Assembly (NCBI GenBank): GCA_964187785.1
Contig: OZ076421.1
Span: 30,070,001-30,134,000, forward strand
Direction of reading: 5' to 3'
Source of the DNA: Amphiscolops sp. MND2022
Taxonomy: Eukaryota
DNA length: 64,000 nt
The notes beneath the pieces are model-generated. The model was not told the origin of the DNA, did no database searches, and was given only the letters and a program-made list of their open reading frames with translations. Shown piece by piece: positions 1-64,000 of this stretch; the first letter of the stretch is position 1; the number at the start of each line of letters is the position of its first letter. Made by a program: the position numbers and the translations under genes.

Positions 1-1712
1 TATATTGATATAAACCTTGCAATATATTAAACCGGTGATGCAAATCTTGCATTAATCTTACAAGATTCTTGCAAGGAATAGTTTTTCTGTCGGATTTTAG
101 CAAGATTTACATTTTTAGCCATGACCCGCCCAAAATATGTATTTTTTCTCAACCACGGTGGCACTGTAATCCAGTTTTCTAGATCAGCCATCGCTTAGGT
201 GGGAAATAAGAAATTTTAGGATTCCATTTTTTTAAACTTTATTCCACAACCTCACCTCTCACGCGGATGCAAAGATCACTGTCTCATCCGTCTCTAGAGT
301 GATGACCACTGGACCTAGGGAATCTCAAGAAGGCTAGAAGGTACTACATTTCAGTCTCTAATAGTATTTACTGAATCCTCGAAACTACTAGAACTCAAAT
401 TGTTCTTTCAAGTTTTTCGGCACTGTGCGACTTTTGAATGATCTTCAATTTGAACTTTCTTCGATGTTTTCAGTTATAGAAAACGTTTTCTGCGCACGAA
501 ACCTTCCTTGGGATATTTTTGACACTCCTACATTTGAGAGATTTTGCTCACAAACGAGCATTTGAAAAAAAATTGGCGCTTTTAAAGCCTCGAGCGGGGC
601 GTTGACTTGAAATGATCCCGTCTTGTTCAATTCTTGTAGAGTAAAGTATTTACGACCGGTATGTACCGTTATGTACGACGCATCTTCACAACCGGTATAG
701 TATGTGCATGTGATTCTTCTCGTTCCTCCTCCTCCGTAACCGGTTTTTTGGGTTCTGGCGTTTCACTTCGTCGATTGTTTTTTTTGTTGAGTTTGTAGCT
801 TAGATTCTAAATTGCAGCGCGTAGCGCTTTTCTAACCAAATACTCAAATTACTGCCAGTAGAGTGACTTGTATTGGAGTAACCGAAGTGTCCGGTATGAA
901 GAAGGCGGGTGACTGTCAGTTGACGTGGAACTCAAACTAATTGGAAACGTTTTGAGGGCAAAGTGTATTGATGATCTTGTATGATTTGAAGTGAGTGTTA
1001 ACTGTCTTTTGAATCAATGCTTTCGCAAATGGTTCTCAGTTTAATCTAAGAATTAAGCATTTGACAGGTACTTTTTTTTACAAACATTCTCTATTTCATT
1101 TTCACACTCTATCACAGTGTCTCTTGGAGTTTTTTTTTGAAGTCATGATTCTATCCTCAAGCAAGAGGTATCCCAATCTCCGTTTGATGTTTTCGTAATT
1201 TGTTTTGCAATCACAAAGTCTAGTTCTGGATCAAGTGTTTCTTCCATTGCCCGGGTGTTAGCTGCGATCGTTTTAGACTTCTTTTGGTTTTTTTACGAAC
1301 CTAGGAAATTGAATGTTTTTGTTCATCTTTGCATGAACCATTGGTACTTTGTTTTGTAACACACTTGATGTGTTTGAGAAGTATGACTTTTTGGCCAGGC
1401 TTCTTCTTACGTTACTTCCGTGTGAGAAAGTACAAAGCGGTCTGGGGTTGTACTGTTTATTCAGTTGACTGACTGTAGATGTTTTTATCGCATCACGGTG
1501 TGGTGCTGGTGGGCGGAGTCCGTTTTCCGTTTTTTGATTGTCCCGAGCTGCTGTGTCCGGAGAGGAATTTCCATTCTGCCAGCATATCGGATGTTATGTG
1601 CCATAGCTTCCACCTTGTAGAACAAATCTAGCAATCGTTTGATGTCTTGTCATATTGTTATTACGCATTTAACGGCGGTTCAATCTTCTCAACGAGTCTG
1701 AAGTTTATTTTT

Positions 1713-2211
1713 AGTCGGCGCTTTTTTAAAGAAAAGAGTCGACTATAGTCATGGTTTTTCGTCAGTGGTCTTTCAATTTTTTACGACCACCTGAAGTGAC
1801 AAAAATAGTTCTACCAAAAGTTCTACAAAATTTTGAGAAGACGCCAAATTGTACCTGTTGGCCCAAGAAACTGAACCAAAAAGGTTTCCTGCGTAACACA
1901 AAATACAAGACGAGACCAAAGGGTCCCCCTTCGGTTTTTTGGGATTGCGACTTTTCGGGAAAAAAATTCCCCAAAGGATCCCCCTTCAATTTTTTTGGAG
2001 TTTTGCGACAGGAGGGATGTTGAAAAATCCCAAAGGAGTTTTTTTGGAGTTTTGCGACAGAAGGGATGTTGAAAAATCCCAAAGGGCCCCCTTTCAGTTT
2101 TTTCGGCGTTATGAGACTTTTTTCAAAAACTTTTTTTGGGTGCTGTAGAAGAGAATACTTTGACACTTTGACGTCCTTTTGCTATTTCGAGCCTTAGATA
2201 TGGCGCCGGCT
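1713..2211. repeat. Dispersed ~500-bp non-autonomous element (MITE- or Helentron-like), copy 1
   Basis: Starts AGTCGGCGC (1713) and ends GCGCCGGCT (2203-2211), a 9-bp inverted repeat with 1 mismatch. The 5' end can form a hairpin (AGTCG...CGACT). The body aligns with 60997-61434 and the first ~60 bp with 27346-27410. Confidence 0.6.
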
Positions 2212-2415
2212 TGTTCCTTCATTGATTTACTCTGTGGACAGCTCCTCCATTAAAAACTGCTGATGCATGCAGATATAGTTTTTTTTACCAGATTCTTTTT
2301 TCGTGAATGATCATCTGGCTCGGAAAGGAATGACTGTTTAAGCCTTCCTCTCGTGCAATTTGATTTCCGTCTCGGCAAATGGCAGTGCAGTACAGTATTT
2401 TCGATTTCGTTTGTT

Positions 2416-3015
2416 CTATTTGTTCACAGGTTTTTTTCGTGTCTTGTGATAATCCTCCTCATCAGAGTCTTCGTTTGAAACTAATGTTTCATCTAGTTCA
2501 AATCTATTCTGACAAAATGGTTTTGCAGGTTCCTTCAGTTCATGCATGTCTGATGCTCTGACGGAATGATTATCCTCGTTTTCAGAATCAAAACTATCAT
2601 TTCCTGATGCGCGAACTCCTGTAGGTCTATATGACTTGGATCCCGATGGTTGTGGATCTAAGTTCTCTATGTTTTCTGATCTTGGATTTGTTACTGTTGA
2701 GATGCTCTTGCTTGATCTTATCTCTTTTAGAATTGTGTCTAGTTTATTCTCCATTTCTTCTCTCATCTTTTCAATCCTGTCATTGGTTTTCTGCTCTATA
2801 ATCTGGCTCCATGCTTGAATTTCGTTGTTACTAAGGCTAGGTTCAGTTAATTGGCTTCCTGAGGGATTCGCACCTAAACTTTCTTGAACAACGTTATCAA
2901 AATTAATCAAAGTCCCATTACCTGAATTAAGGGTTTCTGGTTGAGTTACTTCTGCTTCTCTATGAGGGGACGGTGTCTCAAACCTCTTTGATCTCCGGGT
3001 TCTCTTATTTCCCAT
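2416..3015 (-). pseudogene. Copy of the gag N-terminal 190 codons carried in the 3' LTR, reading into flanking DNA
   Basis: Matches residues 1-190 of ORF 15814-17499 apart from 4 substitutions, then diverges exactly at the LTR edge (DYH-KTRKK versus DYH-MVTGA). Confidence 0.9.
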
Positions 3016-4138
3016 TTTCGCTCAAGTGAAAATTGTATTTGGCTTTTTAGGAAAGAATTTGAATTGAACCAAAGTGTTTCAGATCCAAAACAAATGTTTA
3101 GAAACAGAAATTATTTGGAGAAAAGTTGTACAATGATCTTGGAAAGGTAGGTTTAGCAACTGATTGTGATGAGGGTTTTTAAAGAGAATGACTTTATCAA
3201 ATATTACAGCTCTATTTTGGAAAATATTGGGACCATGACATCCCTTTTTAGAGGAATCATCCAAGGAATTTTTACCAAAATAGCATTACATCAGCAAACG
3301 TCATTCTATTTATATCACAATTGCACTCGTTGAAACGCGCTCCCGAAGTTCCTAAGGGACCCTAGAAAATTCTATACAGGACCGAAAAGCCGTTATGTAA
3401 AATATATTTTATGGATTGTAAAGTTACAATAATGACACTCCTTTTCTTACTGCGATCGCGTTGTGACGAGTACGCGATACCGTCCAATCCGCTGATTACC
3501 GCATAAGAAAACACACGTATAAAAACGAGTATGCAGAAGACAAACAACTGTCATATACTGCATAGTGAAACAGCAAAATATGTATAGTAATGAGTTTACT
3601 TCTTTTATCAAAACGCGGGATGCCGCGTAGTAAGATGACGAATACACTTCACTTGTAGAGACGCGGGATGCCGCATAGTGTTAATCCGCATAATGCTAAG
3701 TACTCATCATACGATGTACCGCATGTTTCCGCATAACTTAATGCTCAGTTATCGCATAATTGCGATTATAATGTAATCCTTGCACTGTATAATTGCGCGT
3801 AGTGAATGGTAAAAAAATCATCCGATTTCATCAAACTCAGAAGATGTAGTGTAATTATGTAACAAATTAGTCACTGATTTGGATTCTGGGGTGGGAAATT
3901 AGTGTTCATTCATGGTCTGGGTTCACAATGGTGTACAAATCAAATTCATTCCTCAAGTATGTTTCTAAAAAACTTACATGACTTCATCAATTAACAAAAT
4001 GAGCAATTCATCATTGTCACAAATGTTTTCATAAGTTTTCATGGGTAGAGAAGTTTTGTATAGTGGGGTGAAGTTCGCTGTCGTTCTTATTCTCTCATCG
4101 GTGCACTCCGGTTCCAGCGCAGCTGTCGGGCTGCGACA
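2445..4138 (-). repeat. 3' LTR (1694 bp)
   Basis: Nearly identical to 16929-18621; about 9 substitutions and one A-run indel spotted by eye. Confidence 0.96.
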
Positions 4139-5150
4139 GTCCCGCACTTTTGAATAAGAAGAGGGCGGCTTCGAACCCATCTATAAATGCTCTTGATCGT
4201 ACTCCGCGGTCTCTGACTGTCTCCTCACTGTATGCTGTTGCGCCCAGGTAGTTTCCCAGTGTCTCGAGGGCCACTTCATCGTAAGTTTTTCCACACTGGT
4301 CACAGTACCCAGCCACATTGGGCATAACAGTAGGGAACAATCTGCAATTTTGACGAACACTGATTGGAATAAGCAGAACATTCTGACTATGTACCACACT
4401 GAAAGGGAACCCCCATTGCACCCCCGGTATCATAGGGAACACTAATTCTTGGGGTCTACCTGGTCCTCCACGAGGGGGCAACTGTATTATCAATGGGGTC
4501 ATGTTTCCACTAGCGACACCAAGTGGACTTTCATCGTACGTTGGCATTACGTGGATTTCAGCTGGCACTACCTCTTGAACAGTGGGATCCACGTTACTTT
4601 GTACAATCGGCTGTGGGTGGAAAGCAGAGACCCCTGGTCTGTAGTTTGGAGGGTATGTTGGTATCTCTCTGCTCGTTTGTCCCACTTGATGGTCGCTCCT
4701 GAGTGGTGTTGGAAGAATGGCAGCGGATGGGCGGCCATAACTATTCAGCAGTGTAGTTTCGGAGGCAACTGGTTCCAAACCAACTGGAGATCCATTCTCC
4801 CCTTCGTACTCGCTGTCGACGAAGGACGTAATTGACGTAGGAGTAGGTACTCGATTTTCTTCGATCAGTTCCATTAGTTCTTGTTCTATGCCAGTTCCCG
4901 CTGTATCAATTGTTTCGTTCTGAGAGATCGCAATACTGTTGGGTGGGAAAAGCATAGCCGTAGCCGCTCCCATGAACGTTGACATGGCATTATAGTGTGT
5001 CTGATCTACTCGGAATCGTTCTTCAATTTGCGGAATATTACCGGGTTCGACCATAAATTCGTTTTCTGAATTGCTCGAGATGTCTATCACCTCCGGTGAT
5101 ATGGGAGAGTACAGAGAATCTTCGTCTAGGTTGAATTGAAGATTGTTCAT
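4095..5150 (-). CDS. Accessory ORF of the retrotransposon, 351 aa, function unknown
   Basis: Long open frame with an acidic, P/S/T-rich N-terminal part and a C-terminal CxxC (YCDQCG) followed by a helical-looking segment. It crosses the PPT and ends 44 nt inside the 3' LTR. Confidence 0.65.
   Translation of the reverse strand: MNNLQFNLDEDSLYSPISPEVIDISSNSENEFMVEPGNIPQIEERFRVDQTHYNAMSTFMGAATAMLFPPNSIAISQNETIDTAGTGIEQELMELIEENRVPTPTSITSFVDSEYEGENGSPVGLEPVASETTLLNSYGRPSAAILPTPLRSDHQVGQTSREIPTYPPNYRPGVSAFHPQPIVQSNVDPTVQEVVPAEIHVMPTYDESPLGVASGNMTPLIIQLPPRGGPGRPQELVFPMIPGVQWGFPFSVVHSQNVLLIPISVRQNCRLFPTVMPNVAGYCDQCGKTYDEVALETLGNYLGATAYSEETVRDRGVRSRAFIDGFEAALFLFKSAGLSQPDSCAGTGVHR
4139..4151 (-). promoter_or_regulatory. 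Polypurine tract (AAAAGTGCGGGAC) abutting the 3' LTR
   Basis: Purine-rich run directly before the TGT start of the 3' LTR on the minus strand. Confidence 0.7.
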
Positions 5151-5176
5151 TGTTCTTAGATGTCGAAAGTTGTGGT

Positions 5177-5446
5177 TTAAAATTTATCTTGTTGATCAGA
5201 AGAGAGCTTTATTATTTTAGGCAACTGAGTTTCAGGTAGATTAAGACCATATGGTGATGGGTCTTTTAATTTCTTTCGTTTATGAGGAAAATCCCGCGGA
5301 AATTTCGGGTGTCATAGTTTTTCTTTCAGTTCCCATATAAGGTCCATCTTGTGATCAGTATTCGCGGGTTCCATCGACTCACAAGTGTAAACACATTCCA
5401 TTTTAGGTGCTTCATCTTCAATTGTCACCTGATTTCCACGCTTCAT
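5177..5446 (-). pseudogene. Small accessory ORF (~89 aa) with one internal TGA
   Basis: Manual translation MKRGNQVTIEDEAPK...WELKEKL*HPKFPRDF...QQDKF*; 90 codons, internal stop at 5312-5314, ends 27 nt before the 351-aa ORF. Confidence 0.4.
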
Positions 5447-6916
5447 CGAGACTCGCGGTGTTATGAAGTTTTAAATTATATGTAAACAAAATTTTAACCT
5501 AGCATCAAAAGAAAAGGAATGAAATGAAATCTATCATTAACATCCTAAGTCTAATCAATAATTATCCTTTTTACATGACTGGGAAAAAATATGAAGAAAA
5601 TACAAATTATCAGGAAAACAAAGTTCCAGATTACATCAATTTGAAAGTATCTCTAGCCACACTATTAATCATATTAGCATAGTCCCGCACTTGAAAAGTG
5701 CTATAGGTTCTATTTCATAAACACTCTAATATGAACTAGCACATGACGTGTTAACACTGATGCATGGTGGGGTTTCAAAACGAGATATTTAGGATAGATA
5801 TTGAGACTAGAAACAACAAACAGGTTCGATATGCATCAGTTATATCAAAGGTTTACTGTGTAATGTTGTTTTATTCACTCTTACTCGAGTGTTGTTAGCG
5901 CTTCTTTATCTTTTTAACTGCATGTAGCGAGAATTGTAGGATGCCGAGTATGCGTCACCCACATATCCGCATACTGCCGCATATTGCTCGTTCCGCATGT
6001 TGTCGCATAGTCGTTACTAGTCGTTCCGCATACTGCCGCATAGTCCCTGCTGTGAATCTGTATACTGACGTATACTCATTACCAGTTGTTACGCAGAGTG
6101 CCGCATAGTCTTCATTATAATTCTGTGTACCGATGCATGCTGTCCACTGTAAATCCGCATTTTGACGCACACACTTGTGCTTGTTTTGAAATGAGTCAAT
6201 CAATCTCGCTGGCAGACGAGATTGACGTCTAATCATCCAATCAAATTCGAGTATTCCTTTTGTTAATTTGCGCACAATCGTTTCATTTGCTCTTTTGCCT
6301 TTCTTTGTTATCGCCACGCCTCCAATTTTGTGCTATTTTCATTATAAATTGTTTTTACGTTTACAAGTTTTGAAGAGTTTGAATTACATATCCGTCTTTT
6401 AGTAACAGTCTTTAGCTTTCTTTACATTCCTGCCTCCCAGAATACAGACATTTTCCTGGAAAATCTCCCATCAACACCGTCATTACCCTGTTTTTTGACG
6501 AATTGTTCCATTCCGAGATCTAATGGATCCTGCCAGCAGCAGTTCAAATCCCCCGGGAGAACGGATGACTCGAAAAGATATTTCCCCGCACCACAGAGGA
6601 GCTTTCTCAAGCAGTGCATCACCCTCTGGATCTAATTTGAGTAAGTCCAACTTGTTTCATTTCAATTTTTGATTCAAGATTTCGATTTGGTTAGGTTTAT
6701 GTTTCTTACGTAGCTGGCCAGGCTAGAAAGAAATGAGAACGATCTATTTTCTATTCTAAATCGAACTCGGATTTTTAGAACCCTTCAGTTCTTGACTTCT
6801 AAGCAGTTTCCGTTTTCACTTCCTGTTACCGCGTCCGGTTTCAGAATAACTTTAAACGACTACCGCTCGCAGATCCTATTTAACATTTACGTCTGTTAAT
6901 AGAATCATTGTTTTAG

Positions 6917-9900
6917 TTGGACTCAGGACGACCCAGAGTCCGCCTGCTCGAACTCCTACAAAGGTGTATGCTTCTCTTGGGGTGGTTCCCCCTGGTTCGA
7001 CAAGTACTCAAATTCCAATCACTTCGCCCAGTGATCCTCCCCTACAGATTGATGAAGGGATAGAAGTATTGGTCAACACTACCCCCAGCACTACCGCAAT
7101 TTTGGAAACTGACCAAAGTCAAATTCAGCCTATTGGGGAAGAAACTACTACTGCAGGGAGTTCGGATCCAAGGTCTTCAGTAGGTTCCTCATCCAAAAGC
7201 ATGGACGAACCCAACATCAACTTTCCCCAGGAAGAACTCGGAGAACTTGTTGCTTCCCCAAGCGTCAGAGGTACGCAGTTCACAATTGACCAGTTTCTTA
7301 CTCCAACTTCCTTCAGTAGAGACCGACAAGGAGTTCCCGGCTTACTTGACCCCGACGAGTCTTTTGATGCCGAAGTCATGGATGTTAGGGAAAATAATCC
7401 GACAGCCCATTCCAGCAGAGAGTATTTGAGTGAGACTTACCCTGTTCTCAACGTTACTCGACAAGAGGTAACATTTCTCGCTAATTTTTTGGGAAGAATT
7501 CCTGGAGATTTCCTCACAGGAGGAGGAACTGAACCCAATCAAGCCTTGTCATTGGCTATTGTGGACAATGTTATGGACACCGCCCCACAGACTACCTCGA
7601 GTCAAGAGGATCAGCCTGGAACTTCTCTTACCGGCACATTTTACCCAGAAGAGCAAGAACCCGCACCCTTGATCAGTGGGAAAAGAAGAAGACCGCGTTA
7701 TTCATTAACGGTCAGCATGCTTAAAAAGCACCCTGTGCTCAAATTTTCGGCAACTGGGCCACTTGATGCGAGCAAAACACCATAAAAGTGGTGGTGCAGA
7801 GTGTGTAGGACAGAGCTTTCCTTAATGAGCCGTGGACCTTTAGAAATTGTATCGCACTACCGGTCGGACACACATCTGATAAGAGAACATCGAATCCGCA
7901 TGGAGATTCCCGGGATGCCACTGTTCGATAAAGATGAGAAGGAGATTCTTGGAATAGAATTACAGAACGCTAGGAGAGTTGCTAAGGAAACGCACCCCAT
8001 TGCCCCCCACCTAGACGGACGTCATCCTTTGGTAGGACAAAGTGTGGTACCTGCTCCGAACTTCGATTCCAGCCCTACTGAGAAGGTTTTGTTCCAGATC
8101 TCAATCATAGAATACGGTCTCAGACATGGTGGGAGTATGGAATGCCTCACTGGGATCTATGAAGAACTAGCTCGTTTAACTCCCACGGATCAGTTTCCTT
8201 CCCAGAATTGGAGCCCACAAAGATTGTTTGTAAGTATAATTCCGCTCCATTCACATATAGGTTCTCTCGATCCAACTGGCATATAGCTGTTCTATCTCGT
8301 AGTATCATTCTTCATTTTTATGTATTCTAATCCTCGTTTATGATGACAAACTCACATCCTTGTATGTTAACAGGGTATCTTGGTCTACATGTTCAGGGAA
8401 CTGATGAACTACTGTATCACTGCCACTTCGTCGTCTGGCGTCTACTCTCTGGCATTACAACATTCTTCTGTCAATTCCTCCGTTATTTTATCTTTCTGGG
8501 CAGGGAATGTTTTTCATAGGGTATGCTTGGGCAGTTCACCACGAGGGATATTGTTACCCCGCAAAGTTTTGAATTTACTTTCTTCGTTCCTCAGTCTTTT
8601 TGACATTCCCCCAACTTGCATAGTGCTCATCGGGATGGGTGAGAAACTGGATGATTGTTTATCAGCAACTTTACCTGGCACCAGAAAACCGTGTGTTGTT
8701 AATACTTTCGGTGAAACCGAATTCGATGCCAGTCTGGCTCTGCCTACTGCCCAGATAATTGAGCGACACGATTATCGTACAATACTGGACTTCCTCCTGA
8801 TGAAACTCAGACTTGCTGTGGATCGCGATTGGTTGCAAAGTCTACCCACATTGTACCAGGTACCTTACGCTTCTGCTTATTTCAGATCAATTTTTCATCG
8901 AACTCAATCGCTGTTTCTTTCCAGTGTGTGCTCCGGCTTGAATACTCGCTACCAGAGGCGCCAATCATCATTGAGGAACTCTCAAACCACTGGAATCACG
9001 TCCGTGATCATCTGGCTTATGTCTCCAGATTGCCAGCTTACCGGTTCCACATGAGAGAGGTTATTATTGAATGTCTCAATGTTTCGTACTAGTTTTCCTT
9101 TTTCGTCTAACCCACGCTTCCCTTTCCATTTCAGCCAAACACTCTAGACGAATGTTTCCGCCTGGACACCGCCTATTTGGCTAGGCTATTCGTCATCAGA
9201 TGCGTGCTAGACCACTGTTAGTTGTATCATCATTCAGTAACTTTCGAAACGCAGTTCAGCCTCTTTTAACGAAATTTAGGACTCTTGTATTTTTTCTCTA
9301 AGCTGGTATATTTTATATCGTTTATGCATTCCTTTTGCCAAAATGTTCTGGTAAATTTTCTTTTCCATAATTGCTATCACGTTCCATTGCTTTCCGCATA
9401 GTATCTTCTAATCACTAGCTACAGATCCGTCCGATAGCGTATATTCAACATACCCTATTTTGTATAGTGTTGCATGGTTTCCACTTTTCATTCAGTATAA
9501 ACACGTATAACCGACTGTCACGCCAATTTCCGCATAATGACGCATAGTCACCATACCTTAATCCGCATAGTGACGCATAGTCACTACCATTCATTCCGCA
9601 TATTGACGTAGGATCAGTCTTCACATCATTTTCCGCATGGTGACGTACATTCACTATGCCTTGTTCCGCATAGTTGTGGATAGTCACTATGTCTTGTTCT
9701 GCATAATGACGTATAAAATTTCATCGTATGAAGAAAAATGCTGTATCTTTTACGCATAATACGTATAATACCGTAGGGTGAATTCATTTCTCAATTATTT
9801 GGCTATGTCGTTCTGATCTCTGATTATTCGTGTGGATTAGGTTTCAGCTTTCGCTGAGCATTCTTCATTATATAATTGCTATACTCATGTATTTTTTGGT

Positions 9901-11022
9901 ATGTTTTAGACAACTCAGCTTTTTCGGAAGTCCATCAAAAGGTAGAGGGAGGATTCCGGTTGTTTAATCAGTTCGCTGTGTTCATCTACAGCCAATTGCA
10001 GAGCCTACTCCCTGACAACATCCTAGGGAGCATTTCCGAGTGGGACAATTTCCTTCATTTAAATCTAGATGAGGCTGAGCTTCCATTCAAGACCGCCAGT
10101 GAGTTTATCCTGAATGAGGATTTCCACAAGTTGGTGATGGCGAGTAAACTTCCCCGTCCCAGTAAATTCGTGGACCAATCCATCTCGTTTGTCAAGGCCT
10201 TTTGTCGGCAATTGTTGTCTCACAGTATTGTGAAATCAGATCTTATCAGAGGCCTATCAGCTTTTGATCCTAGTGTTGTCTTCGAAGGTTCTGAAGAACA
10301 CTACACTTCTGCAATTGGGAAGTTATCGACACATTTCGCGAACACCGGATGGATTACTGCCAGTGACAAGGTCAAAATCAGTAGCCAATATCGATCATTT
10401 GTCGTGAAAGTCCGCACTAACCCGAACCCACAGTACGATGATTGGATACACTTCTTGGCGTCCCATTACGAGATGCAGTGCCGAGTAGAGTTGTTTCAAC
10501 TCTTTAAATACTCCTGCATGTGTTTGCCTCCACTGGTAGAGATACCCCCTTCTTTCATCTTCCCTATTCCGGATTTGGAGCAAGATGCTGAGATGTTCCG
10601 TTCTTGCTTGCAAAGCTTGCAAGTTTCTTACTTGACTGTGCCCCACGTCTCGAGTCTATACCGAGATGTGAAGTCTATTCCTCGAGTTTTCCGCCTTTTA
10701 GGGCGAGGTTTGGAGCTTCTTACAGACAAGAAATTTTCCTGTTTGGAATTGTTTGAAAGGCAGTAGTTCCAAGCGTGCTGCGTTGTTGGGAAAAATGGAG
10801 GTTGGATATAGAAAAGCAGTGCTTCGAATTGAGAGACCCCCAATTACGTCAACTAGTACAACGCCTAGTGTTAGCCGTCGGAGCAGTGTAGATAGTACCC
10901 CCTCGCCTGATCCTTCTTTGAGCCGTGTTAGCCTCGAGGTACCGCGGTGTACTGATGTCTCTGCTGCCGATTCTTCGAAGAAAGCGAAGGCCAAGTCAGG
11001 GAAGGCGAAGAAAATCAATTGA
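6917..11022 (+). pseudogene. Antisense multi-exon gene inside the retrotransposon (zinc-finger protein, possibly transposase-derived)
   Basis: ORFs join in frame through GT-AG introns 8230-8373, 8860-8924, 9060-9134 and 9217-9909 (or 9918). Contains WCRVC-x16-H-x5-H. Lesions: TAA at 7783-7785 and a +1 frameshift near 10740. The 5' end is unresolved. Confidence 0.7.
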
Positions 11023-11201
11023 GCGTTCTTTACTCTCCAAATACTCGTTGTGTGACTTTATATTTACTCTGAGGTATTAATTTGTTTTATGTTCTTATTT
11101 ATCTGTATGGTTAATGATTCTTCAGTTTAAACATTGCCAGTTCACTGTCATAGTGGATCTGGAAGGAGAAAAGATAAGAAAGCAGTTTCTTTTGTAGTCT
11201 T

Positions 11202-14200
11202 TTAGTATCTGTAAGTGTCAGAGTAGTTTGGGTTGGGGTTGGGACGTAAATTGTATTTTTCACCACGGGTATTTATGGGTTCTTCTTGCAATGGGGTATT
11301 TTGAGAATTTTCTGGGGTTTTTTGAATATCATCGTCAGATGAAATATTTGTGTCTTTTTGAGTTTTTTGGGTGTTATTATCATCATTTGATTGTTGTGAG
11401 ATTTCATCAGCATGATTTCCGTGATTTTGATCTGGTTCAGTGGTCTGATCCACTGGGCTCCCCCACTATTTTTTGAAGATACTGGGGAGGGTGGGCGGCT
11501 ATTGTCGGGTATTTGAATTGGGACATATTCGGTATCCTCAGTATTGTGTATTGCATCTGAGGAAATGTCATCAAATGGATTTGCTCCAAAATTCGTGTTC
11601 CATGATTGGGCATATAGATCATCATTTGCTATAGTCATTTGATCATCTTTTTGCCAGTCGGTTTCGCGAACAAAAATGTCTGCTAAAGGGGCCTGCGGTG
11701 TGAATTTCCGCAAACGAATTTGATGTAGTAGTTGGGTTTTATTTGTGCCAAGTCTCCTCACAATGTAGTTATTGTTAGGGAGCACTTTTTCAACTTTATA
11801 AGGTCCACACCATCTGAATTCTCGGAATGGTATTTTCGTTGCTTGTGTATCGGCTTTTGGATTAAGAATATAGCAGTAATCTGTTGTCTCCAACGGGGCT
11901 GCTTTTGCTTTTCTATCGTAGTAGGCCTTGTATTTAAGGTAAGATTGCATGATATTCTTTTTAGTTTGGTCTAAAAGTGTTCTCATGCGCTTTTGAATTT
12001 CTTCTGCAATGTCAGTTTGTGGTTGATACCTCGGATTTGGATTGTATCCAAGTTTGTAGTCAAGGATATTGTGTGGTATGCGGCCATGGAAAACTCGTGA
12101 GGGTTCACAACCGAGTGATGCATGGTATGTTGTGTTATGATTAAGGACTGCTAGAGGAAGATATTTGTGCCAGTTGTTCCTGAATTCGCCTGTGGCGGCT
12201 TTGAGGTGTGTTTTAACTGAGGCATGGGTTCTTTCTAAGAGTCCTATGGTTTGTGCTTGTTTCATTGTGGCATGTTTCATTTCGATTCCAAGCACTGCCG
12301 CAATTTCATGAGTGACTTGTGCGTTGAATTGAGTGCCTAGATCCGTGATTATAGTTGTTGGAAGGTAGGTGTGTTTGCATAAGATATCCATTATGACTTT
12401 TGAAACTGCTGTTGCGGTAATTCGAGTCACAGGATAGGCAAACAAATACCTTGAGAAGACATCTATTGCTGTGATGATGTGATCGTAGCCTCCGCTTGGG
12501 GGGAGGTTTGGCAAAATATCCATCTGTAAGATGTCTTCCGGTCCAAGGTCCCATTCGGGACAATTAAGGAGTTCGGTTCTGAGGAGATCATTGTTGATAC
12601 GTTTTGTTTGTATACAAATCTGACAATTACTGACCCATTTCTTTATGTATTTGGCCATACATGGGTAGTAATATTTTTGACGTGTTTCTTGAATCATCTT
12701 GGTAATTCCTGGATGGTTTGAGTTATGTCCATGGAGGGCTTGAAGTAGTTCTTCAAGAAGTTGGATTGGTAAGAGGATTTGATAATGCGAGATCATTCCT
12801 GTGTCCGTATAGTATTTTCGTGTGAGAACTTCGTGTTTAATCTCGATTCGTGTTATGTTTTGTAAGTAGTGTTGATATCTGAAATCGGAAGCTAATTCAT
12901 TTTCATCAAACGGTTCGCCTTCTATTTTGGCTCTCAGGTTTGGAAGGACTATGTCATTGTTCTGTTCAAGGCGTATCCTCGCATTGTCCTTGAAGTGTCC
13001 AGAGGAGCAGGAGATCAATCCGGATGTAGGTTTGTGAAATTGCTGTAATTAAGAGACGTCGTTCTCTGGGTCGTTGTGACTTTCGTTTTGTGCTTGATTG
13101 CGAGTGTTTTGTTTTTCTTCCCAAAGTTGATTTTCATCAATTTCTTCATCAGGAAGGATGTAAATTTGTTCTTCTTCGACAATTCCAGTTGATTGTATAT
13201 TCACTTCAATTGCTTTTGTGTGAATATCGTTGCGAATTGTCATTTCGAGCTTCTCGGTTGGGTTAACTTCGGTTCTAGATAAAAAATCGGCGGCTGTGTT
13301 CATCGATCCAGCTACATGGGCGATTACAAAATTGTATTGTAATACATAATCGCATGCATTCCAAAGCGCTGGAGGAATCATTTTCGTTTGAAAAAACCGG
13401 GTTACAGACCGATTATCCGTGAACACGATGACAGGGAAGGTACTCCCCCACATGAGGTGTCCAAACTCTACGAATGCAAAATATATTGAGAGGAATTCTT
13501 TTGCATAGATTGACATTTTCGTTTGTGTTGGATTGAACGTTTTTGATCCAAACGCAATGGGTGCGTAGGTTTTTCGTTTGGATTGAAGCTTCTGATTGGG
13601 ATCGTCTTCAATCATGATGGCATATCCTGCAGCTGTGAAGCTTGCATCGGACATGACTATGAGTTGTTTGTCTTTCAAGGGTTGTTTCAACGCGAGTTGG
13701 CAAGAATTTTCCAAAAGTTGATTGAGGTTTGTAAAGTCTTCGACCAAGTTTGTAGGGACATAAAATTTGGAGGTTTCTTTGAGGAGTTTGAAAAACGGGG
13801 TGAGTCGTTCTGAAAGGCGGGGTATATAGTTTCGGTAATAATTCAAGAATCCGATATACCTTTGCAGTGCTTTTTTAGATTTTGGGAATTTGAGTTTTGC
13901 TAAAAAATCTTTCACTTTGTCGGCTTGAGGGGCAACTCCATCTGGTGTGATTGTGCGTCCCAAAAAGTCGACTTGTTTAACGCCGAAATGGCATTTCGGC
14001 ATGGAGAGTTTCAGTCCTGCATTCCGGATGCATTCAAAAACAGTTTTGATGTTTATACACAATTGTTTTGTGTCGTTTGCTGCTATGCCGATATCATCGA
14101 CATATTGGGCACATTGATCTGCTTTAATTGCTCTGTCTAGGTATTCTCTCATGAATATGAATATAATAATTCTCTCTTGAGCAAATATTGGGCTTGCATA

Positions 14201-15823
14201 TTTAGAAAATGGTAAGGTTGTAATTATACCATATTTATGTAGAAGCGCAAGTTCTACTGTGATGTCATCTTTGAGGTTAATGGGAGTTGGCAGACTTTGG
14301 CTATATGCTGGTCTGTCATCATTTGGCGTTAGTTGCACTTTGAATTCACGATTTATCCCAATATCAAAACGGTGTCTGGCGAAAATATCGTGAAATTCGA
14401 CGAGAATTTCCTCGATTTCGCGTCGTTCGTCGATGCTGAGTGTGGTGTCAGTCCAATCAAATTTTGAGAGGAAGGTTGTCCTGGATAATTCGTTATCATG
14501 TGGGTTTAGTTTTTCGAGCTCTTTTAATTTAAGTAGTTCGTTGTAGATACGCTGTTGTATTGGAGTGTATGTTGCGGGATCGCCTTGTTCTTCTGGGGTT
14601 GGGAACCAGTACGATTCTTGTTCAGAGTTTGATTGTGGTACTTTGAGGAGTTCATTAATGTAGACTTCTGTGGTTTCGTCATGTTGTATCATAAACGATA
14701 GCACTGCTGGGTCTACTGGTTGAATGTGTTTGATTTGTTCTGGGGTAAGAATTTTGAAATCCGCTAAATGGGTGTCAAGGGTTATTGTATATGGCAATTC
14801 CGAAAAATTGATTATTTGATAGCCGATAGCATTATTATTGACTGTGCTAAGTGATGCTGTAATAAAAATACTATCATGGTTTTCGAATTGTTGTGATGGG
14901 GTGACTATTCCGGTTGCGTTATGGTCCATCAGATGGGGCATTTTGCTTGCTATGGCGAGTGTTTCGCCTGGCCGGAGAGTGTAGGTATTTTCTGCAAACA
15001 ATGGTGTTGCTTGCCGTATTGCTGTTTGGGTGTCGGGTTTGAGCTGCATTGAGAGGTAAGGAAAGGTTAAGATGCCTTGTGTGACATCGAAAATGGCGTT
15101 GTTCCGACGAAGGAAACACAATCCAATGAGTGGGTTTGGTAGGGTTTTCATAATTATGAAGTTTTCCTTTAACATGAAGTCTGCGACTTCGAATTCTAGT
15201 AGTACGGTACCAATGAGAACTTCTAATTGTCCGTTTGCCACCATAATTTGGAAATTCGGTGGAGGACCAGTTTCTTTGATTGCTTCGTTTGCAAGCAATT
15301 TGATTTTGTTGAGGTCTTGTTCGGAGATTGCACTTGTAAGGGCTCCGGTATCAATAAGACCATCAAGTGTGAGTTTTTCGAAGTCCATTGGAATGTAGTA
15401 CATGTGTCGTTTTCGCTTCAATGTCAAGGATGTTGAAATTGGTAAATATGACAAGTTTCGTTCTTTGTCAAATTGTAGGTGTTCGGCTAGGTCTTCATTT
15501 AGAAGAGGTTGTTTTGTATCACTGCAAGAAGTTTTTATTGTGACATGGTTTTTAATAGGGGAATCGTGGTGAATGTTGGAGTTTGGTTCAGTTTCGGGGT
15601 GTGTTGGTGGTTTGGTGAAGTAGTTATCTGGTGCATCGGCTAGAAGTTCGTATAAATCTTCTGAGTGGTTATCAGTTAGTTTCTGTTGAGAGGTTTGTGG
15701 TGTTAGTTCAGGTTGTGCGATTATTGTTTTTGTAAGTTTTGGGCTCAACTGATGCTGCCAGTCATCAGACGAGTTGGGTTTTTGTGGAGATTCTGTGTAA
15801 AGGCGTGGCGTTTCTAGTTTAAA
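11202..15823 (-). pseudogene. pol: pol (protease, RT, RNase H, integrase), disrupted
   Basis: LIDTGA protease, YVDD RT, DAS...YAKE RNase H, HHCC zinc finger and DDE integrase. Lesions: in-frame RT deletion near 14165, TAA at 13049-13051 in frame with the integrase ORF, frameshift near 11460; the likely true C-terminus is YNLRPNPNPNYSDTYRY. Confidence 0.95.
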
Positions 15824-17499
15824 TCCTTCGATGAGGATTGTTGTGTTCGTTCCATTTTTGGTTTGATTGGTTTTTTGGCTTGTTTATACTCTTCAATGAC
15901 TTTTTTCTGTGCTTCAGTCAGATTCCATTTGGGCGGACGGTTTTCCATATTGGCCCCGAAATAACAGTTTTCTTCGTCATGCCCGGGTGTGTTGCAAGTT
16001 TGGCATTTTTCAGCGTCCGGGTCTGCTTCAAGTTTGCGGCGTTTAGCAAGTTTAGGGCAATCGGCCATCATATGTCCTGTCTCCTTGCAGTAACGGCATT
16101 GGTCATTCTTGAGGGTTTTGTCGGGTACAGTTTTAGGGTTTTGTTTTTTGGTTTTGTCATTTTGTTTTTTGTTAGTTTTTTCGGTGGTGTCCTCTTTTTT
16201 AGTAGCGGTCATTTGGGTTTTGACGAGTGGTTCGTCTGCCTCGAGACCGTTGAGTTCCATTTCTCGTTCAAGGTGTTTAACTATTTGTTCATAGGTGCCA
16301 TTCTCAAGATAAGCTTGATTAATGGACTTTTTGAGGTGGGGAGGCATTTTTGCATAGAGTAAATTCTCTATCATATGGTGTGCATTTTCCCCAAATGCTT
16401 TTTCGGCGCTTTCTTGGAGTTCTTCTAAGAAATCCGGGAGTTTCTGATTTTCGGGGTCAAATGAGAGTCTGTTGAATCTGTGTTTCGCAGAGGCACTGGA
16501 CTCTGGTTTGACATATTTTCTTCGAAAGACCTTTAGGATATCTTCTAAGGTCGTCGTTGGGGTTCTTTGGATGTTTTTGAATGTTTTAAGTGCCAAACCC
16601 CTGAGATGGGCGTGAAAGTGGTTAATTTTCATGTCTTCTGTTAGGTTTGGTTGCATTCGAAGTGTTGTGTGGAACAAGTCTTCGAAGTATTCAAATTTTT
16701 CATTTTTGTCGTTTTTTCCATTAAAAGTAAGCGTATTTTTGGGATGAAACAGTGATTGTGGTGAATTTTTGTTTGCCAATTTCTCTATGGCAAGTGCGAT
16801 CTGATTAACTGGGTCGAGTGGTTTTGTTGTCAAATTTGACAAATTGTGGTTTGCGTGGGATCCAATTGTGTCATTTAAAGGGTTTTGTGAACTCTGCCTA
16901 TGGAGTTTTCGGTTGGCTCCTGTCACCATGTGATAATCCTCCTCATCAGAGTCTTCGTTTGAAACTAATGTTTCATCTAGTTCAAATCTATTCTGACAAA
17001 ATGGTTTTGCAGGTTCCTTCAGTTCATGCATGTCTGATGCTCTGACGGAATGATTATCCTCGTTTTCAGAATCAAAACTATCATTTCCTGATGCGCGAAC
17101 TCCTGTAGGTCTATATGACTTGGATCCCGATGGTTGTGGATCTAAGTTCTCTATGTTTTCTGATCTTGGATTTGTTACTGTTGAGATGCTCTTGCTTGAT
17201 CTTATCTCTTTTAGAATTGTGTCTAAATTATTCTCCATTTCTTCTCTCATCTTTTCAATCCTGTCATTGGTTTTCTGCTCTATAATCTGGCTCCATGCTT
17301 GAATTTCGTTGTTACTAGTGCTAGGTTCAGTTAATTGGCTTCCTGAGGGATTCGCACCTAAACTTTCTTGAACAACGTTATCAAAATTAAGCAAAGTCCC
17401 ATTACCTGAATTAAGGGTTTCTGATTGAGTTACTTCTGCTTCTCTATGAGGGGACGGTGTCTCAAACCTCTTTGATCTCCGGGTTCTCTTATTTCCCAT
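15814..17499 (-). CDS. gag: gag, 561 aa, two CCHC zinc knuckles
   Basis: Capsid-like region FEYFEDLF...HAHLRGLA; knuckles CRYCKETGHMMADC and CQTCNTPGHDEENC. Confidence 0.93.
   Translation of the reverse strand: MGNKRTRRSKRFETPSPHREAEVTQSETLNSGNGTLLNFDNVVQESLGANPSGSQLTEPSTSNNEIQAWSQIIEQKTNDRIEKMREEMENNLDTILKEIRSSKSISTVTNPRSENIENLDPQPSGSKSYRPTGVRASGNDSFDSENEDNHSVRASDMHELKEPAKPFCQNRFELDETLVSNEDSDEEDYHMVTGANRKLHRQSSQNPLNDTIGSHANHNLSNLTTKPLDPVNQIALAIEKLANKNSPQSLFHPKNTLTFNGKNDKNEKFEYFEDLFHTTLRMQPNLTEDMKINHFHAHLRGLALKTFKNIQRTPTTTLEDILKVFRRKYVKPESSASAKHRFNRLSFDPENQKLPDFLEELQESAEKAFGENAHHMIENLLYAKMPPHLKKSINQAYLENGTYEQIVKHLEREMELNGLEADEPLVKTQMTATKKEDTTEKTNKKQNDKTKKQNPKTVPDKTLKNDQCRYCKETGHMMADCPKLAKRRKLEADPDAEKCQTCNTPGHDEENCYFGANMENRPPKWNLTEAQKKVIEEYKQAKKPIKPKMERTQQSSSKDLN
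15817..15823 (-). promoter_or_regulatory. -1 ribosomal frameshift slippery site U UUA AAC
   Basis: Last gag codons are GAT TTA AAC TAG; the -1 frame is open (FKLETPRLY...HQLSPK) into the pol ORF. Confidence 0.85.
16915..16928 (-). promoter_or_regulatory. Primer binding site TGGTGACAGGAGCC
   Basis: Begins with TGG immediately after the 5' LTR terminal CA. The primer tRNA is not securely identified (possibly Leu). Confidence 0.85.
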
Positions 17500-18621
17500 T
17501 TTCGCTCAAGTGAAAATTGTATTTGGCTTTTTAGGAAAGAATTTGAATTGAACCAAAGTGTTTCAGATCCAAAACAAATGTTTAGAAACAGCAATTATTT
17601 GGAGAAAAGTTGTACAATGATCTTGGAAAGGTAGGTTTAGCAACTGATTGTGATGAGGGTTTTTAAAGAGAATGACTTTATCAAATATTACAGCTCTATT
17701 TTGGAAAATATTGGGACCATGACATCCCTTTTTAGAGGAATCATCCAAGGAATTTTTACCAAAATAGCATTACATCAGCAAACGTCATTCTATTTATATC
17801 ACAATTGCACTCGTTGAAACGCGCTCCCGAAGTTCCTAAGGGACCCTAGAAAATTCTATACAGGACCGAAAAGCCGTTATGTAAAATATATTTTATGGAT
17901 TGTAAAGTTACAATAATGACACTCCTTTTCTTACTGCGATCGCGTTGTGACGAGTACGCGATACCGTCCAATCCGCTGATTACCGCATAAGAAAACACAC
18001 GTATAAAAACGAGTATGCAGAAGACAAACAACTGTCATATACTGCATAGTGAAACAGCAAAATATGTATAGTAATGAGTATACTTCTTTTATCAAAACGC
18101 GGGATGCCGCGTAGTAAGATGACGAATACACTTCACTTGTAGAGACGCGGGATGCCGCATAGTGTTAATCCGCATAATGCTAAGTACTCATCATACGATG
18201 TACCGCATGTTTCCGCATAACTTAATGCTCAGTTATCGCATAATTGCGATTATAATGTAATCCTTGCACTGTATAATTGCGCGTAGTGAATGGTAAAAAA
18301 TCATCCGATTTCATCAAACTCAGAAGATGTAGTGTAATTATGTAACAAATTAGTCACTGATTTGGATTCTGGGGTGGGAAATTAGTGTTCATTCATGGTC
18401 TGGGTTCACAATGGTGTACAAATCAAATTCATTCCTCAAGTATGTTTCTAAAAAACTTACATGACTTCATCAATTAACAAAATGAGCAATTCATCATTGT
18501 CACAAATGTTTTCATAAGTTTTCATGGGTAGAGAAGTTTTGTATAGTGGGGTGAAGTTCGCTATCGTTCTTATTCTCTCATCGGTGCACTCCGGTTCCAG
18601 CGCAGCTGTCGGGCTGCGACA
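16929..18621 (-). repeat. 5' LTR (1693 bp)
   Basis: Paired with 2445-4138; followed on the plus strand by the TSD TGTCT. Confidence 0.96.
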
Positions 18622-19801
18622 TGTCTCTAGTTTTGCTTTGATGGTCAGTCGGGTCCTTATGAAAAGGAAATGCTTTGAGAACCTAATAAAGTTCATTCTT
18701 TCATGCCTTACAATAATTTCATGAAAAAGTTTTCCGATTTTCAGGAACTTTTCGAACAAAATTGAAATCGAATGAGCGTAATAGGTTCAAAAGTTGGCGA
18801 GACTCAAAAGAGACTATAAGTTACTCTTGTTTAGTTTTAGTGAACTTTTGGTTCGCGTTAATAGTGTGACCCTGATCGAAAACGTTTCGTGAGAAGTAAA
18901 TCACAGGACAGACTTCGATGAAAACTTTGTTGTTTGGCGCAGTGAAGAATTAAGCAATGGCCTATAAACCAACACCAGAGGGTATCGATACAGAGAAACA
19001 TTTTGTCACACATCCTGCAGTGGGAAGTCTTATTTAGTTACAATAACCAGCGAGAAAAAACCGTTTCTGTTGCTCTGAGGACGGTTTCTTCAATCGTTTC
19101 GATAAAATTATGAATGTATTTGTACTTTTTCCTTCAAAAACTTATCTTGCTAGCACGTTCTGAATTACTGGATAAAATTAGTAATTATTTGAGGCTGAGC
19201 ACAGAACTATCTACAAAACAGTCGATGTACCATCCAATATTAGATGTTTTCATCAAAGAAATCTTCGACAATGTCTAAACAAATGTTTGGCGTCCTCTTG
19301 CAAACAAATATTTTGCAGTTTGCCTCCTCCACGATTGGTACAAGTCATTTTTTTTTCAGTGCAAGTGCACTTTCTTCGAATATTCATCACTAATTTTCCC
19401 AGAGCAGTCGTGAGGCATCGGAAAGCAAATTCCCAGATTGAAATTAAAATACAAATTTTATTTTTCAGTTTTATTTTTTAGCCCTTTTTTCCATATTTAT
19501 GCGTTATACAAAAGACGGCAAGAACCCTTGAGGCTGTTGTAATGAACTTCTAACGCTGTTTAAAGTATAAACAACTTTTCCAAACGTTTTAATGAATTGT
19601 TCATTTTGCCGAACGCGGATTTAATAACAGAAAAACTTGATTAAATTCACAATCAACAAACAAGAAAAGGTTCTGAAAACATAATTAACTCAGCAATCAT
19701 GTTGAAATACGTGTTCGAAGAATTTCATATTAAGATCTTAATGTGCAAAAAATGAGAGTGGTTGAATGATTACAAAAGCGACAAGGCTCAGTGGCACTGA
19801 C

Positions 19802-21349
19802 CTCTTCTTGTATACCGGTCATCCCTTCCCAGTCTCTCCAATCGACTGATGGGGGTACATAACTTTCACTGTTCACCATCGCTGGTTGAATTCCTGGAAA
19901 AGGAATCAATGTAATATAGCAAATGGTATACCATAGTACAGCAGTAGTTTTTTCCTCATTGTTTTCTTGAAAGTTTTCTTATTCTGAAGCCCAATACGGC
20001 TTTAAATGTTCATGAATGATTTTTTCATTTATGACAGCGTAAATTCCAGCCAAGGTCATTCATGAAGTTCTACGCCTTGTAACGTAAATCTTGTGCATGC
20101 AAGACGCTGATGGTTCGACAAAATCCTAGGGTTGAAACATTGGAAATGGTATACCAAAAGTATCATTCAGGCGGAAAAAGACATTTTTCAAGGCATCTTT
20201 TGTAAACACTCTCAAGTTGTATGTCTGCGTGTTCGTTGCATGTTCAAACCAGTCCAATCAAAATTACCGAGATCTCTGCAAAAGTTGACAAAAACGAAAC
20301 CTTGTCGTTAATCAGTCTATTCCTACAACCATACGGTAAAGCGAGTTAGATTATCAAGCTTGGTGAAGTACTGAGAAACTCATCTAAGCTTTCATTTTCG
20401 ATGTCATAACCCTGTCGAGGTTTTGTATATTTGAAGAAAACTAACTTTCGTGATCAAAGTTCGGGTACGTCATCGTAAGTTGAGCTAAGACTCTCGCAGC
20501 TTTTCTATCTGCGAACCAGTTTAACTGCTTCTTGTAAAGAAATCCCCCTTGTGAGTAGCGATAATTGTGGTCAGCAATCTAGAAAACATAAACCGAATAT
20601 TCTTTGTTCACGCTTTTGTTGGTGGAAAAAAATACATTTGCTGAAAATATGTAATGTAACGAAAAACTGTTCAGTTGCTCATATGATTCGTTTTCCAAAA
20701 ATGTTTTGATTTGGTTATGGAAAATGATTTCACAGCTCATTTCAAACTTTTTGAGTTTCACGCCATCGCCGTTGGGAATGGATTTGTGGCCCAAAATTAG
20801 ATGTTCCAAAACAACAAAGTGAATTCAAGTAAAATGGCATCAGCGTACTTAATTGCTTCAAGCTTATCCGGATTCAACGCCACATGCGATTCCATGCAAT
20901 TCCATACGATAATTTCATGCCGTTTCCATGCATGGAATCGCATGGAAATACATGGTGCCCAGGGCATCAACCTTCAAAAAAAATCACATAGGGTACGTAA
21001 AATCTGATTCAGCTTCACAAATATAGAACGCAAGGGAATGGAAAGTAATAAAAAAGATATATCCAAATAATCCTGTCTTTCTGTAGTGTCATGCTAGGAA
21101 ACGTTCTCTTACCAATTCCATATTTTCTCTCCACGAAGCATAGGCTCTCCTTGCAACTGAGAAGCGATAAAAAATCTTGTTGTGGGCCAGTTTCCATTGC
21201 AGCCATAACTCATCGGCTGCCATCATTTCCCAGAGTTTCCTGCTGGATTTGGGTAACGCTGGTCCGGTAGAAAGAACGTGAAGCCATGAAAATTGAATAA
21301 CCAGTAAGAGAGAAATGAGTCGAATCTGTGCACGATAGAAAATTACCAT
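19802..21349 (-). CDS. Cathepsin L-like (papain C1A) protease, exons 1-3 only: 21349-21113, 20578-20446, 19893-19802
   Basis: Phase-compatible GT-AG joins give a hydrophobic leader, an I29-type prodomain (LWLQWKLAHNK...WRENMEL-IADHNYRY...LNWFAD) and the mature N-terminus PPSVDWR. Catalytic exons were not found in the window. Confidence 0.75.
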
Positions 21350-23863
21350 GTTGGATCTGTTCGATATTAGATGTTGATTGGAATGCCTATTTTCATTTTG
21401 CTTTCATTACTAAAAACGATATACTTCATTTTAATTGAATAATATTCTTATCTAATCATGACAAGCAGGATTCCAATTGAATCCTGCGTACAGTTATGTC
21501 CATTTGATAGCCTTTTCCATATATTTAAAGAGGACTGATTTCGAAAATTTGGATAATATACGAGCGAGATGAATTTGGTTGCTCAAGGATGACTGTTTGT
21601 TGCGTTTTATGGGCCAAAGTTTCATGAGGAACTTAGGGCTTTTGCTTTTTCTAGTAGACGCCGCATCATCGATCAAATTTGATATTTGAAACAAGTTTGA
21701 TTGATTAATTTTTTTGCAACTATTTTGGTTACAACAGATATGTAGAAATGAAACAATTTATAAATTTTTGAACTCTTTTGTTTTGAAAAAAAATTACAAT
21801 ATTTGATGAAATCTTGTTGTTTGAGCAAAATAAAGAAACAAGATTGGTCAATTAAGCAAAAGGGCAAAAGGCTCAATTCTGAAGCTGAGGAAAATCTGCA
21901 GAGCTGTTCAACTCATAATAGCAGTACAATGCTTTTGATACACGATATTCCGATGATCTTTATTGGCTCAGGCAAAACTTTGAATAGTCCAGTTGGTCAT
22001 CAAAATACCGTGACAAAAATTATAAACTTCTTTCAATACGAGGCAACATTTCAGCAAAAGGCATGATTAAGGCTTGCGTTTTTCGAACTCCAACTTGGAG
22101 TGACTTAGAGCGTCAATTAGTTCGTTTTTGAAATAACGGTTTCAATTTTCAATCTTCTTAAACATCGCTCCAGTTTTGATTTCTGTTTCCAACTTTTGGC
22201 CACAAAACAAATGTGGCGTTTTATAAATTACGTTATTCTTTTTGAATTCTCTTGGTGACTTCTGGAGTGTTTACTCACTCGATTTTCGTCTGGTTCGAAC
22301 TGAAAAGTGTGTTTTTGCTATTAGACAGAAAATTTACGGAAAATTTCGATTTCGAATTGCCGAAAAATGGAGAAAAGTTATTTCTCAATTGTAATCTATG
22401 GCAGAAAATGAATCAAACGGTATCAAAGTGGAATCAAAAACGGGCTTCAAGAAATTTGTCCGTATTTGCGTCGAGCCCAAAGGTGCCTAAACAAAATGGG
22501 AGCCCAAAATTGACTTGTTATTAGGGTCAATAGTGAATGAGGATCTCTTTTGTGAAAAATCGTTGGAACTTGCTGCATGTTTTTTAAGTGGCAATTTAAC
22601 TTTTGATGGAGGGTGACGACAATTTGAGAGCCGATGATTAGTCAAATGCTACTTTTGATGAAAAGACCACACAATCTGTGACGGGTTGCTCAATAATACA
22701 TTCAGACCTAACGTTGATGCGCAAATCTATGCGGAGCTTTTGCAACCACAACACGTAAAATGAAAGTGTCAAACCTCCAACTACCAAGTTTACCCGACTA
22801 AAAACCTGAGTGGACGTCAATTACCAATCTATTTAGGGCGTCTGTAGATTAAAGCACAACTCACTACTCAAAAAATCTGATCTACTTCGGAGCGCGTGTC
22901 AAAGGCGATGAGACGCTGCGGAGCTAGTGGGTTTGCTCTTGATGACTGTCGCCGAATATGATATTTTCAAGAAAGGTACGAAAACAATCACTGCATTGTG
23001 CATGCACGTTTAAGAAAAAGAAATGTCTCTATCAAATATGAATTCCGAGTATAGATTCAGGTAGCGCAAAACATTAAAGACAACGAAGAAGCATTTGGGA
23101 GCCCTGGAAATCTTGGGTGAGCCCACAGGCGCGTAGGACTCCATGCTGATTATGATTGTCTGGATTGAAGACAAATTGAACAAATATTCGAAAAACAATA
23201 GCCATTACCCTATCGAGATCTTCTTGAATGACATGTTATCATGATATTTATAGACTTCAGGAAGCAGAGATGGGTGGTTTTACGTAAAAATTTCAAGTTC
23301 GTTGAGTAACAAGTCAATCATAACATGATTCTAGGATTCAGTCTGACTGAACAATGAACCTTTATATCGAACTGTGCTCTTAATCCCACGAACATCATGC
23401 TTTTCCGCAGTTTGGATGAACATGTCTACACAATCGTGTTTCAATTGCTTGCAAGCGTCAACGGTGTGAGTGCTTGGAAATCTAGATAACCTTCACGTGT
23501 GTAAATTGAAGCACCGCACTCTTTTATAGACGTGTTTCACTACGTGACAATACTGCGATCCAATGTCGATCTTTGCACTACTGGACTCCGGCGCTCAAGC
23601 CACTTTTATGGCTCAGGCATGTGTAGTTGTTCTCACGGCGCAACTTTGGATCACGCTACGATGAATTTATCTATACCAGGTCAAAGTTCGATGCAAATGT
23701 CAACACTTGTGAACACTAGTCAGCAGGAAAGGCAAGCAGGGCCGATCCAAGTCGAAGAAATCTCGCATAATGACCCAACGATCCGGTTAGGCATCTCATT
23801 GCTTTATTTAGCGAGTGATTCTAGAGGGATACAATTCCCCTGACTGCTTAGTTAGACAAAGTA

Positions 23864-25680
23864 GTGTGCCAACCTATTGCAACAGCCATCAAATTTTCCT
23901 TGTTCTGTGCGTTGTTGACCGCACAAGATGTCGACGCCTACAACCATTGGCTAAGACAAATCGACAGATGCTTTCGAGTGACTACGCCTAACGCTGCCGA
24001 TCAAGTTGGCCTGTTTCTCCTCTGCGCTGGGACTAAATCTGCAAAATATTACAACGAAGTAACCTGGCCACTTTTTAACGCAGGATTAGAAACACGTAGG
24101 GCAAACGAAATACAAAAGGCCGCTGATTTCGTAACAAGGAAATTTGCAGCACAATTCTCACTTAAGGGACTCTACTGAAAAGAAACTCTCCTCGTAGCAA
24201 CGAAGCATTCTGATCTTGCAATGCTGGACTCATCCGCACTCTCACAATTTAAATCGATATCTAAAAAGAACTAAGGTTTTGCACCACCTTTGGTTATTGC
24301 TATTTGATAGCAATGCCAGTTCATCAGCAGAGAAGGCCGTAGGGCAGAACTACATAAATCTGGAACCTGTCCTTGTTTTTGGAGCCTTTCTAAAAAGAAC
24401 TAAGGTTTTGCACCACCTTTGGTTATTGCTATTTGATAGCAATGCCAGTTCATCAGCAGAGAAGGCCGTAGGGCAGAACTACATAAATCTGGAGCCTGTC
24501 CTTGTTTTTGGAGCCAATGCAGGCGCCAGCCCTATCTGATGCGCTTCTCAACTTCTTGTGGAAGAGGTCAAAAACTAGCTAAAGCTGGTGTCATTGAAAC
24601 GTCACTACCCCTTTGGCGAGCTCACGTACTAGTGTCGAAAACTACTGACCACACAAAATGAAAGTGCATAGGTTTTTTTAAAACAGTGATTCAGTACACT
24701 GTTCCAGACGCTCATTCTATCCAAGTCAATGAAAGAACGTTTTTGAAAGTGAGCTCGTGAAAGTGATTCGTACATAGACCTGAAGTCCCTTCGTTTACTG
24801 GAGGAAGAGCAACATCTAACCTCGTTCGAAGCAAATGAAGAACTTTGGGTCCTTACACGGTTACCGCTCGGGGGTAACAAACGGCGTTCCCGTCTTTCAG
24901 AAAGCATGTAACACTATTGTCGATAGAGTGAAAGGTATTCCCGTGGACATCGTCGACTTAGTCATTGCTGGTGCAACAGAGCCGGAACACGATAAAAATT
25001 TAGCAGAACTTCGATTGCACACCCGGAAGTATGATCTAACTATCAATGAGGAAAAATTAAAGTTCCAATTTCGCGAGTTGAAACTCTTCGGGCAAATGTT
25101 TTCAGATGGAAACATTCATCCAGACGAAACGCTGATGAAACCCTCACTTAAAATGTCCTGTTCCTGCACTGAAAACACTCGATCGAATCGTTGGTATGAG
25201 TGTCAACTAGTCCAAAAGGGTTGGTGATTTGCCAACATTGCAGCTCCGCTGCTGAAGTTGAAACGGAACAAAAAGCAACCACTTGACACAGAGGTCATGA
25301 ACAGCATGGAAACTAAAAAGCGGGCTGTATCGAAAACTGCATTGTGGATCTCAGAGACAGGAAGATGAGAACGCAATTGGCGCGGACACCGTGTAGCTTT
25401 CGTATCTCATAAATTCTTGAATGACGAGTTGAAATGATCAGCGATTGAAAAAGAAACGATTGCGATAGTGTGGTCTGTACATAAATGACGACAGTACATT
25501 ACTGGAAGATCATAAAGGAGTTCGGATTCGGATGTTGATTTGAACGTATCCCTAGCCAAACAATTTTTCGAAAAGACGTCCTTTCGGTCCCTACGAACCA
25601 ATGGCCGACTCAGAAAACAAATTCATGGAGATGAAGTATGCCTTGTGTATGGAGACGTGTATAACTAAGTCTGACATTAA
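23864..25680 (+). mobile_element. Highly decayed gypsy-type retrotransposon remnant
   Basis: gag-like WLRQIDRCF; RT-like DLVIAGATEPEHDKNL...INEEKLKF...FGQMFSDGNIHPD; RNase H-like IEKETIAIVWSV. Many stops and frameshifts. Confidence 0.75.
24261..24515 (+). repeat. Tandem duplication, 129-bp unit x2
   Basis: CTAAAAAGAACTAAGG starts at 24261 and 24390; a 43-codon repeat is visible in ORF 24216-24539. Confidence 0.95.
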
Positions 25681-26289
25681 GACAGATGGATGGTTTTTTA
25701 TTGTCTCTTCAGATTGAGCTGATAATAAAATGTACGTAGAATTGAAGTTTCATCTTATGTTTGCTTTGCAAGGCTACCACAGTGAGACCATTAAGGGCAC
25801 TGAAATACATACTAGAATGAACAATAAAATACTGAACTCGATTATAAGATGATATAAATGCTCGTACGACACGACGTGACACAGGACTGAGCAGAAGGAC
25901 CGGGGATATTCCTGGCATTTGCTGAGGTATTTATAATCAAATTTTATAAAATAGCTACACTCTCGTCAAAAAGGGTACTGAATGAGTTGTTCTTTATAAT
26001 TTGAATGTTTTGGATCTTCTAGCCCATGAAATCTCCACCAATTTGGGCAGAAATCCCAAATTAAACGACAAAAACTTGAAAGTTTTGAATTTTTTGACAG
26101 TTCCAGTGTCAATTTGAAACCAATATTTATTACAAAATGTTTTTATCTCCTGGCAAAAGCCTTCTTTTGAATTAACGATATTTTTAACGTTTCAAGGTCT
26201 TATTTCACGAATTCTTTCAAAAACTCGAGAACAAACGAATGAAAATAAAGAAAATCGGCGAAATTTGGAACTTTTGTTTTTTTTCGGTG

Positions 26290-29200
26290 TTAATCCGAGA
26301 CAAAAATCTTTTCATTCATTCATCTCTTCACTAAGCCTACTGTACAATAAACGTTTTCTTTGTTGGCCCTTTTCAACTTCCAATCCAAGAATTTTGTCGA
26401 AATATTGAAAAAAACTGCACAAAAACTTTAAAAGTTGAAAATTTTGGATTTTACTCAATTTCGGTGTCACTTTCTTTGAAGATTCTAATTCACAATGTCT
26501 ATCGAAACGTCAACAAAAATTGCAGAGAAACGTTAAAAATCGGGAAGTTTGGACTTTTTGTCAGTTTCGGGGTCATTTTTTGAAGAACCGCTTTTGTTTT
26601 TTCATAAAAGACTACTGGAAAACGAATTTTTGCCTTGGTGAACGTTTTCAACATTCCAATTCACAAAGTGGTTCAGAAATTTAGCAAAAATTGAATAAAA
26701 AACATTGAAAATTGGAAAATTCCAGAATTGAAGTTGTTTTAGGGGTCAATTTGGGTCATGATGGGTCATTTTTGCCTTTTCCAAAAAACTCCACTATATT
26801 CCACAAAATTATATCACACGAAACTAAAGTTATAAGAGTTGAATTCCGTGGATAACCCCTTCAATTTGAATATAAATTCCGTGCTTGGTAAACTTTTACT
26901 CTGTATTGCCGGAGCAATGGACAGCTTGCAGCCTTTGTCAGTGAGTTTTCTCCTTCTAAATATCAAATCATTGGTGTTTCAAAACGATCTCTAATTGACC
27001 CATAATCAACTTTTAAATCGTGGTCATCTCTGGACCCAAACTCGTCCTAAACATGAAAGAAGTTGAGTGTAGTTCTCATTGGAAACCTTCACATGATCCA
27101 ATAATGACGTTTCTTCACATTTGGTACAAGGCGCACGCTTAGCAGCGAGATACTTTCAGCCCTGGACAGTTCTACAACAACATAAGTTTGAGACTCAAGA
27201 ACAGCCACTGCACTATGAACAACTAAAGAAAACCGAAGGAAAGATTGCATTGATTCATCTTAGCCCACTTTTGGAGCAAACATTTTTTAATAAACAAGCT
27301 AAGTACTTGATTCTCCGTTAAAAGTACCGAACATACCAAATTAGCAGTCGGCGCTTTTTATCAGGAAAGTGCAACTATAGTCATGGCTCGATAAACACCT
27401 GATCTACCAAAGTTCTTTAACGTTTCAAGAATCTTCTCACTACCACTTGACCTTGTGGGTAACGCGGCTTTCAGACAGTATTAGAACCAAAGGTACGTGG
27501 GTTCAAGCCTCGCACTCAACCAAAAAAGTTTTTATAAGGTAAATGAAAAGGAAACTTCAAAGGATCAACCTTTAGATCATTTTAAGACTATGCGACTTTT
27601 TTCACTTTTTGTTGCAAACATAAACTCCTTCTCTCGTCTCCTCATCTTTCAGCGGAAACAACATCGTTTTGCTAGCATAGGTGACCACATTTTCCGCACT
27701 GTGCATTTTGTGAGTGAAGCGAAAGCTTTGAAAAAAATACCGAAAACAATTTTCGAAACATGGTTTTTTTGTAATTTTAGGTTTTTGAGGTTTTCTGTAA
27801 AGGAAATAGGCTTCCAGAGTCTTGGGGGTGTTTTGATCCTGTGCAACTGACGTGTTTTCTGAATGAGTATGGAATTTACCTCCTTTGAGCTTTTTCGCCT
27901 CTGTGCGTCTTTTCAAAATTATCATCTGGTCGAAGGTTACACATCACTTTCAACGCTAATTTCAGCTTGAGAGAAGTAGTTTTGCGAGCTGAACTTTTTT
28001 GACAGTGTGGGACTTCTCCGAAAAATGAATGAAAATGGATTTTTGATTTTAATGTTGGGTAAAAAATGGCATTTGAGTCTCAGGCGTTATTTTTGTAGTA
28101 ATTTGTTTCGGCACTGAGAAAAAGGGTAAAAGTTTGAATTTAGTGTCTTTTGCAAGTTTAAGTAATGTCCTTTGCAGTGACCTTTGCGAGTGTCCTTTGC
28201 AAGTACTCCATCCGTAGTGATTTTGCTTGGTGCTTTTTGATTCTTGACGTGACAGAAACGTTTGTACGCAGAAAATTTTACGCTTTACGGACATTGTGCA
28301 AAAAAATTGTCTGATAGTTTTTCGAACACTACCTGTGGCTTAACGTTTCAATACGGATCCTATGGGCTTTCTGATTGAAGTAAATGTTTGGATAGGGAGC
28401 AAAATTGGAAGTATGTTGTCGAACCTTGAGAAAGTTTGGAAGTTTTGGCACCTTTGTTGTCAAATTCGACGAATTTCACACAACTTTTCGTCTCAAAGTT
28501 TCAAAAACCCTATTGTTTCAACGTTTAGGTCAATGGACGCTTTATTCTTCAAAAATTTTCATAGTTTAACAAAAACAAGGAGTGCTTTTGTGATAAAAAC
28601 GTGCTTTTTTTTTAGTTTTTTGGATTTTGTGGTGCTTTTTAGCAAATTCACACAAAACACATACAGTTATATCTTTAAAAACGCCAATTGGATACCTGAA
28701 TTAGACGTTTCCAAGTTTAAACCAATTTGTGCAAGGAAATCAGACAAAATTTTTTTTGAAGAACTCCAAAAAACGTAAGAGTTTTGAAACTTCAGAGTTT
28801 CCGCTTGTTTTGGGCTGTTCTGAGACATTTTTCTGCCAAAAATGTGCAAACATCTCTATCAAATGCAAACTCCGGAACTCAATATACCATCTGGAAGCTT
28901 TTTGAAGATTTTATTCAATCAACATTTTCTAATCGCCAATGAAAAAGTCACTGAAAGTATCAGCAATCACCTAAAACTTTGCATTCTCGATATTTTTTGT
29001 CAATTTTGAGCCATTTTCCAACTCAAGTCTGCAACTTTTTCTCTTGAAAAATCCTATTGGATTTTGAGTTCAGTCAGTGTTGAACGTTTTGTTTTCCAGC
29101 CTTCGGACACCAAAGCAATTCAAAAAGTATCCATAAAGTACACAAAATAACGTGAAATTTCAGACTCATTCAGAGTCATTCTCAAGTGTTATTGAAGCAA

Positions 29201-30325
29201 AACGCTGCAAGGTACCCGTCAAAACTGTATTGAATAGCTTGTTCTTTAAATTTTGTACATTTTGGGACTTCTAACACATGAACTCTTTCGTAAATTGGAA
29301 AGAAGTTGCAACAAAAATGACAAACAAGAAAACTTGGGTCAGTTTGGTGCCTTATTCTATTACAATTTGTTCTCATGTCTTGACAAATGCCTTCTGAATT
29401 ACCAAACTTGTCCATTGTTGAACAGTTTAAGGATTCTAATCCTCCAAGTTTATCAACCAAAATTTTGACAAAAATTGTCTGTTTCGATGTCAATCCGAGA
29501 CAATATTCTTTGAAAACATCATTCATCTCTTCACTAAGCCTACTGGACAACACATTGTTTCCTTATTGACTCTTTTCATTATCCAATTCTCGAATTTTGT
29601 CGAAAAAATGACAAAAAATATTTTCTGATTATTTGTTTATTTTCGGTGTCTTTTTGAGATTTTTTTCGTTTGGAATACGGCAATTGTCTTTTCGAAAAAG
29701 GCTACTGGACAACACCATTTTGCTTTTTGAACGTATTCAACATTCTTATCCACGATGTGCAGAAATGTTTTCTTACAAAAATTGCAAAAAAACGTTGAAA
29801 ATCAAAAGTTTTTGGATTTTTGTAGTTTCTGGCGTCATTTTGGATGCTTTCTTTCCAGAAAAACGCATTTGTTTCTCATAAACGTTTACTGGACAACCAA
29901 TTCTGGCCATGCCAATTTTTTTTAAAAAAAATAAACGTTTTGAAGATTCTAGTTCACGATGTCTATCGAAATTTCGACAAAAATTGCATAGAAACGTTAG
30001 AAATCGGGAAATTTGGACTTTTTGTCCTTTTTGGGCTCTTTTTTCTTTTATCGGCGCTTTTATCTCTTCATTAAAGACTAGTGGACGACAAATTCTAGCC
30101 TTGTTTATCATTTTCAACAATCTAATCAACGATACCTTCCGCAAATCTTACAAAAATTGCATGAAAAAACGAGGTCATTTTGGGTCACTGTGTGGTCATT
30201 TTCGTCAGTCCCAAAAATATACAAAAACCTCCACAAATACATATCGCACGAAAATAAAGTTATATGTGTTGAATTCTGTGGATGACACCCTTCAATTTGA
30301 ATATAATCTTCGGTGCTTAGCATGT
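26290..30325. repeat. Two diverged copies of an AT-rich dispersed repeat (about 26290-26890 and 29490-30325), with further repeat debris between
   Basis: Shared blocks CTCTTCACTAAGCCTACTG, ATGTCTATCGAAA...AATCGGGAA.TTTGGAC and CCCTTCAATTTGAATATAA in the same order. Confidence 0.7.
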
Positions 30326-30989
30326 TTTGTGAAAAAATGTTTGATTTAGTATTTTCCTTTCCCATATGAAGTATGGGCGGAAAATAATAAAATAGTTTCT
30401 TCAACCGACCAAATACCAATAGTTGGTAACAAAAGTTAGTCATTTCAAAACCTGTTATTGCGAACAAGTACCCGATCAGAGGATGCTATGAAGAAGACAA
30501 TTTTCGGAAGGCACTGTCTTCACCATACAAAATTGATGCGACCCAATAAACCCATTGCACAAAATATGTACTCGGAACTGCCTCGATTTGAGACTGTAAT
30601 CACTTTCTGACAATCCAAGAGTTTTCCACAGCGTTTGCAACAGACTCTTCCTTTATTCTCTGAAATGCCAGAATGATCCGCCGATTTCTTTTGATAAATT
30701 GTTGACCAATGGGTCGAAGGGCTTCGGTGAGAGCAATAAGCAACATTATACGTTACTTCACGGAGATATGTCTTGTAAGGTATAGCAACCCATCAAGTTT
30801 TAACTAGATTAGCGCTAAAAAAATTCGATCCTGTTTTCCAATTTACAACCTGACCTGCTGACCAGTACACTATTGCTTCGATATCTGGAATCCAGACCTA
30901 GTAAACAAATTAGTTGTCACTATACTATCAAGAGTTTGAAGAAAGCATGGAGTTTGTCTGTGATAGTTTCCACTCATTCTTGCATTGAG

Positions 30990-31700
30990 TTCTGATCACA
31001 AATTTTTACACTTCCGCAAGAGGGAAGACCCTTGGAAATTTTCCTCGGATGGAAATGCGTTTCCCTGCTGTCATCAATTGTTGTTCTCCTTGTTGTTGAT
31101 GTTGATGAAGATTTTCAACTTTCGCTGATAGGTTGTCTCCCAGTTTCTTTCTAACATCTTCATCCCATGTTTCTACATTAGCCACAGTCACAAGCCCTCA
31201 ACTAAGTACAAGACCTGTCTTCGTCGCACTGGATATTGAAGTGCCTCCACGTATCACAGCGAAGTCTGTCTTTGAGACCCGTTCCGTTGCCAATGTCACA
31301 GCAATTATTAACCTTTTTAACGATCTGACACTTCCTAAAGAAAAATTCATTACTGCTTCTCTCAGTCCGGGGGATTTTCTTTTGACAGTTCATGGGTCTG
31401 CGTGCGCTGCAAGTCATTTTGCTATGTAAGTTCAGAATGTTCGCCAGCTTTCCTCTAGTAATCGAAGAAAAAAAGGAGATTGTTCATCTGCACAAACATT
31501 AGGAGCGGCAAAATGTTCAGTAGTCGCGAACGATTCGCATAACAAATCTGTTTGTTGCCCATTATCCTTTTGGAGCCTCTCTAGAGCGTTCATGGTGGCA
31601 TTTAATTGTTTGGCACATAGGTGACAAAGGAAGTACTAGCGATTTGTACAGGCCCAGCTAAATGTTGATTTTAACAATGTACGCGATGTTCCGCCACAGA
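30990..31700 (-). pseudogene. Possible LINE ORF1 remnant
   Basis: Fragments such as FLCHLCAKQLN followed by coiled-coil-like sequence; broken by stops. Weak. Confidence 0.3.
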
Positions 31701-31859
31701 GAAAACAAAACATTGTAGGCCTTCAGCTAGCATGAGCAGACCAGTTGAGACCTTTTTTTTCACAAAGGTACCTAGGTTTTTGAGTTCTTCTGTGTTCTAG
31801 AAATTGATGTAACCGACTTTATATTGATAATTTGTACATAACCCAAGTTGGTAGCGATT

Positions 31860-34480
31860 GTCCGGAGCCAAGTTCTTTCCATTGGTGTCAACCCAGTTCG
31901 AGTTAGCTTACAAGTCGGATTGTATTTGCTTTTGTGTCTTCGCAACAGCTAGTATTTTTAGATCATCTGCAAATATGTATGGATCAATAAATTTCAGTGA
32001 CTCGGGGATGTCACTTATGAAAATACGGTATAACGAGGGACCCAGAAGAGTTCATTGGGGCAATCCACTTGTGATTTCTAACTGGTGAGGTAGAGTGTTC
32101 CCAACTCTAACGTGCTGGGTTCGCCTTTCCAAGTAATCACAAAGAATATCGAGGAAGCAGCCTTCAACGCCAATTGCAGTCACCTTCTTTAGCAACTCAT
32201 TATGCAGAACTCAACCAAACGCTTTCGCAAAGTCGGGGTAAAAACTACTGTATCACAAGACTTGTTATCCAAGGCTTCATGTATGTCTTCCAAGAAATTC
32301 AGCATGTTTGATTGAATTGATTTTCCTCGGACAAGTCCGTGCTGGATTCTGGAGAGAAAGAAAGTGAAATTAGGATTTTGAAGATCATACAAGCACTTTT
32401 CGCAAATTTTGCTATCAACATTCAGAAGAGACCTTGATCTGTAGTTCTTCTCTAACTGTTTGTCGCCTTATGTGAAGACAGGAACGAAAGTAGCTTCTTT
32501 CCAACATTTAGGAAGTTTTCCTAGTCTTTTACCGTTCTCGAATAGTCTGTTCAAGGTAGTACTCACTTCAAAAACTAGCTGTGTTTTGGAAAAGTACTGG
32601 GAGGATTTTGTTAGGGCCTCTTGACTTGGTGATGTCTAAGTCTGTTAAGATATTTCGAATTTTGAAATTTGAAATGTCAAAGTTTCCCACAATGGATTTT
32701 TTGTTTCGAATGACTTGTAGTTTGTGTTCGATTTTTGGTGAGTAAACCGAATGAAAAACTCCTTAAAAAGAGAGTTGTTTGGTTTTCCTGGCCTCAACGC
32801 CTTGTACATTACCTTAGGAACTCAGTTCGCTTCGTTAAGATAGTTCAAGTACTTGAAAATTTTATCGGAGCTTTTTCGACTTGCGTGAGCTTAATAGTTC
32901 TTCTTTTTAATTCAAACGATCGATCTTACAGTTCTCTATTACCACGTTTTCTAGTTTAGATACGTTATATCTTCAGTATGTAGGTCTTTCTAGAAGTACT
33001 GTCTTCTGAGTTTTCAATTTGTTTATGAGATTTGAGGTACTTGGAGTTACCCGAGGAGGCATTTCTTTTCCATGTCTCGTTCTTTGCGGAACACACTCCC
33101 GTATTAACGTTTCCGTGTATTAACTCAATTCAGAATACATATTGTCAAAATGGACAAGAATGCATAATTGCGTTGCAAACTGGAGTGAACGAATGTGTGC
33201 TTTTTTGATAGTTTTTCGATTGTCAGTTCTTCAGTAACTTCGATAATTCTCAAAGATGGGTTCCTGTTGGTAGTGCGAACATTCGAGTCTCATTTTAACT
33301 GCGTCATGGTTGGTGATGGTGTAGACTTTCGTGGAATCGTTGTCGTTTTGGACCAAGATATTGCATTTCCTTTCAAAGACCAAGTGGGAAATTCAACTAC
33401 TTGCCGAAGCATGTGGTAATAAAACAAATCAATGACTCTTTGTCCATAGTCGTTGGATCTGCATAACGTGTTCCAGTCAACTGTAAGCAGGTTCATACCC
33501 CCACAGACAATTAATGGAGTTGTTTTTGGTAAAGAGTCGATTTTTTTGTTTAAAATCTGCACTTTCTTATCAGCATTCGCTGTTATCCGGTGTGTTGTAC
33601 AGAGTACAGAGAACAACCTCTAAGTTGTCAAGAGTTATTGAACAGGCTACACAGTATTCAGTTAACACGATGTCTAGCTATTTAGAAACAAGAGTGTTTT
33701 TCACGGCAATTGGAGAACCTCAATGAGTAGAGTAGTCTTTAGTAAACAGTCTGTCTGCGCGATGAAGTTGTTACTCTGGCAGTTGCAGTTCAGAGTCTGA
33801 AGTTTTCTCTTCCTTCTGCTTTCCAAAGAATTTGAATGTTCAGTAACAGAATGTTCATGTAGAATAGTCAGTCGGTTTTTCATTTTCCTCAATCAAAAGT
33901 ACTTCGTTTCTATCTTTAAATAGTTCAAAGCTCCGTATTTTCAGTTTGTTAGGCGGTACACCGTTGTTGATCTGCTCTCTCCGCTTCTTAAAGTATAGGC
34001 ATCTTCTCCTAACAACATAGGCATCAAAAAATGCTCTCTTTTTCGAGTTCAGTACGTTTCACATAGCTTTTTGCTAGCACCAAACTTGCTTCGTCTTTCT
34101 TGCTGAAGGTTACAAGGAACGTCTTGGAATTCGTTTTGTCTCTATCAAACTTTCCAAGCCTTCTCAATTCTTTGACGTTTGTGTCATAGCCAATTTTTAT
34201 TAAGTATTTCGTTAACCGTTTTGGTGGTTTGGACAAGATTACTGTATTTTTGATCAAGTTCCCGTGTATTGTCTGACTTGATGAGTTGTGGTTCAGGATT
34301 TGTTTCTGTTCTCTCTTCGTAGAAACCATTTCTAACACTTTTTGCCGCTGTTTCGCTATAGCTGTTTTGGATTACTTTACATGAGATTTCCAAGACATTT
34401 ATTTTTTTGTCAATCAGGTGTGTTAGTTTAACCTCAACCGACTCCAGTTTGATTTTAAATTTGAAGGCTCCCACTTGTTC
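31860..34480 (-). mobile_element. Decayed CR1/L2-like LINE
   Basis: ORF1-like RLGKFDRDK...LVTF; endonuclease-like GGMNLLTVDW; RT-like WKEATFVPVF and FLEDIHEALD. Confidence 0.75.
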
Positions 34481-35490
34481 GTTCGCTTTGTGATGTTATC
34501 TCATTCATTGCTTTCAATACAGGTGTGGCTTTGTAAAATGCAACTGGCCCGAGTACTTTTAATCCATTTGAGGCATCACTCGGGAGCGTAGAACACGAAG
34601 GTTCAAGATGCATTCAATGCATTGATAGGTTCTCTCATGTTGATTATTCTTGCCTTTGCATGTTTTACAGTTCTTGATCATTTTTGTAATCTGTTTGGCT
34701 TAGGCACCCCGAAGTGGATCAGTTACCTAATGATGCTTTCTTTTTTGATGAGCTTCCTCAGTTGCCAAATATGTTTTCTGATGATGCTCATGGTTTTTAT
34801 TCCAAAAGCTGGTTCTTGATTTAAAAAACCTCGTATTTCGCTAAAAGTTTTCTGTCCTGTCGCTTCTTTGGTAAATTAGGTTCATGTATGACATGAAAAA
34901 CAGGTATTTTCAACTTTTTCAGAAGCGTTGCAGATATTCGGGGAACATTTGCGGGGGCAGTATACCACACCATGAAAGTTTTCTCTTTTCGTGATCAGTT
35001 TCGACAGTTCGCTTCCACTTTGTTTTGTGTTCAGCGATAGTTTAAATTGTGGGGCGATATGGAGTTGTTCACTACGTCGTGCCACAATGAAAACTTTTCA
35101 TTGTGTGAAAATAACATTTCTAACCAGATATTGTATAGTTTTTTGGGGGGTTTGCTGCACCATGGTTCGGAGTAAGCCCAGAGACTGGCAATCACCTCTC
35201 TTCTGAGTCTTTTCTTTGTTTTTTTTTCTCCAAAGAATGATGTAACGAGCTTGCTGCAAAGACCAGCAAGAATGGGACCACCACGGTTAAAAGATGTTGG
35301 TTAAAAGCGCTTGCATGGGTGCAGCAAGTATGAGAACATTTTTCTTGGCAAAACGAAAAACATTTATTTCTCCTGCTATATTTGGCCACTCCCAACTACT
35401 GGGAAAACAACAATATCGACACGAGAAACTGTTGAAGATGTCGCCTAGCTAACCAAATCTATCTAATGCGTGAAGAAAACCCTATAAGAC

Positions 35491-38410
35491 ATGGCATCCA
35501 CACCTCAAGCGACAACCGAGTCGACATCAACTGGTAAAGATACTTATCCCCCTTCTAGACCCTATTTACAAAACTTTGAATCGGATGTTCGACTTGGCGG
35601 TCTATCTGAAATAAAAGCTTCTATAAAAGGTATACAAAAAAATGCGCAAAACTTGCCACAAAACCTGATCGAAACGAAGGTTCTGAACACGAAGAAAACC
35701 TGATTTATGATGTTGTGAACCATTTGAGCGTTCACAAAATGAAATATCGGGCTTTCAGTGGCTCGGACATATTGACAAGAACTCAACAAGATCTATGCAA
35801 ATGCTTGTGAAGTTCAAGAACAGTTTCAATGTTGACAAGTCTTTAGCTCGTGCATCAATGCTGAACACGCATGAACACGAGTACATGGATGAAAAAGATA
35901 AAGTTTATATATCAAAGTCGCTGGATAAAGAACAGCAGTTAATTGAGCAAAAACTGTTGAAAAAGCGAATGGAAATGATTGACCCGGAAAAATGTCATCC
36001 GAGAGACATTTTGATTTGAAACGGAGTGTTGTATTTGAATCACAGACCCGTCAAAGTTGAAGCCTGGCATATTGATTTATACCACAGAATCCAATGTCTT
36101 TTGTTACAACATCAGAAGCTTATTCACCGATGAATGGCTGAACTTTTTCGTGAATTAGATTTCTTTGAAAAATTATGATATTTTTTACTTTGCATAACAT
36201 GGCTATTTGATGCTAACACAAAAGGTGTATTCTTTCTCCTAGATAATCAGTGCTATCCGTCCGATCAAAAATCGACCAATGGGAACACGGCTCATGGAGA
36301 TACCGCGATCTTTGTCAAAAGATCTAACATTTTCGAACAACTTAAATAGGAATATGATGTTAACGGATCAGTTACTCTTTGCTCGTTAACTCTTGGCAAA
36401 CGGAAACTATTGACCATCTTATGCTATCTACCACCTGCATACAGCAAATATAGTTATAACAGTCATAAACTGGAAAGTCTCTTGATAATATCTCACAGCG
36501 CAAACGCATGTTTGGTGACAACTTCATTTATGGAGACTTCACTTTTCCTGCAATCGATTGGAACAAGGTGTCATCGGATGACGACTTGGAAAGGGATGTT
36601 ACTGATTATATCAACTCAATGGAACTTCAACAAAAAAAATTGATTTGAACACAGCTGCTAGCGGTATTTTTGACTTACTTTTGGTCACCATAACAATCAA
36701 ATTAATATAGAAAAATTTAATGATTGTCCAACGAAGAAAATGTTCTCGAATCATAGTCCCTTCGAATTGGTTTTCAATATCGACAACAGTTTCATTCAGA
36801 AAGACCAAACCCGAATATAAATACTTTCAGCTCTTGCAATGGAGATTACCGAAGTCTTACAAATTTCACCATTGATAAAAGATTTGCAAGTTTTTGCTGG
36901 TCAAATCCAAACAAAGTAGTGGACTTTTGGTATCACTGGATTTAATCTAGAATACGAAACATTCTTCCAAAAACAACCCAACATAGAGGCTCTCTAATGC
37001 CTTGGATATCGGAAGATACTGCTAATAAAAAAAATCGAAAATAATAACGAAAAAGTTCGCGACATCATTCAACAGGTGGAAGCTGCTGCAGAAGCTTACA
37101 AAGTTTCTTTCGACGAAAAATTTGCTGAAAACCAAGAATACAACTGAATTATTCAAATATTTTAGCGCATTCAGTAAAGAAAATTTCCCTAGAAACATGA
37201 CACATGGAGAGAAATCAGCCGACAATGACCTACAGAAAGCTAATCTTTTGCAATCTTCTTCTCTTCGGTGTTTATCAAACCCTTAGAGTTCAATCTTCCA
37301 ATACATCCTGTCAAATGTTCTTCCACTTTGGATACTATTAAAAATTCTGAAAAAGTTGTTATCGCTAAATTTAAAGATTTACAAACCAGCAAAAGCCAAA
37401 GTTTGGATAACCTGCCCAAACTCTTTTCAAGAAAACCTGTTTATCTATACCTTATTCTCTGTATCAAATCTATCGGAAAATCAAGCAAACAGGAATCTTC
37501 TCTCACGAGTGGGAAAAAGCAGTCGTTGTTCCTCTATTCAAACGAGAAACAAGTCCCAAGTTGTTAACTATCGACCTGTCTCACTGCTGAAAATTCCTAG
37601 TCAAGTTTTCGAAACCTTGATTTTCAAAAAATTATATATTTTTTTTGTTCTCCTTTTCTATATGTTTCACAGTTCGGCTTCCGAAAAAACTGATCGACAG
37701 TTACTCAACTGATAACGTTTCTTTAAAAAATATATTTGAAAGTATCGCGACAAAAAGCCATATTGATGTTATTTTCACAGACTTCAACAAATCCTCCGAC
37801 AAAGTAGACCCGAGATTACTTTTACAAAAAATCCATATAATGGGTATCCGAGGAAAGCTTTTTCAAGTGTTCAAATCTTTTCTAGTTGCACGTCGGCAAC
37901 AAGTCCATGTAGGGGATTCTTTCTCAAAAGAGTTTCTCGCGACCAGTGGAGAACAACAAGGCAGCATTATAAGCACTTTTCTTTTCCTTATTTTTACAAA
38001 TGACTTTCCCGACCTTCGTAATGAAGTATACCACTTACTTTTTGCAGAGGATGCCAAATTAATTTGCGTTGGTTTTTAGACACAAAGGCTATCCAAGATG
38101 ACCTAATTAACATCTTCAATTAGACTTTCTCAAACGAGATGCCTTTCAAAATGGAAAATTGTGCACACATTGCAATACCAAACAAAAACAAATAATTGTT
38201 TTTCTGGGAATGCTCTCGTTGAACTTGTCTTGATACAAACTGATCTAGGTCTTTGTTTTTTCGGTGAAATTAAATGAAATTCACATATTGTCAAGGTTTG
38301 TGGGAAAGTGAACCAAGTGTTCCAGACGATTGAAAGAAAAGTGTCCCTTATTTCGTTAAATGCGCTTTTTTTATTCTATCTGATATCATGGATCTTCGTC
38401 ATCAATCAAG
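35491..38410 (+). mobile_element. Decayed CR1-like LINE
   Basis: ORF1-like LVKFKN...VYISKSL; endonuclease-like YLPP and GDFTFPAIDW; RT-like NYRPVSLL, FTDFNKSSDKVD, SGEQQGSIISTFLFLIFTND, LFAEDAKL. Confidence 0.85.
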
Positions 38411-38599
38411 TGCCATGTGTATCATCAAGTTGGGGGGGACGACACACACCCGAGGTCAGCAACGAAAGTAGAGAACCTCATACCAGCCTCTATCTCAGTA
38501 GACCAGTAACGAAAAACAACCAACTAGCTACTCAAAGCAGCCACTATCCCAGTAGACCGGTAGAAATTTTTTAAAAGTTTCTACGTTATAGAGGTTTTA

Positions 38600-40440
38600 A
38601 ATGATAAGCTATATGTAATAAAGTTCTTCGAACGCATCTCTGTCGTTCACAGTTCCTAGAACACAGGCCGCATTGCCGATCTGAAGAGCCATTGAAATCC
38701 GTTGCTTCACAAAGTTGCCAGCTCGTTGATCGTCGTGCGAACACAAGAGCATTTTACAGAGACGCGAAAAATTTCACTGCTCTCGCCTGAAGAACCCTGT
38801 ACTTCCATGGCCACCGGTTGAGAAGTGTATCCATTGTCTATTGATTCGCGATATTTTTCACTTCTACGCGCTTCAGCATCGGCGGCGGTGGTTCCCGGGG
38901 TGCATAAAGAGCCTTGATTCAGGCGACAGGGTACAAGAGCATCCACAACCGTGACATCCCACACCAGCTGTTTACTCATTTCCCAAGGAATCATGGTAAC
39001 ACCGTCTGGGCGTTTGCCATCAGTTCGGTACAGTCCACTCGCTTCGAGCATTGAAGGCAAGTCGAGAAATCCCAACGTCTGCTTCATGAGAGAATTGAGA
39101 ATAGCATGACGTGAGAAGCGATCAGCACTCCTGGTGCAAGAAAGACCGTGTAAACCGTTACGTTCAACCTTTTTACCACAGTGGCACGTATGCCCTACAC
39201 ATATTGGCTCCGAGACTTAAACCAAGTGAAATTCGAAGCTGCTGATTATCCAGTTTCAGGCCTAGGTTCTTGCAAGGAACGGCGTTAAGCCAAGTCATTG
39301 AGACCCGAATCTGACTTGATGAACGTTAAGAACTTTCGAGCGGTTGTCATCCATTCTAGAAATAAAATCTCGGGCGGTTTTGACGTATACAAGTTGTGTC
39401 CAATTTTGCTGGGTTCCATCGGGAGGACTTTCTTGTTTATTCGTCAAACTCAACCATTTCTCAAGCGCTTTTCTAAACGAAACATCATCGAATGTTTCCA
39501 AAAAAATCGTAGCGAGAAGTCACTTGCACCAAAAATTGAAGTCAAAAAAGGAGGAAGTGCTACTAATGATGCGGATGAAACCCCAAGACCGCCCATTTCA
39601 GGGGCCAAAGCCAGTTGAGTACTCGAAACATCGTCGAAATTCACGTCACACACTTTACAAAGCCTGTCGCGTACGGTTTCGTCATACTTTTCCGAGAGAG
39701 CTGGATGATTAAAACATGTACTGGTTCTCAGGAAGTACAACAACTTTGGCAGACTGTAGCAATTTTTCAACATAGAAAACATAATGCGCATCTAGTTTTT
39801 CAACAATTCCATTAACTCTTTCCAGTTCATTGATTTTCTTTCTTAAAAAGTCTGCTGATGATTTCGATGCGAACGGTGAACCAAGAATGATAAGTTCATT
39901 TTTCTTTAGTGTTTTCATCCAGGTGCAAAGTTTTTGAAAAGATGGAAAAATTGTCAATCGTTGTTTTTCAGTGATGTCACCTTGGAAAAAAATTTGCATT
40001 TCATGGGTTTAATTTTGAGTCTCAGTGTTTTTTTCCGCTTCAACAATTTTTTGAGATCTTTCATTCTGTGATCATCACTTGAATTTCCGTCGTCAAAGTT
40101 CCAAAAGTTTATTTTCGACTCCAAACTGTGAATCAGATCCTGAATGGAATTCGAAAACAAAGCTGGAGACTCAGGATCTCCTTGCTGGATCCCTTCACAA
40201 GGTTTGATTACTGAATCACCGTAAAAAAGAAAACTTGGCTGACTGTACGCCGAGTGTGAGTACTTATAATCTTCAGGATGTAATTCAGAAGTTTTCTCAA
40301 GCATGAATTGTCGGTTCATCGAATTGAAAGTGTTTTCAAAGTCAATTTTCAAAATTTTATTCTCTTTGTGCTGGGGCCTTTCTTTGAAACAACGGAAAAC
40401 ATGTGAGGCCAATTGAGGGCCCTTTTCGGTGCCTACGCCT
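38600..40440 (-). mobile_element. Decayed CRE-like non-LTR retrotransposon with restriction-like endonuclease
   Basis: RT motifs IDFENTFNSM and GIQQGDP; CHCG...HGLSC knuckle; RPDGVTMIPW...WDVTVVD...KY endonuclease motif at the C-terminus. Confidence 0.8.
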
Positions 40441-40449
40441 ACTTGGCGG

Positions 40450-40734
40450 GAGGGGGGAATAAGACCTAAAGAATAAGATATGAAATAATGTGATCTAAAA
40501 TTGGGACAAGCTCAACTTCGAAAGAGAATAAGATCTAAAATTTTAGATCTTATTTCCTTAAATCCTTATTCTTTAGAGAAGGGGAATATGATCTAAAATG
40601 CATTGATTTTAGATGTCAATTTTTAAGATCTCATTCGCGTCCTGAAATTTTAGCTCTTATTCCCGTCCTGAAACTTTAGATCCTATTCCTTTTTTCGATT
40701 TTAGATCTTATTCTTCAGATCCTATTCCTCCCTC
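40450..40734. repeat. Foldback/MITE-like element
   Basis: Imperfect ~35-bp terminal inverted repeats built of AATAAGATCTAAAA-like units; no clear TSD. Confidence 0.6.
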
Positions 40735-40759
40735 TATTACTTGGTGACTTCCGTATCTT

Positions 40760-41230
40760 GCTTGATTCGAAGACATGGTCGAAAGGTACTTTTCCTTCGA
40801 GAATCACATCACTTACAACGCGAAAATATTTTTATACTCATCGATGATCGTCCTCATTCTTGTATATGGTAGTCCCTGTATTGGCCTCAGAAAGTATACC
40901 ATCTTTCAACTTGAAAACACCCTGAAAAGAATAGTTCAGTGGATTATCCATGGATAAGAGTCGTGCAAGGAAAAAGTGGAAGAACTCGACTTTATCTCGG
41001 CTAAAGTATATTCAAATCAACAACCTACTGCTACTATCAAAAATACTAGCGGACGTTATGACTCCCAAAAGCTCCAAATACGTATCGTTTCTTCTTACTC
41101 GAGCTCCTCTCTGTTTCCAGCTGGATAGACCAAAGAATAAATCTCTGGAAAACGACTTCTACCAAACTTGCAGAATCGCAGCATTTTTATGACGATTTTA
41201 CTGACCAAACAAATTTGAAGAACCTTCTTT
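40760..41230 (+). mobile_element. CR1-like LINE 3' fragment
   Basis: KIFLYSSMIVLILVYGS...QLENTLKRIVQWI resembles the post-RT region of CR1 ORF2. Confidence 0.5.
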
Positions 41231-42316
41231 TTCTGCTTTTTTTTGGCAGAATGTCGAGAACTTCACTGAATCTGACAAGTGTAGCTGACAAATTGCACGA
41301 TTGAATACCTGCAGAAGCAAGACGAACATCTAGAACGTGATAACTGTGGGGACGTAGTCCCTTGTGTTTATTAACACTAAATCCATTTTACTTTTGCTAC
41401 CATTTAATGTTTAATAATCCCAAATGACCCAATAAAGAACATAAGTTTTCTCTTTCCGAGCCTCATACTGAATCTTTTCCTGCAAAATCTATCTTCAAGG
41501 ATAAAAAAACGGCTTGACTCACTTTGGACATTTATCTACCAGCAAATATTCCTACTAGCGCTGCGGTTGCTGAAAAGTTTTTATCTTGCAATTTGAGATA
41601 CGTATGCGTTAGAAGAGTCATCTGCTGCATCAGACATTTCTATATAAAGGACAACATGTGTACAAGCAGAACACGAGCCACTCAACGATAACATTGTCCT
41701 GAAATAAATAGACTCTAACGAACCCACTGGTCCTCGTAAACTTGCATGAACCAATAAGCTTGACCAACGTCTCTTAGTCTCAACATTTATTCATCTGACA
41801 TTTAGTTTTGAATGAATGTATCAAAGATTGTATATTGCCTTCGGATCTTGTTTGCTAGTGCCCCCCACGGTTTTATTGCCCCCAAAAAGTTTTTTTTCGT
41901 AATATCAGTGTAAAAATTGTTATGTAGTTATTGTTTTGGTAATCATTTCGTACCGAACTATATTACGAAGTGACCAGTTTTTCAGAATTGACAAAAAATT
42001 TAGTGAAGAATACTCAGTATTCAGAGAAGATAGTGGATCCGTATACAAGTAGCATCGAGAATCTTTAATGTGTATCGTGAGATCAAGAGAAACCAACGAG
42101 ATCAGCCACGATAAGTTGTGAAGTAGCCAACACACCGTCCCCAGTCTCAAAGTGTTCTTTCTTTTACAAATTTATTTGCACCATAATTAGAGTGAACAAA
42201 TTTATTTCAGTTAAAAATGAAATGAAGTCAGTGTACATAATCCGCTTGAAAAAAATAAAAACTGATACCTTTTCCACAGTTTGGAAAAAAGGACTATTAT
42301 CAATACATGTGAGCCA

Positions 42317-44686
42317 TTAAGGGCGATTAAGGTCATTCATCGATTTGGAATGTGCAGGTATGTTATGGACCTGATTGTTAGATGCAAGTACTTGCTGTGG
42401 AGCTGTAGGCTCCGATACTTTACGCTTCAGCGTATTGATAGCGATTTTTGATCCGATTTCTTTGAGTGTTTCCCGGGAGAATGATCGATCCTTTTGCGCA
42501 TAATCATGATGTTCGGCGTCAAGAGGCGTCATTTGCGACTCATATTCCGGAGCCGGGTCGATAACTCCCCGGGATCGTTTCGGACAAATTAATCCACACC
42601 AAAGAGGAGTCGAAGGATTACTATGCTTGTATCGATGATATAGCCAGACAACAATTACATGGAGTACCATCGATCCTAGAAATTAAAAATCAGACTCATC
42701 GTCAGTGAGTGCTTGATGGAAAGGTGGGATTCAAATTCTTTCGTAAGAGATGGCCTTAATTGTGTCATTTTAGTTGTGATAGGTCGAGCAATTTCTAAAA
42801 GTTTTTTTTTCGGGTCACGCATTTTTGGACTATCACGTAGCGTTTAACGAATTTCTTTCAACATTGCTACTCCTGTTTCGGTCTTGGTAGAGTAGTAGGG
42901 CATTTCGTCGATTTCTGGCAGTTCACTCCGCAGTTCTTGGAGAGGATCCGGAAGTTTAACGTTGACTTTAATGGCTGGCTTTTCCTCGCAAGTGCTTAGA
43001 TCAGATCTGATCCTGATATGGTCGCCGGTCAGTTGTTTGCCGCATTTAAGTGTAACGATGCAAATGCGACATCCGGGATGTTTCACAATTCCGGAAGAAG
43101 TAATTGACTCTTTGTCCGATTCAAACAACGTATATGCGTTAGTAGCAGACGTATTCAACTATACTCCAAATCCTAAATTTTCCGCTTTTTCTGTGGCTGG
43201 TAATACGATTTGCTCCGTTTCGCAAACTTGTAATGCCGCAACGCTATCTTTGAAGTAGAGGGTCGCCAAACAGGAATTATGACCAGTTTCAGTGGCGATC
43301 ATTTCTAGGCAAATTTGATAGCGCGTTGTGCCAATACAGCGACTAAGATCATTATCGGTCAGTAATGCGGTTTCTTTTCTATTCTCGGAAATAGCCAGGT
43401 ATGCCGCCTCCAACTTCTATTTAATCGCTGAATCTTTTTCGGGCTGGGGCATGGGCACTGCATTGGCGCAAAAAACAGCAAACGCTGAATCTTTTGTGGC
43501 CAGGGGAATTCCAATGCGCTTGATTAATCCTTGTTCAACAACTAGAACGTCGCGAAGTAATTGCGACTCATAATAGGCAATGATTTCGTCAATCAGGATT
43601 GCCAATGAAAGCCTGTTGGATTTTCTTCATTGTTCTGAAGCTACGTCGTCGAGTATAGCTAGGAGTGCTGCTCTGGAGAATAATGACATCGGTAAACATT
43701 GATTCAAGATAGGTTGGATTGAATTCATCATATTGATTTTGTAGGTGTAGAGGGCGCCTCGATAACTTTTAATGTTGGCATATGTTAAAACCAGAAGAGA
43801 AGAAATGGTGTCGTAGATGAGGTTGATCTGTTGTCTGGTGAGTAAAAGATGATCACAGGCTCTCAATGCGTGAATGTTATGCTGGAAACTTCGAAGTGTT
43901 CCGTGATAAGTTTCCAGTTACAAATTTGGACATCAACCATTTCTTTCTGAACGGACTTTAGGGCCTCTAATTCCGTCGTATCCATAAAAAAACTTGTCGT
44001 ACGCTTCATTTCGTAGCTTGAAAACATCTTGTGTTAGACTCTCTATGAAGACTCCCAGCTTTTCAATATTCTCAGCTTTTGCCTTGGATCGGTCGTGGCA
44101 TGATACAAAAAGACCTCGACGACCACATTCGCTGCTTCCTAAGGCGATTCCAGATCCGAAAAGTCCAACTGATGCTAGCGCCATCATGGCCAGGGGCTCT
44201 GCCCTCAGTTTCCGATTTCGTGCTTGAGCTGCATCGGTTTCTGTATTCAAGAATGAGGAAGAATTTTTGCGAAGAGCTTCTAGTTCTTTTTCAGCAAGTG
44301 TGACTTCGTTCTCTACTTGACGTAGAAGCCAATCGATGTCGAAAGTGGAATCGTTTTTCTGAAAGTTCGAAAAATAATCAAGATGACACTGCCAGCTTGT
44401 AGAGCTCCATAGTGGGGCAAGTTTGCTTATGTAGGTGCCTAATTCGGCACTCACGTTCATTTCAAACTTTGAAAATGGGAACAGAAAATCGACGTTGATA
44501 AACTTCTCAGATAACAAGAGTTTCGTGACGTGATGGAACATGATACCATTGGCAAGAATAGCTCCGGAATCTTGATCGGCAATGATATCGGATTTCCAAG
44601 CAGTCGGGTACACTATCACTACCAGAAGTGAGAGGACTGAAAAAAAACGTTGTCTTAAAAGAGAAAATTTGTTGTTTTTTTTGCAT
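42317..44686 (-). pseudogene. env: env-like class I fusion glycoprotein
   Basis: Frameshifted signal peptide; basic site RNRKLR followed by hydrophobic AEPLAMMALASVGLFGSGIA; heptad region; Cys-rich ectodomain; C-terminal TM-like VLHVIVVWLYHRYK. Split into six ORF pieces. Confidence 0.8.
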
Positions 44687-46768
44687 GTCGAACGGAAAAA
44701 AACCTGAATGGGGCCACAATCAGGTGTTTTTGTAAGTTTTCCTCACAGTTTTTCTGTGTGCTTCCTTTTTGGACTTGATGGAGATCTTTTATCGAGTTTT
44801 CCAGAAAGTTGCTCTCTGAATTAAATGTGCTTCTATCAGAGCACCAATGGAGTGACAATTCTTTGCTGTCCAGATAAAACATGCATCGGAAAGGCCTACA
44901 TCAATTACGTAATTGATGCATGTCAAACAAACGAGGATCCCGTCGTACCGCGAGGGATGCTACCAATGAACAGTGTTACTTTTCGTGGAGAAAGTTTGGA
45001 CTATAGAATGTACTTTAGTTAATTTTGTTCGTTAGAGTAAAAATAGGCCAATTCAATGTTCTCTGACCATTACGAATGTCTTCGAGTATTCCTTCGAGTA
45101 TGCGTAAACCTATGAGAATTATGTTTTGTAGAAAATTGTTGATGCCATTACATCAAATTGGCACTGGGGCTATCTTGGGAGAGAACTCAAGAAACAGCTC
45201 CGTCCTAAAAATTTCAAGGTAGGCGGTTAGTTTCGTATTGTTTCTTTTTTTCCAAGGTATCCAATTTAAGTTTTGAGTGTGCTGAAAAATCTTACCTGAA
45301 GGTACACGAGGGAAAACGCTTCACGATAACTTCGAAGTGTTCCGTGATAAGTTTCCAGTTACAAATTTGGACATCAACCATTTCTTTCTGAACGGACTTT
45401 AGGGCCTCTAATTCCGTCGTATCCATAAAAAAACTTGTCGTACGCTTCATTTCGTAGCTTGAAAACATCTTGTGTTAGACTCTCTATGAAGACTCCCAGC
45501 TTTTCAATATTCTCAGCTTTTGCCTTGGATCGGTCGTGGCATGATACAAAAAGACCTCGACGACCACATTCGCTGCTTCCTAAGGCGATTCCAGATCCGA
45601 AAAGTCCAACTGATGCTAGCGCCATCATGGCCAGGGGCTCTGCCCTCAGTTTCCGATTTCGTGCTTGAGCTGCATCGGTTTCTGTATTCAAGAATGAGGA
45701 AGAATTTTTGCGAAGAGCTTCTAGTTCTTTTTCAGCAAGTGTGACTTCGTTCTCTACTTGACGTAGAAGCCAATCGATGTCGAAAGTGGAATCGTTTTTC
45801 TGAAAGTTCGAAAAATAATCAAGATGACACTGCCAGCTTGTAGAGCTCCATAGTGGGGCAAGTTTGCTTATGTAGGTGCCTAATTCGGCACTCACGTTCA
45901 TTTCAAACTTTGAAAATGGGAACAGAAAATCGACGTTGATAAACTTCTCAGATAACAAGAGTTTCGTGACGTGATGGAACATGATACCATTGGCAAGAAT
46001 AGCTCCGGAATCTTGATCGGCAATGATATCGGATTTCCAAGCAGTCGGGTACACTATCACTACCAGAAGTGAGAGGACTGAAAAAAAACGTTGTCTTAAA
46101 AGAGAAAATTTGTTGTTTTTTTTGCATGTCGAACGGAAAAAAACCTGAATGGGGCCACAATCAGGTGTTTTTGTAAGTTTTCCTCACAGTTTTTCTGTGT
46201 GCTTCCTTTTTGGACTTGATGGAGATCTTTTATCGAGTTTTCCAGAAAGTTGCTCTCTGAATTAAATGTGCTTCTATCAGAGCACCAATGGAGTGACAAT
46301 TCTTTGCTGTCCAGATAAAACATGCATCGGAAAGGCCTACATCAATTACGTAATTGATGCATGTCAAACAAACGAGGATCCCGTCGTACCGCGAGGGATG
46401 CTACCAATGAACAGTGTTACTTTTCGTGGAGGAAGTTTGGACTATAGAATGTACTTTAGTTAATTTTGTTCGTTAGAGTAAAAATAGGCCAATTCAATGT
46501 TCTCTGACCATTACGAATGTCTTCGAGTATTCCTTCGAGTATGCGTAAACCTATGAGAATTATGTTTTGTAGAAAATTGTTGATGCCATTACATCAAATT
46601 GGCACTGGGGCTATCTTGGGAGAGAACTCAAGAAACAGCTCCGTCCTAAAAATTTCAAGGTAGGCGGTTAGTTTCGTATTGTTTCTTTTTTTCCAAGGTA
46701 TCCAATTTAAGTTTTGAGTGTGCTGAAAAATCTTACCTGAAGGTACACGAGGGAAAACGCTTCACGAT
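43887..46768. repeat. Tandem duplication, 1441-bp unit x2 (43887-45327 and 45328-46768)
   Basis: All ORFs recur at a 1441 offset; only one substitution noticed (GES versus GGS). Confidence 0.97.
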
Positions 46769-46828
46769 CTTTTTTTAAGGGAAGTAATCACAACGAGATT
46801 TGGGGCAATTTTTGACCGACAGCTTTGT

Positions 46829-47550
46829 TTGACTACCTTGACCGAGAAAAATTTTACTAAACTGGGATGGCAGCCCGTACCATCCATAGATGGGAAACAA
46901 AGCCGCACTTGGGGTGATGTTATGGAAAAACTGGAGCAGCAAATCTCGAGTAAACAATTTCCGGGGATTGGTGTGATGAGCCTATTGTCATCAAAAATCA
47001 ACCTCCTTTCAGAGTTGATCCATTGTTTTGTGAGAAACTTAGCTCTATCACAACCAGACAGACTACGTTTTATCATCAATTTTAGAAAGAACTTAATAAT
47101 TTCCAAACAGCAGCTTTACGGCCGTATTGAAAGTCACGATGTCACTACCAATATGAAAGCGAATGCATATTCTTCCAATTTAGAAGGGCTTGTTGGCATG
47201 GAGATGCCCAAATGCTTGACGCTGACAAAGCTTGACGGTATCATATCATATGGAAGGTGGTTCACAGCAGGTCATATTGAAACAGGGGGCGATGACAGTA
47301 TAACTTTTGTGCCCGTCGGTAAAAAATTGATGCTTATTGCAAAACGAGGACGAGCATCGCGTCGATTAGAGTCTCTTTTCACATCAAAGAAGGCTTTGGT
47401 GGATTGTCTTTCGAAACCACCTTCCAAGCTAATGCGACGGAGTGTCAAGTTTTTGTTTACTGATTGTACTTCTCTAAAGATACAGCCTGATTAAGGGCTC
47501 ATACCGTCATAACATTAAGTGAAGGGCTGCACTTGTTGTCGGGGTTGAAG
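46829..47550 (+). pseudogene. JmjC-domain dioxygenase (KDM2/KDM7-like motif spacing), antisense in the element
   Basis: FTAGHIETGGDDSITFVPVGKKLMLI matches the T-x-x-H-x-D/E-x-GG...G-x-K pattern; the distal His motif AHTVITL lies at 47497-47517 after a stop and frameshift. Confidence 0.72.
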
Positions 47551-48859
47551 GTAAACATGAAGGGAACCTGAAACGACGATATCAAGTGTTATTATATTAT
47601 TCTACTTGGATTGACCAATTCAAACGTCAAGTCTGGTTGAGTACTGCCTCAGACGGATAGGTATTGAAAAAAATTAAGAAATGTCGTCGGAACACCGCTG
47701 TGCAGGCCACTTGGAATGCTTGCAGTACGATGGTCGATGTAGAATTTGTTCCAGAGCTGTAACGTAAGTACGAGTGCCAAAGTGAAAACTAAAATTATTT
47801 GCTATACAACTATTCCGACAAAAATGGTTGCTTAAAAACAAAGAAAAAGCAGGTAATTAGCCCGTTTGTTTCAAAATAGCTTGTTTAAGCGTTATTCACT
47901 ACAAGCAAAACCTCGAATTGCGGTATCATTTGGTTGTAGCCCGAGTTGCAAAATGGAAAGCAGAAAATTTGAACTCTCAATGAAACAGGTTTTTGATGCA
48001 CCTAAACTCATCACAAATTTTCTGTGTACTTATGTGTTTGAGCACTCAACTGTTGGTTCTGCAGTCACTGCACTCCTTTCAATGTGAGCTGCCGCAAAGA
48101 TACTTGCAATAAAAAGTTTTTTTGCAAAAGGCTGTTTGAGGCGAACCAGAAATGCAAATAAACGTTAACTTGGACAGCGAAAAATGGCAGTGTTTTTTGT
48201 GAATTAAGAAAGTACCCAAGTGTGGCTGATTGAAGAGAAAAAAAGAAGGCAAAACGCCGTAATGTGGCCATTTAATCTTTTTTATTTTGCTGTGAATGAA
48301 AAAAAAAGGAAGATGTTGTTCGACCGTCGTACGACAATAAGTAGGAGATCAAGAAAATGGGCGTGTTTTTTCAAACATGAGAGTTAATGATCGAAGTAAA
48401 GTTTTTCGAGTAGTGCTGACCCATGAGCACAACGCTGTCGTGGCGGATTTTTCAATTTTTTCGAACGAATAAAAAATTAAAAAAGAGAAACATGTTTTTG
48501 GAAATGTAAGCGATTCTTTTTCGCAAAACGCAATGTGAAACGAGCGCATCTAGGTTTCACTGTAGCTAATTCCATAGCAAACGAGGTGGAGCGTGTACCA
48601 CTACTTGCATATCCTTTTGTTTTGCAATTGTTTGTCAAGTTTTTTGTGCAATGGTCGGTAAACATCAAGTAACAGCTCTCAGTTCGGGTGCTCGTTGTTC
48701 GAGTAGTTGCGAACATGATTGGGCGTGCTTTCAAGGTTGCCCTCGAGTGCGAGTCTACGTGCCGTTGCCATGTGGTAAACGTGCCTTCGGGTATCTTCAT
48801 CATGCGATGTTTGTTCTTCTAAAAGCGCAATATTAACGTGTATTTTCGAATGTATCTTG

Positions 48860-49321
48860 CGCAAATAAATATTGACTTGAATTCCACTGCCACTAAAAAC
48901 ATGAATGAGCAGTAACAAAACGTTTCTCCATTCCCGTTTATCGAGGCCACAGCCAATTTGTCGTAGGTAAATTTCTCTAACTCCATTTACTAAAATGTGA
49001 CTCTTCATGCGACAGACATTTATTTAAGGTAGAATAGGTCGGATTGTCCTTATGGATAGCTTTTGTCACCAAATTGCAAATCCAATTGTTGTTTTGAATA
49101 GAAAAGTGTGCAAGGATCGATCCAGGCTGTAACTTGGGATGCATAGCACGAATATCTTTCAGTTCAGGAAACAATCTTAACTGTGTTGCAAAACCTGCTG
49201 ACATGGACAAATCAGAGGAAACACAGTCCGCAAAATTCAGTCTTTTGTTCTCAAGCAATTTTCGTGCTTTGATAAGAACGTTCCTGGGCAAGGTTATGTA
49301 ATCGTTAGGGTCGGGAAGCAT
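48860..49321 (-). pseudogene. TARG1/OARD1-like macrodomain (ADP-ribose glycohydrolase)
   Basis: DCVSSDLSMSAGFA...NLVTK...PTYSTL, a frameshift near 49010, then MKSH...NGV...IGCGLD...W..V...VF...IQVNIY. Confidence 0.88.
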
Positions 49322-52300
49322 ATTCAGCTGAAAACTGACTGAGAGGACATCGTTTGACGGTCCTCGTATTCCTCTGTTCTAACGTACCGGATAGCGTTTT
49401 TTTCAAAATTGATTTCCCTGATTGTTGGTTTATATTAGGTATTGAACTACTCGATTGTGCAGTTGGACGCGTAGCGTGTGCGATATTTCTCAACATTTGT
49501 CTTTTTTGTTCTCGGGAAAGTTGTGGTGTACCTTCTTTGTTTAAACACTCGGAATACCCTCCATCGGCAAGTGCTCTCCTCGTTGGAATGTCCCGGAAAT
49601 GATCATAGTTATCAACGCGAAAGCGTTGCTGCATTGCCATTTTTGTAGGTAAAGGAATTTTTGATTGACTAGGCGTACTCGTCTGCTTAGGGCTCTCTCG
49701 GCGGACCGTCTCATTTTCGGCGTCTCGGATGTTTCCGCTTCGGTCGGTCGCACTCTCGAGTTGAGAGCTGCTGGTGGGCATCTGGATCGGATCCGTCATT
49801 GTTGTAGGTTCCGGAAAAAAGTCGGGGCCCGGTTCCACCGGGTTTTCTGGTCCAGGTGCGGGTGGTGGTGTGAACCGGGGCACCGGATCTGCCCCTTCAA
49901 AAAGTGCAGGTGCTGTGGCTCCAGCTGGAGCTGCTGCATTTGCTGGTATTGGCGTCACACCACGTATTGTGTGTTCGACCTCCTTCGTTCGATTCTCAAC
50001 ATCCCGATCAGGCGTCACGAGGACAATGTCTTCAGCGAATGACTTTTCAAGTGCTTCGTCAAAAACTTGATACTCCGAGCTAAATTTTTCTAGAGATGGG
50101 TCGGGTTTGGAAACCTGGTGTGTGACCCTAATATCGTCTACTTCAAATTTCGGTGAGATTGGTCGGAGGCGGATTCGGTGCACACATTGCGTATACGGAG
50201 TACCAATTTTTCTAAATAAAGAATTGGAATTTGTCAAAACCTTTTCGTTTTTGTACAAGAAAGCCATATTTTTGCCGATTTCGCTGCAAAATCACTCTGT
50301 GTTATCAGAGAAGGGTTCAATAGTAAACAATGCTGATTTGGCAATAATGGTTTTGCTGCGGTTTTTTATCATAATAAGTTCTGTATTTTTGAAAAGAGGT
50401 CAGTAGACGTGATTTCGTGTGAGAAAACTTTTGTAGCAAAGAATCTTGTAAATCAACTAAATAATCAGACGTAAGTTCTTTATCAGCTAACGCATGACTT
50501 CTAAACCTCAAATCAATTGGTTTCATGGGCTCACGACCATGGAATTTTGAACTTAGTGTGCAACCAATGGATGAAGGGTATGATGATGTGTTGTGTATGA
50601 ATGTTGCGAGATCAGTGTAATTATACCACGTTGTCCATTTCTTATCAGTGTTTAGCTTCAAAATTCGTTTCAGTACAAAATGAGATCGTTCAACAGCGCC
50701 TAATAATTGGGGTGTTTCAGAGAAGCGTGCTTCAGTTTGATTTCTAGCATGTCCGTCAATTCATGCAATAACTTTGCCACAAAACTTGTTCCTCAGTCAA
50801 ATAAAATAGTTGTAGGGAAGTAGCTATGCTGGAAAAATATTGAAACCAGTGCTTTAGCCACTGTCCCTGCATGAGCAGACGTTAGTGGTACTCCAGATAG
50901 ATATTTGGAAAACACATCGATGCCAGAAAGAACATATTTATAAATTGGTGACCGAAATGGTCCAACTAAATCGTTTTGCATCAAATCACCCGGAAAAAAA
51001 TGCTCCGATGAAATCGGTTGCAAAGGCGGGTGTAATTCACGTTTAGAAACTCTTTTCATTGTTGAACACGAAAGACTATTTTTTATATTCCTTCAGGAAT
51101 TCTGTGAAGCCTGGAAAGTAAAACCGTTTACGAAACTTTTTTGCTGTTCGAAAAATACATAGGTGTCCACCTGTTGGTCAATTGTGTATGCGATAAATAA
51201 CTTATTTTCGTGGTGTTTTGGAACACAGACTTGATGATGTAAGACTTTCCAAACATCATCAAAAAATTGACAAATCAATATTTCGTTTTTAAATCTTTAA
51301 CTTGTAGTCGTGCTATGTGTTTGTGATAGTTCTTCATCTCAAAAGATTCATAAGTCAAATCATCATGGCATCCTCGGTCAATCAACTTGATCACTTTCCG
51401 TAATACAGGGTCTCTCTTCTGTTCTGTTTGAATATCTACGGCTTCGGCCTTAGAGTTTGTTAGGTGGAAGTAACTCAGCGGATCTTTTTCCTGGATTGAA
51501 TTTAATTCCGCTGCTTTTTTCACAGCGTATAATTCTGATAAAAATTGATCACAAACAGATGATAGTAGCTCTTTCAGATTAGGGATCAGTTTTTGTAAGG
51601 CATCATTCAATTGAATGTTTTCCATCAATTTTTTTGGGATGAGAAGTTTTGGTTCATCCGATTCGTTCAAATTGCTCGGTTCTATCCTTAGCACCGATGC
51701 ATCTGCAGTCTTTGCTTTCATGTCTATTTCTATTTATTTCATGGGAATGGAATCAACTAATTGAAGTTCGAGGCTCTCACTAGGATCAGTTTGCATTCTT
51801 GATAAAAAATCCGCCGCTGCATTCGCTTTACCCGGTATATGTGCCAGCACGATGTTATATGCAATTACTCTATCCATGAAATTCCAAAATGATGGATGGA
51901 GAGATTTCGATTGGAAAAAAACTCGCTAAGTTCTCGTTATCCGTCAAAACAATGACTGATTTCTCTGCGCCAAATGAATTGTGAAAAATTATCAAGAGCA
52001 AAATAAAGTGCCAGAAATTCTTTACAATACGTAGACATCTTCAGCTGACTTGTATTGACAAGCTGCGAACCAAAGGAAACTGGGGCATAGGCCTGTTTTT
52101 AGTTCCATCTTGTTGTTCTAAGTAATCTTCTATCATTAATACATATCCGCTGCTGTAGTAACTGGCGTCACAAAGAATTACATACTGTTGGCCTGGCTTC
52201 GCTAAACAGAATGCTCTTTTAGTTGCTTGCAAATGGTCTTGCTTCATTGTTTCAAAACTTTTCAAATGGTCATCTTGAAGTGCAAATTCAACGTCCCTAC

Positions 52301-54200
52301 GGAGTAATTTGTACCAACGCATCAAATATTTTGCTAAAATTGGAGGAAAGGAACAAAAGAAAAGGGCAAATCCTACTAATCGTTCCACCTGTCTGACTGT
52401 GGCTGGTAACTTTATAGCTTTAAGAAGTTTTTCAATCTTCTCTGTTTCAGGTTTCAGTCCTTTAGGTGTTATCGTATTTCCAAGGATGTTTATTGAGCTC
52501 ATGCCGAATTCACAATTATGGGCTCTCAATCGTAATCCTGATTTTCTTAAACTGTCAGATATTTGTCTAAGTGTTGGTATCATTTGTTCAAAGTTCTCTA
52601 CTCCACATCCGATATCGTCCAAGAATTGTGTACATAAATTGGCTGCAAGACATGAGTCTAGATAAAATCTAACAAATGAACTGAAGCCTATCACAGATTT
52701 GCTTAATCCTTGTGCTAATCCTTGCTAGGCGTACGTTCTAGAGGCAAAATTAAATAAATGACAGACGTTGAACTGATACCGGATCTGCCATTTGCACACA
52801 ATGATACGTTTGAGAACAATCAAGCTTTGTAAACAAGGTTTTACCCGCAAAGTGATGCACGGCATCTGTCATGTTGGATATCGGAAAGTTTTTTATTGCT
52901 GTAATCGTTTCTGAGTAGGTGGTTCACGCGTCTCAAATCGATCAAAATTCTCTATTTACCTGATGGTTTCCTTTGAGCAAATACTGGACTTCTATATTTA
53001 GAATTTAGCAGATGTGTTACTATTCCATAATACTGCATTAGAGCTAACTCAACAAAAATTTCTTCTCTAAGGTGAATCGGTGTTGGTGGTGTACTTTGTA
53101 CATAGACTGGTAGATCATGCGCTGGCGTCAGTTTCACTTTCAATTCCGTGTTATATCCGACATCCAAACGCTGTTTCGCGAATATATCATAGTATTCAAC
53201 CAGTAGATCTTGCATTTGCGAAATTTGTCATTTTGTTAAAGACGACTTGGACCAGTTAAATTGATTGCAAAACGCGTTTCTTTATCGTTCGCATTTGTTG
53301 CGGTATCTAGCGAATCACGATGTTGTAGTTCCGCTATGTTATCAAAAATTCTCCGCTGCAATGGAGGTAAATCTTCCGGATTGGCACATGTTCCTTGCGT
53401 GGGAAACCATATGTTTTCGTAATCAGGCGGCGAAGGAGTGGGTTGTTTTCCTCTTCTGTTTCTTCCTACACGCAAGATTTGATTTATTTCCTTCAAAATT
53501 TCAGTATTTTTCATTTTGTTAAGTGCTATATAGTCCGGGCCAATTTCAATTATTTTCTCCTCTTCTTACGGAGAAAGGAACTGAAAACTGCTTTTTCTTT
53601 TTTGGTATAGTTATAGAATGATCAGTCAAACTGATAGCTAAAATTGTCACCATATTGCCTTTGCCGACTGTAACAACTGCAGAGGACAGTTTCAGTTCAG
53701 TACTGTTTTTGTAATTATCTCAAGGAATTTTGATTTTGTTTAACTGTTACGTCATATCAGGTAGTTTTAAAAGGTTGTCGGCCGGGCTGATTTCTATGTT
53801 ATACTTTTTGAAGAAAGGGTTGCCGAGAACAGCGCTTTTCATCGAAGGAAGTACCAGGAAGGTGTCCTGAAATTCATGATGATTGACATGAAATTTACTT
53901 CAATCTGCGCTAAGACTTTCACTGTGCTGCGGGAAGCAACTTTTACATTGAAAAAAGACGCTAGCTGCAATTCTGAGAGCGAATCAGGGGATTCATTTTT
54001 CAGTTTTTCATAGAACTCAGATGGCATGGCGTTTGCGCATGCTCCAGTGTCTATTAGTGCTCTTCTACGTAGGTTTCCGAATTTCATTGGTATATACATA
54101 AGGTTTTCGCCTTCAAATGGAATAATCGCACTGATTTCAGGAATGTTTTCAACGGTATCAAAGTATTTTAGTTCCTCAACGGACACTTTTGCAAAATCAG
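49305..54200 (-). pseudogene. pol: pol of the second gypsy element, fragmented
   Basis: LIDTGACANA protease, FLDDIG RT, LCDASY RNase H, DLVGPF...IDVFSKY integrase, VHRIRLRP C-terminal region. Confidence 0.93.
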
Positions 54201-54239
54201 AATTTTTAACTGCTTTCGTATTATCTTGATTATAATTAG

Positions 54240-55616
54240 TTTTATGGTCTGGACTGTTTGACGTGCGTGGCTTTATTGGTTTTTTGATCGCGAGTTGAAC
54301 GGAATTTGTCCACCTCTAGAATTACTTTTTCCTCGCGCTTCACAATTTCTTGCAGTATGATTCTGGTAGCCGCAATTGTAGCAAACTTTTTGTGAGAACT
54401 CAGTAGTTTCAATATGACCGTCCGAGGTTCCTGTAGTAATTGTAGTTTCATTATTAGCGTTCCACCTTCGTCCTGGAAACAATCATTTTTTCCATTGATA
54501 TAGTAATTTGAGAAGTTTCCCTCTGAATTTGTTTCCACTACGATAGTTACCTCTATTAAAGTTATTCCCGTACCTCCCTCTGTTTTGATTGTTTGATGCG
54601 TTATTTTGATTTTCCGAATATCCTTGGTTACCGCGATTACAACTATTTCCTCGATTCTGGTATGATCTACCTCTGAAGTTTCCTCTCCAATTTTGGCGAT
54701 TATTGTTATAGTTAATATTCCTTGAACTCTGTTCTGGTGAGTTCAGGTTTTGTGTCAGTGCGTCAATTCTATTTTCGAGGGTTGTTTTTTTCTCTGCCAT
54801 TTTTGTCAGGACTGATAAAACTTTTCAGAATTTTCGGAACCCATTTCGTTGAATCCGACTCAACAAAGTTCTCTTAATATCAGTTTTTGTCGCCCTTTCG
54901 TGCACAATTCCTGTATTGTCATATTTTCCGGTTCCTCAAGAAGCTTTACCCTAATAAAATTTGGCATTGCCTTTTTGAAAAGACGAATTAAGTGTCTTTC
55001 GGGTTCCAATCGTGAAAAATTACGTCTATTTTCATTTTCCCTTGTTTCTCTATCAAAGCGGTCCTAGTCATTTGCTACAGCTCCGTCAACCGGTGCCACT
55101 GGTATATCAACCGGTGTTGGATATGCTTTTGATGCCAAGTTTAGTAGTTTCACGAGGAACACTTCTGGTGATTCTGTTTCGTGATTGAATTTCATATTTT
55201 GCAAATTGATATGATGTATTGGTTTCAAGTTTGAGTTGCAAAAAAGATTTTTCAACGCAGTTATTGATTGCTCTAAGTCTGCCCTTGTATTCTTGTCTAA
55301 TGTGTAGAAAAATTGTAACGCAGAGTCCTTCAAGTGTATTTTGAAAAATCCTACTCGTTGTGCCGTCGCAATTCCAGTAACTTCAACAATGCTTCGAAAT
55401 AAAGACTCAAAATTGGTCCAATTAGCCGTAGAACTTCCGCCGTATTTTGGAAGCGTCACCGTTGATTGCGCTGCGGCCGCCATTCATGCAAGTTTTCAAA
55501 AAAGTCAACGTTTCGATCGCCCTAATTAGCTTAGGAGGTTTTTCACTGCTAGTTTTGATTCCGTTGGAAAAATCCGAATATCGTGAGGAGGAGGGGCGTA
55601 ATAGGTACTGCCTCAA
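54240..55616 (-). pseudogene. gag: gag of the second gypsy element, fragmented
   Basis: LPKYGG...HLKDSALQFF capsid-like region, an N/R/G-rich tract and the knuckle CYNCGYQNHTARNC. Confidence 0.88.
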
Positions 55617-55957
55617 ATCAATTTACTGTTTCTGCGCTCAGGTTTATGATAATGGTAACAATCGATGAATTGAATATTTCGATTTTGTAAGCACTTTGAT
55701 TGCCTATATAAATTTACTGCATTCAATAGACCTTAGAATGAGTTCAAATTTGGGACTTACAGGCTACAAGGACTGTTGCTAGCTTGATCCTAGAGAGTGT
55801 ATCTTCGTTCCCAGTGTTGTCGTTTTCTCTTCGCAATTGAGTCAGTCTTGTTTGGGTGAAAATGGTTCTGCTTTTGCAATTCTCAGAGTGTTCCACCGCT
55901 GGCCCCAATCGAGTTCGTCTTCTGGTGATGATCAACAGGTCGCTCGTTGTCGCACAC

Positions 55958-55969
55958 TCACTGTCACCA
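55958..55969 (-). promoter_or_regulatory. Candidate PBS TGGTGACAGTGA
   Basis: Shares its first 9 nt with the PBS of the first element; lies ~350 nt upstream of gag; not preceded by CA. Confidence 0.45.
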
Positions 55970-56384
55970 TCACTTATCCTCCTTCTTTAGCCAGTGCGGG
56001 TATAAAGTATTCGGAAGTTTTTCAGATGAAGATTGTTGAAGATACTCTGAGGATGCAGGGCTCCGCGGTTCGACCCACTACTTGAAAATTATCACCGAAA
56101 CGGGTAAGGGCAGAATACGTTTTATTTCTCTATATTTCTTTTCTAAAAGTTTTCAAATATGTTCTTTCCTTATATACTGTCATATTAATTTGAACTTCAC
56201 TTATCAGTAGTTATTAATAACATATGACACCAGTGAGCGCCTCTCTGGCTTGAAGATAAGATCAAAAGTTTGAAGTTCATCAAAAGAATGTGGGGTCATC
56301 AAATGATTGATTGGCAATTGAGAGATTCGAGTATATACACTTGGACGTTCTTATTTTAACTTTGCTTTTAGCATTCTGATCGGT

Positions 56385-56525
56385 AAATGGTCATTTGGCT
56401 TAATGCCATGTGGCTTAAAGTCATTTGGCTTAATACAATTGGTCACTTAGCTTAATTTGTTTAAGCTAAGTGTCTCGGGTATCGGTCACTTGGCTTAAAG
56501 TCATTTGACTTAAAACCACTTAGTC
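56385..56525. repeat. Short degenerate repeats of GTCA(T/C)TTGGCTTAA
   Basis: About six copies, plus one more near 57626-57639. Confidence 0.6.
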
Positions 56526-56740
56526 GAAAACACGAGGCAGATTTTGTCGAATTTATCTTTATAACGTAGTCAGCGTATTATTAGAACGGTGGGGTATTTT
56601 TGGATCGAATTTTTGTGTGAGCGAAAAGCGAGATCGAAAATGGATCGATAGATTTGAGATCGAAATTTTCCGGTTTTGCTAGGTTTTCGCTCCTGTAAAG
56701 TGTTTAAAAGCGTTTAAAATTATTTAGGTAGTTTTCCCCA

Positions 56741-57568
56741 CCTAATATGGGATCATATACGGTGTATGCACGCTCGCGCTCACCGTCGCAAGGACCAGCT
56801 CCCACTACGATCGCTTCGCGATCTCCGTTCCCGCTAGGTCTTTGCTCCTGTTCGACCTCGCTTAGCAAGATGGGAACATAAGCGGCCCCAATGGGCCGCG
56901 GGGCATCAGAGGAAATGGGGGGCATATCCGACGGCCAAAAACATTGTTATTTGAAAACGCTAGGTATTTGAAAACATGGATTCGATTTCATTTTATTTGA
57001 CCATTTTACTTCGATCTCAGTGACAGATTGCATATTCGCGCAAATTCATTCGATCCAAACGCTCACCGCCTATTAGAACATGTCATATCAAGTACCCCTC
57101 GGATATGTCCCCATTTCCTCTAGTGCCCTTCCTCTATATATATTCTAATATCCCCAATTTGCGGGAGGGTGTTCATCGTATATAAATAGTACGAAGAGAG
57201 CTTTGAGAGTTGAATAAAGTTAAGTTAGGATTTAATGATGAGAGTTATACGATTCCTTTTAATTTCGTTGAATGTGAGATGTAGTTGACAATGGTATTGC
57301 AATCATCAGGGTCAAGGAGATTCAGTGAGTCAATGTCTTCAGGTCTGATGTCTTGGTATAGTCCACATGCCAGAAAGAAATGTTCTGTAGTCTCTTCACT
57401 TTTGCCACAATGAATTGGGGCCGCTTTATTCCCATCTTGCTAAGCGAGGTCGAACAGGAGCAAAGATCTAGCGGGAACGAAGATCGCGAAGCGATCGTAG
57501 TGGGAGCTGGTCTTTGCGACGGTGAGGGCGAGCGTGCATACACTGCATATGCCCCACATTATGATTTT
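56741..57568. repeat. Long inverted repeat, ~150-bp arms (56741-56892 and 57414-57568)
   Basis: The arms are reverse complements of roughly 90% identity; the same pseudo-peptide appears in the minus ORF 56704-56925 and the plus ORF 57380-57580. Confidence 0.92.
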
Positions 57569-57752
57569 TCCGGCAGTTGACATATTTATTCCTTGAGTTG
57601 GAATGGAGTTGACTTAATTTTGTGGTCACTTGGCTTAAAATTTTCTCCTTAAATGATCAACATAGCACCAGATTATAGACGTCAATCTATGTTTCAAATC
57701 TATATACTTTGAAATATTAAAGACGTTTTTTTCAGATGTATGCTTTTGACGA

Positions 57753-60709
57753 ATGATCAAGCGTCTTGGGGCAGACGATGTTCTGAACTTGTGTTCGGGA
57801 CAAGTTGTCGTGACTATCTGTGGAATTCTGAAAGAACTGATTGAAAATAGTATTGATGCCTCAGGTGATTTTTAATTTACGTCCACTGTTATCAAGTGAT
57901 CTTTATGTTGATATTGTAAGAACATTGTTTTAGCGTCTGCCATTGATGTTACTGTGAAAGATTGTGGACTGTCGTGCATACAGGTGTTGGACAATGGTAC
58001 TGGTATCTTAGAAAAGAACTTTGAGATGCTTACAGCGAGCCATGCTACGTCGAAGATTTCTCAGTTTGCCGGTGAGTTGATGATTCCTATTGAGATTTGT
58101 GCACCAGTTGAATTTGAAAGCGAGATGACTCGGAAACATGAAAGATGAAATGTTCTTTGATTCTCCTTTTTTGAAAAAAATCGATACATTGGTCAACTGA
58201 TAGTTAACTTTTTATCTAATAGCGTCAATTTAAAGCCGATCTTTTTAGCTTGATGAATCGGTTTTTCCCATTATTCACATGATGTTATCCACAATTATTC
58301 AGTTGGAGTTTTCTTGGTATTACCTGAAACGTTTTCATTGATTAATTGGTTGACAGCCTTTATTCAGAAATTATTTGAAGATGGCTAAAAACCTCACAGG
58401 TAATAATGGAAAATGATCACCATGGCTTTTAGATCAGTTCGAGGTTGAATACTGTTTTATAGGACTATGGTGTTGTGAAATTCTATGGAAATTGTCTTGT
58501 TTCAGACATTGAGTCGATTGAGACTTACGGATTCAGAGGTGAAGCTCTAAGTTCTCTTTGCAACTTGAGTGAACTATCAATGACAACAAGGCACGAAACT
58601 TCTGAATTTGGACATAAGCTGGACTTCAATTCCGACGGCAGCATCTCCAGTCGAGTTAAAATTTCAAGAAATGTTGGCACCACCGTCACTGTCCAAAACG
58701 TCTTCTATAATTACCCTGTTAGGTGCAAAGATTTGAAGAAGAACGTCAAGAAAGAATATGCCAAGCTTGTGTCCACTCTGCAAGCCTTTGCAATATGTTT
58801 CCCAGCCGTGAAGTTCTCTTGTACCAATGAAATTGACCAGAAAGCCAAGCAAATGGTCCTGTCTACCTCAGGGGGTGCACAAACATCGTTAAAGTCGGCC
58901 ATCATTACTGTTTTTGGTTCCAAACAATGGGAATGTCTTATACCATGGCAAACTCACGTGATACCAGATGACCAATTATGTGATTACGCAATTGATGATC
59001 GACTTTCAGCCAATCAGCTCTTCTCAAATGTAGCTTTCAGTGGTTACGTCTCTAGCATAGCCCATGGTAGTGGTCGTAGTACTGGAGATCGACAGTTGCT
59101 GTTTTTGAACAAACGACCTTGTGAGTTACCGAAGTTCACGAAAGCAATAAATGAAGTTTACAAACAGTTCAATTCAACTCAATATCCTTTCATCTGCCTT
59201 TTTGTCACCATCTCGTCCGGGTATTTCGACGTTAACGTAACTCCAGACAAGCGCAATATTTTTCTGAAGAGTGAGAAAATCTTAATAGCGCTTTTACGAC
59301 ACTCTGCTCTTCAAATGTTCAGAATAAATGCTGGCAATTTAACCGACCAAGGAGATGTTGGAATTATGAAAAGTATCAGGAACGACTTCTCTACTCAGCC
59401 TTCGATGAAAGTGAACGAGACAATGTTGAACTTCTTTAGCCCTTCACAAGATACGAGACGTCCGTTTTCACAACCTTTGCCAGCAGCAAAAACGGGATCA
59501 GGTAGTCGAAAAGACGCGATAATGGCAGAACTATCTGTGTTCAGTTTCAACTCCAAGGAAAATAGTAATCCTAATGGCATTTCACAGAAGTCTTTCTCAT
59601 CGCCGGGAAGATCTCCGTCTGTTGTATCTGCTAAGCGCTCTAAACAGTCCATTACAGGTCCATTGCCTTCTCAAACCTTCACAATGTCGTTTGATGATAA
59701 TTTTGCGTCATTTCTGCCACCTTCGAAAACTCCTAGAAATGAACAGTATCTGAATCAGTTGCAAGACTTCTTGGATGAACAGGAATTCGTAGAAGAAATA
59801 ATTGACAGTCAGGAGGATTTCAAACAAACGACGCAATTCGAAGATGCGGAGAATGTTAGTTTTTCCACACCCGGATTCTATGATGAATCCGAAAAGGTTC
59901 CTTTTCATTTGCTGAAGAAAGAAGTATCTGTCAGTGATAATATGTTCGAATTATTCTACGCATCCGAAGTTTCTGGGAGCAGCTTGAATAACAGCGATGT
60001 ATTGGAAGGGCGAAATTTTGTAGCAAAAATGGAAGATAAAAACGCAGAGAACGAGTTGAGAAGAGCATTGAGCAAGTCATCGTTTCAACAAATGACTGTG
60101 ATTGGTCAGTTTAATTTGGGTTTCATAATCGCCAGACTGAATTCAGACTTGTTTATCATTGACCAGCACGCGTCAGACGAAAAGTGTAACTTCGAGAAAC
60201 TGGAGAATGAATACGAAATACCAGTTCAACCATTGATATCTCCCATCACTATGGAGGTTACTCATCAGTATCATCTTCTGCTGCACGAACACAAAGATCT
60301 CTTCCGAAAAAACGGCTTCCTTTTTGAAGATAAAAGAGACCCAGATGGCGTGCCTGGAAATCAAGGTTCTGTAAGATTTGTAAACATCACTGCAACACCG
60401 ATGAGCAGAAATTGGTCCTTTGGGGTGCCAGATGTGGAAGAAATGTTGTTTTTGCTTCAAGATTTTGACACTAGCAATAGAAAAGCAATACGGCCTTCCA
60501 GGGTAAGGCAAATGTTTGCTTCTAGAGCCTGTCGCAAATCAATCATGATTGGCCAAGGCTTGAAGTTGCACGAGATGTTGAACATCTTGAAAAATATGTC
60601 GCAGTTAGAGCAACCCTGGAATTGTCCTCACGGTCGACCAACGCTGAGACATTTGATGGATTTGAATTTGTATAACATTGAACCTACTTGGAATTTTGAC
60701 AACCTGTAG
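57753..60709 (+). CDS. PMS2: Mismatch repair endonuclease PMS2 (MutL family); exons 57753-57864, 57934-58071, 58506-60709; 817 aa
   Basis: CSGQVV...KELIENSIDA, DNGTG, HATSKI, GFRGEALSSL, DQHASDEKCNFE, ACRKS and CPHGRP; two phase-1 GT-AG introns give an uninterrupted frame. Confidence 0.96.
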
Positions 60710-60753
60710 TTACTTTGTTTATTTTGAATTTTGTTTTTTCTTTAATTTGCCTT

Positions 60754-60759
60754 AATAAA
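60754..60759 (+). terminator. Polyadenylation signal AATAAA for PMS2
   Basis: 45 nt after the stop codon, followed by GT-rich sequence. Confidence 0.6.
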
Positions 60760-60996
60760 ATTTGTGGGTCATTGACTATTTATCAAATGTATACTTTTGA
60801 CTGAACAAGTATCTAATCGCATGGTGAACAAAGGAGTTATCGGCAAAGTCACCTTGATTATAAGAGCCTGGCTGTGTAACTCTTGATTACTCATGTAGTA
60901 TGAAACATACTTATAATATGTACATGCATAGTCATAAACCTACACTTATGATTTTTCCGTCATTTGTAAGTTCTAAATTTTTCAACCCAATTTTTT

Positions 60997-61434
60997 AGTC
61001 GGTGCTTTTCTTGAAAAGAGCCGACTACAGGCATGGCTTTTCGTCAGTGTTTTAATTTTTTTCGATACACCAGAAGTGACCAAAATAGTTCTACTAAAAG
61101 TTCTACAAAATTTTAAATTTCACCTGTTGGCCCAGGGAACTGAACCTAAAAGGTTTTTACTTTTTTCCGCGTACCATACATTACCGGCGAGACTGAAGGG
61201 TCCTCTTTTCAGTTTTTTCGGCATTGTGCGACTTTTCGGAAAAATTTTTTCCACCAAAGGGTCCCCCTTCATTTTTTTGTAGTTTTGCGAGAGAATGGAT
61301 GTTGGAAAATCCCGAAGGGTCCCCCTTTCAGTTTTCTAGGCATTGTGAGACTTTTTTCCAAAAAAATTCAGGTGCTGTAGAAGAGAATACTTTGACATTT
61401 GGAAGTCCTTTTGCTATTTTTGAGCCTCAGGTAT
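60997..61434. repeat. Dispersed ~500-bp element, copy 2
   Basis: Colinear with 1713-2200; 5' hairpin AGTCGG...TTTTC-TT-GAAAA...CCGACT. Confidence 0.75.
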
Positions 61435-61499
61435 GTGTTCGTTGTTGTTGCTCATTTTGTTGAATTTAATTGTAGTTTCTCATCTAATCATGAATGTGT

Positions 61500-64000
61500 T
61501 CATAAGCAACTTGAGGAATGATATCTGATTATTTGTGTACTCTGACATCATTGTTGCTTGCTTTGGTCAATTCTAGTTGATCAAACTTCTTTCGTTCATT
61601 TTCCAAAGCAGTGGTTTTTTTGTCAGTTGTTCCGTTCTTTTATTGTTCAGGTCCTTGTGATCGTGATGAAAAGCAACGGGCGGAATGACATCTGATTATT
61701 TGTGTACTCTGACATTTATTGTTTGTTGCCTGTTTGGATGACTTCTAGTTGATTAAACTTCTTTCGTTCATTTTCCAAAGCAGTGATTTGTCAGTTGTTC
61801 CGTTCTTTTATTGTTCAGGTCCTTGTGATCGTGATGAAAAGCAACGGGCGGAATGACATCTTATTATTTGTGTACTCTGACATTAGTGTTTGTTGCTTGC
61901 GTTGATGATTTCTAATTTATCAAACTTCTTTCGTTCATTTTCCTAAGCAGTGATTTTTTGTCAGTTGTTCCGTTCTTTTATTGTTCAGGTCCTTATAATG
62001 ATCGTGATGAAAAGCAACGGGCGGAATGACATCTGATTATTTGTGTACTCTGACATCATTGTTGCTTGCTTTGGTCAATTCTAGTTGATCAAACTTCCTT
62101 CGTTCATTTTCCAAAGCAGTGTTTTTTTGTCAGTTGTTCCGTTGTTTCATTGTTCAGGTCCTTGTGATCGTGATGAAAAGCAACGGGCGGAATGACATCT
62201 GATTATTTGTGTACTCTGACATTGTTGTTTGTTGCTTGCGTTGATGAATTCTAATTTATCAAACTTCTTTCTTTCATTTTCCAAAGCAGTGATTTTTTGT
62301 CAGTTGTTCCGTTCTTTTATTGTTCAGGTCCTTGTAATGATCGCGATGAAAAGCAACGGGCGGAATGACATCTGATTATGTGTACTCTGACAATATTGTT
62401 TGTTGCGTGCTTTGATCAATTCTGGTTGATCAAGTACGTTTGCTTAATTGCCCAAAACAATGTTTTTTTTGTCAGTTGTTCCGTTCTTTTATTGTTCAGG
62501 TCCTTATAATGATCGTGATGAAAAGCAACGGGCGGAATGACATCTGATTATTTGTGTACTCTGACATCATTGTTGCTTGCTTTGGTCAATTCTAGTTGAT
62601 CAAACTTCTTTCGTTCATTTTCCAAAGCAGTAGTTTTTTGTCAGTTGTTCCGTTGTTTTATTGTTCAGGTCCTTGTGATCGTGATGAAAAGCAACGGGCG
62701 GAATGACATCTGATTATTTGTGTACTCTGACATTGTTGTTTGTTGCTTGCGTTGATGAATTCTAGTTTATCAAACTTCTTTCTTTCATTTTCCAAAGCAG
62801 TGATTTTTTGTCAGTTGTTCCGTTCTCTTATTGTTCAGGTCCTTGTTATGATCGCGATGAAAAACAACGGGCGGAATGACATCTGATTATTTGTGTACTC
62901 TGACATTATTGTTTGTTGCGTGCTTTGATCAATTCTGGTTGATCAAGTACGTTTGCTCAATTGCCCAAAACTATGTTTTTTTGTCGGTTGTTCAGTTGTT
63001 TTATTGTTCAGGTCCTTGTAGTGATCGTGATGAAAAGCAACGGGCGGAATGACATCTGATTATATGTGTACTCTGACATTATTGTTTGTTGCGTGCTTTG
63101 ATCAACTCAAGTCGATCAAGTACGTTTCCTTCATTGCCCAAATCATTGATTCTTTTTGCCGGTTGTTCCGTTGTTTTATTGTTCAGGTCCTTGTAGTGAT
63201 CGTGATGAAAAGCAACGGGCGGAATGACATCTGATTATTTGTGTACTCTGACATTATTGTTTGTTGCGTGCTTTGATAATTCAAGTTGATCCAGTACGTT
63301 TGCTTCATTGCCCAAACAATGATTTTCTGTCCGTTGTTCCGTTCTTTCATTATTCAGGTCCTTGTAGTGATCGTGATGAAAAGCAACGGGCGGAATGACT
63401 TCTGATTATTAGTGTACTATGACATTATTTTTTGCTGCCTGCTGTGATCAATTCTAGTTGATCAAACTTCTGTCGTTCATTTCCCATAGCTGTGATTTTT
63501 GTCGGTTGTTCCGTTGTTTTATTGTTCAGGTCCTTGTAGTGATTGCGATGAAAAGCAACGGGCGGAATGACATCTGATTATTTGTGTACTCTGACATTAT
63601 TGTTTGTTGCGAGCTTTGATCAATTGAAGTTAATCAAGTACGTTTGCTTCATTGCCCAAAACGATTTTTTGTCGGTTGTTCCGTTGGTTTTTTTGTTGAG
63701 GTCCTTGTAGTGATCGTTCTGAAAAGCAACGGGCGGAATGACATCTGATTATTTGTGTACTCTGACATTGTTTGTTGCCTGCTTTGATGAATTCTAGTTG
63801 ATCAAACTTCTTTCGTTCATTTTCCAAAGCAGTGATTTTTTGTCAGTTGTTCCGTTCTTTTATTGTTCAGGTCCTTGTAATGATTGTGATGAAAAGCAAC
63901 GGGCGGAATGATATCTGATTATTTTTGTACTTTGACATTGTTTTTTGTTGCCTGCTGTGATCAATTCTAGTTGATCAAAATTCTTTCGTTCATTTCCCAT
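61500..64000 (+). repeat. Tandem array with a 166-175 bp unit, about 15 copies, running to the window end
   Basis: The anchor motif GAAAA(G/A)CAACGGGCGG recurs at 61668, 61836, 62009, 62175, 62348, 62520, 62686, 62859, 63032, 63207, 63378, 63550, 63721 and 63891; a degenerate first unit lies near 61505. Confidence 0.98.
61663..61712 (+). ncRNA. Box C/D snoRNA-like module (U43/snR70-like), representative of the 14 array copies
   Basis: Box C GTGATGA 61663-61669; guide ACGGGCGG; D' ATGA 61685-61688; C'-like CTGATTA; box D CTGA 61709-61712. The guide is complementary to 18S CCGCCCGU. Confidence 0.7.

Follow-up and report, generated by a model that had tools for sequence, protein, structure and literature searches.

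A tandem array of candidate U43/snR70-type box C/D snoRNA units and a solitary related copy on one chromosome of Amphiscolops sp. MND2022

The methyl group on the decoding-centre C of the small-subunit rRNA is among the few rRNA modifications that have been traced to the last eukaryotic common ancestor, and its guide is normally encoded by a single intronic gene. In trypanosomatids, Euglena and plants, small modification-guide snoRNAs also occur as tandem repeats that are released from polycistronic precursors, but there the clusters usually combine several different snoRNAs, repeated only a few times. U43/snR70 is assigned to the C that corresponds to E. coli C1402, the SNORD43/snR70 clan has itself been placed in the last eukaryotic common ancestor, and the archaeal sRNA sR12, predicted to guide modification of the equivalent site, has been proposed as the counterpart of snR70 (PMC3511168). 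In snR70, as reported by Van Nues et al., the D' box is conserved but divergent, the guide is among the shortest, and an extra pairing just upstream of the target raises methylation, while extra pairing in the second guide position is an arrangement known for other snoRNAs (PMC3116282). Arrays of the SNORD115/116 type are described as evolving by birth-and-death and conversion and as containing some degenerate units (PMC3413130, PMC8789076, PMC12429941). In zebrafish, the tandem U3 and U8 genes are of maternal type and the solitary ones of somatic type (bioRxiv 10.1101/858936). In the titles and abstracts of the literature searched, no animal was reported to carry a canonical rRNA-modification guide as a large tandem array, the nearest item being weak snoRNA predictions in the W-satellites of Schistosoma (PMC8490949).

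The window analysed here (the whole stretch of 64,000 nt from contig OZ076421.1) ends in a tandem array, for which Tandem Repeats Finder gives a period of 173 bp, 14.6 copies and 86% matches (61504-63999). This period and the unit sequence confirm the description in an earlier note of a repeat that carries C, D', C' and D boxes within 50 nt. A second period of 339 bp corresponds to a dimer and is explained by the occurrence of the array spacers as two subtypes. The part of the array inside the window (61504..64000, + strand) comprises 14 units and one degenerate first unit (61515..61548, + strand), which lacks box C, has AAGCAACTTGAGGAATGA as its guide and is immediately preceded by a dispersed repeat of very high copy number, truncated in this copy. 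The array, whose length beyond the window had been named as a point to determine, was followed for a further 12.6 kb beyond the end of the window. The adjoining 10 kb (L002 1-10000) consists wholly of the array repeat (58 copies), and the array ends about 2.5 kb into the following segment (L003 1-~2480), with the repeat absent from the 90 kb beyond its end in L003. In a BLAST search of the joined sequence with the 52-nt core, the whole array was found to contain 88 units, each 166-175 bp long and all on the + strand, over about 15 kb. The core matches span window position 61515 to an extended coordinate of about 76480, equivalent to G000:C13:30131515-30146480. The array sequence is also present in contigs of four public runs from two samples, and is therefore not an artefact of this assembly. 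Searches for public runs returned only these four, all from one study. They are genomic-DNA-like, their depth being uniform across the coding region and flank, and neither splice-like joints nor transcripts or RNA ends were seen in them.

On its left side, the array is preceded by a 744-aa open frame for a PMS2-type MutL homologue (58475-60709, + strand), recognizable by GFRGEAL and C-terminal endonuclease motifs, which ends about 750 bp ahead of the array. On its right side, a gene for a DHHC-type palmitoyltransferase starts about 950 bp past the array, with exons on the + strand at L003 3434-3627 (ending in GTAAGT), 4184-4570 and 6433-6640 (whose frame contains the DHHC motif). From its position between the PMS2-like stop and DHHC exon 1, the array is intergenic or lies in an untranslated leader, and no promoter or host exon was identified in the array region. 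A dispersed repeat copy (window 61018-61435), truncated where the array begins, is located between the PMS2-like gene and the array. The depth of this dispersed repeat in the DNA runs is thousands of times the single-copy depth, and similar copies occur past the array (L003 about 3040-3130) and near the solitary locus described below.

The unit contains a compact module of 50 nt from box C to box D, which in a representative intact unit (62170-62219, + strand) reads, in order, GTGATGA, AAAGCAACGGGCGGA, ATGA, CATC, TGATTA, TTTGTGTACT and CTGA. Box C (GTGATGA, 62170..62176) is followed by the D' guide AAAGCAACGGGCGGA (62177..62191), the non-consensus D' box ATGA (62192..62195), the equally non-consensus C' box TGATTA (62200..62205), the second guide position TTTGTGTACT (62206..62215) and box D (CTGA, 62216..62219). 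The two guide spacers thus measure 15 and 10 nt, and C' stands 4 nt past D' in a K-loop-like arrangement. Boxes C and D of a box C/D RNA are present in the consensus, with a gap of 39 nt from GTGATGA to CTGA, and the internal D' and C' boxes stand at guide-compatible spacing, all four boxes being placed by an alignment of sR18 type. K-turn geometry suggests that the U at the fifth position of C' could pair with the first A of D', replacing the usual G-C pair. The remainder of the unit is a T-rich spacer of about 112-120 nt (62220..62341 in this unit), for which no match was found elsewhere in the genome. Folding gave no significant structure (z-scores 0.6 and 0.8) and no clear terminal stem, the terminal pairing seen by eye being a weak, G.U-rich helix of 7 bp with a one-base bulge. 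The lack of a predicted stable fold is common among C/D snoRNAs and lends the array no support.

Within the window, ACGGGCGGAATGA occurs exactly 14 times on the + strand and not at all on the - strand, in agreement with the earlier observation that it is invariant in all 14 units. The combination of box C, AGCAACGGGCGGAATGA and box D is exact in eight of these 14 units, and the figure is seven when C' is also required to be intact, in agreement with the seven copies originally counted.

The small-subunit decoding site had been proposed as the target of the guide, and the host 18S is consistent with this assignment. The rDNA-type 18S copies read TTGTACACACCGCCCGTCGCTAC / TTGTACACACCGCCCGTCGCT, and a duplex scan of one SSU copy returned the decoding-site CCGCCCGU, with which ACGGGCGG of the guide pairs, as the best partner (-22.1 kcal/mol, vs -15.4 kcal/mol for the runner-up). 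The main guide duplex consists of 8 bp, followed by an A.C mismatch (A62182 vs C1407) and 3 further pairs. By the D'+5 rule, the guide base five positions ahead of D' (G62187) is paired with the counterpart of E. coli C1402, as had been claimed, and this predicted target corresponds to human Cm1703/1705 and yeast Cm1639. The complementarity of TGTGTAC in the second guide position to the adjacent rRNA also held: in silico, UGUGUAC forms a duplex with the GUACACA that adjoins the main target stretch on its 5' side, so that the bipartite pairing covers 18 contiguous rRNA bases, and a scan with the whole core placed both guide segments on contiguous rRNA at -28.3 kcal/mol.

One prediction of the earlier note failed. 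The host 18S had been expected to read CCGCCCGUUGCU (UUGCU), which would have lengthened the perfect duplex; the rDNA-type copies instead read CCGCCCGUCGCU / CCGCCCGTCGCT (GTCGCT), and the A.C mismatch stays. This mismatch is common to the array and the solitary copy, and is therefore ancestral rather than a product of decay within the array. An isolated 157-nt fragment of the 18S 3'-end on another chromosome (L013, G000:C3:48527685 region), the only copy with GTTGC, reads CCGCCCGTTGCAAC and would pair perfectly with the guide over 11 bp. It was rejected as support for CCGCCCGUUGCU, the copy being a fragment, most likely a decayed piece with a CpG transition and no working rRNA variant. Other 18S copies look irregular in different ways. 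In the copy on C1691 (L017 / L018), it takes 1672 bases to cover the final 468 positions of the model, a sign of a large insertion, and this copy is followed by an LSU piece on the other strand; in the copy on C6 (L015), the whole SSU model is contained within only 1434 bases.

The presence of two blocks antisense to contiguous 18S might also be attributed to an antisense rDNA fragment that turned into a satellite, or to chance likeness, in either case without snoRNA ancestry. Such an origin is very improbable, for the complementarity stops exactly at the guide blocks, the 17 nt between them contain D' and C', boxes C and D flank the blocks at the proper spacing, and the same module recurs at a second locus in an unrelated 5' context.

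The covariance-model match to SNORD43 or snR70 that had been suggested as a check was not obtained, either at the gathering score across the whole window or at E<=10 with the array and a single unit, and the array stays below the gathering threshold of RF00221 (45 bits). A lone unit gave a sole full-length + strand alignment in Rfam, to the archaeal sR18 (10.7 bits, not significant), and this weak match reflects layout, not ancestry. The Rfam SNORD43 consensus, as seen in its alignment to an unrelated weak match, reads AUGAUGAACUUAUUGACGGGCGgA, and the ACGGGCGGA of the array guide is the string that follows box C in this consensus, at the same place. The four best matches of the SNORD43 model in the genome (23-25 bits) lie outside the array and were rejected as U43 genes, having only AACUUAUUGACGG in common and lacking GGGCGG.

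The 20-mer ACGGGCGGAATGACATCTGA, which runs over the guide, D' and C', was found genome-wide with up to 2 mismatches at 86 sites in the array, one solitary site and one unrelated site, while a reversed control of the pattern gave 0 sites. The confinement of the motif to these places, with a control of 0, shows that the array is not a product of chance. The unrelated site, a 2-mismatch match on C5, was discarded for want of a box C. Nine further sites of the form TGATGA-N3-14-ACGGGCGG were likewise discarded, being at chance level (reversed control 35) and without the remaining motifs. Since the other pattern matches and the SNORD43-model matches lack the motifs or the guide, no U43-type candidate was found beyond the array and the solitary locus. 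Pattern scans for relatives in metagenomes gave either none or five chance matches without box C or box D.

The solitary copy lies on the - strand of the same chromosome, 14.8 Mb from the array (module G000:C13:15350609-15350659, L001 about 1499-1555; 20-mer match G000:C13:15350628-47). It is identical to the array core at 49 of 52 bases, the three differences being U for A after box C, UGAAUA for UGAUUA, and the last base. Its 5' flank is unrelated to the array, and its flanks have no significant homology to the internal array spacer. Its 3' side, however, matches the sequence past the last array unit (84 nt at 90.5% identity, including the core and about 30 nt of flank). The matching of the solitary 3' flank to the post-array flank, and not to internal spacers, points to a duplication that links the two loci, and to an amplified unit that ends right after box D. 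Open frames resembling ankyrin repeats are located a few kb from the solitary copy on the same strand, and this copy may therefore be intronic. A tRNA-like (SINE-like) sequence is also present about 800 bp away (L001 about 601-740).

Constraint was measured across 87 aligned array units, whose mean identity is 86.7%. The spacers diverge more than the core, as had been claimed, with a mean diversity of 0.159 outside the core and 0.051 within it. The first guide has the lowest diversity of all elements (0.024), and the least-changed 50-column windows overlap the core. By parsimony, in event counts that are approximate, since a single event is carried to further units by recombination, the core has 0.98 substitutions per site vs 1.73 outside it (binomial p 1e-4); the contrast weakens to 1.24 vs 1.71 when the tree is built from spacer columns only. 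The difference extends to G/C columns (1.05 vs 2.36 substitutions per site) and to CpG columns, which show about 0.5 changes per column in the guide (4 columns) vs about 3.4 in the spacer (8 columns). An identical 50-nt core is present in 25 units, although whole units differ by 13% on average. The motifs are nonetheless unevenly kept across the array: TGTGTACTCTGA is retained in 68 of the 87 units, box C is intact in 65 and altered in 22 (e.g. GCGATGA, or GTTCTGA, which loses the first GA), and every motif is intact in only 30. Equal divergence of boxes and spacers had been named as an outcome that would speak against the snoRNA interpretation, and here the core as a whole changes less than the spacer, while box C changes as often as the spacer. 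Overall, the data are consistent with a multi-copy family under partial purifying selection.

An alternative is that the solitary gene alone works, and that the array, a duplicate of it which expanded in the manner of ordinary satellite DNA, is a snoRNA-derived satellite whose units are silent or yield no stable snoRNA. Hallmarks of satellite DNA are present, i.e. 88 head-to-tail units, a dimer period, and identical units at lags of 9 and 14, the last indicating recent block duplications. Such 9- and 14-unit higher-order duplications and a mean identity of 87% are typical of satellite dynamics, and the damage to box C in a quarter of the units, the full intactness of only a third, the intergenic position beside a truncated high-copy repeat, and the lack of an Rfam model match all suit this alternative. 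Neutral decay, by contrast, does not predict a core that takes about half of the substitutions of the spacer with its CpGs spared, nor the single 50-nt core shared by 25 otherwise divergent units. A silent, snoRNA-derived satellite is rated a substantial possibility, less probable than an array of working copies.

As judged from sequence, the unit very probably is, or descends from, a gene for a U43/snR70-type box C/D snoRNA, and the array copies are, with less assurance, likely to be working genes. The best explanation for the locus, to which a probability of roughly 0.58 is assigned, is a tandemly amplified minimal guide gene of the SNORD43/U43/snR70 type, part of whose copies are probably productive. 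This explanation draws on the anatomy of the array, its target complementarity, its uniqueness in the genome, its homology to the solitary copy and the slower change of its core. The array RNA, about 55-60 nt long, would assemble with fibrillarin, Nop56, Nop58 and Snu13; pairing of ACGGGCGG with 18S CCGCCCGU would allow the D'+5 rule to place a 2'-O-methyl group on the decoding-centre C, and the UGUGUAC:GUACACA pairing would stabilise the short 8-bp guide duplex. On this view the array started from a duplicated solitary gene and expanded where it now stands, through unequal crossing-over or segmental duplication, the reverse origin, in which the solitary gene derived from the array, being the alternative. 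A fraction of the copies, roughly the third in which every motif is intact, would probably still be productive. No convincing exon or pair of splice sites was found within the 173-bp unit with its spacer of about 112 nt. Because the units are too short for each to hold an exon and an intron, the snoRNAs would most likely be cut from a long + strand transcript.

The array RNAs might instead serve a purpose other than methylation, either as a chaperone or timer that keeps hold of the 18S decoding-site strand while the small subunit is assembled, or as a stage-specific (e.g. oocyte) supply beside a somatic solitary gene. The pairing over 18 contiguous rRNA bases near the central pseudoknot and decoding region, the stronger conservation of the guide than of box C, and the zebrafish precedent of tandem maternal and solitary somatic U3/U8 genes (bioRxiv 10.1101/858936) are consistent with roles of this kind. 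The architecture, however, is that of a standard methylation guide in the correct D'+5 register, and a purpose other than methylation is rated improbable.

An 88-copy run of a housekeeping rRNA guide is unusual. It raises the tentative possibility that core rRNA guides may be supplied in this animal from large tandem arrays, as a dosage or stage-specific (e.g. germline vs somatic) system, not known to be described in animals, in which archaeal-sized snoRNAs of about 55 nt are released from a long repeat transcript. With three diagnostic bases to tell the solitary copy from the array, the two together provide a natural test of whether dosage or stage variants of a snoRNA tune ribosome modification, and the array offers a way to study how very small, archaeal-like snoRNAs are freed from a transcript of repeats. 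Should the copies be silent, the locus would instead clearly exemplify the origin of a satellite in a snoRNA gene.

Among the known systems, the candidate guide gene is most readily compared with SNORD43 (U43, RF00221) and yeast snR70 (RF01238), both of clan CL00059. It resembles them in the ACGGGCGGA guide after box C, the predicted decoding-centre C target in 18S, the short guide, the non-consensus D' and the extra pairing upstream of the target. It differs from SNORD43 in its length, its module being much shorter (50 nt including boxes C and D, for a model of 64 positions), and in falling below every Rfam threshold. Unlike in SNORD43/snR70, the extra pairing is in the D-guide position and not in a D'-C' loop, guide position 10 forms an A.C mismatch, and 88 copies stand in tandem in addition to the solitary one. 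The compact, symmetric C-D'-C'-D order with a D'-C' linker of a few nt is shared with archaeal C/D sRNAs (sR18, sR12); the host is eukaryotic, however, and the array spacers measure 15 and 10 nt, compared with about 12 nt in the archaeal RNAs.

In its copy number, the array resembles mammalian SNORD115/SNORD116 (and SNORD113/114), in which one box C/D snoRNA is likewise repeated head to tail tens of times. SNORD115/116 are, by contrast, orphan snoRNAs without an rRNA target, while the guide here is a canonical, ancient rRNA guide, and their units are kb-long, compared with 173 bp here, each intron of the non-coding host transcript holding a single snoRNA. The zebrafish U3 and U8 genes, unlike the units of this array, encode processing snoRNAs and have their own promoters and much larger units, and share with the present locus the coexistence of tandem and solitary genes for one snoRNA (bioRxiv 10.1101/858936).
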